Origin: an uncultured virus (IMG/VR IMGVR_UViG_3300023274_000001)
Lineage: Duplodnaviria; Heunggongvirae; Uroviricota; Caudoviricetes
IMG/VR virus record: IMGVR_UViG_3300023274_000001
Location: 124,698-188,697 of that record
Strand: one strand, 5' to 3'
DNA length: 64,000 nt
Below the pieces are notes generated by a model. It ran no database searches. It had not been told where the DNA came from and saw nothing but the letters and a program-made list of their open reading frames with translations. Below are positions 1 through 64,000 of this stretch, one piece after another (within the stretch, counting starts at the first letter, position 1; each line of letters begins with the position of its first letter). The translations under genes were made by a program, and so were the position numbers.

Positions 1-2
1 CC

Positions 3-143
3 GCCAAGTGCGAGGAGAACCTGAAGGACGCGATCCGGGACTGGATCAAGTCGTCCTGGGAGAACGACGAACTGAAGACCGGCAGCTTCCACTTCGGCGG
101 CGTGGACTGGTCGTCGGTCACCTTCGGATGGGACGGAGAGTAG
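3..143 (+). CDS. hypothetical protein, 5'-truncated by window edge
   Basis: Open frame AKCEENLK...WDGE* with high GC3; stop TAG just before the next ATG. Confidence 0.6.
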   Translation, partial: AKCEENLKDAIRDWIKSSWENDELKTGSFHFGGVDWSSVTFGWDGE

Positions 144-146
144 GAC

Positions 147-449
147 ATGGCGGAGCGGATGCGCGTGAAGGAGGCCCCTCGCCGGATCGAGGGGCTGCCG
201 GTGGTCAAGTCGGCCTTCCTGGGCTGGCTTTCCGACTTCCGGCAGGAGGGCGGATACGTGGCGGTCTGCATCACGTACGGCGTGACCGACGTGGACAAGG
301 GTGAGCAGTACCAGTTCCACATCATGTGGTCGAACGGCCTGGACAAGCCGTGGCGCCGCATCGAGAGCCTGCTGGAGCTGAACCGATACGCGGCGCTGGC
401 CGCGTTCGACAGGCACGAGAAGCTGGCCGTCTGGCCGGAAGGGAACTGA
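147..449 (+). CDS. hypothetical protein (paralog of 452-766)
   Basis: ORF track; shares ITY..D.G.Y..H.M...W.RI.S...F...KLAV.PG with next gene. Confidence 0.75.
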   Translation: MAERMRVKEAPRRIEGLPVVKSAFLGWLSDFRQEGGYVAVCITYGVTDVDKGEQYQFHIMWSNGLDKPWRRIESLLELNRYAALAAFDRHEKLAVWPEGN

Positions 450-451
450 AC

Positions 452-766
452 ATGGCACGCAGGAACCCGCTGCTGGCCAAGGCCCTGCCGTCCACGGTGG
501 ACGACCACCACGTGATCAAGGTGAGCCACCTCGGCTGGCAGGACAACGAAGAGCTGTCAATGATGCCCGGCTACCTGGCGGCCGTCATCACGTACAACGC
601 CTACAGCGGTGACGACCCCGGCGCCTACGGCATCCACCTGATGCGGACTGCCACGCCCGACGGCCGGTGGCTGCGCATCGACAGCCGCCGCAACCTGATG
701 TGGAGCGAGGCCGAGAGCGCCTTCGCTTCCTACGACAAGCTGGCCGTCCGGCCGGGGAGGATCTGA
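452..766 (+). CDS. hypothetical protein (paralog of 147-449)
   Basis: ATG 452 just after upstream stop; same motifs. Confidence 0.75.
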   Translation: MARRNPLLAKALPSTVDDHHVIKVSHLGWQDNEELSMMPGYLAAVITYNAYSGDDPGAYGIHLMRTATPDGRWLRIDSRRNLMWSEAESAFASYDKLAVRPGRI

Positions 767-768
767 AC

Positions 769-1098
769 ATGGCAGGCATCCGCATCCTGGAGCGCAACGG
801 CGACATCGTCTCTCACTCGTCCGTGTGGGCCGGACCGGAGGAGGTTCCGGTGGTCTTCGTGATCGTGAAGGACGGGGTCACTGCGCTCGCCCACCCGGAC
901 TACGTCGGCGGCACCATCTACGACATCGAGCAGGGCGACCTGACGATCGAGCAGGCGTGGGATGCGCTGCTGATCAAGACGCCGAAGCTGGTCTACCCGC
1001 AGAGGTGCACCGTGCGCAGGCTGGATGGGACCGGCGGAGGCGCCGAGATCCTGATCGGCAAGCGGGTCGTGCACCGGATCGCGGGGGTGAACGAGTGA
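769..1098 (+). CDS. hypothetical protein
   Basis: ATG 769, high GC3, overlaps next start. Confidence 0.7.
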   Translation: MAGIRILERNGDIVSHSSVWAGPEEVPVVFVIVKDGVTALAHPDYVGGTIYDIEQGDLTIEQAWDALLIKTPKLVYPQRCTVRRLDGTGGGAEILIGKRVVHRIAGVNE

Positions 1099-1406
1099 GC
1101 GCCTTCGAGAGGCCCAAGGAGATCGGGAAGCGGCCCGAGCCCGGCAAGCTCGACCCGGTGTGGACCTTCCTGCGTACCTCGTACGGGCCGGAGTACAACT
1201 TCGACCTGTACCGGGCGCACGGTCTCGACAGCTTGTACTTCGTCGACCCGCGCCAGGACCCGCAGCCGTGGGAGCTGAAGGACGGGGCGCTGGACCTGGG
1301 TCTCGACAAGGAGCGCATGACCGAGCTGCGGGACCTGTTCACGTACCTGCTCGACAACTGGGGCAGGCCGTGGGCCCGCGAGTCCCACCCGGAAGAGGAG
1401 AAGTAA
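1095..1406 (+). CDS. hypothetical protein
   Basis: GTGA start/stop overlap. Confidence 0.7.
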   Translation: MSAFERPKEIGKRPEPGKLDPVWTFLRTSYGPEYNFDLYRAHGLDSLYFVDPRQDPQPWELKDGALDLGLDKERMTELRDLFTYLLDNWGRPWARESHPEEEK

Positions 1407-1742
1407 GTGGCCAAGCTGATCGAGATCCCCAACGTCACCTGCGGGAACGGCCTGCACATGCAGGCGCCCGCCCCGGAGCCGGTGTTCCACTTCACGCAGA
1501 ACGACGGCTTCCACGGGATCATCTACCTGGACGCCGTGAAGGCGTGGGCGCGGGCCATGCGGGAGGACGGGGTGCCCCTGCGGGAGATGGCCCACGACCT
1601 GTACGTGCTGCTGCCGGGCAGCCGGGAGCTGATCCGCTGCACGCTGGTCGTGGCGGACGGCGAGAACGGCCCGGAGATGGAAGTCGAGGCTCTGCGGCCG
1701 ACGGTCCTGGAGTCCAACACCCTGTTCACCTGCCCCATCTGA
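1407..1742 (+). CDS. hypothetical protein
   Basis: ORF track; purine-rich RBS. Confidence 0.7.
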   Translation: MAKLIEIPNVTCGNGLHMQAPAPEPVFHFTQNDGFHGIIYLDAVKAWARAMREDGVPLREMAHDLYVLLPGSRELIRCTLVVADGENGPEMEVEALRPTVLESNTLFTCPI

Positions 1743-1816
1743 GCCGGTCGGCTTCTCGGGGACACGGGCTTCGGTCCGTGCCCCCGGGTGGACTATCGGA
1801 AAGGACAAGAAACGCG

Positions 1817-2155
1817 ATGAAGTACAGGTTCTGGATCTACCGGGACGTGGCTCCCCCGTACGCACTGGCGGGCAACCCGAACGCCCCGAAGCCCAGCGAT
1901 CCACTTCCCGTCGGCCTGGCTCACCCGGGCCGGGAGGTGGAGGGGATCACGCCTGCCGTCGACCAGATCATGGAGGTCTTCGAGCAGCACGGTGTGGACG
2001 ACGAGAGCGAGAAGGCCATTATCCGGGGGAAGGCCACGGAGGCACTGCTGCGGGGTTCCTACCGCACGGCTCTGCCCACGCCCGGCCGCTGGCTGCTGGC
2101 CGAGAAGGTCGTTCCGGGCCGCACGCACCCGGTTACCGGAGAGGTGAGCGAATGA
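1817..2155 (+). CDS. hypothetical protein
   Basis: RBS cggaaagga upstream of ATG 1817. Confidence 0.7.
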   Translation: MKYRFWIYRDVAPPYALAGNPNAPKPSDPLPVGLAHPGREVEGITPAVDQIMEVFEQHGVDDESEKAIIRGKATEALLRGSYRTALPTPGRWLLAEKVVPGRTHPVTGEVSE

Positions 2156-2637
2156 GGTACGGACTGACCGTGAACAACGGCCGCGTGATGGCGGCCGACC
2201 GGGCGGAGACCAAGGCAATGATCATCGGCGTGCTGCTGGCCGCCGGGTTCAGTGAGCCGGTTTCCGTACAGGTCAAGGCCGACGAGGTGCTGGACCGGGC
2301 CGACAAGCTGCCTTCGGACGAGGTGCAAGGCGTGAAGCTGGCCAGCCTCGGCGAGCTGCTGGTCTGGCGGGAGCGCGGCCGGGAGGTTTCGGGCCGCTTC
2401 TACTACGTGAAGGCCGGGGACATCGGGGCCGCCTTCCGGACCGATGCCGAGGCGCCGCTGGTGTCGCACCTGATGGGCCTCCTGATGGGCAGCGAAGGGA
2501 TCGGTCTGGAGCGGGCGGCGGCGCTCTCCGAGGGCGTGGCGCACTGCCTCTCCGAGGGTGGCAGCTACCCGAACCGGGTCATCACCGAGCTGAAGAACGG
2601 CTCGGACCTGCGGGCCTGGTGGGAGGACGAAGCGTGA
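2152..2637 (+). CDS. hypothetical protein
   Basis: ATGA overlap. Confidence 0.7.
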   Translation: MRYGLTVNNGRVMAADRAETKAMIIGVLLAAGFSEPVSVQVKADEVLDRADKLPSDEVQGVKLASLGELLVWRERGREVSGRFYYVKAGDIGAAFRTDAEAPLVSHLMGLLMGSEGIGLERAAALSEGVAHCLSEGGSYPNRVITELKNGSDLRAWWEDEA

Positions 2638-2867
2638 GCTGGATGATGGCTGTCGGGTCGGGCCATGGCCCCGTGGGGCCCGTCCGGGAGGCGCAGGAGC
2701 TGAGGAACTGCGTGCTGGCCGCCCTACTGGTGGCCGGTGTCGACGAGGAAGACGCCGAGTGGGAGAGTTCGCACGCCCCGGAAGCGGCAGCCGGGGGTGA
2801 GGCCGTCTGGACGTACGCCCTCCCTGACGGAAGGAAGATCGTGGTCTGGAAGGAGAGCGGGACGTGA
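2634..2867 (+). CDS. hypothetical protein
   Basis: GTGA overlap. Confidence 0.65.
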   Translation: MSWMMAVGSGHGPVGPVREAQELRNCVLAALLVAGVDEEDAEWESSHAPEAAAGGEAVWTYALPDGRKIVVWKESGT

Positions 2868-3223
2868 CCCACAACTGGAGCTGGACCATCCGGGTCAAGC
2901 AGGGCGATCCGGGATACCGGGTGCACAGCATCGAGGCCCTGATGGCGGCCGTGGCTGGCGCCCTGATGGCGGAGGGTACCGACTCCCGGATGGCCGACAC
3001 GTTCGCGCGGTCGGTCCGGGAGCGGGCGCTGGAACAGTGCGAGCAGCGTCGCATGAACCACTCGACGCCGCCGCTGGAGTACCAGCAGATCCTCACCGTC
3101 ACGAAGGCGCTTCACGTCACCTCGGACGACCTCCCGGAGGACTCGGACCGGTACTGCGAGGGCCGGACCGAGTCCGGGAGCCGCTGCCCGAGACACCTCA
3201 ACCACCTCGGGGAGTGCCGATGA
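2864..3223 (+). CDS. hypothetical protein
   Basis: GTGA overlap. Confidence 0.7.
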   Translation: MTHNWSWTIRVKQGDPGYRVHSIEALMAAVAGALMAEGTDSRMADTFARSVRERALEQCEQRRMNHSTPPLEYQQILTVTKALHVTSDDLPEDSDRYCEGRTESGSRCPRHLNHLGECR

Positions 3224-3447
3224 GGTGGGGCGACGACGCCGACGGCGAGCCGGGCCGGGACACGAGCTAGATCAACGTCAGGCCGGGCGTGGCCATCGAG
3301 ATCGAGTACAGCTCGACCGAGTACGAGATGGCCCGGCCGGAGGATGAGGTCGACGGGAAGCTGACCGGCCGGATCCGGATCACCCGGGAGAAGATCTTCG
3401 ACGCCGACTTCCTGATCGACTCCCTGACGGGGGAAGAGAAGGACTGA
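3220..3447 (+). pseudogene. small gene interrupted by in-frame TAG (3268-3270)
   Basis: ATG 3220; the frame continues 58 codons past the TAG with phage-like codon use to TGA 3447. Confidence 0.5.
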
Positions 3448-3471
3448 TCCGGCCAGACCTGACCGGATACC

Positions 3472-3521
3472 GAGGGGCCCGCTTGACGGCGGGCCCCTTC
3501 GCTGTACGATGGCCTAGGTCA
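3472..3521 (+). promoter_or_regulatory. terminator-like hairpin overlapping a sigma70-type promoter and operator
   Basis: GGGGCCCGC/GCGGGCCCC stem with TTGACG in loop; TACGAT 3505-3510; TGGCCTAGGTCA 3510-3521. Confidence 0.65.
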
Positions 3522-3536
3522 AGGAAAGGGAGAAGC

Positions 3537-4013
3537 GTGAAGGCCAGTGAATTCCCGGATGCGCTCCGGGAGTTGAAGATCGAAGGCGCCACCGTGGGAC
3601 CCGTGGTGAACAGGGACGGCGAGCCCGCACCGGCAGGGTCCGGTGTGCAGCACGGCTTCCTGGTGACGGGCCAGCACGGCGCACGTATCGCCTGGCAAGT
3701 GGCCACACAGGAGGACGGATTGCTGGCCGGTACGGGCCCTTCTGTGGCCTATCCGTCGAGTGTTCCCGTCGCTCCCGACCGGCTCGTCTGCGCCGACGTG
3801 GAGGCGTCCATCGCCCACTGGGTCGGCAAGAACCTGGGCGAGCACATCAGCGAGATGGTCAGGTACAGCGAGACCCGAGACCGGGGCATTCGCTACGGCC
3901 TGCGCATCGACCTGTACAGCGGGGGCCGGGTGTTCATTCAGGCCCTGTGGATTCTGGAGCCCGGCGAGGAACCGAACCGGGACAACAAGTACCGCATGCG
4001 CGACGCGGTCTGA
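3537..4013 (+). CDS. hypothetical protein
   Basis: GTG 3537 after RBS ggaaagggag. Confidence 0.7.
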   Translation: MKASEFPDALRELKIEGATVGPVVNRDGEPAPAGSGVQHGFLVTGQHGARIAWQVATQEDGLLAGTGPSVAYPSSVPVAPDRLVCADVEASIAHWVGKNLGEHISEMVRYSETRDRGIRYGLRIDLYSGGRVFIQALWILEPGEEPNRDNKYRMRDAV

Positions 4014-4028
4014 CGGAGGAGAAGACGG

Positions 4029-4394
4029 GTGAGCAAGGGCATCAGGGTGCACACGGGCGTGGCACACAAGGACACGCCGAGGGAGCGACCGTCCGCATGG
4101 ATCGAGGTGTCGGTTCCGCTTCAGCTCGAAAGCTGGGAGCTGGCCGACGGCCTGGGTGAGCGCTTCCTGCGCAACGAGAGCGGACTGGAGGACGGCGAGC
4201 GCCCGTCCGGTCTGCCGGAGTCCATGACTCAGCAGGAGATTGTCCGGGTCTACAAGGACGAGCTGCTGTACTGGGGGACGAATCTCGGAACCTGGTCGGA
4301 AGACCTCAGCCCCGAGGCCACGAAGGAGACCACCGGCTGGCTCATGGACATCGTCCTGGCCGCCTTCCCGGAGATGAAGGGGTACGACCGGTGA
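4029..4394 (+). CDS. hypothetical protein
   Basis: ORF track, RBS ggagg. Confidence 0.7.
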   Translation: MSKGIRVHTGVAHKDTPRERPSAWIEVSVPLQLESWELADGLGERFLRNESGLEDGERPSGLPESMTQQEIVRVYKDELLYWGTNLGTWSEDLSPEATKETTGWLMDIVLAAFPEMKGYDR

Positions 4395-4750
4395 GCGCCC
4401 CGTCCGCAGCGGCCGTGAGCCGCTTCCTGGGGGAGCGCTTCAACCGATCCGAGCGCGTGGGACGGGGGCCCACCGGCGTCACGGCCGGATTCACAGTGCG
4501 CCGGGCCCTCGGTGAGGGGCTGCGGCCGACGGACTGGGTGGTCGTTGAGTTCGAGCCCGGCTACCACACCATGGCCCGGTTCGGGTTCGGGACGAACGCC
4601 GAGGGCCTGCTGAAGTACACGCAGAAGGTGCTCACGGATTACGAGCGGAACCTGAAGATCAGGTACGACGTCGCCCGCAACGACGAGGACGGCGAGGACC
4701 AGTGGAACTGCCTGCTGGTACGGACAAAGACGGAACAGGAGAAGGACTGA
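4391..4750 (+). CDS. hypothetical protein
   Basis: GTGA overlap. Confidence 0.7.
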   Translation: MSAPSAAAVSRFLGERFNRSERVGRGPTGVTAGFTVRRALGEGLRPTDWVVVEFEPGYHTMARFGFGTNAEGLLKYTQKVLTDYERNLKIRYDVARNDEDGEDQWNCLLVRTKTEQEKD

Positions 4751-5055
4751 TGGCGCAGACCCACATCGGCCGACTGGCCACCGAGTTGAAGCAGGCAGCC
4801 GCCACGCTGGAGCAGTTCGAGGACTTCCGCTCCCCCGTCAACCAGGAGGTCGTCTCGGCCGTCTGGTTCGCCGCCGGTCAGCACGACCAGCACGTGAGGG
4901 TCGCGGTCCGCGAGGAGCACGGGACCTTCTACCGGGGCCGGATCACCGAGGTCGGCACCAAGGGCGGCTGGGAGGTGCTGGCCGACGACGGCGAGCTGGT
5001 TCCCAACGTGACGGCCGACATGTTCGTCTCGCTCATGCTGGTGCAGCGGCCGTGA
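4750..5055 (+). CDS. hypothetical protein
   Basis: TGATG overlap. Confidence 0.7.
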   Translation: MAQTHIGRLATELKQAAATLEQFEDFRSPVNQEVVSAVWFAAGQHDQHVRVAVREEHGTFYRGRITEVGTKGGWEVLADDGELVPNVTADMFVSLMLVQRP

Positions 5056-5194
5056 ACAACGAGAGGATGCCCGAGAGGGACCCCACCGATCGAAGCAAGC
5101 CGCCGAGGAGGCGCGAGATGGGTAACAGCGACGACACCGAGCACAGCCGCCCACTGGAGAAGCGGAAGGACGGATCCAAGCCGCACCCGCAGTC

Positions 5195-5520
5195 GTGAAC
5201 TCCGCCGACAAGGCAAGGGAGTTCGAGGAGCTGTGGCGAGGATCCGTCGCCCGAGCTGGGCGAAGACCGGACTGGAACGACCTGAGCCTGATCGAGCAGC
5301 AGGTGATGTCGTCGGAGTTCCGGACCGAGATGAACCGATACGGGGACGAAGATCCCACCGCCGTGAACCGGATGGCGACCGGGCTGTACGGCTCGCCGAC
5401 GAGTTCGAAGCGTCCTGGCTGACCTCCTGGCTGAACGCCGGGAGCCGCACGACCACCCTCTCCGGCCGCCTGGCGGCCCGCTGGGGTGACGACTACCGCA
5501 ACGCACGAGATCGGGAACAA
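5195..5520 (+). pseudogene. hypothetical gene with apparent 1-nt frameshift near 5391
   Basis: Coding-like frame switches at ggctcgccgac. Confidence 0.4.
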
Positions 5521-5533
5521 GGAGAAGATCACG

Positions 5534-6076
5534 ATGGGTGCACGCATCATCACCCCGCTCAAGGGGATCACGAAGACCTCGGCGTGGCCGTACGCGGAGA
5601 TGCCGCAGAGCAAGAAGCCGCGCGCCCGTAAGGGCGGCTGGATCCTGGCGATGTCGATCGAGCCGGAGCTGAGCGGCCTGGTCACGTTCTACCCGGAGGG
5701 GACGGAGTTCCCCGTCCCGATGGAGGACCGCACCAGCAAGCGCCAGATCCTGCACATCGACAACGGTTCGATCTGGGGCAAGAAGATCACCACCCGCCCC
5801 TTCTACCAGGTCGACGACAAGGACCAGTGCGAGCGGTTCGCGACCACGTTCTGCTCACTCGGCTACACCACGAACGAGAAGCTGCTGCCGCACCAGGGCG
5901 GCGCCTTCTGGGGCTTCAACTGGGCCTCGCTCACCGTCGCCACGGTGCACATCGCCTCCCAGGTCGCCGACCACTTCTTCAACGACCGGTACAACGAGGC
6001 GTGGGCCGTCGGCAAGGCGTTCGGCGACCAGATCCACGCCGCCGAGAACGCCTACTGGCAGGCGCAGGGGAAGTGA
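5534..6076 (+). CDS. hypothetical protein
   Basis: ATG 5534 after aaggagaag. Confidence 0.75.
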   Translation: MGARIITPLKGITKTSAWPYAEMPQSKKPRARKGGWILAMSIEPELSGLVTFYPEGTEFPVPMEDRTSKRQILHIDNGSIWGKKITTRPFYQVDDKDQCERFATTFCSLGYTTNEKLLPHQGGAFWGFNWASLTVATVHIASQVADHFFNDRYNEAWAVGKAFGDQIHAAENAYWQAQGK

Positions 6077-6393
6077 GCGCCAACGAGGAAGCAACTCTCC
6101 CGGACGGCACGGTGATCGGCTACCTGGAACCCTGGCTGGCCAATCCCGGAGTGTTCAACGGATGGGTGAGCGACGAACCGGGAGTTCACTCCATCGCGGC
6201 CGAGGGGGTGAGTCGCGACCGGGCGGAACTGGAGATCGTCCGGCTGTTCCTGGTGCGCGAGATCAAGGTTCAGGAGGGCGCCGACCAGTCCAGCCCGGAC
6301 GGCGTGGAGCGCAACCGCCTGATCCGGGAGGGCTTCAGCAGGCAGAAGGCCCTCACGTCCAAGATCCTCCAAGAGGAAGGCGGGACGGCCTGA
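6073..6393 (+). CDS. hypothetical protein (paralog of 6393-6776)
   Basis: LP.G..(I/V)G..E.W......GW...G.SR motif. Confidence 0.7.
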   Translation: MSANEEATLPDGTVIGYLEPWLANPGVFNGWVSDEPGVHSIAAEGVSRDRAELEIVRLFLVREIKVQEGADQSSPDGVERNRLIREGFSRQKALTSKILQEEGGTA

Positions 6394-6776
6394 TGGTGAT
6401 GGTCAGCGATCCCGGCACGGTGCAGCTCCCGTCCTCGGGGGTGAACGTCGGCCGGGTCGAGCAGTGGGACGGCGACCGCACCACCTGGGACGGCTGGGCC
6501 GACATCCCGGACGCCGCGACCGAGGAGCTGGTCTGCAACGGCGGCTCCCGGAACTGGTGCCGGTACATGGTGGTCAAGCGGTACCAGGAGCACCTGATCG
6601 GCGAGCTGGCCGGGGCTACGTACTGGATCGAGAGCCCGAAGAATGATCGGGACCTCACCGAGAAGGCCCGGATGATCAGCGAGTGCTTCGACGTGATGCG
6701 CAACGCACTGAACGAGCACTACCAGGAGATCCGCAGGGAGCAGGCCCGGGTTCGCCGGGAGCTGCGCCAGAGCTGA
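6393..6776 (+). CDS. hypothetical protein (paralog of 6073-6393)
   Basis: TGATG overlap; same motif. Confidence 0.7.
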   Translation: MVMVSDPGTVQLPSSGVNVGRVEQWDGDRTTWDGWADIPDAATEELVCNGGSRNWCRYMVVKRYQEHLIGELAGATYWIESPKNDRDLTEKARMISECFDVMRNALNEHYQEIRREQARVRRELRQS

Positions 6777-6858
6777 ACGGTTTCGGCTCGGCGGTGCACG
6801 GGCTTCGGTCCGTGCACCTGCCGTACTGCCGCCGGGCAGGACATCGGAAGGGGAAGAG

Positions 6859-7194
6859 ATGCGAGCGTACTTCGAGACGGCCAGCGGCGAGACGATCCCA
6901 CTGCCGGACCCGATGAGCCCCGAGCAGTCGGCCATCGTGTACCTCACGGGAGGAACCGGCATCCGCCGGATCGACGACGAGACGATCGACGAGTTCGTGC
7001 GCCGGGCCGACCTGTACGACACGTACATCGGCGGGATCAACCTGCGGGACATCGAGACTGGCGAGAAGGTTCCGGTCACCCGGCAGATCATCACCGAGGC
7101 GATGGCCGGTCACCCGGCGCTCTGGACGAACGCGGGACTCGTCACCCCGGAGGCATTCGACCGCATGATCCGCGTCGCCAAGGCGGCGCTGTAA
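6859..7194 (+). CDS. hypothetical protein
   Basis: ORF track, RBS. Confidence 0.7.
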   Translation: MRAYFETASGETIPLPDPMSPEQSAIVYLTGGTGIRRIDDETIDEFVRRADLYDTYIGGINLRDIETGEKVPVTRQIITEAMAGHPALWTNAGLVTPEAFDRMIRVAKAAL

Positions 7195-7213
7195 ACCGGA
7201 GGGGAGAAGAACG

Positions 7214-7639
7214 ATGAGCGAGCCCGTGAACAAGGACGGCTGGGGCAAGACGACGATCATGACGCCGGGGTCTTTCGCCGACCCGCGCGAGATGAACGCG
7301 GTGATGCGCGAGCTGTTCTGCCACGACAGCATTCTGGAGTACCAGCGCAGGGTCGTCGAGGCGGCCATGAGGGACGCCGTGGCGGCCTGGCGCAGGGCGA
7401 TGGCCAAGAAGGGCCTGAGCGCCGACAGCGACGCCGGTAAGGCGATCCTGGAGATGGTGAACGCGGTACTCGACAGCTTCGACCCGGAGAGCAGCGAGTG
7501 GGACGGCTTCTTCCCGCCGGTCATGCTCTGCACCGAGCACGACAGCCCCGTGAAGACGAAGTACGGCAAGGGCATCGTCTTCACCGCCTGCCCCGGCGTC
7601 CCGTGGTGCAAGGCGCACGAAGGGGTGCGGGTCCAGTGA
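7214..7639 (+). CDS. hypothetical protein with C-terminal zinc-ribbon-like CxxH..C....C motif
   Basis: CTEHDSP...FTACPGVPWC. Confidence 0.7.
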   Translation: MSEPVNKDGWGKTTIMTPGSFADPREMNAVMRELFCHDSILEYQRRVVEAAMRDAVAAWRRAMAKKGLSADSDAGKAILEMVNAVLDSFDPESSEWDGFFPPVMLCTEHDSPVKTKYGKGIVFTACPGVPWCKAHEGVRVQ

Positions 7640-7962
7640 GGCAGCCGATCGTCGCCGACCAGCGGGATTTCGAGCGCTGGCTGATCGACGAGGTCGCCGT
7701 CCACGCCGACATGTGCAAGCGCATCAAGGACGGGACGAGCCAGCAGACCGGCATCGGGGCCCGGATGACGGAGTGGCACTTCACGTCCCTGCTGATGGTC
7801 CTCGGGCGGTACACCGACCGGGACCAGCGACTTCTGGAACCGGTCGCCACGGACCGGAAGGCACTGCTGGAGGTCATCCGTACCGGGCCGTCCCTGATGG
7901 CGGAGTGCGAGCGGCAGACGGAAGAGATGTACCAGCGACTCGAAAGGGAGGGGAAGGGGTGA
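7636..7962 (+). CDS. hypothetical protein
   Basis: GTGA overlap. Confidence 0.65.
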   Translation: MRQPIVADQRDFERWLIDEVAVHADMCKRIKDGTSQQTGIGARMTEWHFTSLLMVLGRYTDRDQRLLEPVATDRKALLEVIRTGPSLMAECERQTEEMYQRLEREGKG

Positions 7963-8294
7963 GCTACGGATGCCGGGGCTGTGACGGAACATGCTGCACG
8001 GGTGTCGGGAGTGACCCCTGCACCTGCCCACCCCCGCCCGACCGGGACGACGAGGAGCAGGCTCCGCTCTATCCGCGCCGAGCGCCGGGGGCGCACGGCA
8101 AGCACTGCACCTGGCCGGAGTGTGACGGCTCGTGCCTGATTACGGTGACCGTCGAATGGCGGGCGCTGGAGGCGTTCTACGAGGCGGCCCGGTGGGGCCG
8201 GGCGATGAAGCCCGGCACGGCGGGCGAGCGGACCGGCCTGGAGCTGATGCAGCAGATCATCGAGCAGGGCAAGAGGGGTGCGGCACGTGGCTGA
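7959..8294 (+). CDS. Cys-rich hypothetical protein
   Basis: CRGCDGTCCTGVGSDPCTC and CTWPECDGSC. Confidence 0.6.
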   Translation: MSYGCRGCDGTCCTGVGSDPCTCPPPPDRDDEEQAPLYPRRAPGAHGKHCTWPECDGSCLITVTVEWRALEAFYEAARWGRAMKPGTAGERTGLELMQQIIEQGKRGAARG

Positions 8295-8387
8295 GGTGAT
8301 CCGGGCGTTCGCCGGGATCGTGGCGCTGGTCGCCATGAAGAAGACCGAGATGGACCGCCGGAAGGCGGCTGGAAAGGGGAAGCGGAC

Positions 8388-8684
8388 ATGACCGCCCAGG
8401 ACGAGAAGCTGGACATGAAGAAGATCCACCTGCTGGCGGCAGCCAAGGAGCTGGCCGACCTGCTCTACCGGTGGAACGTGGTCGACGAGTACGACCTGTG
8501 CATCCAGGACAGCCGCAACGGCGGCACCCCCTACCACCACGTGAACGAGGCGCTGGTGGCCGTGCTGAAGAAGCTCGGCACCGAGAACAAGGACGGCTTC
8601 TACGAGGGCGTCACCTCGGGCATGGACGTCCAGGAGGCACTGGACAACGCCATCGCCTACGAGCACCGCTACGACGAGATCTGA
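8388..8684 (+). CDS. hypothetical protein
   Basis: ORF track. Confidence 0.7.
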   Translation: MTAQDEKLDMKKIHLLAAAKELADLLYRWNVVDEYDLCIQDSRNGGTPYHHVNEALVAVLKKLGTENKDGFYEGVTSGMDVQEALDNAIAYEHRYDEI

Positions 8685-8716
8685 CCGGAAGACACACGGA
8701 GAGGGAGAAGAAGGAC

Positions 8717-9547
8717 ATGAGCGAGATCAGCAAGTACGAGGGCAGTGGTTCCGGCGCGGAGCTGAGCAAGCGGGACGGTCTGCCGGACCAGTCGTTCTCC
8801 GGGCGGGGGCAGCACTCCGGCCCGGTCCTGCTGGACATCGAGGGCGACTCGATCCACGGCACGGTGACGGTGGACGACGTCGACTTCGCCTCGGTCCGGG
8901 TCTACACCCGGTCCACGGTGCAGTCGGTGATCGACGCCGTCCGCAAGACGAAGATCTACCTGTCCGGCAGCACCCTGACGGTGAAGGTGCCGAGGTTCCA
9001 GGTTCCCCCGACGGTGATCCAGGGCGGCAACAGCCGGATGGTCTTCTCCGGGAACGTCTCCTTCGTGTCGGTCGGCAGGGGAGCTACGGTGATCGGCGGC
9101 TCCGGCTCCGGGGAGGACATGGTCCGGGTCGAGGTCACGCTGCCCCGGCACTCCGGCGTCCGGGCCGACCTGGGTTCCGGGATGCTCGACGTGCACGGCG
9201 ACCTCGTCGGGATCGACGGCGACCTGTCCTCCGGATCGATCGCGGTTCACGGTTCGGTCGGCAAGGCCCGCGCCGAGCTGTCCTCCGGTTCGTTCCAGAT
9301 CGGCCGGGTGACCGAGGGGATCGAGGCCACGGCGTCCTCGGGCAGCCTGAACGTGGGCGAGTACACCGGCTCCCACGCCAAGCTGCGGATCTCCTCCGGC
9401 AGCATGAACCTGAACGTCGGCCGGGCCGCCAGTGGCACCATCGACGTCCGGGTATCCTCCGGCTCCGCCAACATCGGCGGAACCCGAGGGCGCGGCGACC
9501 TGGACATCAGGACAAAGAAGTCCTCCGGCAGCATCAACCTCTACTGA
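8717..9547 (+). CDS. DUF4097-like beta-strand repeat protein
   Basis: Repeated (L/V)SSGS(I/F/L) units ending SSGSINLY. Confidence 0.7.
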   Translation: MSEISKYEGSGSGAELSKRDGLPDQSFSGRGQHSGPVLLDIEGDSIHGTVTVDDVDFASVRVYTRSTVQSVIDAVRKTKIYLSGSTLTVKVPRFQVPPTVIQGGNSRMVFSGNVSFVSVGRGATVIGGSGSGEDMVRVEVTLPRHSGVRADLGSGMLDVHGDLVGIDGDLSSGSIAVHGSVGKARAELSSGSFQIGRVTEGIEATASSGSLNVGEYTGSHAKLRISSGSMNLNVGRAASGTIDVRVSSGSANIGGTRGRGDLDIRTKKSSGSINLY

Positions 9548-9548
9548 C

Positions 9549-10031
9549 ATGCTGACGGCCGAACTCGTCCACGGGACAGGGCACTTCAGCTACGCTGATG
9601 CCGAGCACCTGGCGGATCTGTGGAACCGGGCCTACCCGGCGATGCGACAGATCTCCACCGGCTACATCGAAGGCATGCGCAAGTACATCGAGCAGGAGGG
9701 CTGGGTCATCGACCCCGCCCACCGGCACGCCGAAGTGCTTCAGGCGTACGCCACACCGGAGAAGAAGGCCCACCGCAAGCTGAAGCTGGCGGAAGACCTC
9801 CGCCGGGACCTCGGGCAGCTCGACCGTGGGACGCACAAGCCGTGCACCCGCAGCCCGGGATGCTTCTCGGTGACGGCCGCCTACATGGCGGTCAGGAACC
9901 TGATCAGCCTCAGCTCCCTCAACAGCGAGGGACTGGCTTCGGTCTACCGGCTGGCCGCCGAGCTGGCCGAGGCCGAGGAGCGGGTCAACGAAGCCCGCAA
10001 GGAATGGCACCGGAAGAACGCGACGGCCTGA
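9549..10031 (+). CDS. hypothetical protein
   Basis: ATG just after upstream stop. Confidence 0.7.
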   Translation: MLTAELVHGTGHFSYADAEHLADLWNRAYPAMRQISTGYIEGMRKYIEQEGWVIDPAHRHAEVLQAYATPEKKAHRKLKLAEDLRRDLGQLDRGTHKPCTRSPGCFSVTAAYMAVRNLISLSSLNSEGLASVYRLAAELAEAEERVNEARKEWHRKNATA

Positions 10032-10057
10032 CGGCCGGACGGAAACGGAGAAAAGAC

Positions 10058-10360
10058 ATGCGCAGGATCCTGTTCAAGGGCGTCGAGGGCGTCGAGCGTA
10101 CGGCGTGGGTGCAGCACGGCTTCACGGTTCAGCGGGCACTGGAGGCCCGGGGGTACAGCGTCACCTCCGAGGACGGCTACAACCCGTGGGCCGAGAACGA
10201 CACGCTCGTCTCGGCGGCCGGTACGACCGAGAAGGGCGGCTCGGCGTACCACCTCTTCATGACGGCCGACAAGGAGACGCTGGACCTCGTCTGGTCCGCG
10301 ATCGAGATGTCCCACCCTGACGCCTCCTGCAAGTGGGAGGCGCTGGACCGCCCCGCCTGA
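10058..10360 (+). CDS. hypothetical protein
   Basis: RBS ggagaaaag. Confidence 0.7.
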   Translation: MRRILFKGVEGVERTAWVQHGFTVQRALEARGYSVTSEDGYNPWAENDTLVSAAGTTEKGGSAYHLFMTADKETLDLVWSAIEMSHPDASCKWEALDRPA

Positions 10361-10411
10361 ACCACCCGGCTCAACCTGAACCGAACGAATCGAAGAGGAG
10401 AAGAACCCATC

Positions 10412-10633
10412 ATGCAGCTTCCCAGCCGCGCCGAAGTCCGCAGCCAGATCAGCTCGAAGTTCCCGGGCCTGCCCGAGAGCAGCCTGGGCTGGGTGTCGGG
10501 CATGCTCTCCGACAAGATCGAGGCCGACGTCGAGACCGCCGACGCCGAGTTCCACCGCGAGATGGAGCGTGCCATCCGAGCCGGTGAGGAGCCCGCGATC
10601 GGCGTGGCGCTCGCCGCGCTCAAAGCGGTCTGA
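10412..10633 (+). CDS. hypothetical protein
   Basis: ORF track, RBS. Confidence 0.7.
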   Translation: MQLPSRAEVRSQISSKFPGLPESSLGWVSGMLSDKIEADVETADAEFHREMERAIRAGEEPAIGVALAALKAV

Positions 10634-10648
10634 CCCACGGGTCACAGT

Positions 10649-10705
10649 GAAGGGGCTCCGGTTGCGACCGGGGCCCCTTCTGCGTATCGTCTTTGACCTA
10701 GGCCA
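10649..10705 (+). promoter_or_regulatory. hairpin, promoter and operator
   Basis: gaaggggctccggt/accggggccccttc stem; TTGCGA-17-TATCGT; TGACCTAGGCCA 10694-10705. Confidence 0.6.
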
Positions 10706-10721
10706 TTCGGATGGGAGAGAC

Positions 10722-11006
10722 GTGAGCGAGAACGAATTCGAAGCCCTGGCCGATGAGTTACGGGCTTCCTGGGACGGCGACCGGGCCCGCTGGGACGATC
10801 TCCGCGAGGAGCTGACGGAGAAGCTGCTCTGCCTGCGCTGGGACGGCGACCACCGTCTCCTCCTGGAGCAGCACACCAGCAAGCAGGCGGCACTGATCGC
10901 CACCACGTACGGCCGCAGGCAGGACGATCGGATCCGGTACGCCGTGATCCTGGAGCGAAGCCTGGCATCCGGCCGCATGGAGACGAAGAGGATGGAGCCC
11001 TCGTGA
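10722..11006 (+). CDS. hypothetical protein
   Basis: GTG 10722 after gggagag. Confidence 0.65.
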   Translation: MSENEFEALADELRASWDGDRARWDDLREELTEKLLCLRWDGDHRLLLEQHTSKQAALIATTYGRRQDDRIRYAVILERSLASGRMETKRMEPS

Positions 11007-11323
11007 ACCACCCCGACAACGCAGCCATCGACGTACCGGCTCAGGACGGAACGCTGCTGCACATCACCCTTCACCGGGAGTCCGACACCGGACGGTTCAC
11101 GTACTCCAGCATGGTGGACGTCCAGCGGCACACGACGCACGGACTCCGCCCGGTGGCCTCATACCGGATGGGTCCGCTCGTACGGGCACCCCGGAACAAG
11201 AGCTTCGAGCTGCACGACAACGACCCGGATCTGGCGATCGAGGGTCACTGGATGATCGTGATCGGTGACTGGATGGAGATGCTGAGCGAGGCCAGCGTCG
11301 ACACGTGGAAGGTGGGCATCTGA
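11003..11323 (+). CDS. hypothetical protein
   Basis: GTGA overlap. Confidence 0.65.
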   Translation: MNHPDNAAIDVPAQDGTLLHITLHRESDTGRFTYSSMVDVQRHTTHGLRPVASYRMGPLVRAPRNKSFELHDNDPDLAIEGHWMIVIGDWMEMLSEASVDTWKVGI

Positions 11324-11523
11324 TGGCGCATATCCGGATCGAGTTCGAGGGCGGCGAAACGTACCAGACCGGCGGCCCGCCGGAGCACCTGGGAGTCGAG
11401 CTGGGGTACGCCAACCTGGAGGGCTACCAGTTCGGTGAGAACGGCATGATCGTGCTGGACTTCGGCAACAGCCGCTTCCGCAAGATCCCCGCCCGCCGCC
11501 TGCTGCGTGTCACGGAGGGCTGA
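11323..11523 (+). CDS. hypothetical protein
   Basis: TGATG overlap. Confidence 0.65.
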   Translation: MAHIRIEFEGGETYQTGGPPEHLGVELGYANLEGYQFGENGMIVLDFGNSRFRKIPARRLLRVTEG

Positions 11524-11524
11524 C

Positions 11525-11986
11525 ATGCCGCTGATCTGGACACAGGGGAACCTGCTGGAGTCGCGGGCACAGGGTCTGGTCAACCCGGTCAACTGTGTCG
11601 GGGTGCCGGGCGCCGGGCTGGCCCGGCAGTTCCGGGACCGCTGGCCCGTGCAGGTCGACGAGTATGTGACCTTCTGCCGGGAGGGCCGGATGAAGCCCGG
11701 CCTGGTGCACGATGCCGTCCTGCCGGACGGCCGACGGATTCTGAGCATCGCCACCAAGCGGCACTGGCGGGACAACTCTCGGATCGAGGACGTGGATCTC
11801 GGACTCTCGGGTCTGGCCACATACCTGGACGCCACGGGCCTGATCTCGGTCGCTCTTCCGGCGCTCGGGTGTGGACTCGGCGGCCTCCCGAAGGCGCTGG
11901 TGGCGAGCCGGGTGAAGTTCTGGCTGGCCGACAACTTCTCCGTGATCTACGTCTACGGACTCGACGAACCGGGAGCTGCGCAGTGA
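11525..11986 (+). CDS. macrodomain ADP-ribosyl hydrolase (DarG/TARG1-like)
   Basis: GNLLES..LVNPVNCVGV.GAGLA.QF; TK.HW; ALPALGCGLGGL. Confidence 0.9.
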   Translation: MPLIWTQGNLLESRAQGLVNPVNCVGVPGAGLARQFRDRWPVQVDEYVTFCREGRMKPGLVHDAVLPDGRRILSIATKRHWRDNSRIEDVDLGLSGLATYLDATGLISVALPALGCGLGGLPKALVASRVKFWLADNFSVIYVYGLDEPGAAQ

Positions 11987-12246
11987 AGAGGAAATCGTCC
12001 GGACCCCCTCCGATGGAGGACGGGGACTACCTTCTCGCCTCCGTGGTGGACGACGAGGACACGGGGAATCCCGGAGCGATGCTGGACGTCTCGCAGTTCA
12101 CGGTTGCGGGACGCCGCCTGTTCTCCGTCGACCGTCTTCTCCACTTCGACGAGTTCGACGGAGTGCTGGGCGAGATGGGATACCGGCGCACGGAGCCGTG
12201 GGGAACTCGCAGCGGGATCCGCTCGGCGCGCGTCGAGAGGCAGTGA
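11983..12246 (+). CDS. hypothetical protein
   Basis: GTGA overlap. Confidence 0.6.
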   Translation: MKRKSSGPPPMEDGDYLLASVVDDEDTGNPGAMLDVSQFTVAGRRLFSVDRLLHFDEFDGVLGEMGYRRTEPWGTRSGIRSARVERQ

Positions 12247-12248
12247 CC

Positions 12249-12443
12249 ATGCCCCAGGAATTCATCCGGGTCACGGTCGTCATGAAGTTTCCGGTCGACC
12301 CCGACCTGTACCCCGAGAGCACCACGCCCGCTGAGCGGGCCGAGGTGGAGCGCGAGAACTTCCGGGATCCGAAGATCCTGATGGAGACGGCCGAGCAGTA
12401 CGGCGTCGAATCCGTCAGTGTCGGGACCTTCATCATCACGTAG
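12249..12443 (+). CDS. hypothetical protein
   Basis: ATG after stop. Confidence 0.6.
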   Translation: MPQEFIRVTVVMKFPVDPDLYPESTTPAERAEVERENFRDPKILMETAEQYGVESVSVGTFIIT

Positions 12444-12460
12444 CGGAAAGAGGAGAAGAC

Positions 12461-13066
12461 ATGGCGATGACCCGTGAAGAGGAGACGGCGCTGGCGAAGG
12501 AGATGGCCGAGGAGGTGGGCCTGAACCTGCCGTACGCCGCTCAGGTGGGCTTCAAGTACGACGTGAAGGCCGCCCGGCAGAAGGCTGAGGAGCTGCGGGA
12601 TCTGGCCCGCAAGCGGGAGCAGGAGTCGCGCGACTCGTTCGACCGGTGCGACACCGACGGCGCCCTTTCGCAGTGGGCGAGCGGGATCAACGCCGAGAAG
12701 TACCGGATCCAGGCCGACATCGCCGAGAACGGCGGCATGTGGGGCTTCCCGGCCCTCTTCGACCTGGAGGGCAACCTGATCCCGGCGCGGGAGGTGTACG
12801 GCCAGTACGGGGCCTTCTGGTCCCTGCTGGACGCCGACGGAAACCGCACGGACGAGACCTTCAGCGAGTCGAAGGCCCAAAACGACAAGGTCAAGATCCG
12901 TAACGACGCGAAGAAGGGCGTCTACGTCGGCTGGGTACTGGCCCCGGCCCGGGTCGTGACGCGCGGGCAGTCCGTCACCTCGGTCGCCTGCCACATCGAC
13001 CGCAACGACGGCGGCTGGGACCCGGATGTGCTGGTGGTCGACAACGGAAAGGGCGAACAGGAGTGA
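12461..13066 (+). CDS. hypothetical phage protein
   Basis: Strong RBS; SFDRCDTDG..SQWA motif. Confidence 0.75.
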   Translation: MAMTREEETALAKEMAEEVGLNLPYAAQVGFKYDVKAARQKAEELRDLARKREQESRDSFDRCDTDGALSQWASGINAEKYRIQADIAENGGMWGFPALFDLEGNLIPAREVYGQYGAFWSLLDADGNRTDETFSESKAQNDKVKIRNDAKKGVYVGWVLAPARVVTRGQSVTSVACHIDRNDGGWDPDVLVVDNGKGEQE

Positions 13067-13383
13067 AGCTGGTCAGCGACACGCCCCGCATGGAACTGCT
13101 GCGGATCGAACTGACCACCGGCCAGTGCCCGCCGCAGTCCTGCCTGGAGTGGGACGAGTTCCTGCACCTGTATGCCCTGCTGCGGCGGCTCCCCGGAGCC
13201 GCCCCGGCGGTGCGGTCGGAGGTGCTGACGAAGCTGCTCGGCCGGGGCTTCGAGCACCGGTACGCCACGAACTTGATGAGCCTGGCCACGGCGGGAGTTC
13301 AGCCGCTGGCGATGCTGGTCCGGCAGGCGGCGCTCCATCAGGAGATCCGGCCGCTCAGGGAAGAGGAGAAGGTGGGCAAGTGA
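13063..13383 (+). CDS. hypothetical protein
   Basis: GTGA overlap. Confidence 0.65.
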   Translation: MKLVSDTPRMELLRIELTTGQCPPQSCLEWDEFLHLYALLRRLPGAAPAVRSEVLTKLLGRGFEHRYATNLMSLATAGVQPLAMLVRQAALHQEIRPLREEEKVGK

Positions 13384-13769
13384 GTGACGATCCCGACAGC
13401 AAGAACCCGGACTTTTGGCCGGGCCGGGACATCCAGGCGGCCGTCCAGCGCATGCAGCTCTGGCTGAAGCAGTACCCGGACGACGTGAGCGTGGCGAGCC
13501 AGATCGGCAGTTCGCAGGAGTTCGTCTCCCCCGGCTGGCCGTACCGGATGTACGCCGTGGACCGCCGGGACCTGGAAGCCGTACTGAAGGTCATGCAGAA
13601 CCTGCCGAACTTCCAGATCTACACGGCAGACGCCTCTACGGTGTGCGAGGCGTGCGACACGAACATCACCTGGGGAGACCAGGATCCCCGCCTGCACGCA
13701 CTGGTCGAGGCGGCGGCTGCGCACGTCTGCGACCCGGCGAAGAAGGCGGCGGTCGACGCCAGGACATGA
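13380..13769 (+). CDS. hypothetical protein with CxxC...HxC motif
   Basis: GTGA overlap. Confidence 0.65.
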   Translation: MSDDPDSKNPDFWPGRDIQAAVQRMQLWLKQYPDDVSVASQIGSSQEFVSPGWPYRMYAVDRRDLEAVLKVMQNLPNFQIYTADASTVCEACDTNITWGDQDPRLHALVEAAAAHVCDPAKKAAVDART

Positions 13770-13835
13770 GGTGCTTCGGTGGGGTCCGGCTGCGGCCGGG
13801 CCTTCGCCGTGGGACCTCACGGAACTGGAGGAGAA

Positions 13836-14111
13836 ATGCACCACACCGAGATCAACCACGAGGCCAAGGTGACGGATACCCTGGCCGACCTGGACGAGGA
13901 CGACCGGTACGGATACCGGCCGGTCCTGATGGAGAGCTTCGTCATGGTCGACGGCACCGATGTTCTGGTTCCGGCGGAGGACTCGCCGGAGGGGATGATC
14001 GTGGCCCTCACCGAAACGCAGGCGGTTCAGGCCCTGCTGTGCCTGGCCGAGCAGATCGGCGACATCGTGGCCGTGAAGCTCATCCAGGAGCAGATGGCAA
14101 AGCCCAAGTAG
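13836..14111 (+). CDS. hypothetical protein
   Basis: ggaggagaa-ATG. Confidence 0.65.
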   Translation: MHHTEINHEAKVTDTLADLDEDDRYGYRPVLMESFVMVDGTDVLVPAEDSPEGMIVALTETQAVQALLCLAEQIGDIVAVKLIQEQMAKPK

Positions 14112-14131
14112 CCAGGGCGAGTTCGATCAGA

Positions 14132-14148
14132 TAGTGTGGCCTAGGTCA
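14132..14148 (+). promoter_or_regulatory. -10 element and operator
   Basis: TAGTGT overlapping TGGCCTAGGTCA (14137-14148). Confidence 0.6.
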
Positions 14149-14164
14149 GGGAAGGAGGGAAGAC

Positions 14165-14245
14165 ATGGCAGAAGAGATGCCCCGGCGCGAGCCGGGCAAG
14201 GCCCTCAAGGAAGCGCGCGAGCGCGAGGAGGGCCAGCAGCGCTGA
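14165..14245 (+). CDS. 26-aa charged microprotein
   Basis: Strong RBS aaggagg; MAEEMPRREPGKALKEAREREEGQQR; followed by hairpin 14251-14275. Confidence 0.5.
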   Translation: MAEEMPRREPGKALKEAREREEGQQR

Positions 14246-14309
14246 TCACCGAGGGGCGCCCACGGGCGCCCCTTCTGGCGTCACAGGAACCGGAACAGGA
14301 GAAGGATTC

Positions 14310-14744
14310 ATGGAGTTCCCCGAGAAGTTCAGCACCGCTGCGGCCGACACCGACTACTCCCGCTACCCACAGCTCCAAGCTCTGAGCAAGTACGACATCC
14401 TCGCCACGGCCGAAGCTCTGCGGCTGACCGCCATCCAGCTCGGCACCCACGTGCACGGCTGGACCATGCTCCGGGACCTGACCCTGGACGAGCCGACCGT
14501 GATCACGGCCCTGCTGGCACAGAAGCAGCGCTGGGACGACGAAGGTCACCTGGTCTCCACCGAGTTCGAGGAGTACTGGGACGCCACCGACACCCATAAC
14601 TTCCCCTCCTCGCTGCTGGAGGAGATGAAGAAGCACCTGGTCCGTCAGTTCCTGGAGAGCGAGAAGGCGGAGCACGTCGCGGTCGACAACCCGTACGGCA
14701 TCTGGCTGTTCGACAAGGCCGTCCTGGAAGGGATCTTCCGGTGA
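14310..14744 (+). CDS. hypothetical protein
   Basis: ORF track, RBS. Confidence 0.7.
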   Translation: MEFPEKFSTAAADTDYSRYPQLQALSKYDILATAEALRLTAIQLGTHVHGWTMLRDLTLDEPTVITALLAQKQRWDDEGHLVSTEFEEYWDATDTHNFPSSLLEEMKKHLVRQFLESEKAEHVAVDNPYGIWLFDKAVLEGIFR

Positions 14745-15028
14745 TCGACCTCTTCGACAACCTGCCGATCGGGCCGAGGCTCGAAATGTTCCCCGACATC
14801 TGGGGCGCCTTCGCGGTCGTCACCGTCCGGCCCCGCCCTGACGGCGGCCGGAAGCCGGAGATGCCCCTGCTGTCCCGGGGCCACATCCTCCTGGACTCCC
14901 GAGGGGAGGTCTGGACCGTGCTTGAGGCCGCCGTCCTGACCGAGGTGGACAAGGGGAGCGGGGACGAGCTGCCGTACCGTTACGCGTACGAGTACGTGGT
15001 CGTGAACGGCAAGCGCCAGCTCGACTGA
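14741..15028 (+). CDS. hypothetical protein (family with 20813 and 41527)
   Basis: GTGA overlap. Confidence 0.65.
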   Translation: MIDLFDNLPIGPRLEMFPDIWGAFAVVTVRPRPDGGRKPEMPLLSRGHILLDSRGEVWTVLEAAVLTEVDKGSGDELPYRYAYEYVVVNGKRQLD

Positions 15029-15037
15029 ACCACCCTG

Positions 15038-15109
15038 GAGGGGCGGCCCTGGATCGGGGCTGCCCCTCTTCGCGTTTCTGGCCTGACCTAGGCCGCCTGA
15101 TGGTAGACT
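15038..15109 (+). promoter_or_regulatory. terminator hairpin, operator and -10
   Basis: gaggggcggccc/gggctgcccctc stem; TGACCTAGGCCG 15084-15095; TAGACT 15104-15109. Confidence 0.6.
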
Positions 15110-15131
15110 CCCGTGCACGGAAGGAGAGGAA

Positions 15132-15629
15132 ATGGCAAACGACTTGGTGAAATTCCCGGAGGCCGGGGACCTCTGGGAGGAGGTCGACGGGCCCGGTATG
15201 TACGTGCTGGCGGTCCTTCCCCGGAGTTCCGAGCCTGACGAGTGTGCCGTGGGTGCCGCCATCCTGATGCTCCGCCCGAAGGGGCGCCTGCTCACCCCCA
15301 TGGACCTGCTGTGGCCGACGGAGGAGAGCCGGGACTATGACGCCCGGCTTCTGGAAGGGGCGGCTCAGCTCTTCGAGGAGAAGGGTGAACGGCTCAAGGC
15401 TACAGCGATCCGAGCCCAGGTTCCCGTTACCGATCTGTCGATCGAGGTCGTCCAGGCCACTCACATGGGCTCGACGGCGCGCACGCTGCGCAGCACGAAG
15501 ACCGGCGAGTACTGGCAGGCCGACTGGAAGGACTTGACTCCTTCCGGGATCCTGCACCTGCACCAGATCCACACCTGCTTCGTACGACCGTCCGTACTGA
15601 TCACGTTTCTGGGGGACGAGGACCGATGA
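15132..15629 (+). CDS. hypothetical protein
   Basis: ORF track, RBS. Confidence 0.7.
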   Translation: MANDLVKFPEAGDLWEEVDGPGMYVLAVLPRSSEPDECAVGAAILMLRPKGRLLTPMDLLWPTEESRDYDARLLEGAAQLFEEKGERLKATAIRAQVPVTDLSIEVVQATHMGSTARTLRSTKTGEYWQADWKDLTPSGILHLHQIHTCFVRPSVLITFLGDEDR

Positions 15630-15976
15630 AGCTGTTCGGCAAGGAGGTTCCCGGCCCGAAGCCTCGCCTGTCCGGTGAGACGCAGCCGGTGTATAGCGCC
15701 GGGGCCAAGAACGCCTTCGTGACCGTGCTCCAGCGGGCGCTCGACGTACAGATTCCCGGACGCCTGGGAACCAGTTACACCGACCCGGCGACCGAGCTGG
15801 AGAACGCCGTCCAGATCGCGTCGTCGCACTGCAACGACGAACTCCTCTCCCGGATGAACGACTTCCGGGACGCCGTCCTCGACGCCTCCCGGGGTGAGGG
15901 CGGCGAGCAGGAGGTCAACAGGGCCCGGGAGGTCTTCACCAAGGGATGCCGGGAAGCTCTCGGCAACGACAAGTAG
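15626..15976 (+). CDS. hypothetical protein
   Basis: ATGA overlap. Confidence 0.7.
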   Translation: MKLFGKEVPGPKPRLSGETQPVYSAGAKNAFVTVLQRALDVQIPGRLGTSYTDPATELENAVQIASSHCNDELLSRMNDFRDAVLDASRGEGGEQEVNRAREVFTKGCREALGNDK

Positions 15977-15997
15977 CACCGGAGAGGGAGAAGAGCA

Positions 15998-16513
15998 GTG
16001 CGACTCATGCACCAGCACGACCTGGGCGGTCCCGGACGGGTGATCGTCGTGGCGGGAGACCTTCCCGTCACCATCACGGTCGACGAGCAGGCCGAGTACC
16101 GCTCGGTGGACATCATGGCCGACCGTGGACTGGCCGCCTGGGCGGGACCCATCGGCCCGGGAGGAGTCTCCTTCGGTGTCGAGGTCGGCAGGCCCACCCT
16201 GATCAACACGCTGCGCGACAAGCTGGGCCTGCGCATGGGATCTCACGTCTCGGGCGGCGGCACGGTCGTGTCAGCCAGCCGGGGATCGATCGCTGCGGGA
16301 GGGAGCATCGTCAACTGCGCCACCGGTCGGGGTGCGGAGGTGACGGTGGACGGTCAGGAGCAGAGGCTGCCGGAGATCGGTGTGCACCTGACGGCACCGC
16401 GCTTCTGCACCTTCGAGATTCGTTCACACGGTGGCATCGCCGTACTCCACGACGGCATCGAGCTGACCGTTCAGGCGGCCGAGGAGCGGGGCCTGCTGGC
16501 GGTGGCCCGGTGA
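15998..16513 (+). CDS. hypothetical protein, possibly related to the N-half of 8717-9547
   Basis: Gly/Ser-rich beta region followed by V.LT.P. Confidence 0.65.
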   Translation: MRLMHQHDLGGPGRVIVVAGDLPVTITVDEQAEYRSVDIMADRGLAAWAGPIGPGGVSFGVEVGRPTLINTLRDKLGLRMGSHVSGGGTVVSASRGSIAAGGSIVNCATGRGAEVTVDGQEQRLPEIGVHLTAPRFCTFEIRSHGGIAVLHDGIELTVQAAEERGLLAVAR

Positions 16514-16728
16514 TCTCGGCGGTCGGCGACTTCCTGGTGGAGCGCTTCCCGGGTGTGGGCCCTAACCGTAGGGTCGCGCGGATCGTCAGCGACCAGCCGG
16601 AGGAGGGGCGCCTGCGGGTATCCCGCACCGTTCAGGCGGGCGGGCAGCGCTACACCGTCGCCTTCCACTTCCCGCCGGGCATCCGGCAGGGCCGGGCCAT
16701 CGCCTGGCCGAAGGGGAGGGAAAGCTGA
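16510..16728 (+). CDS. hypothetical protein
   Basis: GTGA overlap. Confidence 0.6.
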   Translation: MISAVGDFLVERFPGVGPNRRVARIVSDQPEEGRLRVSRTVQAGGQRYTVAFHFPPGIRQGRAIAWPKGRES

Positions 16729-17156
16729 TGGGGCTGCGACAGGAAGCGGAAGCGCTGTTCTTCGGAACCGGAATCCAGGAGCTGTACCCACACTGGCAGT
16801 CGGAGTACTCGCCAGGTCCACAGTTTCACCGGCACGGCGACTGGCCGCCCGGCGAGGCTCCTGACGCGTGGGCCTACAAGATCCGGATCACCGACCCGCT
16901 GAACTCGGAGCGGCTGATGGACCGGATCATCACGTACTCGATCCTCTACAGCGCCGCCGAGCTGATTACCGAGGAAAAGGTCGACACCGAGAAGCCGTTC
17001 CATCCGGTCGACGCCGAGACCGACCGAGCCTGCTCGATGTGGGTGTTCAGCGACGAACTCGGCACGTTCGACCCTCACACCCTGGACCAAGTTCTTCAGG
17101 TCGCCGTGTTCGGCGGCGTGCTGCATCCCCACTTCGAGCCCCGCAACCGGGGCTGA
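16728..17156 (+). CDS. hypothetical protein
   Basis: TGATG overlap; D...LDQVLQVAVFG motif. Confidence 0.7.
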   Translation: MGLRQEAEALFFGTGIQELYPHWQSEYSPGPQFHRHGDWPPGEAPDAWAYKIRITDPLNSERLMDRIITYSILYSAAELITEEKVDTEKPFHPVDAETDRACSMWVFSDELGTFDPHTLDQVLQVAVFGGVLHPHFEPRNRG

Positions 17157-17174
17157 CGGAAAGCGAGAAGAGAC

Positions 17175-17504
17175 GTGAAGCACGAGTTCGCCATCGACTA
17201 CGCCGGGCTGACCCCGCAGCAGAAGATCGTGATCCTGGAGGAGATGGGATTCAAGGAGATCCCGCCCGCCGAGCACGGGACGAACTGCCTGTCCCGGCAG
17301 GGCAGTGGGATGATCTGCGACTGCCTCATGGGCGTGACCACCTGGGGTGCTCCGCTCGATGTGAAGAAGTACCTGGGCGAGACGCACGAGGAGCGCGCCG
17401 AGTTCGCGGCCCGGCGTCAGCTCTACCTGAACGAGGGGGAGGGTGAGAGCCCCGGATCCTGGGCGGTTCACCTGGAGAAGAATGCCCCCCGCTACCGGCA
17501 CTGA
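17175..17504 (+). CDS. hypothetical protein
   Basis: ORF track. Confidence 0.7.
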   Translation: MKHEFAIDYAGLTPQQKIVILEEMGFKEIPPAEHGTNCLSRQGSGMICDCLMGVTTWGAPLDVKKYLGETHEERAEFAARRQLYLNEGEGESPGSWAVHLEKNAPRYRH

Positions 17505-17514
17505 AGGAGAAGCC

Positions 17515-17853
17515 GTGACCGACATCCAGGACATCTACACGGGCCGTCCGATCAGGAACGACCTGCTGGACAACGGCCATGCGCCGAAGTGCACCTGGGC
17601 CCCCGAGCAGGGGACGCTGTTCCCCAAGGGGATGCTCCCCAGCGGCTGGCCGGGCGACCGGCAGGGGCATGAAGCGGCGCACGCCCTGTCGGCCCTGCTC
17701 GGGTCCGAGGGCATCCGGACCGACATCGTGTTCTACCCGAACGGGCAGGTCGACCTGTACTGCCCCGGCGGGAAGCTGGAGTTGTCCATGAGCGAGGCCA
17801 TGAAGCTGGCCCGCCTGCTGGACAGGGAGAAGCCGGACCGGCGTCCGGTCTGA
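17515..17853 (+). CDS. hypothetical protein
   Basis: aaggagaag-GTG. Confidence 0.65.
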   Translation: MTDIQDIYTGRPIRNDLLDNGHAPKCTWAPEQGTLFPKGMLPSGWPGDRQGHEAAHALSALLGSEGIRTDIVFYPNGQVDLYCPGGKLELSMSEAMKLARLLDREKPDRRPV

Positions 17854-17868
17854 CGGAGAGGAAGAAGC

Positions 17869-18171
17869 ATGGCGAAGATCGACGTGAACGAAGTCCAGGG
17901 CCTGTTCCGGGTCGGTCTGGCCACGGACCAGAAGGGCAACGAGGTCTACGTACTGGAGATCCTGGGGATCCCGGTCCTGTATGCCGACGCCCACGACTTC
18001 GAGGCCGGTCACCAGGACACCGAGGACTGGCAGGAGACCTTCGAGACGCGCCTGGCCCGGATGCTGGCCAAGGTGCTGACGGAGGGCTACGACCACGACT
18101 TCGTGAAGTGGCGCACCGAGTCCCCGACCGGCCGCGAGGTCTACCGCCTCGGCCCCTTCGGGAGGGACTGA
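17869..18171 (+). CDS. hypothetical protein (tandem paralog 1 of 3)
   Basis: VG...G...V.E.LG.P motif. Confidence 0.75.
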   Translation: MAKIDVNEVQGLFRVGLATDQKGNEVYVLEILGIPVLYADAHDFEAGHQDTEDWQETFETRLARMLAKVLTEGYDHDFVKWRTESPTGREVYRLGPFGRD

Positions 18172-18440
18172 TGGACGCGATCCGGATCGGGAAGACCGAG
18201 GAGTCCGGCTACCCGCTGATCGTCGTTGAGCTGTTCGGCGTTCCGCTGGCCAGCTCGACGCACAAGGTCGCTGAGTACGACGAGGACCCGGAGGGGTTCA
18301 CGAAGTGGTGGCGGGAGTACTTCGCCCGCCAGATCGTCAGCATGCTGGCGGAGAACCTGCACCAGGAGCGACGGGTCACCGGCTGGCTGATGGCCACCCG
18401 GCTGTCGCCGGTCCCGCCGAGTCTGCCGGAAGCGCAGTGA
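18171..18440 (+). CDS. hypothetical protein (tandem paralog 2 of 3)
   Basis: IG....G...VVELFGVP. Confidence 0.7.
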   Translation: MDAIRIGKTEESGYPLIVVELFGVPLASSTHKVAEYDEDPEGFTKWWREYFARQIVSMLAENLHQERRVTGWLMATRLSPVPPSLPEAQ

Positions 18441-18721
18441 TCCCGGACCTGTTCGACGTCGGGATCGTCGAGCTGCCGAACGGGAACCGGCTGGCGGTCG
18501 TGGAGTTCCTGGGTCACCCCATCGCCGAGGGTCCGGCCGAGGCCCTTGAAGGAGAGGGGGCGGCAGAGGAGCTGAAGGAGGGCTTCTCCGCCGCCCTGGC
18601 GGCCACCCTGTCCCTCGTGATGGGCAGCCAGGAGTTCGGCCGCTACGCACCGCAGGGCTGGACGTACGAACATCCGATGGCCCCTCCGCTGGAGGGGCTT
18701 CCGAAAGGAGAAGAGGGATGA
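18437..18721 (+). CDS. hypothetical protein (tandem paralog 3 of 3)
   Basis: VG....G...VVEFLGHP. Confidence 0.7.
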   Translation: MIPDLFDVGIVELPNGNRLAVVEFLGHPIAEGPAEALEGEGAAEELKEGFSAALAATLSLVMGSQEFGRYAPQGWTYEHPMAPPLEGLPKGEEG

Positions 18722-18969
18722 AGGGCATGGACGGTCTGATCACCACGGCGGTGGCCCGGCTGCACGAGGACGAGCTGGAGACGCGACGCCGCTGGGCCGA
18801 GCGCATCCGGGAGGAGTTCGGGAAGTACCACGAGCACTCGGCCGACGGTGGCGAGTGCGGCGCCTGCGGGGCGATCCAGGGAGCGAACTGGATGGACCCG
18901 GACTACGTCAAGGACGGCCCGCAGGCCGAGCCGTTCGGAACCTGGAAGGACCGGCAGCCGCAGACGTGA
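18718..18969 (+). CDS. hypothetical protein
   Basis: ATGA overlap, CxxC. Confidence 0.65.
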   Translation: MKGMDGLITTAVARLHEDELETRRRWAERIREEFGKYHEHSADGGECGACGAIQGANWMDPDYVKDGPQAEPFGTWKDRQPQT

Positions 18970-19058
18970 CCTGACCCAAGGCCGAAACCCCGCAGCCAGT
19001 GGGGTCGCAGCATGGAGTGCTGCCTGACGATGGCCGTCAGCGAGAGGAAGGGGAAGCC

Positions 19059-19265
19059 GTGCGGAAGAGGGATTCCACGGCAGACGAGGTCTACGACTGG
19101 GCGGTGAAGCAGGAGCTTCCCGCGCCGGATGCCTTCGCCATGCGGTACTGGGATCTCGCCGGAGCAACGATCCGGCTGGGACTGGCTGCCGCGCTCTGGC
19201 GTCGGCAGGTCAAGAACGGCACCACGGGATTCCCGCTGGTGGACGGGGATCGAACGGACTCGTAA
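19059..19265 (+). CDS. hypothetical protein
   Basis: RBS and GTG. Confidence 0.5.
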   Translation: MRKRDSTADEVYDWAVKQELPAPDAFAMRYWDLAGATIRLGLAAALWRRQVKNGTTGFPLVDGDRTDS

Positions 19266-19313
19266 GCGGTACGGAATACGAGCGAAGCAGTTCGGAAGGG
19301 ATGAGGAAGAGGC

Positions 19314-19790
19314 ATGGAAGTCACGGAACCGAAGCGCGGTGACAAGGTCGTCCACCAGGGGCGAATCCGGACGATCGAGGGGTTCGACGAGGACCACGGG
19401 ACCCACCTCGGGATGGGGACCTGGATCTCGATCAACGAGTACGAGAAGAACAGCGACGATGTGTGGGTTCGCACCGATTCGCCCCGTACGTACCTGATCG
19501 GCGAGCACTACGAGAACTACCGGTCCTCCCGTAAGGGAGTCGCGGTGATCCGACCTGCCGTCTACCAGAAGGGCAGCACGGAGAAGGTCATCACCACCTC
19601 TCCCTGCTGCACCATGAACGTCCGGCACCTCAACTACGCCGACGTCAGTTCGGACCTGGCCCGGAAGACCGGCGGGTGGAGCGAGACGTGCACGCAGTGC
19701 GGCTGGCATTACACGGTCTCCCTCGTGTCCCAGACCAATGACCCCCGCCTCGGCCTGTACGGCGTGCGCTGGGAGTCCAAGGGGTTCTGA
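19314..19790 (+). CDS. hypothetical protein with zinc ribbon
   Basis: PCC...CTQCG. Confidence 0.7.
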   Translation: MEVTEPKRGDKVVHQGRIRTIEGFDEDHGTHLGMGTWISINEYEKNSDDVWVRTDSPRTYLIGEHYENYRSSRKGVAVIRPAVYQKGSTEKVITTSPCCTMNVRHLNYADVSSDLARKTGGWSETCTQCGWHYTVSLVSQTNDPRLGLYGVRWESKGF

Positions 19791-19793
19791 ATC

Positions 19794-20279
19794 ATGACGA
19801 ACATGGACAACCTCACGGACCCCACACGCATTCGCGAAGCGGAGCGGCTGGGCGAAAAGCTCCTGCCGGGCATGTCGTTCGAGGACCGCCTGAAGGTAGC
19901 CGAAGTCGCCCTGTCGAACTACGGGCGCGTCGCGCAGACCTACCCGGTGGATCACGAGCGGGTCCGCACGGATATCTCACGTGAACTGCGGATGCTGGCC
20001 AACGAGGGCGAACGGTGGGCTGGACAGGCACTCCTGGTCTACGTCTGCAAGGTCTGCTTCGACAGCCGGGCCGAGATGTACGAGCCGGTCGGGCACCGTG
20101 CGGTGTGCGGGGTGGTCAACATTCATCACGCCGTCCGGGGGCTGATGTACCACCGGGCCTCCAGGGTCCAGTACTACGGCGGATCGTGGGACCTGAATGT
20201 GTACTTCTCTCAGTGCGGCCTCACCAACCTGGTCAACGGCAGCAGGGGTTCGGTCCCCTGCCCTGAATGCTTCCGATAG
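19794..20279 (+). CDS. hypothetical Cys/His-rich protein
   Basis: CKVC, HRAVC, CPEC. Confidence 0.65.
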   Translation: MTNMDNLTDPTRIREAERLGEKLLPGMSFEDRLKVAEVALSNYGRVAQTYPVDHERVRTDISRELRMLANEGERWAGQALLVYVCKVCFDSRAEMYEPVGHRAVCGVVNIHHAVRGLMYHRASRVQYYGGSWDLNVYFSQCGLTNLVNGSRGSVPCPECFR

Positions 20280-20291
20280 GGGTGAATCGGT

Positions 20292-20816
20292 ATGAACCAG
20301 CAAGAAGCGGAGATCTTCGACGTTGACGGCACGCTGTGCAACGTCACCAGCGTCCGGCACTACGTCACCCCTCCGAACCGGGACTTCCACTCCTTCCACA
20401 TGGCTTCCGCGTTCTGCCCGCCGAACCCGGAGGTGGTCGAGCGAGTGCACGAGGCCAAGGCGAAGGGCCGGGCCGCCATCGTGGTGACCGCCCGCATGGC
20501 CAGGTACCGGACCCTCACCCGGAAGTGGCTCCAGAGCTGCGAGATTCCGTTCGACAGCCTCTGGATGCGGGCGAACGACGACTTCCGCAAAGACGCGATC
20601 GTGAAGCGGGAGATCCTGGCGAAGATCCGGGCCAACGGGTTCGTCGTGGTGAAGGCGTACGACGACAACCCGGCCGTGACCGTGGTGTGGGAAGACGAGG
20701 GGATCGAGACTGTGGTCGTGCCCGGGTGGGACGACCAGTTCACCGGCCTCCTGTTGCCGCAGGACGGCCTCACCGTGGTCCGGGAAACCGGCCACACCGG
20801 AGAGGGGAAGCAGTGA
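20292..20816 (+). CDS. HAD-family phosphatase like the 3'-phosphatase domain of T4 PNKP
   Basis: IFDVDGTL; VTAR; L.MR..DFR.D..VK; YDDNP. Confidence 0.85.
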   Translation: MNQQEAEIFDVDGTLCNVTSVRHYVTPPNRDFHSFHMASAFCPPNPEVVERVHEAKAKGRAAIVVTARMARYRTLTRKWLQSCEIPFDSLWMRANDDFRKDAIVKREILAKIRANGFVVVKAYDDNPAVTVVWEDEGIETVVVPGWDDQFTGLLLPQDGLTVVRETGHTGEGKQ

Positions 20817-21085
20817 GCATCACCATCAAGCCGCTGGGAAAGCGGCCCGACTACTTCGACGGCGAGTTCGAGGCGACCGAGATCCGCCACGAGCCCACTG
20901 GGTGGGACACCTGGCCCACGGGCCCCGTCTTCCCCGAGGGACACATCTTCCAGGACAGGAGTGGCAACGCCTACGAGGTGATCGTCCCGCGCACCGTCGA
21001 GGAGGAGCCCTCCGGCATGGCCGGTCACGTTCGCTACGTCCACGTGTACACCTGCCGTCCGGCCGACCCGAAGGATGCCGCCTGA
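20813..21085 (+). CDS. hypothetical protein (family with 14741 and 41527)
   Basis: GTGA overlap. Confidence 0.65.
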   Translation: MSITIKPLGKRPDYFDGEFEATEIRHEPTGWDTWPTGPVFPEGHIFQDRSGNAYEVIVPRTVEEEPSGMAGHVRYVHVYTCRPADPKDAA

Positions 21086-21576
21086 TGCTCTCGATCACGG
21101 ATGTACTGACCCTCATGGCGGAAGGCGAGACGCTTCCGCAGGAGAAGTTCCCGCCGCTCACCGACGAGCAGATCGAAGACGTCCAGAACTTCGAACCAGT
21201 CCTCCTGAACCGCCTTCTCGACGCAGAAGGCGCCAGCAAGGACCCGGTGGACACCGTCATGGACGGCCTGCGCGAGAAGACGGCACAGCACGGCTGGTAC
21301 CCGGTGGTCGCAGTTCTCTGCGTGACGTTCTCCCACCGGTACCGCGAGGACATGGTCCCGGCGAACCTCCAGCTCTCCGACGACACGATGGGCCTGCTCG
21401 GGATGCTCCCCATCGCCGGTCGCTCGATGAAGGAGGACGAGGGCGCCTGGACGATCCCGCTCGCCATGCTGGCCGGTCTCGGCGAGGAGGGGGCCATGGA
21501 GTTCACGGCCTGCGCCGCCATGTGCGCGGCCGTCGGGTTCATCGAGACCGCCCTGGAACAGGAGGCGAGGGCGTGA
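21085..21576 (+). CDS. hypothetical protein
   Basis: TGATG overlap. Confidence 0.7.
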   Translation: MLSITDVLTLMAEGETLPQEKFPPLTDEQIEDVQNFEPVLLNRLLDAEGASKDPVDTVMDGLREKTAQHGWYPVVAVLCVTFSHRYREDMVPANLQLSDDTMGLLGMLPIAGRSMKEDEGAWTIPLAMLAGLGEEGAMEFTACAAMCAAVGFIETALEQEARA

Positions 21577-21998
21577 ACGACGAGGACACCTACCTCTGCC
21601 CGACCTGCGGCAAGCCGTTCGACAAGGGCGACCGGCTCTTCGACTTCGCCATCGCGGCGCACGAGAAGGATCACACGCCGCAGCGCAACAACCCGGCGAA
21701 CATGATCCGCTGGAACGAGGACGGCCTGATGTGGTGCTGCATCCTGTGCGGCGCCCCGATCCACATCGGCGAGTACACGGCTCGGCAGATGATCATCGGT
21801 CACTGCCGGGTGGTGCACGACTCGGTGACCGGAGGCTCCTCTTCCGCCCCTGTTACGGCCAGGGGCGGCCGGGGATCCAGTGGCTCGCGAGGCTTCGGTG
21901 AAGCAGTGGGCGACATCGTCGAGGACGCCGCCGAGGGTATCGGCAAGGTCTTCAAGGCCATCGGCAACGCCGTCGGCGATATCAACCCCTTCGACTAG
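21573..21998 (+). CDS. tandem C2H2-type zinc-finger protein
   Basis: YLCPTCGKPF...HEKDH and CILCG...HCRVVH. Confidence 0.65.
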   Translation: MNDEDTYLCPTCGKPFDKGDRLFDFAIAAHEKDHTPQRNNPANMIRWNEDGLMWCCILCGAPIHIGEYTARQMIIGHCRVVHDSVTGGSSSAPVTARGGRGSSGSRGFGEAVGDIVEDAAEGIGKVFKAIGNAVGDINPFD

Positions 21999-22098
21999 CC
22001 GAGGGACATTCAAGTGGTGGCCGTCTCGACCGTCGTCTTGACGGCCACCACCTCCATCGTGTTCTATGTAGTCACCCACCCGGAAAGGTGAGAGAAAA

Positions 22099-23211
22099 GT
22101 GGCACGAGAAGAGAACCTTTCGACCATCGAGAGGATGCTGGGATTCGAGTTCGTCTCGGACCCCCGCAAGGCCCGGTTCCCGATCCCGGAGACCCCCAAG
22201 GAGTACCTGGAGAAGAACCCCGAGCGTCCGTACCCGCACCCCTCCATGAAGATCACCCCGGAGATGGCACGTGACGTGCTGAAGTACCGGGTGATCCGTG
22301 TCGAGCGGATGCCGCGCGAGCTGCGCCACCCCGAGGTGACGGCCAACCGCCGCTTCCTCATCACGACGCTCAACGGCACGAAGAAGAGCAAGGGCCTGGT
22401 CTCCATCGTCGCCGACGGCGGCTGGGACGACCGGATCTCCACCTCCGTCGTCTTCACGGAGGACGGCTTCCTGCTCGACGGCCAGCACCGGTTCGCCGCG
22501 TGCGCCCTGTCGGGGAAGACGATCGAGGTCCCCGTCACCACCAACGGGCAGTGGGGCACGTTCTCCGTGCTCGACACCGGTCGGGGCCGCAACGCCGGTC
22601 AGCTCCTCGGCGACATCCCCTACCCGGACCAGTCGGCCGCCGCCGCCAAGCTCATCCTCCCGGTCATCCGGGGCACCGAGCGCACCGAGTGGGCCGTCAC
22701 CGACGCCAGCAACCAGGAGATCTACGAGCTGGTTCACGGCTGGCCCTTCTTCCACGAGACGTGGGAAGGCTCCGGCTCCTGGATGAAGCACGTGCTCCAG
22801 GCGGCGGCCAGCCGGATCCCGCCGAGTGCGCTGGCGGCATCCGTCATGATGGCACTGGCGGCCGGTGCCAACGCCTCGCACGTCCAGGAGTTCCTGAACG
22901 GCCTGAAGCCGGGCTACCGCGACGGCTTCCCCCGGATCGGGCCGAAGGGTGAGGACCCGCGTCACCTGCTCCGCCGCCAGTACATGAACAAGGGCAACCG
23001 GAAGCCCACCGACAAGGACCGCCGCGACCAGGTCAGCCACGTCCGCAAGGCGATGGACGTCTGGCTGGAGTGGAGGGCCCACGAGGAGGGTGACCCGAAG
23101 GCGAAGGTCGTCGAGCTGCTGAAGCTCCAGGCCGCCGCCGAGAACGCCGACCTGCCCGAGGTCTGGCACGCCGATGCCGTTCGCAAGTTCCACAGTGAGA
23201 GGGTTTCCTGA
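22099..23211 (+). CDS. DGQHR/ParB-Srx-fold domain protein
   Basis: ITPEMA...NRR...G.LLDGQHRFAA...LDTGR.R. Confidence 0.8.
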   Translation: MAREENLSTIERMLGFEFVSDPRKARFPIPETPKEYLEKNPERPYPHPSMKITPEMARDVLKYRVIRVERMPRELRHPEVTANRRFLITTLNGTKKSKGLVSIVADGGWDDRISTSVVFTEDGFLLDGQHRFAACALSGKTIEVPVTTNGQWGTFSVLDTGRGRNAGQLLGDIPYPDQSAAAAKLILPVIRGTERTEWAVTDASNQEIYELVHGWPFFHETWEGSGSWMKHVLQAAASRIPPSALAASVMMALAAGANASHVQEFLNGLKPGYRDGFPRIGPKGEDPRHLLRRQYMNKGNRKPTDKDRRDQVSHVRKAMDVWLEWRAHEEGDPKAKVVELLKLQAAAENADLPEVWHADAVRKFHSERVS

Positions 23212-23213
23212 AC

Positions 23214-23624
23214 ATGGCCGAGATCTGGCTGCGTCCCGAGTTCCAGGGTCGCGAGAAGGAGCTGGAGACCCGGGTCGACTTCGAGCGGCGTACGGGCATC
23301 TCCGCCCAGTCCCTGTCCTCCAAGTTCTCCAACTACGCCGACCGGCTGCCGAAGCTGGTCAAGCGCAACGGCAAGCTGAAGTACTTCGTCGCCGCCGAAC
23401 TCGACGAGTTCGTGGGCTGGATCGAGGCCAACGCGGGCACCCGCTCCGAGGCTGACGTCCGCCGCGCTGAGCTGGCCCGGGTGCAGAACGCGATCGAGGA
23501 CACCGTGGAGCGCGTCGCCGACCGGCAGCGCGACCTCGACAAGGCGAAGCGCGACCTGGCCAAGTACCAGCGTCAGGCGAAGGGCCTGAAGTCCGACATC
23601 GAGTTCCTGGATCAGGTCGAGTAA
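23214..23624 (+). CDS. DNA-binding (HTH/Xis-like) and coiled-coil protein
   Basis: N-terminal wHTH-like segment, C-terminal heptads. Confidence 0.65.
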   Translation: MAEIWLRPEFQGREKELETRVDFERRTGISAQSLSSKFSNYADRLPKLVKRNGKLKYFVAAELDEFVGWIEANAGTRSEADVRRAELARVQNAIEDTVERVADRQRDLDKAKRDLAKYQRQAKGLKSDIEFLDQVE

Positions 23625-23665
23625 CACCACAGGATCCAGTCGCTTTTCGGTGGCTGGCGAGCAGC

Positions 23666-23694
23666 AAAAGAGGGCCCCTCTGGGGCCCTCTTTT
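23666..23694 (+). terminator. intrinsic terminator, bidirectional type
   Basis: aaaagagggcccc-tct-ggggccctctttt. Confidence 0.75.
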
Positions 23695-23729
23695 CGTGGT
23701 ACCGTATTGCTCAAGGGAAGGAGAATACC

Positions 23730-23930
23730 GTGGAGTTCACGGTCGAGGTATTCGACTACGGACGGTATGGCTGCACGGTGAAGGAGCCCCGCACGGGGCT
23801 CTCTGGTGAGGGTGACACCAAGGAAGAAGCGATGGACGATCTCCGGAGGAAGCTCTGGAGCCACATCGAGTACGACTTCGTCCCGCCCGAAGAGGGTCCG
23901 ACCCGCAGCATCGAGAAGATCACCATCTGA
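23730..23930 (+). CDS. HicB-like orphan antitoxin-fold protein
   Basis: Y...V.EP..G.SGEGDTKEEAMDDL. Confidence 0.6.
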   Translation: MEFTVEVFDYGRYGCTVKEPRTGLSGEGDTKEEAMDDLRRKLWSHIEYDFVPPEEGPTRSIEKITI

Positions 23931-23941
23931 AGGAGACCGTC

Positions 23942-24229
23942 ATGTACACCCTGGTCAGGCATAACCTCTGGACGATCGAATGCTTCCCCCTCTTCCGACG
24001 AGGGCTGGAGCCGCTGCTCATCAGCCAGATGGCGGCGCGGCGTGTGCGCGAGGAGGGCGGAGTCCTCTTCAGCACTCCGGAGGAGGCGTGGGACGCGGCC
24101 GAGGGGTTCATGTACCCGACCGGGGACATGACGGCTCCGGCCAATCCGGTCGGATCTTTCAAGGACATCTTCTTCCTGCGCCAGCCGCTTTTCGTTCCGG
24201 AATTTTCGGGCGATCTCATCGCGGCATAG
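23942..24229 (+). CDS. hypothetical protein
   Basis: RBS aaggag. Confidence 0.6.
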   Translation: MYTLVRHNLWTIECFPLFRRGLEPLLISQMAARRVREEGGVLFSTPEEAWDAAEGFMYPTGDMTAPANPVGSFKDIFFLRQPLFVPEFSGDLIAA

Positions 24230-24299
24230 GCTGGGTGCAGGTGCAGGTCAACGCGGGTAACATCCTGCACTGTTTCCGGCAGTGAGGGAGTTGAGCAAA

Positions 24300-24770
24300 A
24301 TGGCACGCGTTCACGGTGTATATCTCAGGAAGCCCCCGAAGGGCCCATCGTCCTACACCTCGAAGGAAGCGGCACTGGCCGCTTCGCCCACGCTGGTCGT
24401 GCCGGATGCGGCCTTCCCGAAGAACAAGGTCGAGTCGGTCAGGAACGCGGCCTTCCGGGTGAACTCGGGAGGCCGTGGGGACTGGTCGCCGGGCCAGTTC
24501 TTCGCCATCTGGGACTACGCGCAGGACGTCGTTCTGCGCGTGCGGCGGGACGAGGACGGTGACGGACCTGTCGAGGTCATCGGCTTCGCCAAGGAGGGCG
24601 AGGTGATCGGGAGCACCGGAGAGTCCATCGGCTCCCTGGAAACGGTCCTGAAGGAAGAGGGCGTCGAGACCGGCGGATGGGTGCTGCTGATCGGTATCCA
24701 CCCGAACGTGCCCGAGGGCTGGGAAGAAGTGGTGAGCGCGCCGGGCAGCCGGAAGCGCAAGAAGAGCTGA
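24300..24770 (+). CDS. hypothetical protein
   Basis: ATG 24300. Confidence 0.65.
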   Translation: MARVHGVYLRKPPKGPSSYTSKEAALAASPTLVVPDAAFPKNKVESVRNAAFRVNSGGRGDWSPGQFFAIWDYAQDVVLRVRRDEDGDGPVEVIGFAKEGEVIGSTGESIGSLETVLKEEGVETGGWVLLIGIHPNVPEGWEEVVSAPGSRKRKKS

Positions 24771-24809
24771 AAGGCGGGGCCTTGCACGGCCCCGCCACGG
24801 AAAGGGGAC

Positions 24810-24977
24810 ATGGTGGAAACGCGCGTTGTGATCAGGGACAACGGGTCCGAGAAGACGATCGAGCTGATCGCCGATCTCACCCCGGAAGACGCCAAGGTGA
24901 TCAACGAGATCGGTGAACGGGTGGCGCAGGGCACCGGCTGGGATGTGACGGTCCTGGCGGTTGAGGTGGAGGAGTGA
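24810..24977 (+). CDS. small hypothetical protein
   Basis: acggaaagggg RBS; stop overlaps next start. Confidence 0.55.
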   Translation: MVETRVVIRDNGSEKTIELIADLTPEDAKVINEIGERVAQGTGWDVTVLAVEVEE

Positions 24978-25486
24978 ACCTCGATCCTCACGAGCTGGGC
25001 TGGCACGAGTTCTGGCTGAGGATCGGGGTGATCTCCTTCGCGCTGTTGCTCCTGTTGCTGGTGGCACTGGTCGTGGGCCGGATCCTGCTGACGGCCTACG
25101 ACCTGGCCCGTTGGGTGAAGAGGAAGATCCACGGAAAGGAAGAAGAGATGTCGCCCGTACGTATGCACCGGGCCCTGCTGAAGCTGGTCCCGTCCTCCCA
25201 TCGGGGGCAGGCGGAGAAGCTGCTGAAGGGCCTTCTGGCGGCCGACGGGGACGGCCGTGAGGTCTTCGTCGCCGAGTACGACGGCCAGCCCGCCAGCGTC
25301 CACGTGAGCCCCGAGGCGGCGATGGGAGCCTGTGCCCGCCACCTGTCGGCCGAGCCGGGACCCGACATCCCCTGGGACTGGTTCGAAGACGAGTTCGGCT
25401 GGGTGATGCGCCGGATCGACCTGGACACCGACAAGCCGCTCAGCCTGCTGGCTGGCAAGGTCACCAGGACCGATGTCGAGCAGTAG
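24974..25486 (+). CDS. membrane-anchored hypothetical protein
   Basis: IGVISFALLLLLLVALVVG TM segment. Confidence 0.65.
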   Translation: MNLDPHELGWHEFWLRIGVISFALLLLLLVALVVGRILLTAYDLARWVKRKIHGKEEEMSPVRMHRALLKLVPSSHRGQAEKLLKGLLAADGDGREVFVAEYDGQPASVHVSPEAAMGACARHLSAEPGPDIPWDWFEDEFGWVMRRIDLDTDKPLSLLAGKVTRTDVEQ

Positions 25487-25592
25487 CCGAGTCCGGAACG
25501 GGGTCGGGCGGGGTGAATCTCTGAGCTGGATATGAGGTTCAACTTCGCTCAATCACAGTAGAGTTGAGGCACGCCAACGGAAAGAGAAGAAC

Positions 25593-25916
25593 GTGAACGG
25601 GATGAAGAAGATCGCAACGGTCACCGGCTCGGCTGCTCTGGCCCTGCTCCTGCTGACCGGCTGCGGATCCAACGACAAGCGGGACGTCGAAGGCGTGAAG
25701 TCGATGGACCCCGACTACATCGAGGTCTACAACAACACCGACGGCCGTCCGAACGTGGTCCTGCTCTGCATCCGGGGCGTCGGCTTCGCCTCGACGACGC
25801 GCGACTACACCTCGCTCATGCCCATCGAGAGCTGGGACGAGTTCTGCAAGACGAAGATGAAGGAGCGCTCGGTCCAGGACGGCCAGCGCGGCGAGAACGG
25901 CAACGGTCCGAGCTGA
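25593..25916 (+). CDS. lipoprotein
   Basis: Signal peptide with lipobox LLTG-C. Confidence 0.75.
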   Translation: MNGMKKIATVTGSAALALLLLTGCGSNDKRDVEGVKSMDPDYIEVYNNTDGRPNVVLLCIRGVGFASTTRDYTSLMPIESWDEFCKTKMKERSVQDGQRGENGNGPS

Positions 25917-25931
25917 CCGGCCGACGGCATC

Positions 25932-25966
25932 AAGAAGGGGGCGCTCCTCACGGGGCGCCCCTTCTT
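25932..25966. terminator. bidirectional terminator between convergent genes
   Basis: aagaaggggg cgc...gcg ccccttctt. Confidence 0.7.
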
Positions 25967-25982
25967 GCGTTCCGGCTTTCGC

Positions 25983-26273
25983 TCAGATGCCGTGCACCGA
26001 CAGGCCGGGGACCCAGAATCGGGTGTCCCCGGCCTCGGTGTGCTGGAGCTGCACACGGTCGGCCAGGACGAGCAGGTCGTCCGCGTGGCGGTACTGCACC
26101 GCCAGCGCCACCAGGAAGGCGCTGTACTCCCGGACGTCGGCCTCCAGGTAGATGCACCCGGTTCCGTTGTCGGGGTGCGGCCCGCGCTGGACCGCCTGCC
26201 ACGTCAGGTTGGCGAACGTCAGAGCCCGGCCGACCGCGTCCCGGCTGAGGCTTATACGCGTATCCGAATCCAC
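25983..26273 (-). CDS. hypothetical protein
   Basis: Purine-rich RBS on minus strand. Confidence 0.6.
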   Translation of the reverse strand: MDSDTRISLSRDAVGRALTFANLTWQAVQRGPHPDNGTGCIYLEADVREYSAFLVALAVQYRHADDLLVLADRVQLQHTEAGDTRFWVPGLSVHGI

Positions 26274-26399
26274 TTTTTACCCTCTCGTTTCTTCTCTTTT
26301 CCTACCTGTATTCTACTCCTATCCCCTGGTCAGAGCGATAGAAGAGGTTCAAGTTGCAACTGCTGAACGTGGTGGAGCAGGAGTTCGAAGGGGCTGCGA

Positions 26400-26599
26400 T
26401 GATGGTGGCAGTCCCCCAGACCGGCACCCTTCTCCAGGATCCCCACGTGCCCATGCCGTCGCCCCTGCGCGCCTTCCTGTATGCCGCCATCTCCGTGCTC
26501 ATCGCCGCCTCCCTGTACATGTGCATCGAGGCGGCCATCATGATCTACGACTTCTACCAGATCATCCAGTGGTTGGGGACGCTCGCGGAGCACTCCTGA
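26400..26599 (+). CDS. small membrane protein (start uncertain)
   Basis: Hydrophobic AFLYAAISVLIAASLYMCI. Confidence 0.45.
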
Positions 26600-26864
26600 G
26601 ACACTGCCCGTACGAACCGAAGGGGAGGTCGAGATGGCCGCGCAAGCCAGCTCCAGCGGGTGCAGCAGCACCACGACGGGGATTCGTGGATCCCTGACCG
26701 GCCGCGTCACCCGCGAACCGGTGCGCAACTACTGGCCGGATCACGACATGACCCCGAGGACCGACTTCATCAGCGAGCGGAACCGTACCGCTCTGATGTG
26801 GCGACTCTGACGTCTCTTTCCCGGTAGGATTTCTCCAGGAAAATGGAGAAGGAAGGACCGGGAA

Positions 26865-27371
26865 ATGGCGAACTGGCCCGAGCCCCACGAGAACGTGAGC
26901 GGCGTGGATCGCACCATCGACGACCTGCTCAGCCTGGACCCGGCAGCCCTGCGCCGCCGGGTCGTCATCCTCGACATCGCCCGGTCTCTGTGGCAGGCGA
27001 CTCTGCGGGGGGCCCACAACGAGTACGGCCGGGATGCGTACGAGCGCATGAGCAAGCCGCGCATGGGTGACCTGGTCGTCGAGACGATGGGCATGGCCCA
27101 CCCCTCGAAGGCCGACCGTGACGGCAGCACCCTCGCCATCCACAGCTTCGGCATCATGCTCGGCGAGCGGACCGAGTGGGCCTGCACGAACGAGAAGTGG
27201 CGCGAGTACGTTGAGGAGGATCCCGATCTCACCGACGACGACCGGGCCACCGATACGGCGGTCTACGTCCAGTACGGTCCGAAAGCCCAGGACATCTGCC
27301 GCTGGGTGAACTGTTCGATCATCGCCCTGCCGACCGGCATGCTGCACCACACCGCAGATCAGCAGCCCTGA
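26865..27371 (+). CDS. hypothetical protein
   Basis: ORF track, RBS. Confidence 0.7.
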   Translation: MANWPEPHENVSGVDRTIDDLLSLDPAALRRRVVILDIARSLWQATLRGAHNEYGRDAYERMSKPRMGDLVVETMGMAHPSKADRDGSTLAIHSFGIMLGERTEWACTNEKWREYVEEDPDLTDDDRATDTAVYVQYGPKAQDICRWVNCSIIALPTGMLHHTADQQP

Positions 27372-27539
27372 GTTTTTTCCTCCGGTTCGCGTTTCTCCGG
27401 ATTCCTTGCGGCCGACCACTCGGGCGATCGAGAATGAGTGTGCTCACGAGGCGCCTTCACCGACCCGGACTGGCCCCTCCAGAACCCCGCTGCCCGGCTC
27501 TTGCCCAGCCGACTTCACCGGCAGCGGGGTTCGCCCATC

Positions 27540-28304
27540 TCAGCTCACGTCCATGTTCGGGTACCGCTTCTTCACGGCCGCGCGCACCTTGCGCTTGTCC
27601 TCGTCGGACCCGAACTGCTCGACCCGGGACAGGGCGCTGCGGGCCCGAGCCGGGGTGTCGATGGGGTACTTGCGGCCCGGCAGGGCGAAGGCGGAGTCCG
27701 GCAGCTTGTTGCGCTTGTCGGCGTTCAGTGGCGCTTCCTGGAGGTCGCTCTCCCCCATGTAGCTGTACTCGTCCTCGTCGGGGTCGCCGTACTCGTAGTC
27801 GTCGACCGGCGGTTCGGCCATCGGGTCGCCGTACTGGTCCTCGATCGCCTGCTGGAGGTCGTCGAGAGTGTCGCCGTCCACGAACTGGCTGAGCACGGCG
27901 AGCGCCATCCGCGCGTCGTCCTCGCAGGGGAAGGAGGACATGTTCTCGCGCACGAACTCGGCCGCCGCCTCCTTCTGCTCCTCCTCGTCGCCCTCGCCCT
28001 TCTTCTGGAGCCACGGCGGCAGGGCTTCGAGCAGTCCGGACTTCTCCAGGGTGGCGCGCGGCTTGATCTGCGGACTGGTCGCCTCCTGCGCCGTCTCCCA
28101 GGGGCGCTGCGACTCGTCCATGCCGCGCTTGCGGCTGGCCGTCCCGCCGGGGTAGTCGGCCTCCTGCTGGGTCCGGAAGCCGATGCCGTTCCGGGTGAAC
28201 CGCTTGTCCTTCACCGCCGTGCGCATGCCCACCGGCATGTCCGAGCTTGCCGCCTCGCGCAGGCCGGTCGTCTTCAGGCTGTGACTGTCGTATCCGTTGG
28301 CCAC
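27540..28304 (-). CDS. acidic protein with C-terminal DUF6582-like domain
   Basis: KRNKLPDSAFALPGRKYPIDT..RARSALSR. Confidence 0.7.
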   Translation of the reverse strand: MANGYDSHSLKTTGLREAASSDMPVGMRTAVKDKRFTRNGIGFRTQQEADYPGGTASRKRGMDESQRPWETAQEATSPQIKPRATLEKSGLLEALPPWLQKKGEGDEEEQKEAAAEFVRENMSSFPCEDDARMALAVLSQFVDGDTLDDLQQAIEDQYGDPMAEPPVDDYEYGDPDEDEYSYMGESDLQEAPLNADKRNKLPDSAFALPGRKYPIDTPARARSALSRVEQFGSDEDKRKVRAAVKKRYPNMDVS

Positions 28305-28361
28305 TGCTCCACCTCATTTCCGGGCATGCCCGTATCCAGAAGAGCGTATCTGCGGGAACGA

Positions 28362-28391
28362 CGAACGGCCCGCCTCCGAAGAGACGGGCCG
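28362..28391. repeat. terminator-like hairpin, copy 1
   Basis: CGAACGGCCCGCCTCC..GAGACGGGCCG, repeated at 29289. Confidence 0.7.
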
Positions 28392-28396
28392 CCCTC

Positions 28397-28627
28397 TCAG
28401 TCCTGCGGGTCGTACGCCAGAAGATCCTCGATCCCGCACTTCAGCTCCCTGCACAGGGCCGTCAGCGTAGAGAACCGAACCGCGCTCACCTTCCCGTTGC
28501 GGAGCTTCGACAGGTTCGCCTCGGTGATGCCGACCGCCTTGGACAGGTCCGCTGCACTGATGTCCCGCTCCTTCAGCAGGGCATCCAGTCGGACCGTGAT
28601 GCTGTGCTCCTCCGGAGCGGGCGTCAC
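28397..28627 (-). CDS. Cro/C1 HTH regulator (YozG/HTH_26-like)
   Basis: LS..VGITEANLSKL.NGKV.AVRFSTL.ALC..L.C...DLL.Y. Confidence 0.9.
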   Translation of the reverse strand: MTPAPEEHSITVRLDALLKERDISAADLSKAVGITEANLSKLRNGKVSAVRFSTLTALCRELKCGIEDLLAYDPQD

Positions 28628-28628
28628 C

Positions 28629-29216
28629 TCAGACCACTTCCTTCATCTGCTGGTCGAGGTCGTGAGCCCGCCGGTATTCCTTGATCCATCGCTCCTGGTT
28701 CTGGCCGGACCGCACGAACAGGTGCGAGACCACGAGGAAGGCGACCAGCACACTGACCGGGTCCCACTCGAACGAGATCTGCACCTGGAAGTACACGGCC
28801 GGAAGGATCTGGAACGCGATCGGCGTGAGCATGAAGACCGCCCCGATGAGTGCCACCGGGAGCGCCTTCGGAGGGTTCAGCTTGCCGGGGTCGGTCTCGA
28901 TCTCCCGCCACTCGTCGCGCGAGATGTAGATGAGCACGGCCATCGAGATGACCACGACCGACAGCGACGGTGCGGCGGCGACCAGCCGGTCCAGCATGCT
29001 GGGGTCGCTCAACTGGATCGACGCCGACTTGACCGAGCCCTTCACGCCTTCGTAGGTCCGCTCCGGCCCGTCGGACCGAACGCGCAGCAGCGGCTTCCTG
29101 ATGATGTCGACGCAGGACCAGGCGCTCACCGCCAGAACGGCGAGCAGGCCCAGGTTGGCACCGAACCAGAACGCCTTCTTCGCGGCGATGGCCAGCTTCT
29201 CGTCTTTCTCGTTCAC
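28629..29216 (-). CDS. DUF2975-like multi-pass membrane protein
   Basis: About 4 TM segments, ends ..DLDQQMKEVV; the family is typically upstream of YozG-like HTH genes. Confidence 0.65.
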   Translation of the reverse strand: MNEKDEKLAIAAKKAFWFGANLGLLAVLAVSAWSCVDIIRKPLLRVRSDGPERTYEGVKGSVKSASIQLSDPSMLDRLVAAAPSLSVVVISMAVLIYISRDEWREIETDPGKLNPPKALPVALIGAVFMLTPIAFQILPAVYFQVQISFEWDPVSVLVAFLVVSHLFVRSGQNQERWIKEYRRAHDLDQQMKEVV

Positions 29217-29225
29217 GATCTTCCC

Positions 29226-29282
29226 CTTACCGTCTGCGATAACCACACCTTGAGAATACTTACCGTCCACGATAAGTGTCAA
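29226..29282 (-). promoter_or_regulatory. promoter with two palindromic operators
   Basis: TTGACA-18-TATTCT (minus); TTACCGTCnnCGATAA at about 29227 and 29260. Confidence 0.7.
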
Positions 29283-29288
29283 GTACGG

Positions 29289-29327
29289 CGAACGGCCCGC
29301 CTCCAGGGTCTGGGGAGACGGGCCGTT
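29289..29327. repeat. terminator-like hairpin, copy 2
   Basis: Same arms as 28362. Confidence 0.7.
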
Positions 29328-29346
29328 CTGTCCTGCGCGGTGTAGG

Positions 29347-30087
29347 TCAGGCGTTCTGTGCGGCGTCACCGGCCGCGACGGCGGCGAGGATGAACTTCTC
29401 GACGTTGCCGTGCTCGACGTTCACGCGGGCCTTGCGCTTGCGCAGTTCCCACGAGGTGGTCGGGCGTCCCTGGGGGTCGATGACCCGGTCCAGGACGCAG
29501 ACGATGACGCAGTTCTCCTTGCCGACCAGCGACGGCCGGATGCAGAACTGCTTCGGCGCCACCTCGGCACCGCCGGGCAGGTTCTGACGGCTGTCACCGT
29601 CGTAGACGGTGAACAGGACGTTGCTGGCGCCCTGGAAGCCGACATCCTTCATGGCCTTGTTCTTCTTCTTGAAGGCCGCGACCTGAACCACGATCCGGTG
29701 GAACTCGGCGGGGATCCGGTCGAGGTGCAGGACCACGGCCTCGTCGTCGCCGTGTTCGGCCTCGGAGCCGGTGATGGCGTCGCCCGTGTGCTCGACCGAG
29801 CCGTCACCGGGCTGGCCGTGCAGGGGGTTCTTGTAGTTGTCGTCCCAGCCGACGCAGAGGGTCACCGGGTCGTTGTCCTGGAAGAGGACGGCGGCGGCGT
29901 CGAGGTCGGCGCCCAGCTTCTTCGAGCCCATGCCGAAGATCCCGCCACGGCCCTTGGTGCTGGCGTCCCAGGCGGCGCCGACGGAGATGGTGCCGGTGAC
30001 GGTGGCCACCTGGTCCATGCCCAGTACGGGCAGGCCCGCCGGGGCGAGCTGCGCGTCCGACAGGGTCTCCTTGTGCATGTCCGCCAT
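29347..30087 (-). CDS. terD: TerD-family stress protein
   Basis: VGAAWD...ADLDA.A...SV.HTGD..TG....DDE.V..HL..IP. Confidence 0.85.
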   Translation of the reverse strand: MADMHKETLSDAQLAPAGLPVLGMDQVATVTGTISVGAAWDASTKGRGGIFGMGSKKLGADLDAAAVLFQDNDPVTLCVGWDDNYKNPLHGQPGDGSVEHTGDAITGSEAEHGDDEAVVLHLDRIPAEFHRIVVQVAAFKKKNKAMKDVGFQGASNVLFTVYDGDSRQNLPGGAEVAPKQFCIRPSLVGKENCVIVCVLDRVIDPQGRPTTSWELRKRKARVNVEHGNVEKFILAAVAAGDAAQNA

Positions 30088-30248
30088 TACTTGGTCCTCC
30101 CGACCCGGAACCCGCTGAGGGTGCCGTCGTTGTCCGGCCCCTTGCCCCGGTCGCCCGCCGGGATTCCGCTGCTGCCGTTGCCGCTGCCGGATCCGCCGGA
30201 TCCGGAACCGCCGGAGCTGCCACTTCCGTTCTGGAATTCGAGCGTCAC
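30087..30248 (-). CDS. 53-aa Gly/Ser-rich peptide coupled to terD
   Basis: ggaaaggg RBS, GTG start, TAATG overlap; GSGSSGGSGSGGSGSGNG. Confidence 0.55.
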   Translation of the reverse strand: MTLEFQNGSGSSGGSGSGGSGSGNGSSGIPAGDRGKGPDNDGTLSGFRVGRTK

Positions 30249-30289
30249 GCTCTTCCCTTTCCTCGGCTTATTCTGCCGTTTTTCCGTTG

Positions 30290-30330
30290 CTGCCTAGGCC
30301 AGTCTATCCACATCAACATGTTTGCCGCAA
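30290..30330 (-). promoter_or_regulatory. promoter and operator
   Basis: TTGCGG-18-TAGACT followed by GGCCTAGGCA on minus strand. Confidence 0.6.
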
Positions 30331-30475
30331 GCCTGTCTTGGCGATCTGCATCACAGGGTGTTCTCATATTTCCAGGCATCCGGTGAACGATGAACCGAGA
30401 GTGACACGTGCAGGTCAACGGCGATATGATGCCTATCATGATCCCCGTGCTCCGGGGACAAGGAAGGGAGAGAAC

Positions 30476-31234
30476 GTGAACGAGAAGCAGATCTGGACGG
30501 GCATCGCCCCGTCGCCGACAGTTCTCGGTCAGCTCGACTACGAAGAGATGGCGGTCCTGGCCCTGCTCTCCTGGTCGACCGCCACGAACAGGCCGGTGAC
30601 GTCGCTCGACGTGGCCGAGATCGTGGACCGCGACGGCAAGAAGCTCGGTCCGTCCGAGGCCAGGAAGATCGTGCAGGATCTCGGCGACATGAAGATCGTG
30701 TCGGTGTACGGCATGAGCAATGAGCGCCCCATGTCGGTGCGGCTCGGCGGGTTCGTGCCCCGGGTGCCCCGCAAGTTCGAGGACCGGCGCCCGGGACCTC
30801 AGCGCTTCACTCCGGCGCCCCGCAGTGCGCCCGCCGCCACCCGGCGCCCGGAGGGCCGCAGCAAGCCGCCACAGGGCAAGCGGGGCGGCACTCCGCCGTG
30901 GGTGCTGAAGGAGCGCCGCGTGGAGACCGGCCTGGCCGTCAGTCCGCGCACCCCCGAGTACGTCCTGCCGGAGGCGACGCGGCTGCGCGAGGAGCAGATC
31001 CGCATCGAGAGCGGCGAGTTCTCCGGCACGCTCGTCGAGCAGGCCGAGGCCCGTCTCGCCGTACTGGAGGGGCGGATCCGCCTGTACGAGAAGTGGCTGC
31101 GCGACGAGCCCCGCCACCCGGCCCTCCCGGGCGCCCTGGAGAAGAAGCGCAAGGCGGTTCCGGAGATGAAGTTCCAGATCGAGCGGGCCGCCGTGAAGCA
31201 GGCCGAGATGGCGGCGGAGGCGAGCGGTGACTGA
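30476..31234 (+). CDS. hypothetical protein, N-terminal winged-HTH-like
   Basis: GTG after gaagggagag. Confidence 0.65.
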   Translation: MNEKQIWTGIAPSPTVLGQLDYEEMAVLALLSWSTATNRPVTSLDVAEIVDRDGKKLGPSEARKIVQDLGDMKIVSVYGMSNERPMSVRLGGFVPRVPRKFEDRRPGPQRFTPAPRSAPAATRRPEGRSKPPQGKRGGTPPWVLKERRVETGLAVSPRTPEYVLPEATRLREEQIRIESGEFSGTLVEQAEARLAVLEGRIRLYEKWLRDEPRHPALPGALEKKRKAVPEMKFQIERAAVKQAEMAAEASGD

Positions 31235-31676
31235 CTACGAGGAGCGGGCCCGGCGCGAGCGGGAGGCGAGCCGGGCCCGGCGGCGGCACTTCCAGGAGAT
31301 GGACCAGAGGATGCGCCTCGACGGCGAGCGCGCCACCCGTCTGCTGCTGGACGAGTTCTTCCCGGCCGGGGCACCCGAGGGCCTGCTGGAACGTCTCTGC
31401 CTCGGCCGGAACCGCCTGGTCAAGGAGATCGTTTCGCTGGAGAAGGTCGTCAGGGAGATGCACGACGGCATCAACCGGATCAAGAACGAGGCCGATCAGC
31501 GCTGGGTGGACGGGTTCAACGAGTGCGCGCAGCAGGTGCGTACGCACGCCGCCGAGCTGGGCCTGGGCGAACCCGTCGTCGACAGCCTGCTGCGGGGACA
31601 GGTCAGCATGCAGGAGGCCGAGCAGGCAGAGAAGAACCGGGCCGCTTCTCAGCAGGTGGAGTGGTCACGGACCTGA
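31227..31676 (+). CDS. coiled-coil hypothetical protein
   Basis: ORF track. Confidence 0.65.
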   Translation: MTDYEERARREREASRARRRHFQEMDQRMRLDGERATRLLLDEFFPAGAPEGLLERLCLGRNRLVKEIVSLEKVVREMHDGINRIKNEADQRWVDGFNECAQQVRTHAAELGLGEPVVDSLLRGQVSMQEAEQAEKNRAASQQVEWSRT

Positions 31677-31834
31677 CACCCTTGCCGGGTGGCGAAGTTC
31701 CGGCCCCCGTCCTGGGCCGAGCCCGAGCCGGGCGAGGACACGATCGAGATCGAGTACACCGACGGATCAACGACGAAGGAGCTGCACCTTCCGCTTTCGT
31801 GGCGGATCAGGTGCAGCTCCTTCCGGCGTCTGCG

Positions 31835-32101
31835 TCAGGCCGTGGTCTCGGCCGCGTCCTCCTGCTTCTTGCCGACGAAGAAGTAACCGTTCTTGCGCGG
31901 CGTTCCCTTGCCGGTGTTCCGGTCCTTGTGCAGGTACCTCGTGCCGACGGTGCGGTGGTTCTTCCCGCTCGGGTGGCTGACGATGTTCGCCTTCAGGTAG
32001 CCCGGCACGTACGAGGTCACGAGGATCTGGCGCCCGTCGTCGCGCGGGTCGGCCGACTCGTAGATGTTGCCCTTCTCGATCTTGTAGTTCTCGTCGCTCA
32101 C
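31835..32101 (-). CDS. hypothetical protein
   Basis: GTGA overlap; Y.SADPRD.GR.I.V motif. Confidence 0.65.
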   Translation of the reverse strand: MSDENYKIEKGNIYESADPRDDGRQILVTSYVPGYLKANIVSHPSGKNHRTVGTRYLHKDRNTGKGTPRKNGYFFVGKKQEDAAETTA

Positions 32102-32886
32102 GCGTTCTCCCCTTCCGAAGGGATGGCGGAGACCGCTCTGATCTCCAGCCGCTGGCCACAGAGAGCCAGGATCTTCTCCGCCCACCCGATGGTGAGCGTC
32201 GCCTGCCCCGTGAGCATCTGGCTCACGTGCTTGGCGCTGATGCCGAGATGGCGGGCCACGTCGGCATCGTTCAGACCGGCCGTCTCCACGGCCGTCTTCA
32301 CCTGTGCCCGCATGCTGTCCCGGGCGTCCGGTTGGCCGCGCCCGGCGAGCACGTCCGACAGCTCCGCCCGGCGCTCTTCCCACCACCACGACTGTGGCGG
32401 CCCGAAGGGTGCCGCAAGGGTGTTCCAGTACTCCAGCAGGGCGTAGATCCGCTCGATGAACTCCTCGGCCTGCCGGGCGTTCTCGAAGCGCTGCATGTAC
32501 CGGACATGGGGAAGGATCTCCACACCCGCCAGGGCGCCGATCTCCTTCAGGCTCTCGTAGGGCACGTACGTGCCCTTCTCGCTGACCCGCCAGTCACGGA
32601 TCGCCCGAGCATACCGTTCGGCCACCGACTCGGCCGCCTGGGCTCGCCGGTTCAGCTTCTGGATGGTCTGCCGGGCCTCGGCGAGTTCGGCCGCCGACCG
32701 CGCCGGGTCCCCGGTGTGCAGCAGGGCGCCGATCTTCTCGTACAGCTCACTGCGCACCGAGCTGTCCTTGGTCGCCTCGTGCACCAGATGGTTGACCTGG
32801 CTCATCAGGGCGGCCAGCGCCGGGTCGCAGCGGTGGCACCAGCCGTGGTCTGCGCAGTGCCGGGTGGTCCGGCAGGGGTCAGTCAT
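32098..32886 (-). CDS. protein with C-terminal XRE HTH
   Basis: GLNDADVARHLGISAKHVSQMLTG...LT...AEKI. Confidence 0.75.
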   Translation of the reverse strand: MTDPCRTTRHCADHGWCHRCDPALAALMSQVNHLVHEATKDSSVRSELYEKIGALLHTGDPARSAAELAEARQTIQKLNRRAQAAESVAERYARAIRDWRVSEKGTYVPYESLKEIGALAGVEILPHVRYMQRFENARQAEEFIERIYALLEYWNTLAAPFGPPQSWWWEERRAELSDVLAGRGQPDARDSMRAQVKTAVETAGLNDADVARHLGISAKHVSQMLTGQATLTIGWAEKILALCGQRLEIRAVSAIPSEGENA

Positions 32887-33178
32887 CTTCCTCTCCGACC
32901 ATCTCGTAGAGGTGCCAGACCAGACCGGCCGGGTCGCGGTCGGTGGTGCCGCGCCACTGCGCCTTCTCCGGCAGCGGGTGACCGGTGCCGAACACCTGGA
33001 AGGTCCGCTGGAGCAGCGTGCCGTCCGGCGCCGGGGTGATGTCCTCGGCCCAGAATTCCACGACCGGCGTCTTGCCGGGCACCCACGGCTGAGTGGCCAC
33101 CTTCTTCACGATCCCGTGCACTATGTGCCGGTGTTCCTGGTCGTCGACCGGAACCTCGTACCTGAACATCCGCCTCAT
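32879..33178 (-). CDS. hypothetical phage protein
   Basis: R.F.VFGTGH.LP...W.GT....LVWHLYE. Confidence 0.7.
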   Translation of the reverse strand: MRRMFRYEVPVDDQEHRHIVHGIVKKVATQPWVPGKTPVVEFWAEDITPAPDGTLLQRTFQVFGTGHPLPEKAQWRGTTDRDPAGLVWHLYEMVGEEDD

Positions 33179-33380
33179 CGCTTCTTCCTCTCCGCTCTCG
33201 TGCAGGCCCGGTCCAGAAGAGTGCCGGGTATCAGGTGAATCCGATGCCCCAGGGGGTGCCGGATCTCGTACTCACCCTTGCGTCCCCAGTCGGCCGGTTC
33301 ATGGAGCCAGTGAAGGATCTCGTGCCAGCGGCCGAAGTTGTGATGATCGTCCATGCGTTCACGCCAGCGCCGCAGCCTCG

Positions 33381-33806
33381 TCACAGGATCCCCTCGTTCT
33401 CGCCGGTCGGAACGACGTTGTCGGTGCCCCACTTCCGCCGGGCGGGCGGCGTCTTGGTCCGCACCTCCTGCGCCTTGGCCGCCAGAGCCAGAGCGTGCTC
33501 GATGGCCAGCAGGGCGGCGCCGGTCGTGCAGTCGACCGCCTTGTCCAGGTGCTCGTCCGGGATCCGGCCGACGAGTGACTGCCGCATCAGATCGTCGATG
33601 AAGCTGGAGCCGCCGGGCAGATGCGCGAGCAGCGCCGAGGCCAGTTCGGCGGCCTTCTGCATGGGCACCCAGACCGAACCGGCCTCGGCATGATCACTGT
33701 CGTGCCACGGCATCAGCAGATCCTGGCCGACCTTCTCGACCCGTCCCGACCACGGGTAGGAGAACTCCTGCACCCGTCGGCTCGCGGTCTCGTCGTCCGG
33801 CTTCAT
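33381..33806 (-). CDS. hypothetical protein
   Basis: ATGA overlap. Confidence 0.65.
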   Translation of the reverse strand: MKPDDETASRRVQEFSYPWSGRVEKVGQDLLMPWHDSDHAEAGSVWVPMQKAAELASALLAHLPGGSSFIDDLMRQSLVGRIPDEHLDKAVDCTTGAALLAIEHALALAAKAQEVRTKTPPARRKWGTDNVVPTGENEGIL

Positions 33807-34624
33807 CTGGTGATCCCCATCTCCTTGCGCAGCCGGTCGGCCGTCTCCTGCGTCGTCCGGGCCGCCCGGTCCAGCTCCCTGACGGCAGACTCTGCCCGAT
33901 CCTTCGCCCTGTCCAGGCTGAGGCGCCCCTGAACCAGGGCCTGAAGGGCTTCAGTGGCCCCCTCCGGCTCCAGCTTGTCCTCCCAGGAGTATTCGGCCAG
34001 GCCGACGCCCAGAGCGGCCTCCAGCCGGTCCAGAAGCTCCAGGCGGCGCTTGTCCTTCTCGTTGAAGGTGCCCCGCTGGCGCTGCGCCTGCCGTTCCTGC
34101 TCGTAGAACTTCTGCCGAAGCTCCCGCTCCTGGCGCTGGAGCGCATTCGTCCTGGTCGTCTCGGTGTTCTTCAGCAGGGTGATGAGCAGGCCCGGTGTGA
34201 TCTGCGCGTCCCGCTCCTCCGGCTTGACCAGCACCTTGAACTTGCGCCCGCGCGTACCGGGCATCATCAGGCCCCAGCCCTTGGGCAGCTCGCCGTCCTG
34301 CACGATCCCCTCATGCGGCACGACCAGCCAGAAGATGTTGCAGTACGGCCACCAGGCTTCGGCCTTCTTCGGATCCTTCAGCTCCCGAAGCCAGTCGGCG
34401 CGGCTCACCTTCAGCTCGCAGACCTCGACGATTCCCGCGCCACGCGAGGCCCACAGGCCGATGTGCACGGCGTCGGCCCGGCGTCCGGAGTGCCCCGGCG
34501 CGGTGACCTCGGTCAGATACACGGCCCCCGCCCCGGCGATGTCGAGCTGGTCCTTGTCGCTGATGAAGTGCTGGCGGAGCTTGTCGTCCAGCTCCGCCGT
34601 GGTCATGCCGTTCGGCGTGGCCAT
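33803..34624 (-). CDS. MmcB-like PD-(D/E)xK nuclease
   Basis: EV.....RRADA......ELKVSRADWLREL..P.K...W..YC..FWLVVP. Confidence 0.8.
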   Translation of the reverse strand: MATPNGMTTAELDDKLRQHFISDKDQLDIAGAGAVYLTEVTAPGHSGRRADAVHIGLWASRGAGIVEVCELKVSRADWLRELKDPKKAEAWWPYCNIFWLVVPHEGIVQDGELPKGWGLMMPGTRGRKFKVLVKPEERDAQITPGLLITLLKNTETTRTNALQRQERELRQKFYEQERQAQRQRGTFNEKDKRRLELLDRLEAALGVGLAEYSWEDKLEPEGATEALQALVQGRLSLDRAKDRAESAVRELDRAARTTQETADRLRKEMGITR

Positions 34625-35334
34625 CACGCTTCCCCTTCCCTGACGAGGCCCTTCGGTCGGGCCTTCGGATCCCTCAGATCCTCTTCGTTCCATGCGGCCG
34701 GAGGAGCCCAGCCAGACTTCTTTGCCCACGCCTTCGCCCGGTTGGAATCCGGCTCGGCAATCCCGTAATTCAGAGGATCGGCGTCCCACATTCTGCGGTA
34801 AGCGTGGAAGATCGCGCTCTCCATCGAAACCCGGATGGTGGTCCGGCGTCCCTGCCTGATGGCCCCGATCGTCTCGGTCGTCGTGCCGTCCACCTCGCGA
34901 GCCAGCACGGGGAGGGAGAAGCCACGGGCGCTGAGCGCTTGAAGGATCCGCCGGGCTGCCGTCGCGTCGGTCATGCCGTCCAGCTCGGGCCGGTAGGTTT
35001 TCGGCGGAATCTCGATCGCCAGAATGGCGCGCTCGGTGTCCCGGTGAATGCGCTCGATCCGGTCGGCCACCAGGTGTCCCACCGTGCCACGAGCCAGCCC
35101 CGACTTCCTGGCGATGTCCGCGAGCGACATGCCCGCCTCCCGCAAGAGGCGACAATGAGCCCCAGCCGGGGCGGCGCTGACGTTCGCGCGCTGGCCCCGG
35201 TGAATGTTGACCTTGCTCCGCTTCTGCTGGCGGAAGAGCGCCAGTCGGCACTCCTCCCGGTCGCACCCGTACCTTCCGCAGGAAGCAGACCCGTGCTCAA
35301 CCCTCGACCTGACCGGCCGTTCCACGTCCTTCAC
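34624..35334 (-). CDS. Zn-binding double-HTH DNA-binding protein
   Basis: HG...C.RYGC...CR; GMSLADIARKSG; RR.LQAL.A.GF; GWAPPAAW. Confidence 0.7.
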   Translation of the reverse strand: MKDVERPVRSRVEHGSASCGRYGCDREECRLALFRQQKRSKVNIHRGQRANVSAAPAGAHCRLLREAGMSLADIARKSGLARGTVGHLVADRIERIHRDTERAILAIEIPPKTYRPELDGMTDATAARRILQALSARGFSLPVLAREVDGTTTETIGAIRQGRRTTIRVSMESAIFHAYRRMWDADPLNYGIAEPDSNRAKAWAKKSGWAPPAAWNEEDLRDPKARPKGLVREGEA

Positions 35335-35344
35335 CCTTCCCGTT

Positions 35345-35908
35345 TCAGCCGTAGTGCGACTGCCGCATCTCCTCGTAGTACGCGTCGATCTGCTCCTGCT
35401 GCTCCCGGTCAAAATCAGCCTCGGTGCAGCCCTCCTCCTCGCAGGGCCACGGCAGGATCTTCCGGCCGTCCGGGTAGCACGCCTTGCACCAGCGGTGATC
35501 GGCGCAGATGTGGCCCGGCACGTCCGGCATGTCGCAGGGCGGCGGCGGGAGCTGGCAGGTGTGCTCGACGGGCTCGGCCTCGATCAGCTTGATCCCGTGA
35601 GGGCAGTACACGCCCCACTCGGGACGCCGGGCGGCCGACAGGGTGCACTCGTAGCTGCCGCCGCTTGCCGTCTCGATCCGCACCGTCTCCTCGTCCCGGT
35701 GAACGACCGTGCCGGTACGCTCACGTCCCCCGCCGGGCACCGTGACCATCCCGCGCAGACGGGGCCACCGGCACTGAGGCTGCGGGCACTTCTCGACGTC
35801 ACCCTCGTGCATGACGATCGCGCCGTTCTCATCCGCGTCGTGGAACTGCCGGATACCGAGCCCCTTCAGGCCCGTGACGAACGGGCTCTCCCCGAAGACC
35901 GCGTCCAT
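35345..35908 (-). CDS. Cys-rich hypothetical protein
   Basis: TGATG overlap; several C/H clusters. Confidence 0.65.
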   Translation of the reverse strand: MDAVFGESPFVTGLKGLGIRQFHDADENGAIVMHEGDVEKCPQPQCRWPRLRGMVTVPGGGRERTGTVVHRDEETVRIETASGGSYECTLSAARRPEWGVYCPHGIKLIEAEPVEHTCQLPPPPCDMPDVPGHICADHRWCKACYPDGRKILPWPCEEEGCTEADFDREQQEQIDAYYEEMRQSHYG

Positions 35909-36321
35909 CAGGCAAGTCCCTTCCGGCGCCGGATGTCGTAGATCCAGGCCGCCACGACGGCGGCCGTCTGGATCAGCTCGGTCTCCAGCTTGTCGAGGTC
36001 CCCGGCGGCGGCCTCGGTCAGCGCCTCGTAGACCTCCTCCAGCAGGATGAAGTCCCAGGCGGTGTGCTGATGATCGCCTTCCGGTTGGCACCTGCTGCAC
36101 CGACCGACCGTGCGGGTAAGCGCCTCGCGCTCGTCGTTGACCCCCTTCATGATCTGGGCCTTGTACTCGTAGTGGTGGTGCGTCACGAAGGCGATGTCGC
36201 GGGGGTCGATGTCGGGGTGAACCTGGTCGCCCCACTTCTTGAGCTGGCGGGCGCGCTCGTCGTCCACCTTCTCTGCGAAGTCCTTCATGCCGGGCACCGC
36301 CAGCAGGATCGGATAGCTCAT
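35908..36321 (-). CDS. MazG-like nucleotide pyrophosphohydrolase
   Basis: ER.RQ..KWG.Q; IL.EEV.EA...L..ELIQ.AAV..AWI. Confidence 0.75.
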   Translation of the reverse strand: MSYPILLAVPGMKDFAEKVDDERARQLKKWGDQVHPDIDPRDIAFVTHHHYEYKAQIMKGVNDEREALTRTVGRCSRCQPEGDHQHTAWDFILLEEVYEALTEAAAGDLDKLETELIQTAAVVAAWIYDIRRRKGLA

Positions 36322-36788
36322 TCCGGTTCCTCCTCCTTCACGGAGCCACCGGGCAGCAGCTCGTTGAGTACGTCGACCGGGCCGGGCTTGCCCTTGCCCC
36401 AGTCGGCCATGCCCTTCATCGACATGGCCAGGAAGTCGGCGTCGTTCGCCGACATGCGCACCTCGACCCGGCGGCCGACCGCGTCCTTCGTGCCGTCCGT
36501 GATGCGCACCTCGAAGCACAGGGCCGTATCCGGCTCGCGCTCCCGGTACCAGGCGATCTCCTGCGGCCACACCGCGCTGACCGGCTGGGCCAGCCAGGCG
36601 GCCGGGCGCCTCTCGCGCCGCATCGACTGCATCCGCAGCTTCGCGTACGCGAGGTGCAGAATGTGGTCGATCTCCTGGGCCGGATTCGTGTGACTCCAGT
36701 CGGATCCGGCCCACTCGTCGAGCACCTTGCGCACCTCGGCCAGCGCGTCCAGCGCCACATCGGCGCGCGTCGGCTCACCCTTCTTCAT
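36318..36788 (-). CDS. hypothetical protein
   Basis: ORF track. Confidence 0.65.
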   Translation of the reverse strand: MKKGEPTRADVALDALAEVRKVLDEWAGSDWSHTNPAQEIDHILHLAYAKLRMQSMRRERRPAAWLAQPVSAVWPQEIAWYREREPDTALCFEVRITDGTKDAVGRRVEVRMSANDADFLAMSMKGMADWGKGKPGPVDVLNELLPGGSVKEEEPE

Positions 36789-36944
36789 CGCCGGGCTCCT
36801 TCGACAGGCTCGTGGTCACCGGACCCTGCTCCGGCTTCATGCTGAGCTGGGACAGCTTCTTGTACAGCTCGGCCGAACCGACGAGCAAACCCGACAGGAT
36901 CGCCGAACCCGCCACGCCGACGCCGAAAATCTGGCCCGCGTCCA

Positions 36945-37235
36945 TCAGTCCTCCCGCCGGGTCACGACCATGACGCCCCGGGCGTCGAAGCGCACGACGT
37001 TCCGGCCGTCCGCCTGCATGACCTCCATCAGGCCGTTGCGCTGCTCCTGCTCGCTCTGCCGCGAGCGCAGCAGGTGGGCCGCACTGTCGGCCACGGCGAA
37101 CTCCATCACCGCGCCGGTTTCCAGCCGGACCCCGGGCAGGGTGCGCCCGAGGAAGCAGTCCTTGTTCTGGCAGCGTGAGATCGTCGGGTACATCAGTCCG
37201 TGCAGCAGCCGGACCATGCTGACGCGCTCGCTCAC
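36945..37235 (-). CDS. hypothetical protein
   Basis: ORF track. Confidence 0.6.
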   Translation of the reverse strand: MSERVSMVRLLHGLMYPTISRCQNKDCFLGRTLPGVRLETGAVMEFAVADSAAHLLRSRQSEQEQRNGLMEVMQADGRNVVRFDARGVMVVTRRED

Positions 37236-37432
37236 GGGGTCACCTCGATCTCGTTCAGCGGCCGGTCGTCGTGGATCTGGTCATACAGCTCCCGCAGGCG
37301 CTCGATCGCCAGGTCGTCGGTCTTCTTCAGGGCGTCCTTCACCCACACCCGGAGCTGGTCCCAGCAGGACGTGCACAGGTACTGACGGCGCCTGCGAGTG
37401 GCCCCGCAGGAGGGGCACGGCGTGGGGTTCAC
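37232..37432 (-). CDS. small zinc-finger protein
   Basis: CPSC....LC.SCW. Confidence 0.65.
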   Translation of the reverse strand: MNPTPCPSCGATRRRRQYLCTSCWDQLRVWVKDALKKTDDLAIERLRELYDQIHDDRPLNEIEVTP

Positions 37433-37956
37433 TGCTTCTCCCCCGTCGCCACGGCCTTGTAGGCGCGCTCGGCCAGGATCTGAAGGTGGTCGAGGATGTC
37501 CTGCGGAGCGCCCTCGTCTTCCGCCTGCCGGATGATGTGCGCCACGGCAGCCGGGTCCTCCCGGTTCTCTCGCACCTGGCGCACGAACCGGTGCTGCCAG
37601 TACGCGTTGTCCTGCCGCATCCGCCAGTTCCGGAGGGCGCGGAGCTGGCGCCGGGCCCGCATCCGGCAGTTCATGTCCGGGCAGCCGCCGTCGTGGGCGA
37701 ACTCGTGCAGCACGTCGATCCCGCTGATGATCTGCGGGGCCTTCTGACCCTCCGGCGCCGGAACGATGTTCACCTCGGTCGACTCACCGATGCGCCAGCC
37801 CTGCCCCCAGTCGAGCATCACGGTCCGTACCGGATAGGGGATGTAGTCGATCTCGTCGTGGATCTTCACGAGGAAACCGGCCGCACTCTCGCCGTCCGGA
37901 TCGATCAGCTCGACGTACTTCCCGAGGTACTGGTCGAGGTCGTTGATGTCGGTCAT
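37429..37956 (-). CDS. hypothetical protein
   Basis: ORF track. Confidence 0.65.
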   Translation of the reverse strand: MTDINDLDQYLGKYVELIDPDGESAAGFLVKIHDEIDYIPYPVRTVMLDWGQGWRIGESTEVNIVPAPEGQKAPQIISGIDVLHEFAHDGGCPDMNCRMRARRQLRALRNWRMRQDNAYWQHRFVRQVRENREDPAAVAHIIRQAEDEGAPQDILDHLQILAERAYKAVATGEKQ

Positions 37957-38216
37957 GCATCCCTCCGGTTCAGGATCGCGAGACGCGCCTGTGAAGCCCA
38001 GTTCCGTTCACCCGGCAGGATCTCCGCATGCATCCGGTCGGAGAACGCCTCGCCGAGGCTCGCACCCTCCGGCCTGTTGTCGAGCAGTTCGATCGCCACG
38101 GTGGCGAGCTTCAGGGCCTCCCCGTCGCTGAGGCCGGGGTAGATCTTCCTGACCTCGTCGGCGATCGTCCCGAGCAGCTTGATCACCGGCCACCCGTCGT
38201 CCGGCCCGGTGTTCAC
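37953..38216 (-). CDS. hypothetical protein
   Basis: ORF track. Confidence 0.6.
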   Translation of the reverse strand: MNTGPDDGWPVIKLLGTIADEVRKIYPGLSDGEALKLATVAIELLDNRPEGASLGEAFSDRMHAEILPGERNWASQARLAILNRRDA

Positions 38217-38668
38217 AGGCGGTCCACGGTGAGGCCGACGACGGTCTCACCGGCGGCGACGACGTCGAGCTGCTGACTGACCGAAAGGTTGCCGTGGCGA
38301 ACCCTGAGCGTGGTGCCCGAGGCCATCGGATGCACCATGGCGGCGCCGGTCGTGCCGACATAGATGACCCGGTCGGCGGCGTACGCGAGGTCGATGAGCA
38401 TCGGGTTGACCCGGCTCTGGAACGCGCTGCGGTCCAGGGTTCCCTCGATCTCGGGGAGTGCGGCGAAGACCACGGTCGCATCCTGCTGGATGGAGATCCC
38501 GGCCTTCAGTGCCTCGACGTCCTCCACCTGGGAGATGTGGACGAACCGGAAGGCGATTCCGGCAACGCGGATGATCTCCTTGATCCGGTCGTGGGCGGGC
38601 CCGGCCATCAGGATCAGACGAGGTGCGTCGGCGTCGCCGAGCAGGTGGTGCGGAGCAACCTGTCCCAT
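38213..38668 (-). CDS. hypothetical protein
   Basis: cggagagggaag RBS. Confidence 0.65.
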   Translation of the reverse strand: MGQVAPHHLLGDADAPRLILMAGPAHDRIKEIIRVAGIAFRFVHISQVEDVEALKAGISIQQDATVVFAALPEIEGTLDRSAFQSRVNPMLIDLAYAADRVIYVGTTGAAMVHPMASGTTLRVRHGNLSVSQQLDVVAAGETVVGLTVDRL

Positions 38669-38717
38669 GTTCTTCCCTCTCCGAAGTACCTTGCCATTGA
38701 GGCATGTTGGTCCTTCG

Positions 38718-38738
38718 ATTCTAACATGGCCCAGGCCA
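38718..38738 (-). promoter_or_regulatory. operator and -10
   Basis: TGGCCTGGGCCA-tgt-TAGAAT on minus strand. Confidence 0.55.
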
Positions 38739-38784
38739 CTGGGGATACGAGAACGGGCCCCTCCGTCGAGGAGAGGCCCGTCAC

Positions 38785-39297
38785 TCAGCCAATCCGGCCG
38801 CCCGGCCAGACGAACGTCTTGATCTCGGTGTTCTTCAGGATCTTCAGGCATCCGGCGCAAGGCTGCTCGGTGATGTACATCGTTGCCCCGACCAGACGGC
38901 TGCGGTCCGATACGTCCAGCAAGGCGTTCATCTCGGCGTGCACCGCAATGCACATGCCGGGCCCGGTGTCGTACGAACTGCCCGGAGCAACCGACCAGGT
39001 GCAGGGCCACGTCTCGCCGCAGGCGCACCGGCCGGTGAAGATCCGGCACTTGCAGTCCGGCGGGTGCGGTGACCCAGGGCACTTTGAGATCTCGTAGTGC
39101 CTGCCGCGCGGGCACTCCCCGGCCAGGCAGCTTGCACCACCGCGCGGGCCGCCGTTGTAGCCGCAGCCGATGACCCGGTGGGCCTCATCCAGCAGAACGG
39201 CCCCGACCTGGCGCCTGGTGCAGTCCCCCCGGAGGGAGACAGCCTCGGCAATGCCGAGGGCCCAGGCGTCCCAGTCGGGGCGCTCCGCCGTTCTCAC
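38785..39297 (-). CDS. dCMP deaminase
   Basis: C.RRQVGAVL...GYNG.P.G..C; HAE.NAL; PC..C. Confidence 0.9.
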
Positions 39298-39500
39298 GAA
39301 GTGATCGTGACGCCCTGCGCCTCGATCCCCTTCTTCCCCTGCTGCGTCTCGAAGATCACCCGCTGACCCTCTTCCAGGCTGCGGTAGCCCTGGGCGTTGA
39401 TCTGCGAGTAGTGCACGAAGACGTCGGGGCCACCGCCGTCCTGCTCGATGAAGCCGAAGCCCTTCTCGGCGTTGAACCACTTCACGGTGCCCAGCGGCAT
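39294..39500 (-). CDS. cspA: cold-shock protein
   Basis: [15 protein letters not shown]...DVFVHYS. Confidence 0.95.
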
Positions 39501-39568
39501 GTTTCTCTCCGGTCTCTCTGCTGTCTTGCCGGAGGAAATCTACCCTGTTTTTCAACCCCGTGGTGGGC

Positions 39569-39787
39569 TCACTTCTCGTCGGGAAGGCGGTCCACGTAGG
39601 CGGCCTTCGTGCGCCAGCGCGTCGGGCAGGCCGTACAGCGGATCTCGGAGTAGTCGCTGGGGGTGCGGTGGTAGCCGTTGAAGGCGGAGTAGTTCGCCCG
39701 GCGCACCGTCACCACCCAGTGCTCGAAGTGCTCTTTGCGCTTCAGGCAGGCCGTCCCACCGCTCAGCGGATCACGGGTTCGGGCCAT
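39569..39787 (-). CDS. small zinc-binding protein
   Basis: N.SAFNGY..TPSDYS...C..C...WRTKA.YV. Confidence 0.7.
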   Translation of the reverse strand: MARTRDPLSGGTACLKRKEHFEHWVVTVRRANYSAFNGYHRTPSDYSEIRCTACPTRWRTKAAYVDRLPDEK

Positions 39788-39789
39788 CG

Positions 39790-40200
39790 CTACTTCCCGT
39801 CCTTGTCGGTGGGCTTCAGGGCCAGCGCCGACCGCAGGTTCAGGGCGGCCAGGTCCAGCAGCTTCTCCATGTCGGCACAGCCGCCTTCGTACTCGACGTC
39901 ACCCAGCTCGTCGAGCGTCTTGATCTCCTTCTCGGCCCGCTGGATCTCGCTCAGCGCGTCCTCGATCCGGCGGTGCAGCCACTGCCGGTGGGTGACGATG
40001 CTCTTGTTGTGGTGCATCTCGTCGGAGGCGGCGTCCATCAGCTCGCGCGCGCCCTCCTTGCCGAGCGGAGACAGGTTCAGGCAGCCGTACATGGTGCCCG
40101 CCTTGCCCTCTGCCAGTAGCGCCTCCAGGCGCTCCCAGTCCTTGCTGTCCACCCGCTCCAGGATCTCCGCGAGCTGCGACTGCACCATCACGTCGACCAT
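39790..40200 (-). CDS. hypothetical protein
   Basis: ORF track. Confidence 0.65.
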   Translation of the reverse strand: MVDVMVQSQLAEILERVDSKDWERLEALLAEGKAGTMYGCLNLSPLGKEGARELMDAASDEMHHNKSIVTHRQWLHRRIEDALSEIQRAEKEIKTLDELGDVEYEGGCADMEKLLDLAALNLRSALALKPTDKDGK

Positions 40201-40201
40201 C

Positions 40202-40411
40202 TCAGCCACCGCCGTGGCCGAAGTTGCGCAGCGTGTGGCCGTTGCCGCCGTTCCTGTACGGGTCCGGGGTGACGGCCCGCTTCATCGTGCCGGTGGTCTC
40301 GTCGCGGACCATCGGCGCCGGAGCCGGGTGCGCTTCGCGCCCCTTGGTGCTGGTCGGCTGCTTCCAGGTCGAGCTGTCCACGGGCGCCTGCCCGCCGTCG
40401 TACTGACCCAT
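40202..40411 (-). CDS. hypothetical protein
   Basis: RBS gaggag. Confidence 0.6.
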   Translation of the reverse strand: MGQYDGGQAPVDSSTWKQPTSTKGREAHPAPAPMVRDETTGTMKRAVTPDPYRNGGNGHTLRNFGHGGG

Positions 40412-40512
40412 CGTTTTTTCTCCTCGTCCGATGACGGAACCCCCGATCGTCAGACCGGAGGTTCCGTGGGTGATGATTCTTCAACTGTACCGAAGTGAAG
40501 CAGGGTTGACCA

Positions 40513-40740
40513 CTATCCGAAGTGCATGACGGCCCGGATCGCCTTCACGTCGAACTCAGGGCCACCGTCGAGTTCGGCCACGAAGATGCGCACCTCCTCA
40601 GCCGTCGCCTTCGGGTACTTCACGATCGCCTCGCGGATCAGGGCGGCCGTCTCCGCGTCCGGCATCTCCTCGGCCGTCGGCGGGCGCCGTTTCACCGGCC
40701 GGTACGGGCGCTTGCCCCGGTCGTAGTACTCGCCGTACAT
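40513..40740 (-). CDS. hypothetical protein
   Basis: TGATG overlap. Confidence 0.65.
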   Translation of the reverse strand: MYGEYYDRGKRPYRPVKRRPPTAEEMPDAETAALIREAIVKYPKATAEEVRIFVAELDGGPEFDVKAIRAVMHFG

Positions 40741-41021
40741 CAGGACTCCCCGGAGGTGAAGACGTTGACGGCGATCTTCTCACTGGAGGCGATCAACGCC
40801 TGGGCGAAGTCCTCCATGTAGACCGGCGGGTAGTCGGACCCGAACAGGTCGCCCACCGTGATCCTCTGGAACTGATCGACGTGACGCGGGATGATCCGGT
40901 ACGTCGGGCCCTTCAGGTCGGCCCTGCTCGCGAAGATCGCCTTCTCTCCCGCGCGGTCGAAGGTCATCACCACGTCGCGGAACTCGATCGAGCCCACGAC
41001 CGTGACCCAGTTCTGGCTCAT
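40740..41021 (-). CDS. hypothetical protein
   Basis: TGATG overlap. Confidence 0.65.
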   Translation of the reverse strand: MSQNWVTVVGSIEFRDVVMTFDRAGEKAIFASRADLKGPTYRIIPRHVDQFQRITVGDLFGSDYPPVYMEDFAQALIASSEKIAVNVFTSGES

Positions 41022-41521
41022 CAGCCCTTGTCCCCCTTCTTCAGCTCGGCCTCGACCTGGTCGACCAGGCCCTTCGTGCCCTTGTAGACCTGGCGTCGCT
41101 GGCTGAACTCGCGCAGGGTCTCCGCGCTCTCGTGGGCCTCCTTGACGAGGCGGCGCAGCTCGTCCTCCTCGTTGGGAAGCAGCCGCCGCATGACCTCGGA
41201 GCCGTACCCCACGGTGAGCTGCCCGTTGGTGCCGTCGTCCCAGGAGACGAGCAGGTTGCCGGTGCCGCCGTGAACGCCGGTCACCACGCCGTGCTTCAGG
41301 GTGATGTAGCCGTTGTTCTTCGACTCGACCTTCGTGAAGGGGACGTTGACGGCCTTCTTCTTCAGGCGCATCACGCGGTCGATGTCGGCCAGCAGCTTGG
41401 CCCGGGTGGGGTGCTTCAGGTCCCGGCCGTCGAACTCGGTCAGCCAGTCACCGTCGTCGTTCACGCGCAGCTTGAACCAGGCTCCGGCGTGCTTGATGAT
41501 CCCGGCCTTGTACTCCGCCAT
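41021..41521 (-). CDS. hypothetical protein
   Basis: ATG 41521. Confidence 0.7.
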   Translation of the reverse strand: MAEYKAGIIKHAGAWFKLRVNDDGDWLTEFDGRDLKHPTRAKLLADIDRVMRLKKKAVNVPFTKVESKNNGYITLKHGVVTGVHGGTGNLLVSWDDGTNGQLTVGYGSEVMRRLLPNEEDELRRLVKEAHESAETLREFSQRRQVYKGTKGLVDQVEAELKKGDKG

Positions 41522-41526
41522 GCCGT

Positions 41527-41856
41527 TCACCGCCCGAACTGCGAGGCGCCGAACGGGGAGCGCTCCTCGCCCCACGGCTCGGGGTCGTCCGAGGTGTCAC
41601 GGGTGACCACGTACACCCACGTCCAGTAGACGTGCTCCTTCTTCACGGTAGGCGCCTGCTTGGCGCTCTCCACCCAGTACGTCTGGCCATCCGGCACGGT
41701 GATCCCGTCACCCTTGTGCAGGAAGGGCAGTTCGGGCAGGGCCCGGCCGCGCGCCGTGGGGGTGACCGTGATCTGGTACTGCTGAGGCCAACCGGACGAC
41801 ATGCCGGTTCGCTTCGGCAGCTCGATCACCGTGATCTCGTCGATCTCGTAATCCAC
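41527..41856 (-). CDS. hypothetical protein (family with 14741 and 20813)
   Basis: Strong purine-rich RBS, GTG. Confidence 0.7.
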   Translation of the reverse strand: MDYEIDEITVIELPKRTGMSSGWPQQYQITVTPTARGRALPELPFLHKGDGITVPDGQTYWVESAKQAPTVKKEHVYWTWVYVVTRDTSDDPEPWGEERSPFGASQFGR

Positions 41857-42001
41857 TTCTCTTCTTCCTCTCCGAGACAAGAATGCGGGGGCCGCCTACT
41901 ACGACCGCAGGGGATCTGTCTCCAGGAGAGCCGCCACGCGGATCACTGGGGATTGGCCTCGCCCTGCCCGAGCGGAGTAAGGATTTCCGCAGGCACCGCC
42001 G

Positions 42002-42074
42002 TGCTCCTGGCAGGATTCGAACCTGCGACACCCGGATCCGGAATCCGGCGCTCTATCCCCTGAGCTACAGAAGC
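42002..42074 (-). tRNA. tRNA-Arg(CCG)
   Basis: Cloverleaf; ccgga-TT CCG GA-tccgg; GGTTCGAATCC. Confidence 0.92.
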
Positions 42075-42085
42075 GTTTTCCGATC

Positions 42086-42481
42086 TCACCAGATGTCGTA
42101 CAGCATCCGGCGAGGAACCTTCTCGGCCTTTTCGTACAGCCGACGTTCGAGTTCACCCTTCGTGCGGCGCCCAGCCTCCAGCTTGCTCTTCACGTACCGC
42201 CTGTTGGCCCGTTCGTGCTTCTGGGCCCAGTAGGTGCGGCTGGAGCTGGGGGTCCAGGCTCCGGTGTAGGTCCACCAGCGAGCGGTGCGCCTTACCTTCC
42301 GGGGCTGGGGCCTGCGGCCCTGCTTCTCGGCGTCGCGGAGTTCCGCAGCGCTGTAGCGCAGGTCGTGGACCGTGTGCTCACGGACGGGGATGACGGGGCG
42401 CCCCCGCCAGTACATGCAGTACCCGTCCGGCCACTCCCGGATGTCGAACTTGCCCTTCAGGTGATGTGCCGTCTTGCCCAT
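42086..42481 (-). CDS. highly basic (R/K/W-rich) protein inside tRNA cluster
   Basis: AGGAGG RBS; 131 aa ending YDIW. Confidence 0.75.
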   Translation of the reverse strand: MGKTAHHLKGKFDIREWPDGYCMYWRGRPVIPVREHTVHDLRYSAAELRDAEKQGRRPQPRKVRRTARWWTYTGAWTPSSSRTYWAQKHERANRRYVKSKLEAGRRTKGELERRLYEKAEKVPRRMLYDIW

Positions 42482-42518
42482 CGGAATGCATCCTCCTAGG
42501 GCCGCGAATTTCGCGGAC

Positions 42519-42542
42519 CTAGGTGAAGCCGGTAGAGGTCAT
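42519..42542 (-). CDS. leader peptide MTSTGFT
   Basis: RBS gaaaggaacgaggg; stop lies in the hairpin that masks the downstream SD. Confidence 0.5.
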   Translation of the reverse strand: MTSTGFT

Positions 42543-42581
42543 GACCCTCGTTCCTTTCGTTCTTGTCGCTGCATTCCCGAG

Positions 42582-42678
42582 TGCACGGAGCAGGTATCGC
42601 ACCTGCGGAGAGCGTCCCCTCCAGGCTATAAGTGACGCGCTGCGCCCTAGGCGCCAGCCACCGTTCCACTTCCCGTGC
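42582..42678 (-). ncRNA. non-canonical tRNA-like RNA
   Basis: Acceptor GCACGGG/TCCGTGC-A and T-arm GCAGG-TGCGATA-CCTGC, no canonical D or anticodon arm. Confidence 0.55.
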
Positions 42679-42769
42679 GACCGCACTGCGCAATGCGGCC
42701 CTTTACCACCGACTGTAATTCCGACCGGGTTTTTCAGACCACGGAAGGACATGGTGTCGTCGGCACACG

Positions 42770-42842
42770 CTCTCCTGACTGGACTTGAACCAGTAACATC
42801 CGGATTAACAATCCGGCGCTCTGCCGGTTGAGCTACAGGAGA
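42770..42842 (-). tRNA. tRNA-Asn(GTT)
   Basis: ccgga-TT GTT AA-tccgg; cloverleaf. Confidence 0.92.
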
Positions 42843-42981
42843 TCGAATCTGAAATTGTTTTAGTGGGCCTCATCCCTAGCACCACGCGGCGCACCGACCT
42901 TGTTCTGCTGCGCTTCTCAACTGTCCTGGCCGTCGGGCGGATGGCGACCAGGCGGTACTCCTATCTCCGCCACGTACTACG

Positions 42982-43053
42982 CTCCCCAGCCTAGACTCGA
43001 ACTAGGACTCTCGACTCCAGAGGCCGATGGTCTGCCAATTAACCTACCGGGGA
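42982..43053 (-). tRNA. tRNA-Gln(CTG)
   Basis: tcggc-CT CTG GA-gtcga; cloverleaf. Confidence 0.88.
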
Positions 43054-43068
43054 CCGCTGTGGAATTGT

Positions 43069-43164
43069 TGGCAACCGGACGGCAATACTTCCACGCATGG
43101 GCTATCTTCGCATGTATGTCCCACCTGCCACAGTGGGGCTGCGTCAATAGCTTACCGTCCGGCC
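43069..43164 (-). ncRNA. structured RNA with 13-bp terminal stem ending G-CCA
   Basis: GGCCGGACGGTAA/TTGCCGTCCGGTT-GCCA. Confidence 0.45.
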
Positions 43165-43166
43165 GG

Positions 43167-43243
43167 TGGCCCCGGCCGGATTTGAACCGGCGAACCTCTC
43201 GTTTTTCAGACGAGCGCTCTTACGCGAACTGAGCTACAGGGCC
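43167..43243 (-). tRNA. tRNA-Phe(GAA)
   Basis: ctcgt-CT GAA AA-acgag. Confidence 0.92.
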
Positions 43244-43392
43244 TTGCACCCCTTGATGTATAGCTGGGCAGGGGCCGCCCTCCACTTGCCTCCCGGAGAA
43301 GGTTGGCTCATGGACTCGCTTTGCCTCACTCTCTGCTCCGTGGATAGCGACTTGTGATCGCGAACTCCACGAAGATCCGCCTCCGAAGCCAG

Positions 43393-43470
43393 CGCACCTG
43401 ACGGGATTTGAACCCGCGAAAATCTCCGCCTTGACAGGGCGGCGAGGACTCCAGACTCCTCCACAGGCGC
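43393..43470 (-). tRNA. tRNA-Asp(GTC)
   Basis: ccgcc-CT GTC AA-ggcgg. Confidence 0.9.
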
Positions 43471-43562
43471 ATGAACACTGTTGAATTGTGACGTAGGAGC
43501 CCCGCTTTCCCGGCCTCCGCCTTGCGGCGGGGCTCCCATAGACCATCCCGAAGGAGGTCTTG

Positions 43563-43637
43563 CCGGGGTGGAGGGATTTGAACCCCCGTCCGTCCGATCC
43601 GTAGTCGGCTGCCCCATCCGAACTGGGCCACACCCCG
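43563..43637 (-). tRNA. tRNA-Arg(ACG)
   Basis: ccga-CT ACG GA-tcgg; acceptor CGGGGTG/CACCCCG. Confidence 0.85.
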
Positions 43638-43727
43638 TTCAGCCTTTCACCCTTCGCGCCAAGCGTGACCAAGGCAGGTTCCAGGCCGACCGCATCCAAG
43701 CCCCAGGAAGCCGTGAGGATGCGGTAG

Positions 43728-43800
43728 TACGCCCTACTGGACTTGAACCAGTGACACGAGGATTAAGAATCCCCTGCTCTGCCAACTGAGCTAAGGGCGC
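43728..43800 (-). tRNA. tRNA-Lys(CTT)
   Basis: gggga-TT CTT AA-tcctc. Confidence 0.92.
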
Positions 43801-43807
43801 GCGTTCT

Positions 43808-43930
43808 TCAGTTCTGCTTGCCGTTTGTCGGGCCCCAGTAGTGGCCCGTGTGGACGTGGGTAGGGTACCCGTCCTGCTGCACCTTCTTCAGATGCCCCTC
43901 GTACGTCCGAGCCTTGCACTTGCAGCTCAC
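43808..43930 (-). CDS. 40-aa Cys/His microprotein between tRNAs
   Basis: gagaaagaagg RBS, GTG; MSCKCKARTYEGH...HVHTGH. Confidence 0.5.
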   Translation of the reverse strand: MSCKCKARTYEGHLKKVQQDGYPTHVHTGHYWGPTNGKQN

Positions 43931-44086
43931 GTTCGCACCTTCTTTCTCGTCCCGAGTTTCACAGGGACCCCTGGTTTTCCGGGACAGCGTTCCACCAGGG
44001 GTCTGCCTAGCATCCAGCCGCTTTCTGCCCTTACGGCCTTCCGCTGACATACAGCTAACGGATTATGAGTCCGCGCTGCACCTTCG

Positions 44087-44160
44087 TATCCCTGACTGGA
44101 CTTGAACCAGTGGCCTTTCCCTTATGAGGGGAGTGCTCTGACCGGCTGAGCTACAGGGAC
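44087..44160 (-). tRNA. tRNA with CAT anticodon (Met or Ile2)
   Basis: tccc-CT CAT AA-ggga. Confidence 0.88.
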
Positions 44161-44165
44161 CTGCG

Positions 44166-44238
44166 AGCCTCCGACCGGAATTGAACCGATGGCATCCGAC
44201 TTACGAAGACGGCGCTCTACCGACTGAGCTACGGAGGC
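44166..44238 (-). tRNA. tRNA-Thr(CGT)
   Basis: ccgtc-TT CGT AA-gtcgg. Confidence 0.9.
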
Positions 44239-44425
44239 ATTCGGGGAAACCGTCCTGCTACTACCGACCCTCCCGCTCCGACCGGCAGACGCTTTCCCCT
44301 GCGCAAGATGCCATCCTTGCATTCTTCGGCTCGCGAAACCGATGGCGCGGGAACTGCGGTTTCCTGGCGGAGTGGACGACGTCGTAAAGGAAAGAGGTAT
44401 TTCCAGTACGCCGCCAGGAAACCAG

Positions 44426-44500
44426 TCGGAATGACAGGATTTGAACCTGCGAACCTCTCCGTCCCGAACGGAGCACTCTCCCAAACTGAGCTACATTCCG
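44426..44500 (-). tRNA. tRNA-Pro(CGG)
   Basis: ctccg-TT CGG GA-cggag. Confidence 0.92.
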
Positions 44501-44546
44501 GTAAAGGACCCCAGGGTGACGGGGGGGGTGTAACCCCGGGGTCCAG

Positions 44547-44621
44547 CAGGGACAGCAGGATTTGAACCTGCGACACGCGGCTTTGGAGACCGCTGCTCTG
44601 GCCTAACTGAGCTATATCCCT
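44547..44621 (-). tRNA. tRNA-Trp(CCA)
   Basis: gcggt-CT CCA AA-gccgc. Confidence 0.92.
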
Positions 44622-44658
44622 TTGCCTGCCGAGAAGGTTTCCCCTCTCGGCTACAAGT

Positions 44659-44669
44659 ACTACTCTACC
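44659..44669 (-). promoter_or_regulatory. putative -10 region of the tRNA operon
   Basis: GGTAGAGTAGT, identical to 55230-55240(+). Confidence 0.5.
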
Positions 44670-44710
44670 GCAGAACTTCGCTATCTCATAGCGGTTTTCG
44701 GTGATGAGCC

Positions 44711-45358
44711 TCACCCGCGACGGAGGAAGGAGAACCCCGTTCCTGTACTCGTGCAGGTCTGGAGAGCCACCGACGCCCCGAGACCGGCCGACGGAAAGGT
44801 GCCGCCCTGGCTTCCGCGCTTCGCCCAGCCGTGGCCATACACCCGGTACGTCCCCGCCAGGGCGCCGGACGTGATGACCACCTTCCGGCCCACGGGCAGG
44901 TCGTCCATCCAGGACCAGCCCATGTAGTTGTGACCGGCCAGCGTCTTCACCCCGGCCGGGTAGTACAGCGTCAGCTTCCCGGCGTCGATGCACTTCTGGG
45001 CTGCCGCCACGGCCGAGCCGCAGAAGGTGTACCCGCTGATCCGGGTGACCGTCTCAACCGGCTTCCTCTTCGCCGTGCGGGTGCGTTCCGGCCGGGGCTT
45101 GGCGGCGGGCTTCGGCTTCACCACCGGCCTTCGGGTGGCCGGTGCCTTCGTACGGACCGGTGGGGTGAAGGACGGCCGGGGCTCCGGCTTCGGTCCTTCG
45201 ATCCGGCCGAGCGGGGGCAGCTCGATGTGCACGGAGAGGACGACCGCTGGCGCCACGGCAGGCTGACGCTCCTCCGGACTTGCCGCTCCGGCGGCTGTGC
45301 AGGTGGAAGCCACCAGCACTCCGGCAGCACCCAGCGCCAGCAGTCGTCTCCGTCTCAT
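44711..45358 (-). CDS. secreted Pro-rich protein with sortase-like C-terminal domain
   Basis: Signal peptide; LAGHN...L.VG.KV.I...Y.V...VALQTC. Confidence 0.7.
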   Translation of the reverse strand: MRRRRLLALGAAGVLVASTCTAAGAASPEERQPAVAPAVVLSVHIELPPLGRIEGPKPEPRPSFTPPVRTKAPATRRPVVKPKPAAKPRPERTRTAKRKPVETVTRISGYTFCGSAVAAAQKCIDAGKLTLYYPAGVKTLAGHNYMGWSWMDDLPVGRKVVITSGALAGTYRVYGHGWAKRGSQGGTFPSAGLGASVALQTCTSTGTGFSFLRRG

Positions 45359-45377
45359 GTCACTCCGCCTTCCCTGA

Positions 45378-45845
45378 TCACCGAACGTCGGCGATCTCGA
45401 TGTCGTAGGGCAGCGCTTTCACGGCCTCTTCGATGTCGTACTCGACGAGGTTCGCGTCGGCGTCCCTGCCGATCTTCACCTTCACCACGACCAGCAGTTC
45501 CCGGTACCGGGGCTCGGGCTCCGGCTGGGGGCTGCCCCAGCCGCGCTCCTGGAGGGCCACCAGCAGCGGCAGCTCCTTCGCCCAGGCAACCGGGTTGCTG
45601 CGGCACGCCTCCAGCCGGGCCAGCTCGCCCTCATAGGCGTCCGTCGCGGCATCTCCGCTCGGGCCGGGTCCCAGCAGGTAGGAGGAGATCAGTAGATCGA
45701 GGTGGGCCAGCGCCCGGTCGCGATCGGTCAGGTACCGGTAGACATTCTGCGCATGCCGGATGTCCATGTCGGCCACCCGGTGGATCCGGCTCTGGCCGTC
45801 CACCCAGTACTCGCCCTGGAACAGCAGTTCCCTGCGGTCCATCAC
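45378..45845 (-). CDS. hypothetical protein
   Basis: ORF track. Confidence 0.7.
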   Translation of the reverse strand: MMDRRELLFQGEYWVDGQSRIHRVADMDIRHAQNVYRYLTDRDRALAHLDLLISSYLLGPGPSGDAATDAYEGELARLEACRSNPVAWAKELPLLVALQERGWGSPQPEPEPRYRELLVVVKVKIGRDADANLVEYDIEEAVKALPYDIEIADVR

Positions 45846-46282
45846 TCTCCCCTCCTTCCCAGCAGTTTGCCCAGCAGGTTCCAGCTCCGGCCGCCGGACT
45901 CCGTCTCGCCCGGATACGGTTCACGCCCCGGCGTGTCATCGCTGATCTGCCAGCCCGGCATTCCGCTGAAACGCGGATCCGTGGCCTCCTCGTGCATCTT
46001 CGCCGGGCTGGTCACCAGGACCGTGTACAGACTCTTCGGCGCCAGGTTGTTGAGGTGCAACCAGTAGGTGTTGAACCCCTTGTTGTGCTCGATCCTCATC
46101 AGCCGGTCGTCAATGAGCGGCTGCATTCCGACGCCCTTGAGGTACAGGTCCATCTGGATGGTGTGGCCCGTGTGCACCAGCTTGATCGACGATCCGCCGG
46201 TCGTGATGGTGCAGGGCTCGCCGACATTCAGGCTCTTCAGGTCGAGGCGACCGTTGTTCACCCGCACTGGATCTGCCTCCAC
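45842..46282 (-). CDS. hypothetical protein
   Basis: ORF track. Confidence 0.6.
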   Translation of the reverse strand: MEADPVRVNNGRLDLKSLNVGEPCTITTGGSSIKLVHTGHTIQMDLYLKGVGMQPLIDDRLMRIEHNKGFNTYWLHLNNLAPKSLYTVLVTSPAKMHEEATDPRFSGMPGWQISDDTPGREPYPGETESGGRSWNLLGKLLGRRGE

Positions 46283-46650
46283 GAGTCACCCGGGATCGGC
46301 CAGTAGTGCCGGTAGCTGTTGCCATCCGAGTCGGCCCGTTCCACCCTCACTCCGCCGAGCGGATCCAGCTCCAGCCAGTACTCCCGCCACGGCGTCAGCA
46401 TGGCAACATCGAGCCAGCCGTCCCGGTCGATGGGCGACATGTGTTCGTCGTACCCACGCGGCGTGCAGTGGACGGTCACCCAGGGTCCGGGCGTGCCGAT
46501 ACCGATGCCCGCCTGGTCCGGGTGGCCGAGTTCACTGACGATCACCATCTCGCCGCCGATCCCGAGGTGCCGACGGCCACCGAGCAGCGGCTTGCGGTTG
46601 ATCCGGTCGGCCATCGTGCGCAGGTCCAGACGAGTTCCGTCGATCCTCAT
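46258..46650 (-). CDS. hypothetical protein
   Basis: ORF track. Confidence 0.65.
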   Translation of the reverse strand: MRIDGTRLDLRTMADRINRKPLLGGRRHLGIGGEMVIVSELGHPDQAGIGIGTPGPWVTVHCTPRGYDEHMSPIDRDGWLDVAMLTPWREYWLELDPLGGVRVERADSDGNSYRHYWPIPGDSWRQIQCG

Positions 46651-46807
46651 GACATCTCCTCGTTGGGGACCATCGGCTCCGAGTGAACAGTGCAGAAGAC
46701 GAGATCTTCAGGCTCGATGGCCAAGTCGATCTCCTCTCGACATTCGGCCCTCGGGCATGCGAGCCCGTACCGAGGTGAGTCACCGCCAGGAAGAACATTC
46801 AGCGGCA

Positions 46808-47041
46808 TTACACACCCACCGGCCGCATGTCCTCGATCGCGTCGCCGATGGCCTCGATGACGCCCTTCAGGGCGTCGGCCGCGCTGGCGTAGGCGCCGTC
46901 GCGCAGCTCGTCCGGCAGGCGCTTCACGTCCGCCGCGAGCTTGCTGCGCAGCACCTCGAACCGATCCTTCGGGGATGCGGCCTCGTCCAGCAGCTCCTCG
47001 TAGTAGCGCTGGCGGTTCTCCGTGTTTCCCGTGCGTGCCAC
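46808..47041 (-). CDS. hypothetical protein
   Basis: cggaaggag RBS. Confidence 0.7.
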   Translation of the reverse strand: MARTGNTENRQRYYEELLDEAASPKDRFEVLRSKLAADVKRLPDELRDGAYASAADALKGVIEAIGDAIEDMRPVGV

Positions 47042-47096
47042 GTTGTCTCCTTCCGAAAGCCCCAGCTCTCAACCGGGGCTCCGTTTCCTTCTGTTG

Positions 47097-47119
47097 AGAC
47101 TACCAGATGGCCTGGGCCA
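47097..47119 (-). promoter_or_regulatory. operator and -10
   Basis: TGGCCCAGGCCA-tctgg-TAGTCT on minus strand. Confidence 0.55.
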
Positions 47120-47121
47120 TG

Positions 47122-48645
47122 TCAGCCGCCCTGGACCGCCTTCGGCCGGTACGTCACGCCCTGCTTCTGCTGGCGCATCGGCGTGACGTTCGTCTTCTCC
47201 TGCTCGATCTCCTCCATGACGATCTCTTCGAGAACGTCCCCGGTGAACACGTCGCCGACCGGCTCGCAGTACTCGCGCTCCAGCGACGCGTACTCCTCGT
47301 TCATCCGCTCCGCCGTCCGGCCGACCTCGGCCAGGATCTGATCAAGCGGCCTCTTCTCGTCCTGGGCCGCCGACTCCGTCGCCCGGCTGACGAGTGCCAG
47401 CATCCGGCGCATGGTGCGTTCTCGGAGGATGCGCGCCGCCACGAGCGGCTTGGTGGTGTCATCGAAGGCGACCGTCTCCAGTTCGAGGGCGTAGGGCAGC
47501 ACCTTCTCGAAGGTGCTCACCCCCATCTCCTCGACCTCGGCGGCCACCATCTCCGGCGTGATCACGTTCTCCTGCCGGGCCAGCCGGGCAGCCGCCTTGA
47601 TGATCACGTTCATCCGGCTGTCGGTCTGGATGTCCACCTCGGCGATCCCGTACGAGTGGCCGTACCGCAGAATCGATCCGACCAGGCTGCGCTCGACGGA
47701 CTCCTGGCTGAAGCCGTTGAAGAACACGGGCTTCTCGCGGTGCTGCTCCTCGACAAGGATCACCATTTCGGGCCGCTTCTTGATCGGCTCGAAGGGCACG
47801 ATCTCGAACTCGTCCAGCCCGAAGCCGTGATCCCGGTGGTCGGAGAAGTCCGCCCCGTCGGCCATGAGCGGCGAGCAGACCACCTTCACCTTGGTCACCA
47901 CGTTGCTCAGGTGCTTGTGCACCTCCTCGGCGAACTCCAGACCCGTGCGGTCGCAGTCGGCCACGATGATGACCTCGGAGGCACCCTTGAAGTACCGGCC
48001 ATACTCCAGCCGCCACTTGCTCTTGCCCGCTCCCGAGACGATCGTGGTCACCGCTTCGTCGGGGAAGTCCCTCCTCATCCGGTCGGCGTCCTTCTCGCCT
48101 TCCATGAGCCAGATCCGGCGCCCGGCCTGCGCCGCCTCGATCACCTTCGCCAGGTTGTAGAGCACCCGGCGGACCGAGGACGGCAAGCCCCACTTCTTGC
48201 CGAACTTCTTGCTCGCATCCGGCACCCACTGGGCGAACGGCTGCGGGCAGCCGTCGCCCTTGCGCGAGCAACGCGCGACCGCGTAGAGGAACTTCCCGTT
48301 CTCGTCCGTATACCGGTACTCGGCTGACTTGTGGCCGCCGCAGCCGTTCTTCTGGCAGGGCATCCACAGGTCGGCGGCGAGCTGGCGGTCCTCGTCTCCC
48401 ATCTGGCCGCCGTTGTCGAACAGGTCGGGCCAGTTGAGGTCGAGCGCGATGCGGATGTCGTCGGTGGCGCACCGGGCGTGGCAGTTGAGCACGGCGCCCT
48501 TCTCGCCCTGGGTGATGCTGAGGGACGCGTTGCGGTCCTCATGTGCCGGGCACTGGGCGGTGTAGTACCCGCCGTGCTGCTTGACCCGGCTCCCGCTCTT
48601 GTCCAGCGCCGCGAGTACGTTCCTGAGTCCTGACCCTCGTGCCAT
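47122..48645 (-). CDS. DNA primase (Zn finger + TOPRIM) fused to DnaB N-terminal-like domain
   Basis: CPAHEDRNASL...CHA.C; EGEKDAD; ADCD..G; DFSDH; C-terminal ERSLVGSIL. Confidence 0.85.
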   Translation of the reverse strand: MARGSGLRNVLAALDKSGSRVKQHGGYYTAQCPAHEDRNASLSITQGEKGAVLNCHARCATDDIRIALDLNWPDLFDNGGQMGDEDRQLAADLWMPCQKNGCGGHKSAEYRYTDENGKFLYAVARCSRKGDGCPQPFAQWVPDASKKFGKKWGLPSSVRRVLYNLAKVIEAAQAGRRIWLMEGEKDADRMRRDFPDEAVTTIVSGAGKSKWRLEYGRYFKGASEVIIVADCDRTGLEFAEEVHKHLSNVVTKVKVVCSPLMADGADFSDHRDHGFGLDEFEIVPFEPIKKRPEMVILVEEQHREKPVFFNGFSQESVERSLVGSILRYGHSYGIAEVDIQTDSRMNVIIKAAARLARQENVITPEMVAAEVEEMGVSTFEKVLPYALELETVAFDDTTKPLVAARILRERTMRRMLALVSRATESAAQDEKRPLDQILAEVGRTAERMNEEYASLEREYCEPVGDVFTGDVLEEIVMEEIEQEKTNVTPMRQQKQGVTYRPKAVQGG

Positions 48646-48708
48646 TCGCACAACCTCTCTCACCGGGCGCCGCGTACGCCCCACCGGTAGCGGGGCGTGC
48701 GACGACCA

Positions 48709-49245
48709 TCATGCCGGGCGATAGACCGGACCGCTCGGGTCGAACACGACGGGAACCTCGAAGCCCTCGGCGTCGTAGACGATCGTGTCGCCGCCGACGC
48801 GGATCACTTCGCTGGACAACCGCTTCGCCGTCTCGCTTTCGAGATCGGCGAGGGTCAGGATCGGGGCCGTCGTCTCATCGCTGAGGCGGCTGAGTTCGGA
48901 GGGGCTGAGTCCAGGAGCGTACACCAGCTCGGCCTTGTTGACGTGCTCCCGGCCGGTGCCGGAGGCGTACATGACGAGCCTCAGATGACGCATCTCCTTG
49001 GCCGCCACGCGCCCGTCCCCGCCGCCCAGGATCTGGCCGACCGATGACCATACCTCGTCGTCCGAACGGAGTCCCGGCAGCAGCACGAGCACCTTCATTC
49101 CACAGATCGCCGCGTTCAGCAGCATCTGCGCGCAGAGCACGTCCGGCCTGCCTCCCGAGTCGTTCGACACGAGCGACGTGACAGCACTCTCCTTCAGTCC
49201 CCAGCCGGGCCGCGCCAGAGCGATGGGCCCTACAGACACAACCAT
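48709..49245 (-). CDS. degenerate DnaB-C/RecA-fold protein lacking Walker A
   Basis: Visual alignment to the adjacent DnaB C-domain. Confidence 0.5.
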   Translation of the reverse strand: MVVSVGPIALARPGWGLKESAVTSLVSNDSGGRPDVLCAQMLLNAAICGMKVLVLLPGLRSDDEVWSSVGQILGGGDGRVAAKEMRHLRLVMYASGTGREHVNKAELVYAPGLSPSELSRLSDETTAPILTLADLESETAKRLSSEVIRVGGDTIVYDAEGFEVPVVFDPSGPVYRPA

Positions 49246-49453
49246 CTCTTCACCCTTTCCGATGGGCGAACCAACATCAACTTGGCTCTGCCCCAGCCTA
49301 CTACATGGCCTGGGCCACTTCTACTGGCAAGCCCCTCGAAAGGGGCTTGCCACCCGTCACCCATGGCTGCCATACTCTACACGCCGCCCCACGAGGGGCA
49401 GGAAGTGGGGCCAGGCCATCCGGGGGATACCGGACGCCTGGCCTTCGCGCTGT

Positions 49454-49900
49454 CTACCGGAGCTTCGCCCGGAACCGGGCACCCCCGATGATCTCCTCGT
49501 CGGTCGCCTCGACGACCTGCTTCGTCAGCTCCCGGATCGGCCCGAAACCGTTGTAGGAGAAGTTCTTCGGCACGTTCATCGCCTGCTGCTTGCCCATCTC
49601 CAGCAGGCCGACGACCGACAGCAGCCAGCCGTCACAGACGGCGTACTTCGCCGCCTCGATGGTCCAGATGTCGAACCACTCCCGGATTGCGTCGCGGCGC
49701 CCGCTCAGGTGCGCGGTCCGCAGCCACTTCCGGTACTTCTCGGCCTTCTCGTCGGCCTCCAGGTACTTCTCGTTGATCCACCTGCGTTCGGCGATCACCA
49801 GGTTCACGTCCCTGGGTTCCATCACGAAGAGATCGCCCGGCGGGGCCAGCCGCCCGAGCGGGCCGAGGTCGTCGCAGACCAGGAACTCTCCCGTGATCAT
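49454..49900 (-). CDS. hypothetical protein
   Basis: ATGA overlap with dnaB. Confidence 0.7.
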   Translation of the reverse strand: MITGEFLVCDDLGPLGRLAPPGDLFVMEPRDVNLVIAERRWINEKYLEADEKAEKYRKWLRTAHLSGRRDAIREWFDIWTIEAAKYAVCDGWLLSVVGLLEMGKQQAMNVPKNFSYNGFGPIRELTKQVVEATDEEIIGGARFRAKLR

Positions 49901-51258
49901 GCCGCGAACCTCGGCTGCACGTCGGAGGGGTTGAGGAACCGGCTGTGGGCACCGTCGAACAGCATCACCCGCTCGGCCGTCTTGCCCCCTCGGTTCTTCG
50001 CGAGGATCAGGTCCGCCTCCTTGCCCCGCGCCGTGTCGGGGTCGATCTTGAACGGCAGGTGGACCAGGATGACCACGTTCGCATCCTGTTCGATCTGGCC
50101 GGACTGGCGCAGGTCAGTCAGCTTCGGCTTGCCGTCGTCACGACCGGCCGACTCACGGTTGAGCTGGGCCAGCGCGATGATGATCACCCGGAGCGTACGG
50201 GCCAGCCTGCGCAGCCCCTCCGAGACGATCGCCACGTCCACCGTCGGGTTGCCGGTCGGCTTGTCCGGCTTCACGAGCTGGAGGTAGTCGATGACGAAGA
50301 CCTTCGCGCCCTTCTCGCGCGCCGACTTGCGCACCTTCAGCGCGATCTCGCCGAGCGTCTGGCCCGGGTCGTCGTCGACCGTCATCGGGTAGTTCGCCTG
50401 GCTGGCGTCGTACTCGATCAGGCGCTCGATCGCCTCAGCGTCCACCCGGCCGTCACGAATGTCCTCGAAGGGGATACCCGTCTCGGCCGACGCGTTGCGC
50501 TGACCAAGCTCCTCCTTCGGCATCTCCAGCGAGAAGATCTCCGTGGCGATCCCCTGGTGCGCCACGTTGCGGGCGACCTGGGCGCCCACCGTCGTCTTGC
50601 CGTGGCCGGGGCGTCCGGCGATCACGATGAACTGACCCAGCCGCATGCCGCCGGTCAGCTCGTCGATGTCGTGCAGCCCCATCGGGATGCCCTTTTCCAT
50701 CGTGCGCCCGTGCAGGATGTGGCCCAGCGCCGCCTCGGAGACCTGCGAGGCGGAGAAGGTGGTCTCCACCTTCGTGGAGGCGTCGATGACCTCCGACACC
50801 ACCACCGAGACCTCTCCGGCGATCTCACCGTAGGAGCCGCCGCCCGCCTGCACGCGCCCCGAGGACTCCACCAGCACCTTGTGCAGAAGCCGCCGCCGGT
50901 ACAGGTCGAGCAGGGTCCTGGCTCCGCCGTGCGAAGCTGCCAGGTTTCCGGCCTTCGAGGGAAGGCCGTGCACGTGGTCGAACAGCTCGGCGGTCAGCTC
51001 CCCCTCCTGCCGCAGGGCGCCGACAACCGTCACCGGATCGGTGTGGCCGCCGTCGATGAAGCAGGACAGGAACGCCTCGTAGACCTTGCGGTTCAGCGGG
51101 TCGTGGAACACCTCCGGTCCGGAGTCGCGCAGGATCTCGGTGACCTCGTCGCGGCAGTCGAGCGGGTGGCCGTCGGAGACGAGCAGTTCCCCCAGAACCG
51201 CCGTTTCCGCGTGCGGGTCGACCATCGTGCCGCCCGCAATAGCGCGTACTTCACCCAC
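49897..51258 (-). CDS. dnaB: replicative DNA helicase DnaB
   Basis: AGRPGHGKT, FSLEM, IDYLQL, AQLNR, DLRQSGQIEQDA, AKNRGG. Confidence 0.95.
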   Translation of the reverse strand: MGEVRAIAGGTMVDPHAETAVLGELLVSDGHPLDCRDEVTEILRDSGPEVFHDPLNRKVYEAFLSCFIDGGHTDPVTVVGALRQEGELTAELFDHVHGLPSKAGNLAASHGGARTLLDLYRRRLLHKVLVESSGRVQAGGGSYGEIAGEVSVVVSEVIDASTKVETTFSASQVSEAALGHILHGRTMEKGIPMGLHDIDELTGGMRLGQFIVIAGRPGHGKTTVGAQVARNVAHQGIATEIFSLEMPKEELGQRNASAETGIPFEDIRDGRVDAEAIERLIEYDASQANYPMTVDDDPGQTLGEIALKVRKSAREKGAKVFVIDYLQLVKPDKPTGNPTVDVAIVSEGLRRLARTLRVIIIALAQLNRESAGRDDGKPKLTDLRQSGQIEQDANVVILVHLPFKIDPDTARGKEADLILAKNRGGKTAERVMLFDGAHSRFLNPSDVQPRFAA

Positions 51259-51281
51259 GTTTGTTCTCCTTATCCGTTTCT

Positions 51282-52226
51282 TCAGCTCTTCAGCAGGTTG
51301 GCCCGCTCACGCTGGGCCTGGTACTCGCGCAGCCTCGCGTCGATCTTCTCCTGCTCCTCGGCGCTGATCTCCAGGCCGGGGCGCTGGTGGAACTGCTTCG
51401 GCGGCACGTACCGGTTGAGCTGGTCGTCTTCCTTCGGGGCCTCGGGCATCGCGGTGCGCGCCTTCGGCGGCTTGCCGAGGTCACCGGCCTTACTGATCAG
51501 CAGCCGCTCCGGGGCGTTGACCCGGGGGTTCAGCTCGGCCGCCATTCGCAGCGCCAGCTCGCGCGGGTTCCATCCCGCCTCCAGTGCCGGGCGCACCGCA
51601 GCGGCGACCCGCTCACAGGCGGCCGACATCAGCCGCAGCCTGGGCTCGGTGTTCCGGGCGGTGATCTCTTCCAGCTCGACGGCGAACTCGGCTTCGGCGC
51701 CGCTCGGCACGGGGTTCTCCAGGGCCGACATGTCGAACTCGGTCTCCGGCTCCTCGGCTTCCTCGTCCATGAGGACGATCGCCTGAGCCTGCGCCTCCCG
51801 CTGGTGCACCTTCTTGCGGGGCTTCCGGGTGAGCGGCACCGTCACGAAGACCACGCTGCGACTCTTCTTCTTGCTGATCGCGGCGGCCTCGGCCATCACG
51901 CTCTTGGGGCCCGCGTACTCCTCCGGCGGCACCACGACGAACTCGAAGTCGGCACCTTCGCCGGACTGCGGGTTGTTCAGCCTGCGCAGGATCCCCTTCT
52001 TGGCCAGTGCCTGCATCGCCTTGTGCGCGGTGCTCACCGACACGAGACCGTTCGAGATCTCGTTGACCCAGGCGGCGGTCGCGCGGAAGCCGGTCTCGGG
52101 CACGCCTCCATGGGTGTGCTTCAGGTTGCCCTTGATGATCGAGTAGATCCGGTACTCGGTGGACGTCACGTCCGGGTGCAGCAGCACCCAGTCGTCGACC
52201 ACGGTGAAGTGCCTTGAATCCGACAT
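51282..52226 (-). CDS. phage replication initiator-like HTH protein
   Basis: FTVVDDWVL.HP.V....RIY N-terminus plus wHTH; directly upstream of dnaB. Confidence 0.65.
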   Translation of the reverse strand: MSDSRHFTVVDDWVLLHPDVTSTEYRIYSIIKGNLKHTHGGVPETGFRATAAWVNEISNGLVSVSTAHKAMQALAKKGILRRLNNPQSGEGADFEFVVVPPEEYAGPKSVMAEAAAISKKKSRSVVFVTVPLTRKPRKKVHQREAQAQAIVLMDEEAEEPETEFDMSALENPVPSGAEAEFAVELEEITARNTEPRLRLMSAACERVAAAVRPALEAGWNPRELALRMAAELNPRVNAPERLLISKAGDLGKPPKARTAMPEAPKEDDQLNRYVPPKQFHQRPGLEISAEEQEKIDARLREYQAQRERANLLKS

Positions 52227-52297
52227 GGCTTCCGCTGTAACCTTTCAGTCAGTTTGCTTGATCGAGGCCCCAGTTCACGCTGGGGCCTTCTCCTTTC

Positions 52298-52693
52298 TCA
52301 GGAGAAGGCTGCCACCAGCTTGCCGTTCGGGCGCCGGTACGCCTCCAACTCGTCGCGGATCTCTGGCGGGTACGCCTCCATCTGGAGCCGGACCTTCCCG
52401 CTGCGGTAGACGGCGACCTTCGTGATCGCCTGGATGTCCAGCAGGAGCTTCATCGACTCCGCCCACTCGCCGCTCTCGGAGAACAAGTCTTCGGCCCACT
52501 CCTTCGAGACGGTGACGCGCATTCTTTCGGAGTCCTCCATCGTCGCGGCGGAGGCGATCCGTGCGTACAGCCCCAGGGCCTCGAACTCCTCGTCGAGCCT
52601 CGCCACCACCCAGATGGGGAACGGCGCCGTCTGGGCGTACTGCCCGAACTCGTTCATCAGGGTCGCGTCAATGACGCTGGCCTCGTGTCCCAT
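52298..52693 (-). CDS. hypothetical protein (possible HTH)
   Basis: cggaaaggag RBS. Confidence 0.65.
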   Translation of the reverse strand: MGHEASVIDATLMNEFGQYAQTAPFPIWVVARLDEEFEALGLYARIASAATMEDSERMRVTVSKEWAEDLFSESGEWAESMKLLLDIQAITKVAVYRSGKVRLQMEAYPPEIRDELEAYRRPNGKLVAAFS

Positions 52694-52779
52694 GCCGGTC
52701 ACTCCTTTCCGTAGTTGCGACTCTAGCAGAACGATCTCGGCAGTGCAGCTAGAAGTCGCCCCCTTGTCCACCAGAAGGT

Positions 52780-53398
52780 ACTCCCTCTATCCCCGTATGA
52801 GAAGGGTGTGACAGGGAGACCGGGGTCACATTGATGACATGCTCACGACACTCAAGATGTCCAAGTTTGCTGCGGAATACCCTTGACCTCTCGTTGCCAA
52901 AGTAGGCCATATGGTTGACCATATGAGGTCAACGTCCCTGGCAGAAAATGACAGAGTCGGTAGCCCACCTGACCTGGGGAAACGTCGATTTTCCACCCCC
53001 TATAGAAGTATCTAGAAGTCCTCCTCTTCAGGCTTGGCTCCAGCCATGCCAGGCACAAGCCGGAGTGGGTTCCCCACCCACCGGCCCGCACCTGACCTGT
53101 CTTCCGCCAAGCCTTCATCGTCGTCCTCAGCGCGTCGGCGCTCCGCGCCGCCGGAGGACGGATGGACTCGCTGCGCTCGAAAGACCTCGGGCTTCTGTGG
53201 TCTGCCGGGTGCGGGGTGCTGGCCGGGGTCGCACTTCGGGTGCGGCAGGAAGGTGGCTGGGCGCCCGGCTGCGGGCTCGTGGCGGGTTCGGCGCCCCTCG
53301 GGTGGTCGGCGGGCGCCGTCGGCCGCCTGCGGGTCGCAGGGGCCTGAAGGTGGACGTGAGAAGTAGGGTGGCCGGGTTTCCCTACCTGGAGGTGGATC
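52780..53398. other. long divergent non-coding region, candidate origin/control region
   Basis: Strand switch next to replication genes; palindromes and degenerate repeats. Confidence 0.45.
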
Positions 53399-53671
53399 AT
53401 GGCTATTCCAACCGGCGCCTACGTCGTCACGTACAAGCTCTGGCTCTTCGACGACACCAGCGAGAACCCGGTGGACCTCGCGATCGAACCGGTGTTCACC
53501 TTCTCGCCCAGCCTGGGTGCCACGGTGGTGGCCAACGAGGACGCGGCGGCGGAGGCCGCGATGGGTGCCTGGAAGGCGTCGATGGAGGCGGCGTACCCCG
53601 GCGTCACGGTGCACGCCAGCCGCGAGTACCTGATCCGGTCGGAACCTGACGTCTGGCCCTGGTCTTCCTGA
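53399..53671 (+). CDS. hypothetical protein
   Basis: ggaggt RBS. Confidence 0.7.
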   Translation: MAIPTGAYVVTYKLWLFDDTSENPVDLAIEPVFTFSPSLGATVVANEDAAAEAAMGAWKASMEAAYPGVTVHASREYLIRSEPDVWPWSS

Positions 53672-53717
53672 ATCGGCCCAGGCCATCAAGATTCGCTGAT
53701 ATTCTCCCCGTTGGGGA

Positions 53718-54119
53718 ATGAGCCCTGACGGAGAGGATGAGATCGTGGGACGGATGGACGCGGCGGACCGCAAGGCGAACGCGGTGAAGGATCTGCTGTA
53801 CACCGAGGGAGTCCGCAACAACGAGCATGCCCACCTGGACGTGTACCCCTCTGCGGACCGCAAGACGGTCCTGGTCACGGTGCACCGGCACCACTACGAC
53901 TGCGAGGGCTGCCGCAGCAAGACGCTCGGCGCCAAGATCATGGAGGGACTGAAGCGCGGCATCGCACCGGCCTGCCCGCAGTGCCGGATCCACAACGAGT
54001 CGATGGAGTTCGAACAGCGGGCGCTCCACAAGCGGATCACCGCTGCGCTGCGCCGGGAGTTCACCATCACTGACGAGTACGCCGGTTCGGTGCTCGCATC
54101 CGTGGACATCGCCGTCTGA
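53718..54119 (+). CDS. Zn-binding protein (paralog of 54119-54502)
   Basis: H.C...CxxC...AL..R...L.RE. Confidence 0.7.
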   Translation: MSPDGEDEIVGRMDAADRKANAVKDLLYTEGVRNNEHAHLDVYPSADRKTVLVTVHRHHYDCEGCRSKTLGAKIMEGLKRGIAPACPQCRIHNESMEFEQRALHKRITAALRREFTITDEYAGSVLASVDIAV

Positions 54120-54502
54120 TGGCGGCCGACGGAGCGGCGAGCCTGCGGGCGGACCAGAAGAAGGCCGAGGAGCTGTGCATCCGGCTCGAACGCCTGCTGC
54201 GGGAGAGCGGCCTCTGCGATGACGAGGTGGTCGCCCCGATGTGCGTCGTCACGCACGACAACCGGGTGACGGTCAGCCTGGACATGCGTCCTCACGCCTG
54301 CGAGAAGGATCTGAAGAACCTCATGACCAGGCTGACCGGATCCCGGAAGCCGTGCACCCGGTGCCAGGTGAATTTCGAGGGGCAGCGCGAACGCATCGCC
54401 GCCCTGTATCCCCGGATGGTGGAGGTTCTGGGCCGCGAGGCGCAGATCATCTACCGCTACCCCCGGGACGCCTACCCCTTCAGGGTCATGCTCGCCACCT
54501 GA
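54119..54502 (+). CDS. Zn-binding protein (paralog of 53718-54119)
   Basis: Same motif. Confidence 0.7.
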   Translation: MAADGAASLRADQKKAEELCIRLERLLRESGLCDDEVVAPMCVVTHDNRVTVSLDMRPHACEKDLKNLMTRLTGSRKPCTRCQVNFEGQRERIAALYPRMVEVLGREAQIIYRYPRDAYPFRVMLAT

Positions 54503-54581
54503 ACTTGTTGCGATGGCAGCCAAGTTCAGGATAGGCTCCTCGTAGGAGGTGGGCACGGCCCACCAGTGGGAGGGAGAGACC

Positions 54582-54902
54582 ATGGTCATCCTGGTGTCGC
54601 CGGACTCGCGCGGCCGGATCAACCTGAACCGGGTGGTGCAGGACCGGCAGTACGCGGTGACGATCGACGGTGACGGCGTGATCACGCTGACCCCGTCGGT
54701 CGTGATCAGCGAGCGCGAGCTGATGGACCTGACCGCCGTGCGGCCGGTGCTGTCGCCGGAGGAGGCGTTCGGCCAGCGCGGTGCCGCCTCGGCGGCGCAG
54801 GCCGTGCAGGAGAACCGCAAGGCCCGCAGTGCGGGCGACTGGGGGCGCCGGATCTCCACCCCGGCGGACCTGAGTGCGCTGATCTGGGGGGATGCGGCAT
54901 GA
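54582..54902 (+). CDS. AbrB/MazE-like antitoxin
   Basis: DSRGRI.L....Y.V....DG.I.LTP; overlaps toxin start. Confidence 0.65.
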   Translation: MVILVSPDSRGRINLNRVVQDRQYAVTIDGDGVITLTPSVVISERELMDLTAVRPVLSPEEAFGQRGAASAAQAVQENRKARSAGDWGRRISTPADLSALIWGDAA

Positions 54903-55204
54903 AGTTCACCCTGGAGATCACCCCGGCTGCCGAGAAGGGGATCAAGAAGATCCGCAAATCCGGCGACCGGGGGAAGTTGAAGCAGGTCCAGTCGGCCCTG
55001 GAGAAGCTGGCCGACAATCCGGCCCATCCGGGTCTGAACACGCACCGGATGAAGCCGGAACCCCGCTTCGGCAACCGCGACGATCTGTGGATCTCGTACA
55101 TCCGCATCGGCCCCGGCGGCGAGCGCATCCTGTGGGCCTACGGCGAGCAGGCCGAAGAGGTCAAGGTCATCGAGGTCGAGTACATCGGCCGTCACATCGA
55201 CTGA
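54899..55204 (+). CDS. RelE/ParE-superfamily toxin
   Basis: L.IT..A...L..LA.NP.HPGL.TH...RI.W.Y...I.RH. Confidence 0.75.
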   Translation: MKFTLEITPAAEKGIKKIRKSGDRGKLKQVQSALEKLADNPAHPGLNTHRMKPEPRFGNRDDLWISYIRIGPGGERILWAYGEQAEEVKVIEVEYIGRHID

Positions 55205-55343
55205 CCGTCAGAAATCTCAACTCCCTTGTGGTAGAGTAGTTTTGAGGGGTTGGAGGAAAGCCCCGGGGTGATCTGCTCTCGCCAAAGATCTCGGTCCCCC
55301 GGGGCTTCTGCCCACCCGACACCTGATTCGGACGGAGAAGAGC

Positions 55344-56075
55344 TTGACCACGCTCAGCATCGACAACATGCCCGACGTCGTCCACGAGCCGTACGCCTTC
55401 CTGCTGGACAAGACGGGCGTCGAGCCCATCGTCGAGCGCAACGGCTACGGCAAGATCCTGCTCACCCACCTGGGCGAGCGGACGAAGATGACGATCAAGT
55501 TCCGCCTCGACGGCCGGAAGTGGCGCTGGGAGAAGTCCCACCTCTTCATCGACGGCGAGCAGCAGCCGCTGGCCAGCGGCTGGGAGATGTACGTCGCCAT
55601 CTTCAAGGACCCGGACAACGGGCGCCGCGACTTCACGCCGGAAGGCGCCCGCAAGGCGAAGATCCCGGCCTCGAAGGAGGTCGACGAGCAGTACCTGCCG
55701 AAGGCCGTCGCCGACGAGCTGACCAGCCTGCGGAAGATGGTCCGCAAGGCGGAGACCACGGTCACGGCGACGATCGTCTCCAGCGCCAACCAGTACCTGA
55801 TCACGCTGGTCGACGGCGAGACGGGGCAGAGCTTCGTCTTCACGTTCGGCTTCGAGACCGGATCCTGGCAGGTCATCGACATGCTACTGGTCAACGCCAG
55901 CGGCTACGACGTGACCCGGTACGTGGGCGAGCACCAGGTGGAGCAGTTCCTGCACGAGATCATGGGCATCGCGGGCCGGGCCTCCCAGGTCACCTACGAC
56001 CCGGGCGGTTCCGCCCAGCAGGCCGCGACCACGAACTCGGTCAACGTCCGTAAGTCCACCGTCTTCCGGATCTGA
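55344..56075 (+). CDS. hypothetical protein
   Basis: TTG start after gacggagaag. Confidence 0.7.
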   Translation: MTTLSIDNMPDVVHEPYAFLLDKTGVEPIVERNGYGKILLTHLGERTKMTIKFRLDGRKWRWEKSHLFIDGEQQPLASGWEMYVAIFKDPDNGRRDFTPEGARKAKIPASKEVDEQYLPKAVADELTSLRKMVRKAETTVTATIVSSANQYLITLVDGETGQSFVFTFGFETGSWQVIDMLLVNASGYDVTRYVGEHQVEQFLHEIMGIAGRASQVTYDPGGSAQQAATTNSVNVRKSTVFRI

Positions 56076-56083
56076 GGAAAGCC

Positions 56084-56296
56084 GTGCGCCGCACCGACGA
56101 GCCGGACCGGGGCGATCTCGCCCGTGCCTACCTGGCCAACGCGCGCAAGTGCGCCGACCTGGTGAACACGGTCGAAATGCCCCGGATCGGCGAGAACACG
56201 GATCCGGCCCGGGTTCGCGACATCGCCATCATGAACGCCCTGCTCGCCATCGCCGTGATGCAGGTACCGGACGAGCCCGGCACGCGGCTCGCCTGA
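56084..56296 (+). CDS. hypothetical protein
   Basis: ORF track. Confidence 0.6.
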   Translation: MRRTDEPDRGDLARAYLANARKCADLVNTVEMPRIGENTDPARVRDIAIMNALLAIAVMQVPDEPGTRLA

Positions 56297-56312
56297 CGGA
56301 GGGGAGAAGGAA

Positions 56313-56576
56313 GTGGCGAAGAGCGCCGCAACGGGGGACAGCCGGTCCGGACCGACGGAGCTGACCCGGGCCATGGGCCTACGGGTCCGCGCCCTGCGCG
56401 AAAAGGCCGGAATGACGCAGATCGAGCTGGCCAGTGCGGTCGGGTACCGCGACAGCACCTCGATCACGTTCATCGAGCAGGGCCGCAACAACATGAAGCC
56501 CGATGCGCTGGTGCTGCTGTGCACCGCGCTGGGTACGTCGCCGAACGAGCTGTTCGGCTGGGAGGAGAAGAAGTGA
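56313..56576 (+). CDS. XRE-family HTH regulator
   Basis: G.RVR.LR...GMTQ.ELA..VG...I..IE.G. Confidence 0.9.
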   Translation: MAKSAATGDSRSGPTELTRAMGLRVRALREKAGMTQIELASAVGYRDSTSITFIEQGRNNMKPDALVLLCTALGTSPNELFGWEEKK

Positions 56577-57025
56577 AGCGAGACGAGACCGCTCCGCGCC
56601 CGAAGACCGGCATCAGCCTTCTGGTGATCCGGCAGTTCGAGGGTCGGCTGCACGTGCTGCTCGGCCAGCGCCGTGGATCCCACGGTGAGGGCGAGTGGGG
56701 GACGCCGGGCGGCCACCAGGAGTTCGGCGAGACCTTCGAGGAGTCCGGCCTGAGCGAGCTGGAGGAGGAGTGCGGCGACGAGATCACCGTCACCCGCCCC
56801 CGGTTCCTCTGCGTCACGAACCTGCGCGGCTACCTGGACCAGGGCAAGCACTACACCGACATCGGCATGGTGTCGCACTGGGTCTCCGGCGACCCGAAGC
56901 TGATGGAGCCGGAGAAGTGCCTGGGCTGGACCTGGCACCCGATCGACAACCTGCCGACGCCGCTGTTCGAGCCGGTCGAGAACCTGGTCATCGCGTACCA
57001 CACCGGCCAGCCGTACTTCGGCTGA
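56573..57025 (+). CDS. Nudix hydrolase
   Basis: PGGH.EFGE..EE....EL.EECG; MEPEKC..W.W. Confidence 0.9.
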   Translation: MKRDETAPRPKTGISLLVIRQFEGRLHVLLGQRRGSHGEGEWGTPGGHQEFGETFEESGLSELEEECGDEITVTRPRFLCVTNLRGYLDQGKHYTDIGMVSHWVSGDPKLMEPEKCLGWTWHPIDNLPTPLFEPVENLVIAYHTGQPYFG

Positions 57026-57354
57026 TGAGCGACATCCTTGCCCGGCTCCGCACCGCGCGGAGCCGGGCCTGGGAAGAGGGCATCGAGCTGGACCGGGTCT
57101 GGCGGATCGCCCAGGTCGATCCGGGCTTCGAGGAGAAGCTGAAGGATCAGGAAGTCGTCGTGGAGCACGCGATGGACGAGCTGCGCGACGCGCTCACTCT
57201 GGACGGCGCGGCTCCCCGCCCCAGCCGAGCGGACGCCAGCGCCGACCTCATGAAGTGGGGGGTCGACGAGGGCCTGATCACCGTCGGGCAGTATGACGCC
57301 TGGCTGGCCAGCCCGTCGGAACCGCAAGGGGGCGACCCCTACCGTCGTTCTTGA
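57025..57354 (+). CDS. hypothetical protein
   Basis: TGATG overlap. Confidence 0.65.
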   Translation: MSDILARLRTARSRAWEEGIELDRVWRIAQVDPGFEEKLKDQEVVVEHAMDELRDALTLDGAAPRPSRADASADLMKWGVDEGLITVGQYDAWLASPSEPQGGDPYRRS

Positions 57355-57779
57355 ACCGCAGCGCCCTGCCTCCCTGGCGGGGCGTTCTGCGTCAGATCCT
57401 GGAGGAGATCATGGCGACATTCGAGCAGGCCCTGGACAAGGCGTTCGAGGTGACCTGGGAACACAGTGTGGCGGTTGAGGGGGCCCGCGCCAATCCGGAC
57501 ATCCCTGACCCGCAGGTTCACGAGGCGATGGTGCTGTCGGCAGAGGCGTCGTTCATCGGTGCGGTCGACACGCTGGGTTCGCTGCTGTACCTGGCGGGAC
57601 GGCTGCCCTCCTACGAGCTGTCGACGAGCGAGGGTGACGCCTGGATGCAGGACTCCACGCAGGCTCTCGCCCAGATGATGGAGTGGGCGCACGAAAACGG
57701 CCGGATCTCCGAAGCGGAGTACGCCGGATACCGAGCCGTCTACGGGCCCCGGAAACCGGCGATCACAGAATCGCCATGA
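57351..57779 (+). CDS. hypothetical protein
   Basis: ORF track. Confidence 0.6.
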   Translation: MNRSALPPWRGVLRQILEEIMATFEQALDKAFEVTWEHSVAVEGARANPDIPDPQVHEAMVLSAEASFIGAVDTLGSLLYLAGRLPSYELSTSEGDAWMQDSTQALAQMMEWAHENGRISEAEYAGYRAVYGPRKPAITESP

Positions 57780-57870
57780 TCGCTCGACACTGGCATATGC
57801 CAGAGTGAAGTTCTGGCCATAGGTCATCAACATCGTTGTGATAGACTCGTGTTCACGGAAGGGAGAAAAA

Positions 57871-58095
57871 GTGGACAAGCTGAACGCCGGACAGCAGGTG
57901 AAGGTTGTGGCCCTGGAGGCGGCCTCGCGCGTCGTCGCCGAGAACATGAAGTTCTTCGCCCGCACCAACAGCTATGCGAGCAGCGACAGGGAGGGTGCGT
58001 ACAACGCGACCCTGGCGGCGCAGGCGACCATCGGAATGGCGCGGCAGTTCGAGGAGTACCTGAACGAGCCGCAGGACGCGGCGGTGACGCGATGA
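57871..58095 (+). CDS. hypothetical protein
   Basis: acggaagggag RBS; TAGACT -10 upstream. Confidence 0.65.
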
Positions 58096-58454
58096 AGTTC
58101 GTCCACGCCCGCAGCGAGTCGATCGTGCGCCGGTACGTGAACCTCATCGACGGCCCGCAGATCCCGCACCCCGACAGCTCGGTGCGGGGCAAGAAGATCC
58201 TCCTGACCAAGGTGGAGATCAACTACGCCCTGATCTCCGGATCGTGGCATGTTGCCGGACCCGCATCGCCCTCCGTCTACGCCGAGGGCTGGGTCCTGAA
58301 GGGCGACGGCTCCCGTTCGCAGCGGCAGTGGAAGGGGCAGATCATGACGGCCCCGAGCCGTACCGAGAACGGCTGGCTGAAGAAGCTCATCGACGGCGCC
58401 CGGCCGACCGGGTCGCCCGAGCTTCCCTTCGACGTGACGGAGGTCGGACCGTGA
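58092..58454 (+). CDS. hypothetical protein
   Basis: ATGA overlap. Confidence 0.7.
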
Positions 58455-58801
58455 ACTACACCGTGGCCCAGCGGGTCAAGGGGATCCTGGTCAGCAGCGG
58501 CCACAACGACAAGAAGCGGGCCGCTCCGGACATGCCGACGGCGGACGAGATGGATGCCGCCCGGCGGGCCTATGACGAGCTGGGCCGGACCGGTGTCCTG
58601 AAGATGAAGATCAGCTCCGGGGACTACTTCACCTCGGATCCTGACGGCGACGGGGCCCTCGTCAAGTATCACGGCTCGGTGCACCGCGAGGAGGAACGGC
58701 TTCGGCTGTACCAGCTCGCGGTGGAGAACTGCTCCTTCCGGGTTTTCGAAGAAGTCGATCCCGACCGTCCCGGCCGAAAGCTGCTGAGGGTGGAACGCTG
58801 A
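58451..58801 (+). CDS. hypothetical protein
   Basis: GTGA overlap. Confidence 0.65.
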   Translation: MNYTVAQRVKGILVSSGHNDKKRAAPDMPTADEMDAARRAYDELGRTGVLKMKISSGDYFTSDPDGDGALVKYHGSVHREEERLRLYQLAVENCSFRVFEEVDPDRPGRKLLRVER

Positions 58802-59316
58802 TGTACGAGAAGCCCGAGCCCGTGGCGTACATCGTCCTCGGTTCCTACGTGCACCCTCAGTGCGCCCGTGGCGTGACCCTGCGACAGCAGCCGGTCTACG
58901 CCAACGAGCTTCCGCCGATCGTCTGGTGCCGTGGCTGTGAGGACCAGATCCTTCCGGCGCCCTGCGTGTTCTGCGAGATCATCGCGAAGCGCGAACCGGT
59001 CGAGTGGATCCTGGAGCCCGACACCTGGCATGACGCGGTCGCCTTCGTCCCGCTGAACCCGGTGACGGAGGGGCACTGTCTGATCGTCCCGAAGCGGCAC
59101 GTGAAGGACTTCGCGGCCGACCCGGAGACGTTCGCCGACACGGCCCGGCGCGCGGCCGAGCTGATGCAGTGGACCGACCGGCCGATGAACGTGATCACGT
59201 CGAAGGGCAAGGCGGCTACGCAGAGCGTCTTTCACCTGCATCTCCACCTGGTTCCGCGTGAGGAGAACGACGGCCTGGCGCTCCCCTGGTACAGCGGAAA
59301 GAAGGCGAAGAAGTGA
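58801..59316 (+). CDS. HIT-family hydrolase with N-terminal Zn-binding extension
   Basis: CVFC; PLNPV..GH.L.VPK.H; QSVFHLHLHLVPR. Confidence 0.9.
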   Translation: MYEKPEPVAYIVLGSYVHPQCARGVTLRQQPVYANELPPIVWCRGCEDQILPAPCVFCEIIAKREPVEWILEPDTWHDAVAFVPLNPVTEGHCLIVPKRHVKDFAADPETFADTARRAAELMQWTDRPMNVITSKGKAATQSVFHLHLHLVPREENDGLALPWYSGKKAKK

Positions 59317-59636
59317 AGAGCAGGCAGGACGAAGTCGCCTACCGGATCCGCGCCGAGCTGGTCTGCTGCCACGTGTACGACGACATCCAGAAGGAGGCGG
59401 TACGCCTGGAGGCGCAGGGCGTACCCGGCCCGCACCAAGCCGCCATCGGGCGTGCGGTGATCCGGGGCGACTGGCACGACCTGTGCTACTGGGCCGAGGC
59501 TGCTGCCCAGATCGCCGAAGGCCGGTGTCCCGGCTACGAGGCGGACCCGAACATCTGCCGCTGCGGCTGCGAGGGCTGCAAGCACAACTGCTCGGCCCAC
59601 ACGGGCTGGATTCCTCCGGAGGATTTCGATGGCTGA
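59313..59636 (+). CDS. Cys-rich hypothetical protein
   Basis: RIRAELVCC...H.LCYW; CRCGCEGCKHNC. Confidence 0.65.
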   Translation: MKSRQDEVAYRIRAELVCCHVYDDIQKEAVRLEAQGVPGPHQAAIGRAVIRGDWHDLCYWAEAAAQIAEGRCPGYEADPNICRCGCEGCKHNCSAHTGWIPPEDFDG

Positions 59637-60006
59637 AGCCGAGGGCACGGGCCGGTTCCCGATGCCGACCGTTCGCTGGATCACCGCGCAGCTCCCGAAG
59701 GAGCTGTACCCGCTGTTCGGATTCCGTGGCGAGACCGTTCCCGAGACGGCCCGCGACGTTGTCGAGTACCTGTACGTCCTGAAGTACCCGGACGACACCG
59801 ACTACCGGATGCCGATCCTGGCGCACTACGTGCCCGAAGAGGACCCGGCCGTGGCCTTCATCATCGACGACGAGATCATGCTGGACGACGTCCGGCTCGT
59901 CGTGAAGGAGTACACCTCCCGAGAAGTGAAGCCCGGCGGCGACGACCCGGGATACACCTACCACCAGGTCACCGTGGCACTGCCCGAGGAGGACGGAGAT
60001 GGCTGA
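59629..60006 (+). CDS. hypothetical protein
   Basis: ORF track. Confidence 0.65.
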   Translation: MAEAEGTGRFPMPTVRWITAQLPKELYPLFGFRGETVPETARDVVEYLYVLKYPDDTDYRMPILAHYVPEEDPAVAFIIDDEIMLDDVRLVVKEYTSREVKPGGDDPGYTYHQVTVALPEEDGDG

Positions 60007-60535
60007 CCTCAGCAGGTACGAGGTAATCGCGGGCAGCGTCATCGTCTGCAACGACTGCCGCAACGGCGAGCACCGCGAGGTGGTGCACGCCTTCAAGGGC
60101 ACGTCGTTCTCGGCCGAGGAGATGCACACCGAGATCACGATGCACGAGTGGGACCGGCACGAGCCGGAGTTCGCCGACAACGCGGACGGCAACGGTCTCG
60201 CGGCGAAGCGCGCCTCCGAGGCGCTGGCCGAGCACGTGGAGAAGGTCGAGGACGACCTTCGCACGGACCGCTACTACGCCTGCTACCCGCCCGCCACGGC
60301 CTACCGCGACGGCATGGTCAACGGCATGGGCGGGGCGACCGGCGACATGGCCTCCCTGCTGGGGCCCGACGCGGTGCGTGCCATCGTCGGCGTTCTCGCC
60401 GAGGTCGCGGCGATGGACAAGAACTACGCCGAGCTGATCTCCGACCACAACCGCAAGACATGCGAGGACCACACCTGCTCGATCTTCGGGCACCTGGTGA
60501 ACCTCGCCCGAGCTGTCGACGCGCAGCTCACCTGA
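59999..60535 (+). CDS. hypothetical protein
   Basis: ORF track. Confidence 0.7.
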   Translation: MADLSRYEVIAGSVIVCNDCRNGEHREVVHAFKGTSFSAEEMHTEITMHEWDRHEPEFADNADGNGLAAKRASEALAEHVEKVEDDLRTDRYYACYPPATAYRDGMVNGMGGATGDMASLLGPDAVRAIVGVLAEVAAMDKNYAELISDHNRKTCEDHTCSIFGHLVNLARAVDAQLT

Positions 60536-60580
60536 AGGACCGGGCCGTCACCCCACAGGGCGGCCGGAAAGGAGAGGGTC

Positions 60581-61195
60581 ATGAGGTTCGCCAGAGAGCT
60601 GGAGGACATCGCGAAGGAAGGCCCCCAGTGGCAGGACCGGCCGGAGCGCGAGCGCGTCGGTCCGGAGCGCTGGGGCAAGAGCCACTGGGCGCTGCTCGGG
60701 TACGTGGACGAGCGCGTGGTGAACTGGCACGGACTGCTGAGCTGGGATCACATCCAGGTCTCCAGGAAGCACTGGCCGATGCTCTACGCGGCCCGCAAGA
60801 CGGTGCAGATTGGCTTCGGCCCGTCGAAGGACGGCGCCGAGTACGGACTGCGGCTGAAGCCCCCGGCGCACGGGGACCACGGGGCGATCCTCGCGGACCA
60901 CTGCGAGGTGGACGCGCTGATGGATCTGGTCGACGCTGGCTTGGTGACCGTGGACATGCCGAAGGTCAGCCAGACCGGCCAGTCCTACCTGCGCCCCGAC
61001 GGCCACGCGCTCAGTGACCCGAGTCCGCGTGATCTGCTGACCGGTCACGTCGAGTGGATGCTGATGCCGTGGGCGAAGTTCGGCCTGACCGAGCGGGGCT
61101 GGCAGGTGGCCGCAGCGCTGCGGCGCCACAAGGGCGCGGGCGGCGTGTTCGCCAGGTTCGAGATGCCGGAAATGGCGGAAGGTGCGGACGCGTGA
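60581..61195 (+). CDS. hypothetical phage protein (wHTH-like C-terminus)
   Basis: WGK.HW..L.Y...; L.DL..AGLV; LTE.GW. Confidence 0.7.
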   Translation: MRFARELEDIAKEGPQWQDRPERERVGPERWGKSHWALLGYVDERVVNWHGLLSWDHIQVSRKHWPMLYAARKTVQIGFGPSKDGAEYGLRLKPPAHGDHGAILADHCEVDALMDLVDAGLVTVDMPKVSQTGQSYLRPDGHALSDPSPRDLLTGHVEWMLMPWAKFGLTERGWQVAAALRRHKGAGGVFARFEMPEMAEGADA

Positions 61196-61312
61196 AGAAC
61201 CCGCTCCTTTCGTAGAGAGTGCAGGGCAGCATGTACGCCCGCCCGGCCAGCGACGAGAAGTGATCAGGGGCCGCCCGACGGGCGGCCCCTTCCGGAAAGA
61301 GAGAAGACCGAC

Positions 61313-61765
61313 GTGAGGATGAACGTGCAGAGCACGAACAACACGTATGCGATGAACGCGCTGCGGGTGTACGACGACGACCACAGTGCGGCGATCGTCC
61401 TGATGGCCTCCGACGGGGAGGCAGAGAAAGCGCTGGGCCGGGTCTTCGAGATCCACGAGGCGCCCCTGGCGGACCTGGAGACGGGAGTTCCGTGGGGTGC
61501 CGACGACGTCGGCGACTGCGAGATCCGCTCCGGCGGCGTACTCCTGACCGTCAAGGGGACCGGCGGCAGCTTCATGGGCCTGCGGTTCGAGGCCGAATGG
61601 AGCACGACGTCACCGGGCTGGCGCCGGGCGGCCCGCGACAGCGGCTACGTCTGGCTGGCCCTGCCGGGTCGCCCTGCGTACGACCAGATCGCCAGGGCGG
61701 TCGCCTCGGGATCCCAGGTGCAGCTTCCGGCCATGCCGGTACTGAAGCTGGAGGTGACCCGATGA
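61313..61765 (+). CDS. hypothetical protein
   Basis: ORF track; hairpin 61266-61293 upstream. Confidence 0.7.
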   Translation: MRMNVQSTNNTYAMNALRVYDDDHSAAIVLMASDGEAEKALGRVFEIHEAPLADLETGVPWGADDVGDCEIRSGGVLLTVKGTGGSFMGLRFEAEWSTTSPGWRRAARDSGYVWLALPGRPAYDQIARAVASGSQVQLPAMPVLKLEVTR

Positions 61766-61956
61766 GCCGCATCGACGACCCGGTGACGACCACGCTGCTC
61801 TGCGGCTGCCGGATCAAGCTGCGGGTCAAGCCCATGCGGCCGAACGCCAAGTACGGCTGCCGGTCGAATCAGGGCCACTCCTACAACCAGCTCTGGTTGA
61901 GCTACGAGGACAACGACCGGACCTTCATCAACCCGCTGGTCCCCGCATCAGTGTGA
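61762..61956 (+). CDS. small hypothetical protein
   Basis: ATGA overlap; CGC..C..H. Confidence 0.6.
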   Translation: MSRIDDPVTTTLLCGCRIKLRVKPMRPNAKYGCRSNQGHSYNQLWLSYEDNDRTFINPLVPASV

Positions 61957-62068
61957 CGACCGCCACGGCCGCAGTGTCCAATCCTGGACACTGCGGCCCT
62001 CTGGCCTCTGCGACGATTTCACCAGTGGCCGACATCAGAGAGCGGCCCGCCGGAAGGAGAAGGAAGAG

Positions 62069-62338
62069 ATGAGCGTTCCCGTGACGGCCATCGTCAACGC
62101 CGAGTTCGGTGACCCCGAGGAGGGCACCACGGCCACGGTCGACCGCCTCGTGATGGCGGCCTCGTACTGGAAGGTCAGCGACCCGGCCCTGCGCTCCCTG
62201 GTCCACCTCACGGCCCTGGCGTGCGCATCCGACAAGGTCGTCTCGATGACCCTGCCGACGGCCGATCTCGACGAACTGGTCCGCCGTGGCCTCATCCGGT
62301 GCGGCGCCGACCGCCCCGACACTGTGGTGCTGATCTGA
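62069..62338 (+). CDS. hypothetical protein
   Basis: Strong RBS. Confidence 0.65.
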   Translation: MSVPVTAIVNAEFGDPEEGTTATVDRLVMAASYWKVSDPALRSLVHLTALACASDKVVSMTLPTADLDELVRRGLIRCGADRPDTVVLI

Positions 62339-62595
62339 TGGCCCTCCAGCGCATCAGCAAGATCGTGCGAACGCCGGAGAACGAGGTGGTCTACGCCGTC
62401 GGCGACGAGGAGAACGGCACCGGGTTCCGGATGATCTGCTCCGGCTGCCCCGGCAAGGATGTCGAGTACAACAGCGCCGCAGCCGCCATCCTCGGCGTCT
62501 CGTACCATGCCGAGCTGGACCCGGACGAGCGCTTCGTTCCCACCACGAAGAACCCGCGCCCGGCACCCCGTGAGATCCCGGAGGATGAACTGTGA
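62338..62595 (+). CDS. hypothetical protein
   Basis: TGATG overlap. Confidence 0.65.
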   Translation: MALQRISKIVRTPENEVVYAVGDEENGTGFRMICSGCPGKDVEYNSAAAAILGVSYHAELDPDERFVPTTKNPRPAPREIPEDEL

Positions 62596-63350
62596 CCGAT
62601 GACACCGACTTCGACGGATGTCACCGGGAGTGCCGCGTCAAGGGCAAGCACTCCCGGGTGTGGGGCGGCTGCGAGTTCGGCATCAAGCCGGAGCCCACGG
62701 TGAGCATGTCGAAGGTTTACACGGCGGGCGACGGCTACCCCTCGATCGGGTACGACTCGTACACGGTCGACCAGCTCACCGACCTGATCGAGCCCGCCCT
62801 GAAGGGCCTCACGGTCCGCCTCGGCCCGAACTCGTCGGCCGCCGTCCAGCGCGGCGAGCCGTTCCGCCTCTCCGGCGGCGAGATGTGGGCCGTCGCCCGG
62901 CAGGCGGCGCACGCGATCGTCCATCGCAACAACCCGGACCGGCCACCCCTGGAGACTCCGTTCGTCACGCGCGTCATGGAGATTTTCTCCCTGTCGCACG
63001 CCGACAACTACGGCGATCTGTTCTGGCGGGTCGACGACGGTGAGCTGAAGCTGTACGCCAACGTCTCGGACGTCTTCGCCTGGGGCGGCAGCGACGTGGA
63101 GGAGATCACCCGGGAGACGCTGCCCGAGCTGGAGCAGGCGTACGCCGATCTGAAAGCCGTGGGGGCCGAGGAGTTCACGGCTGAGCTGTACGCGGCCAGG
63201 CTTCGCAAGATGCGCCCGCAAGGCGCCTACTACCCGACCGATGCGCACGAGTCCTGGCGGCGCATCTACGCCCTGTTCGACGCGTGCGGACCAGAGCGGG
63301 CTCTCGGTCCGGGCAACCCGAAGAAGCCGTCGCAGGCCAAGGGGGACTGA
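62592..63350 (+). CDS. hypothetical protein
   Basis: SDVFAWG..D.E.IT; LY.AR.R.MRPQGA.Y. Confidence 0.75.
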   Translation: MTDDTDFDGCHRECRVKGKHSRVWGGCEFGIKPEPTVSMSKVYTAGDGYPSIGYDSYTVDQLTDLIEPALKGLTVRLGPNSSAAVQRGEPFRLSGGEMWAVARQAAHAIVHRNNPDRPPLETPFVTRVMEIFSLSHADNYGDLFWRVDDGELKLYANVSDVFAWGGSDVEEITRETLPELEQAYADLKAVGAEEFTAELYAARLRKMRPQGAYYPTDAHESWRRIYALFDACGPERALGPGNPKKPSQAKGD

Positions 63351-63554
63351 GTGGAACGGGTCACACTGAACCTGGTTCCGCGCGCCTCCCGGGCCCTGGC
63401 CAAGGCGATGGAGCTGACCGAGGACAGCAAGACGGACTGCGTGAACAAGGCGTTGCCCGTCTACGCGTACATCGAGCAGGTGCTGGCCGACGGCGGCCAC
63501 ATCCTGGTGCAGGAAGGGCCGGACGCGAAGCCCGTTCGGCTCGTCATCTTCTGA
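63351..63554 (+). CDS. ribbon-helix-helix DNA-binding protein
   Basis: RVTLNL.P....AL......SKTD.VN.AL..Y. Confidence 0.7.
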   Translation: MERVTLNLVPRASRALAKAMELTEDSKTDCVNKALPVYAYIEQVLADGGHILVQEGPDAKPVRLVIF

Positions 63555-63571
63555 ACGGAAAGGAGAAGACC

Positions 63572-64000
63572 GTGGGTATCCGCCTGAACAAGAAGCTCGG
63601 CTGGGCCCTGACCGGCCTGGAGCGCGATGAGCACGGGCGCCTCACCGATCCGCGCGTCGGCATCGACGGCGTCAACCGCTACGTGGAGGACTTCGCCCCG
63701 TTGTACCTGGAGTACCTGGAGGCGCTGCGCGACGCGGAGCCCGAGAACTCCGACGCCTGGTTCGACCTGATGATGTCGATCGAGATGGTGAAAGCGGCTC
63801 GCGACCAGGATGGCGTCCTGAACTGGCCGGTTACCTGCCGGTCGGACGCCGGATACCGCGATCTGCTGCTCATCCAGCCGGTCGGGTATCGGGGGTGGAG
63901 CCGGTACGGGGATCACCTCGACCAGCAGGAAGAGGCGATGCTGTACCCCGGCACGGAGCCTCGCGTGGTGTCCATGCCGTACGGCATCTACCCCTTCGAA
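63572..64000 (+). CDS. hypothetical protein, 3'-truncated
   Basis: acggaaaggag RBS, GTG, open to window end. Confidence 0.65.
   Translation, partial: MGIRLNKKLGWALTGLERDEHGRLTDPRVGIDGVNRYVEDFAPLYLEYLEALRDAEPENSDAWFDLMMSIEMVKAARDQDGVLNWPVTCRSDAGYRDLLLIQPVGYRGWSRYGDHLDQQEEAMLYPGTEPRVVSMPYGIYPFE

Follow-up and report, generated by a model that had tools for sequence, protein, structure and literature searches.

Conserved structured RNA elements between the tRNA genes of a cluster BM-type Streptomyces phage

The tRNA array and its small genes

The stretch of DNA analysed here as a whole (64,000 nucleotides, referred to as the window) forms the right-hand end of a Streptomyces phage genome of 188.7 kb, whose kin are the cluster BM phages Frankenweenie, Kela, JustBecause and Satis. 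Inside a long block of genes of the same direction, it contains an array of 11 tRNA genes on the minus strand (42001-44621), as the first-pass annotation had claimed; all 11 are found by ARAGORN and by the Rfam tRNA model (RF00005, at gathering score). Two small protein genes, also annotated in relatives, lie between them.

44546..44621, minus strand: tRNA-Trp (CCA)
44425..44500, minus strand: tRNA-Pro (CGG)
44165..44238, minus strand: tRNA-Thr (CGT)
44086..44160, minus strand: tRNA-Met (CAT), 4 nt after tRNA-Thr
43808..43930, minus strand: Cys/His-rich 40-aa CDS, ending 7 nt before tRNA-Lys
43727..43800, minus strand: tRNA-Lys (CTT)
43562..43637, minus strand: tRNA-Arg (ACG)
43392..43470, minus strand: tRNA-Asp (GTC)
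43165..43243, minus strand: tRNA-Phe (GAA)
42981..43053, minus strand: tRNA-Gln (CTG)
42769..42842, minus strand: tRNA-Asn (GTT)
42086..42481, minus strand: gene for a basic 131-aa protein, ending 11 nt before tRNA-Arg (CCG)
42001..42074, minus strand: tRNA-Arg (CCG)

None of the 11 tRNA genes encodes the CCA end, and a search of the phage genome for a CCA-adding-enzyme or RNase III domain found neither, so that the array must be processed by host enzymes. The tRNA content varies among the relatives, with Kela lacking tRNA-Met and the arrays L007 and L011 lacking tRNA-Asn and tRNA-Asp, respectively. Gaps of only 0-4 nt between neighbouring tRNAs exist (Thr-Met in the window, Lys-Arg in Satis), which indicates that a structured spacer is not required for separating tRNAs; the longest non-coding stretch of the array extends over 287 nt. 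The 40-aa CDS is annotated in Frankenweenie, Kela and JustBecause, and its frame is kept as a protein in 7 of 11 lineages. For the 131-aa protein, 35 of 39 homologue clusters, from contigs of this lineage, are near-full-length (32 are exactly 131 aa long). Neither product has a Pfam match, and the predicted structure of the 131-aa protein (AF2, pLDDT 69) gave no fold match.

Conserved RNA structures in the spacers

All stems named in the first-pass annotation occur in the minimum-free-energy folds of the spacers. Many of them indeed begin just after a tRNA 3' end, except that the Arg-ACG stem turned out to be the second hairpin of its spacer and that about 80 nt separate tRNA-Met from the Met stem. 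When each of the 11 non-coding segments was compared with 200 dinucleotide shuffles, the z-scores were -3.99 for the leader, -3.32 for Trp-Pro, -1.46 for Pro-Thr, -2.15 for the Met trailer, -1.64 for Lys-Arg, -3.56 for Arg-Asp, -0.54 for Asp-Phe, -2.11 for Phe-Gln, +0.42 for Gln-Asn, -2.24 for the Asn trailer and -0.07 for the Arg-CCG trailer. As a group, the spacers thus fold better (mean z -1.88) than 120 random window segments of like length (mean -0.25, sd 1.2, 8.3% with z <= -2; Mann-Whitney p = 4.3e-4), whereas three segments taken singly (Asp-Phe, Gln-Asn and the Arg-CCG trailer) fold no better than their shuffles.

A set of 19 related arrays, with alignments spanning 7-12 distinct relatives, served for comparison. 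Four elements, regarded as the core, were found in all arrays that extend across their position, L009, the most distant array, among them.

44505..44544, minus strand: Trp trailer hairpin of 14 pairs, loop rich in C (alignment A2)
44243..44423, minus strand: Pro-Thr element (alignment A5), consisting of hairpin 1 (44358-44423), a conserved linker (44344-44357), hairpin 2 (44303-44320) and compound hairpin 3 (44243-44299)
43266..43391, minus strand: Asp-Phe element, a robust nested hairpin domain plus a 3' hairpin at 43266-43280 (alignment A3)
43073..43164, minus strand: Phe-Gln element, a three-way junction with a 13-pair closing stem (alignment A4)

The closing stems start within a few nucleotides of the tRNA ends: the Trp trailer hairpin begins 1 nt past the end of tRNA-Trp as called by ARAGORN (about 3 nt past the discriminator), and the closing stem of the Phe-Gln element directly at the called end of tRNA-Phe (likewise about 3 nt past the discriminator). 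Compensatory changes affect 6 of 14 pairs in the Trp hairpin (97.6% of 166 cells paired, slid-partner controls 28-58%; 12 distinct sequences), 22 of 39 in the Pro-Thr element (96.0% of 429 cells, slid 35-54%; 11 distinct sequences) and 14 of 30 in the Phe-Gln element (98.9% of 360 cells, slid 26-45%; 12 distinct sequences). The Pro-Thr element is present in L021 as well, with 148 of 181 positions identical, and a covariance model (R1) of the Phe-Gln element yielded matches confined to this phage lineage. The exact fold of the Asp-Phe element is ambiguous, because outside the robust domain and the 3' hairpin two competing pairings have comparable support: the consensus fold shows 11 of 31 pairs with compensatory changes and 95.2% of 310 cells paired (10 sequences), the alternative one 18 of 44 and 87.7% of 423 cells. 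A helix pairing alignment columns 81-84 with 111-114 in this element shows a coordinated indel.

Overall, 95-99% of the base pairs of the core elements are retained amid many compensatory changes, compared with just 26-58% of cells pairing in the slid-partner controls. The observed covariation score was reached by none of 500 shuffles in any of the four elements, a result whose significance is overstated by the shuffle controls since the relatives come from only a few clades and single-column covariation is dominated by phylogeny. The four core alignments contain 179 G.U cells versus 14 A.C cells, so the folds belong to the RNA of the tRNA-sense strand, and the sense z-scores lie below the antisense ones for Trp-Pro, Asp-Phe and Phe-Gln. 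Several spacers are therefore supported as structured RNAs under selection, and the preservation of their shapes in related phages implies that they probably do something. That these RNAs are undescribed, as proposed previously, agrees with the Rfam 15 scan of 41800-44760, in which no family matched them at E <= 5.

Some of the trailers might be self-cleaving ribozymes that form the tRNA 3' end, a notion suggested by their position directly 3' of phage tRNAs without encoded CCA. There is a precedent in the HDV-like theta ribozymes, which PMC10879173 describes 3' of tRNAs in gut phages of Bacteroidota and Bacillota and proposes to act in 3' end formation; they resemble the present elements in being structured RNAs directly behind phage tRNAs. 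However, no ribozyme family of Rfam 15 was matched at E <= 5, and in the Trp, Pro and Phe trailers the helices supported by covariation are fully nested, the first bases pairing with the last, unlike the nested double pseudoknot of the theta ribozymes, in which P1 reaches to the middle and is crossed by P2. The Trp hairpin is also a plain stem-loop of 40 nt, and self-cleavage appears very improbable.

Anticodon-like hairpins and a tRNA-like module

The trailers of tRNA-Met and tRNA-Asn contain further modules, some of which recall parts of tRNAs.

44049..44081, minus strand: first Met trailer hairpin, with an anticodon-type loop of 7 nt at 44063-44069 (alignment A12)
43951..44048, minus strand: three more hairpins of the Met trailer, itself the leader of the 40-aa CDS (alignment A8)
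42679..42765, minus strand: Asn trailer hairpins 1 (42704-42765) and 2 (42679-42700) (alignment A13)
42582..42678, minus strand: tRNA-like cloverleaf of 97 nt (alignment A11)
42495..42523, minus strand: near-perfect palindromic hairpin of 29 nt with one central mismatch (10 aligned sequences)

The loop of the first Met trailer hairpin is the same as that of the phage's own tRNA-Met, and 3 of its 12 pairs show compensatory changes among nine sequences; the loop is of the Met type in eight of these and has CAG at the anticodon position in the remaining one. Arrays in which no tRNA-Met is called retain the hairpin immediately 3' of tRNA-Thr, with the Met-type loop in Kela, JustBecause and L011 and with the CAG loop in L010. 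The whole Met trailer comprises 41 pairs, nine of them with compensatory changes (A8), and the hairpin at 43966-44003 is nearly invariant. In the same manner, the 7-nt loop of Asn trailer hairpin 1 (42731-42737) equals that of the phage tRNA-Phe; it is of the Phe type in six of seven sequences, with Satis having GCA at the anticodon position, and 9 of the 26 pairs of the two Asn hairpins are compensatory (A13, seven sequences).

The cloverleaf has a discriminator A and is made up of a 7-pair acceptor stem, a long compound arm, a 4-pair hairpin with a 4-nt loop and a T arm at 42590-42606 that stacks on the acceptor. The module lacks a D arm and a 7-nt anticodon loop, in whose place the compound arm and the 4-pair hairpin are found. 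Compensatory changes occur in 15 of 30 pairs (nine sequences), and the acceptor and T stems covary. The module is not matched as a tRNA by Rfam (RF00005, E <= 5), and ARAGORN, run with 85% thresholds or allowing introns, does not call it in the window; the cloverleafs of relatives give low-score ARAGORN calls with inconsistent anticodons. The palindromic hairpin further downstream, which occurs as a single copy in the genome, has its stem pairs unchanged in all 10 sequences apart from one G.U, and its 3' arm extends into the ribosome-binding site of the 131-aa CDS.

These features could be taken to mean that tRNA genes are gained and lost in the array and have left the spacers behind as decaying remnants without any present function: anticodon-type loops are seen in two hairpins, one module retains an acceptor stem and T arm, and the relatives differ in their tRNA content as described above. 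Moreover, the place of the cloverleaf is taken by a class-II-like tRNA in L009, and the T-loop of the window's cloverleaf departs from the canonical form. Yet neutral decay would not yield 95-99% pairing with compensatory changes in 6-22 pairs per element, and the four core elements show no cloverleaf remnants in relaxed ARAGORN or Rfam (E <= 5) searches, which leaves this explanation very improbable. The same modules would fit a different and rather unlikely reading of the array as an RNA island for counter-defence or host takeover, in which real tRNAs and tRNA mimics are freed by the host tRNA-processing enzymes. The mimics would comprise the two extended hairpins, with an anticodon-loop frame whose triplet shifts between lineages (CAU to CAG, GAA to GCA), the cloverleaf keeping the acceptor/T-arm half and several other compact folds, and they would titrate host factors that act on tRNAs by binding or cleavage, for instance anticodon nucleases, toxin-antitoxin toxins, synthetases or modification enzymes.

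Lineage-variable trailers

43640..43725, minus strand: Lys trailer, two hairpins (alignment A6, 4 of 25 pairs compensatory)
43494..43560, minus strand: Arg-ACG trailer, hairpins 43540-43560 and 43494-43538 (z -3.56)
42880..42980, minus strand: Gln trailer, nested hairpins, in close relatives only (z +0.42)
41881..42000, minus strand: Arg-CCG trailer, reaching to the next ORF (z -0.07)

The Lys trailer shrinks to 0-9 nt in Satis, Kradal and L011; the Arg-ACG trailer is common to the window, L001, L007 and L021 only (A7, seven sequences), with different inserts in other arrays; and the Gln trailer is alignable only with L005 and L001, the respective spacers of other arrays measuring 17 to 246 nt. 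The sequence of the Arg-CCG trailer is kept in six of nine lineages and replaced in L005, L010 and L009. The loss or replacement of the Lys, Arg-ACG and Gln trailers in relatives indicates that not every spacer is functional. The previous estimate of about 10 small RNAs therefore has to be lowered to four universal elements plus the modules of the Met and Asn trailers, considering also that the Thr-Met spacer measures 4 nt and that the Met-Lys and Asn-Arg-CCG spacers hold the CDSs of 40 and 131 aa.

Candidate transcription signals

44662..44689, minus strand: promoter-like block, -35-like element at 44684-44689, 16-nt spacer, -10-like element at 44662-44667 (from the alignment)
44623..44655, minus strand: leader hairpin just 5' of tRNA-Trp (leader segment z -3.99)

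The promoter-like block is nearly invariant in 9 of 10 aligned lineages and unique within the 188.7-kb genome. A strict sigma-70 scan of the array region called no promoter, this block included; as judged from its sequence, it may serve as the promoter of the array. One compensatory change is visible in the leader hairpin between the window and L001. A consensus scan of 41400-45400 gave four terminator-like sites versus 2.6 expected, a single one of which is on the minus strand, inside tRNA-Asn; in agreement with the earlier observation that the stems lack U-tails, none of the minus-strand spacers contains a U-tailed intrinsic terminator. One AT-rich motif, picked post hoc, has three matches in the window versus 0.21 expected, all within the array; they are somewhat -10-like and located 8-19 nt upstream of tRNA-Asp, tRNA-Gln and tRNA-Asn. 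In one metatranscriptome run, a 163-nt contig is identical to 43993-44155, a weak hint at transcription, as the contig possibly derives from carried-over DNA; the contigs from RNA libraries are few, of low depth and may be DNA, and RNA ends and levels are not readable from them.

Strong, GC-rich stems without U-tails and a -10-like motif upstream of three tRNAs would also be expected if the hairpins were terminators or pause sites combined with internal promoters, making the tRNAs separate transcription units. We consider this improbable, since the motif occurs at only 3 of the 11 tRNAs, no sigma-70-like promoter was called, the multi-helix elements with conserved loops exceed what a terminator needs, and serial termination would starve the downstream tRNAs.

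Discussion

The earlier interpretation of the array as tRNA-punctuated small RNAs from one transcript is partly supported by these results. The reading favoured here, to which we assign a probability of about 0.5, is that of a tRNA operon of a cluster BM-type Streptomyces phage that carries undescribed structured RNA modules under selection and two small genes, all of which would be released by tRNA processing. Minus-strand transcription of the block would probably start from the conserved promoter-like block upstream of tRNA-Trp, yielding a common transcript. Host RNase P would then cleave at every tRNA 5' end, and probably at that of the tRNA-like cloverleaf, while a host 3' endonuclease would be expected to cut past each discriminator because no tRNA of the array encodes CCA. 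In the RNA between two such cuts, a long closing stem would pair the first bases with bases close to the 3' end, which should shield the RNA from exonucleases, so that a discrete small RNA would persist and may function in trans; the two small mRNAs would be freed by the same cuts. By analogy with RNAC and RNAD of the T4 tRNA region, release of the spacers by RNase P and 3' processing and their accumulation as stable RNAs appear plausible.

Possible, though on balance doubtful, is a purely cis-acting role, in which the structures would stop adjacent tRNAs from misfolding with one another, provide host RNase III or RNase E with double- or single-stranded sites, or act as a barrier to 3' exonucleases, and would be degraded after processing. 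The closing stems adjoin tRNA 3' ends, in most arrays the elements follow the same tRNA or else a tRNA-like 3' end, and the post hoc AT-rich motif marks single-stranded stretches just upstream of tRNA-Asp, tRNA-Gln and tRNA-Asn. Covariation, moreover, proves selection on pairing rather than function in trans, and purely cis-acting elements would show it too. On the other hand, the arrays tolerate tRNAs 0-4 nt apart, and a three-way junction or a multi-helix domain of about 105 nt is more elaborate than a processing stem needs to be. The loops and junctions stay invariant across lineages whereas the stems diverge, and in L009 about 100 nt of other sequence separates tRNA-Phe from the Phe-Gln element.

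Release by tRNA processing has a parallel in mitochondrial transcripts, in which tRNAs flank other genes and their excision frees the pieces in between. The CDS ends close to tRNAs (7 and 11 nt) resemble this punctuation, whereas the present operon is that of a phage within a bacterial cell, and the majority of its freed pieces would be non-coding. The nearest phage counterparts are two small RNAs from the tRNA region of T4, RNAC and RNAD, whose biological role is given as unknown in PMC3014915 and PMC9697503; as described there, they are likewise non-tRNA RNAs encoded in a phage tRNA cluster on the tRNA strand. Instead of two RNAs, at least six distinct conserved modules are present here, predicted from sequence and in a phage of a high-GC actinomycete host, and distant blastn searches gave no homology to RNAC or RNAD, as T4-type phages match only query positions 470-621 (Thr/Met tRNAs). 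In E. coli, the spacers of tRNA operons are reported to yield functional sponge RNAs, as with the 3'ETS of glyW-cysT-leuZ and with internal spacers, which also lie between or behind tRNAs and act independently after processing (bioRxiv 10.1101/2021.04.25.441314). Those sponges depend on Hfq, pair through single-stranded regions and end in a U-tailed terminator, unlike the compact multi-helix folds without U-tails of the phage array. GOLLD and ROOL, non-coding RNAs of phages and prophages that PMC12286853 lists as of unknown function and often near tRNA islands, are ornate RNAs of 500-800 nt with Rfam models; the elements of the array measure 40-180 nt, and neither model matches it.

Phage tRNA clusters are commonly annotated as tRNAs with "hypothetical" gaps. 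In the lineage analysed here, whose founders are only about 74% identical in nucleotide sequence according to PMC6687918, compensatory evolution has preserved the structures of at least six elements in such gaps. These elements represent new families of structured RNA, none of them falling within a described RNA family, and would have a built-in biogenesis route if tRNA processing excises them as proposed. The system lends itself to experiments, as Satis and JustBecause can be grown on S. lividans, and the elements bear on the old question of what purpose RNAC, RNAD and other non-tRNA RNAs of phage tRNA regions serve. The tRNA-like and anticodon-arm-like modules, finally, suggest a link to host defences directed at tRNAs.

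Organization and conservation of the tRNA array

The array consists of 11 tRNA genes called by ARAGORN on the minus strand between positions 42001 and 44621, all of which are confirmed by Rfam, in agreement with the first-pass annotation of 11 tRNA genes on one strand. CCA is encoded by none of them; the discriminator base is followed by C in all 11 cases and then by something other than CA. In the trailers (the spacer RNA 3' of the named tRNA) of tRNA-Trp, -Pro, -Asp, and -Phe, the same few bases follow this C and open the closing stem. Three further tRNAs are present near the left end of the genome (G000:C1:3048-7712); those for Tyr and Pro-TGG are unusually long, at 94 and 93 nt, respectively, and the third is specific for Ile.

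The window corresponds to positions 124698-188697 of a virus record of 188,697 bases. Distant blastn searches align at least 80% of the length of the tRNA region with each of seven Streptomyces phages, at 87.6% identity for Frankenweenie and 79-81% for Kela, JustBecause, Satis, Quantum, Kradal, and EhyElimayoE. According to their genome announcement, cluster BM was founded with Satis and JustBecause, both siphoviruses with a prolate head and a genome of >180 kb, which share 74.4% ANI; the tRNAs are covered there by counts only (PMC6687918). The Frankenweenie array is located within a long co-directional block which also contains genes for a DnaB-like helicase, a primase, and a dCMP deaminase. 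Relatives were gathered with the 131-aa protein from within the array as anchor, which yielded eight IMG/VR loci and nine metagenome loci, five of the latter covering part of the array; adding five named phages and the window gives 19 arrays (single loci are denoted by L numbers). The order of the tRNAs is conserved across these 19 arrays, yet tRNAs and spacers have been gained or lost: tRNA-Met is not called in the arrays of Kela, JustBecause, L010, and L011, tRNA-Asn is absent from that of L007, and tRNA-Asp from that of L011.

The spacers, denoted here by their flanking tRNAs, differ in how well their lengths are kept. Stable lengths are observed for Trp>Pro (43-48 nt), Asp>Phe (145-150 nt), and Phe>Gln (99-113 nt), and highly variable ones for Lys>Arg (0-90 nt), Arg>Asp (22-463 nt), and Gln>Asn (17-246 nt). 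The arrays left out of the stable ranges carry large insertions, which lengthen Trp>Pro to 331 nt in L009 and L012, and Phe>Gln to 213 nt in L009, L012, and L018 and to 369 nt in L021/L022.

Structural conservation of the core spacers

All stems quoted in the first-pass annotation are present in the minimum-free-energy folds of the spacers. The fold z-scores of the 11 non-coding segments range from -3.99 to +0.42 with a mean of -1.88 (200 dinucleotide shuffles each), compared to a mean of -0.25 (sd 1.2) for 120 length-matched segments drawn at random from elsewhere in the window, so the spacers as a group fold better than random segments (Mann-Whitney p = 4.3e-4). Taken singly, the values for Asp>Phe, Gln>Asn, and the Arg-CCG trailer are unremarkable; because Asp>Phe is nevertheless among the best-conserved elements, folding energy must be regarded as the weaker test.

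The stronger evidence comes from covariation across related genomes, which had been proposed as a check and shows that the helices of four core elements are kept through compensatory changes.

Table. Compensatory pairing in the core elements (all minus strand; slid-partner, cells paired in the slid-partner controls).
44505-44544, Trp trailer hairpin (alignment A2): 12 distinct sequences; 6/14 pairs compensatory; 97.6% of 166 cells paired; slid-partner 28-58%
44243-44423, Pro>Thr (A5): 11 distinct of 12 sequences; 22/39 pairs compensatory; 96.0% of 429 cells paired; slid-partner 35-54%
43073-43164, Phe>Gln (A4): 12 distinct of 13 sequences; 14/30 pairs compensatory; 98.9% of 360 cells paired; slid-partner 26-45%
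43266-43391, Asp>Phe (A3): 10 distinct sequences; 11/31 pairs compensatory; 95.2% of 310 cells paired; slid-partner 33-54%

The observed covariation score was reached by none of 500 column shuffles in each of the four alignments, a control that overstates significance because the sequences fall into few clades; the slid-partner control and the number of independent pair types carry more weight. L021 was left out of A5, its spacer being 423 nt long, and of A4; its Pro>Thr element spans 1435-1613 and agrees with the window in 148 of 181 bases, and its Phe>Gln element was located by a covariance model. A3 combines nine distinct Asp>Phe spacers with the Asp>Arg-CCT spacer of L009. For Asp>Phe, a second nested model derived from the window's own minimum-free-energy fold gives 18/44 compensatory pairs at 87.7% pairing and contains a helix in which a one-base indel is coordinated between the two strands. 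Both models share the hairpin domain and the 3' hairpin and differ in the remainder. In a search of this element for pseudoknots, clade structure swamped the covariation between columns.

The paired columns of the four core alignments contain 179 G.U cells vs 14 A.C cells; in Phe>Gln, several G.U pairs occur without change in each of the 12 sequences. Since the G.U cells would be mismatches in DNA or when read from the opposite strand, the structures belong to the RNA of the tRNA-sense strand, and DNA-level palindromes are ruled out. Coding sequence is likewise rejected for the core elements, because their length differences are not multiples of three (43-48, 145-150, and 99-113 nt) and changes are seen in paired columns.

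Relation to known RNA families and distribution

At gathering scores, Rfam recognizes only the 11 tRNAs in the whole 64-kb window, and at E <= 5 over the array it adds only sub-threshold matches overlapping tRNAs. No family, including ribozymes, GOLLD, ROOL, 6C, and Y-RNA-like RNAs, matches any window spacer at this threshold, and the earlier description of the spacer structures as undescribed holds to this extent. The same picture emerges at E <= 1 over six relatives' loci, barring one sub-threshold tmRNA match in the Asn trailer of a relative (L021:3594-3719; 25.8 bits vs a gathering score of 47).

The probability left beside the two readings discussed further below is divided among modules of terminator and promoter, ribozymes, and remnants of decayed tRNAs, each of which appears improbable. 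A consensus scan detects no minus-strand terminator-like site in any spacer, ruling out U-tailed terminators and bearing out the earlier remark that the stems lack U-tails. HDV-like ribozymes have been described 3' of gut-phage tRNAs (PMC10879173); an HDV-like fold is excluded here by the nested topology. Cryptic tRNAs were sought in the window spacers with ARAGORN, either at 85% thresholds or with introns allowed, and none was detected.

Within the pattern-matched stretches of IMG/VR that were searched, the Phe>Gln element is restricted to this phage lineage. Scanning IMG/VR with a motif yielded 99 stretches, 80 of which are listed, and the covariance model of the element was searched against 83 sources, including 81 loci (79 among the 80 stretches listed) and the window. 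All nine matches obtained from these 83 pattern-selected sources are from this lineage. No match was found in 151 sampled genomes of the genus Streptomyces, a weak negative with 25 candidates scored per genome.

tRNA-like features and variable trailers

Two trailers start with hairpins resembling anticodon arms in their loops. The Met trailer, which is also the leader of a 40-aa coding sequence, starts with a 33-nt hairpin whose 7-nt loop (44063-44069, minus strand) has exactly the sequence of the phage tRNA-Met anticodon loop in eight of nine distinct sequences; in the ninth, from L010, only the middle triplet differs (CAG), the flanking loop bases being the same. This hairpin remains directly behind tRNA-Thr in arrays without a called tRNA-Met, and is followed by three more hairpins, one of them nearly invariant. 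The Asn trailer starts with a 62-nt hairpin, followed by a second one, and the loop of the first (42731-42737, minus strand) equals the anticodon loop of tRNA-Phe in 6/7 sequences, with only the middle triplet (GCA) differing in Satis at unchanged flanking bases. Behind the hairpins of the Asn trailer lies a further module:

42582-42678, minus strand: tRNA-like cloverleaf of 97 nt, 15/30 pairs compensatory

The cloverleaf combines a 7-pair acceptor stem, on which the T arm stacks, with A as the discriminator base, all kept by covariation. In place of the D and anticodon arms it has a long compound arm and a hairpin of four pairs whose 4-nt loop is invariant. Its T-loop is canonical in the relatives and changed at the second base in the window. 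Rfam does not call it (window at E <= 5, six relatives' loci at E <= 1), and ARAGORN calls the region in relatives at relaxed thresholds only, with inconsistent anticodons. L009 carries a class-II-like tRNA at the same position. In L005 and L010, the Arg trailer is replaced by other sequence ending in a T-arm-like motif about 100 nt behind tRNA-Arg, which may represent another tRNA-like module.

The remaining trailers are less conserved. Four of 25 pairs are compensatory in the Lys trailer, and the Lys>Arg spacer is reduced to 0-9 nt in Satis, Kradal, and L011. Two hairpins of the Arg-ACG trailer are common only to the window, L001, L007, and L021 (seven sequences aligned), and different inserts occupy the Arg-ACG>Asp spacer in other arrays, among them tRNA-like genes that carry long insertions (Kela, Satis, and the metagenome relative L021). 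ARAGORN with introns allowed places these genes, which are not in the window, at L002:2518-2687 (Kela), L003:2352-2585 (Satis), and L021:2457-2626, with insertions of 82-141 nt at or near the anticodon loop. The Gln trailer is alignable with the closest relatives only.

Embedded genes and sequence motifs

Besides the tRNAs, the array and its upstream flank contain two small genes and several conserved motifs:

42086-42481, minus strand: gene for a very basic 131-aa protein
43808-43930, minus strand: gene for a Cys/His-rich 40-aa peptide
42495-42523, minus strand: 29-nt palindromic hairpin with unvarying stem pairs, overlapping the ribosome-binding site of the 131-aa coding sequence; single occurrence in the genome
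44662-44689, minus strand: block upstream of tRNA-Trp with -35-like and -10-like hexamers 16 nt apart; conserved in 9/10 lineages and unique in the genome
42850-42858, 43060-43068, and 43481-43489, minus strand: ACAATTYMA, 8-19 nt upstream of tRNA-Asn, -Gln, and -Asp; conserved in relatives

The 40-aa frame is conserved as a protein in seven of 11 lineages. For the 131-aa protein, 39 homologue clusters were found, 35 of them near-full-length from contigs of this phage lineage (32 exactly 131 aa) and four representing remote Streptomyces proteins; the single bacterial locus found has no tRNA nearby. The protein has no Pfam match, its AlphaFold (AF2) model is middling (pLDDT 69.4), no PDB fold matches with E < 1, and the look-alikes in the Atlas are unnamed clusters only. 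Either product is a possible partner of the RNAs next to it, and the palindromic hairpin may serve in translation control or as a protein-binding site.

From its hexamers, the upstream block is a candidate promoter of the array; a promoter consensus scan found no promoter-like site. Its -35-like hexamer overlaps a short inverted repeat, and a hairpin with a compensatory change is located between the block and tRNA-Trp. The motif ACAATTYMA, picked after seeing the data, occurs three times in the 64-kb window vs 0.21 expected, and could mark a nuclease site or act as a -10-like element.

Expression and possible release of the spacer RNAs

DNA of the phage is present in 16 runs belonging to 11 studies, with samples such as soil, litter, and rhizosphere. 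Four of the runs flagged as possible RNA, each covering a small share of the stretch, were compared with it; parts without coverage are uninformative. One true metatranscriptome contains a 163-nt contig at depth 3 identical to 43993-44155 (tRNA-Met and its trailer), and two wastewater libraries labelled 'RNA?' contain contigs identical over 42429-42578, 42696-846, and 44075-44313; otherwise the four runs contain only tRNA-like fragments, which come from other organisms or from a relative. As these contigs show neither ends nor strand and may derive from DNA carry-over, they are only a hint of transcription.

The 5' ends of tRNAs are cut by RNase P, and precursors without CCA require an endonucleolytic 3' cut followed by CCA addition. 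No domain of a CCA-adding enzyme or RNase III was found in the phage genome, and host enzymes must therefore act. The RNA stretching from a 3' cut to the following RNase P site would start with a closing stem and survive as a compact RNA. With its acceptor/T-arm half, the cloverleaf would be processed like a tRNA, freeing the 131-aa mRNA; the two small coding sequences end 7-11 nt before the next tRNA. We put the probability that the spacer elements are released as stable RNAs which function in their own right at about one half; release itself had been proposed in the first-pass annotation, which saw the tRNAs as punctuation releasing some 10 stable small RNAs from one transcript. Purely cis roles of the structures within the precursor, for which conserved pairing would equally be expected, are considered rather unlikely.

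A search of full-text literature, with supplements outside its scope, found no paper on the spacers of cluster-BM tRNA arrays or on tRNA-mimicking modules. Release as stable RNAs has precedents: RNAC and RNAD of T4 are reported to originate from the tRNA region, with a role still unknown (PMC3014915, PMC9697503), and spacers of E. coli tRNA operons to yield functional sponges (bioRxiv 10.1101/2021.04.25.441314). Non-tRNA RNAs within phage tRNA clusters are known as a kind, with RNAC and RNAD as the precedent, whereas the RNA families described here are new and more numerous than in T4, and the tRNA-mimicking modules are an unusual feature of these arrays.
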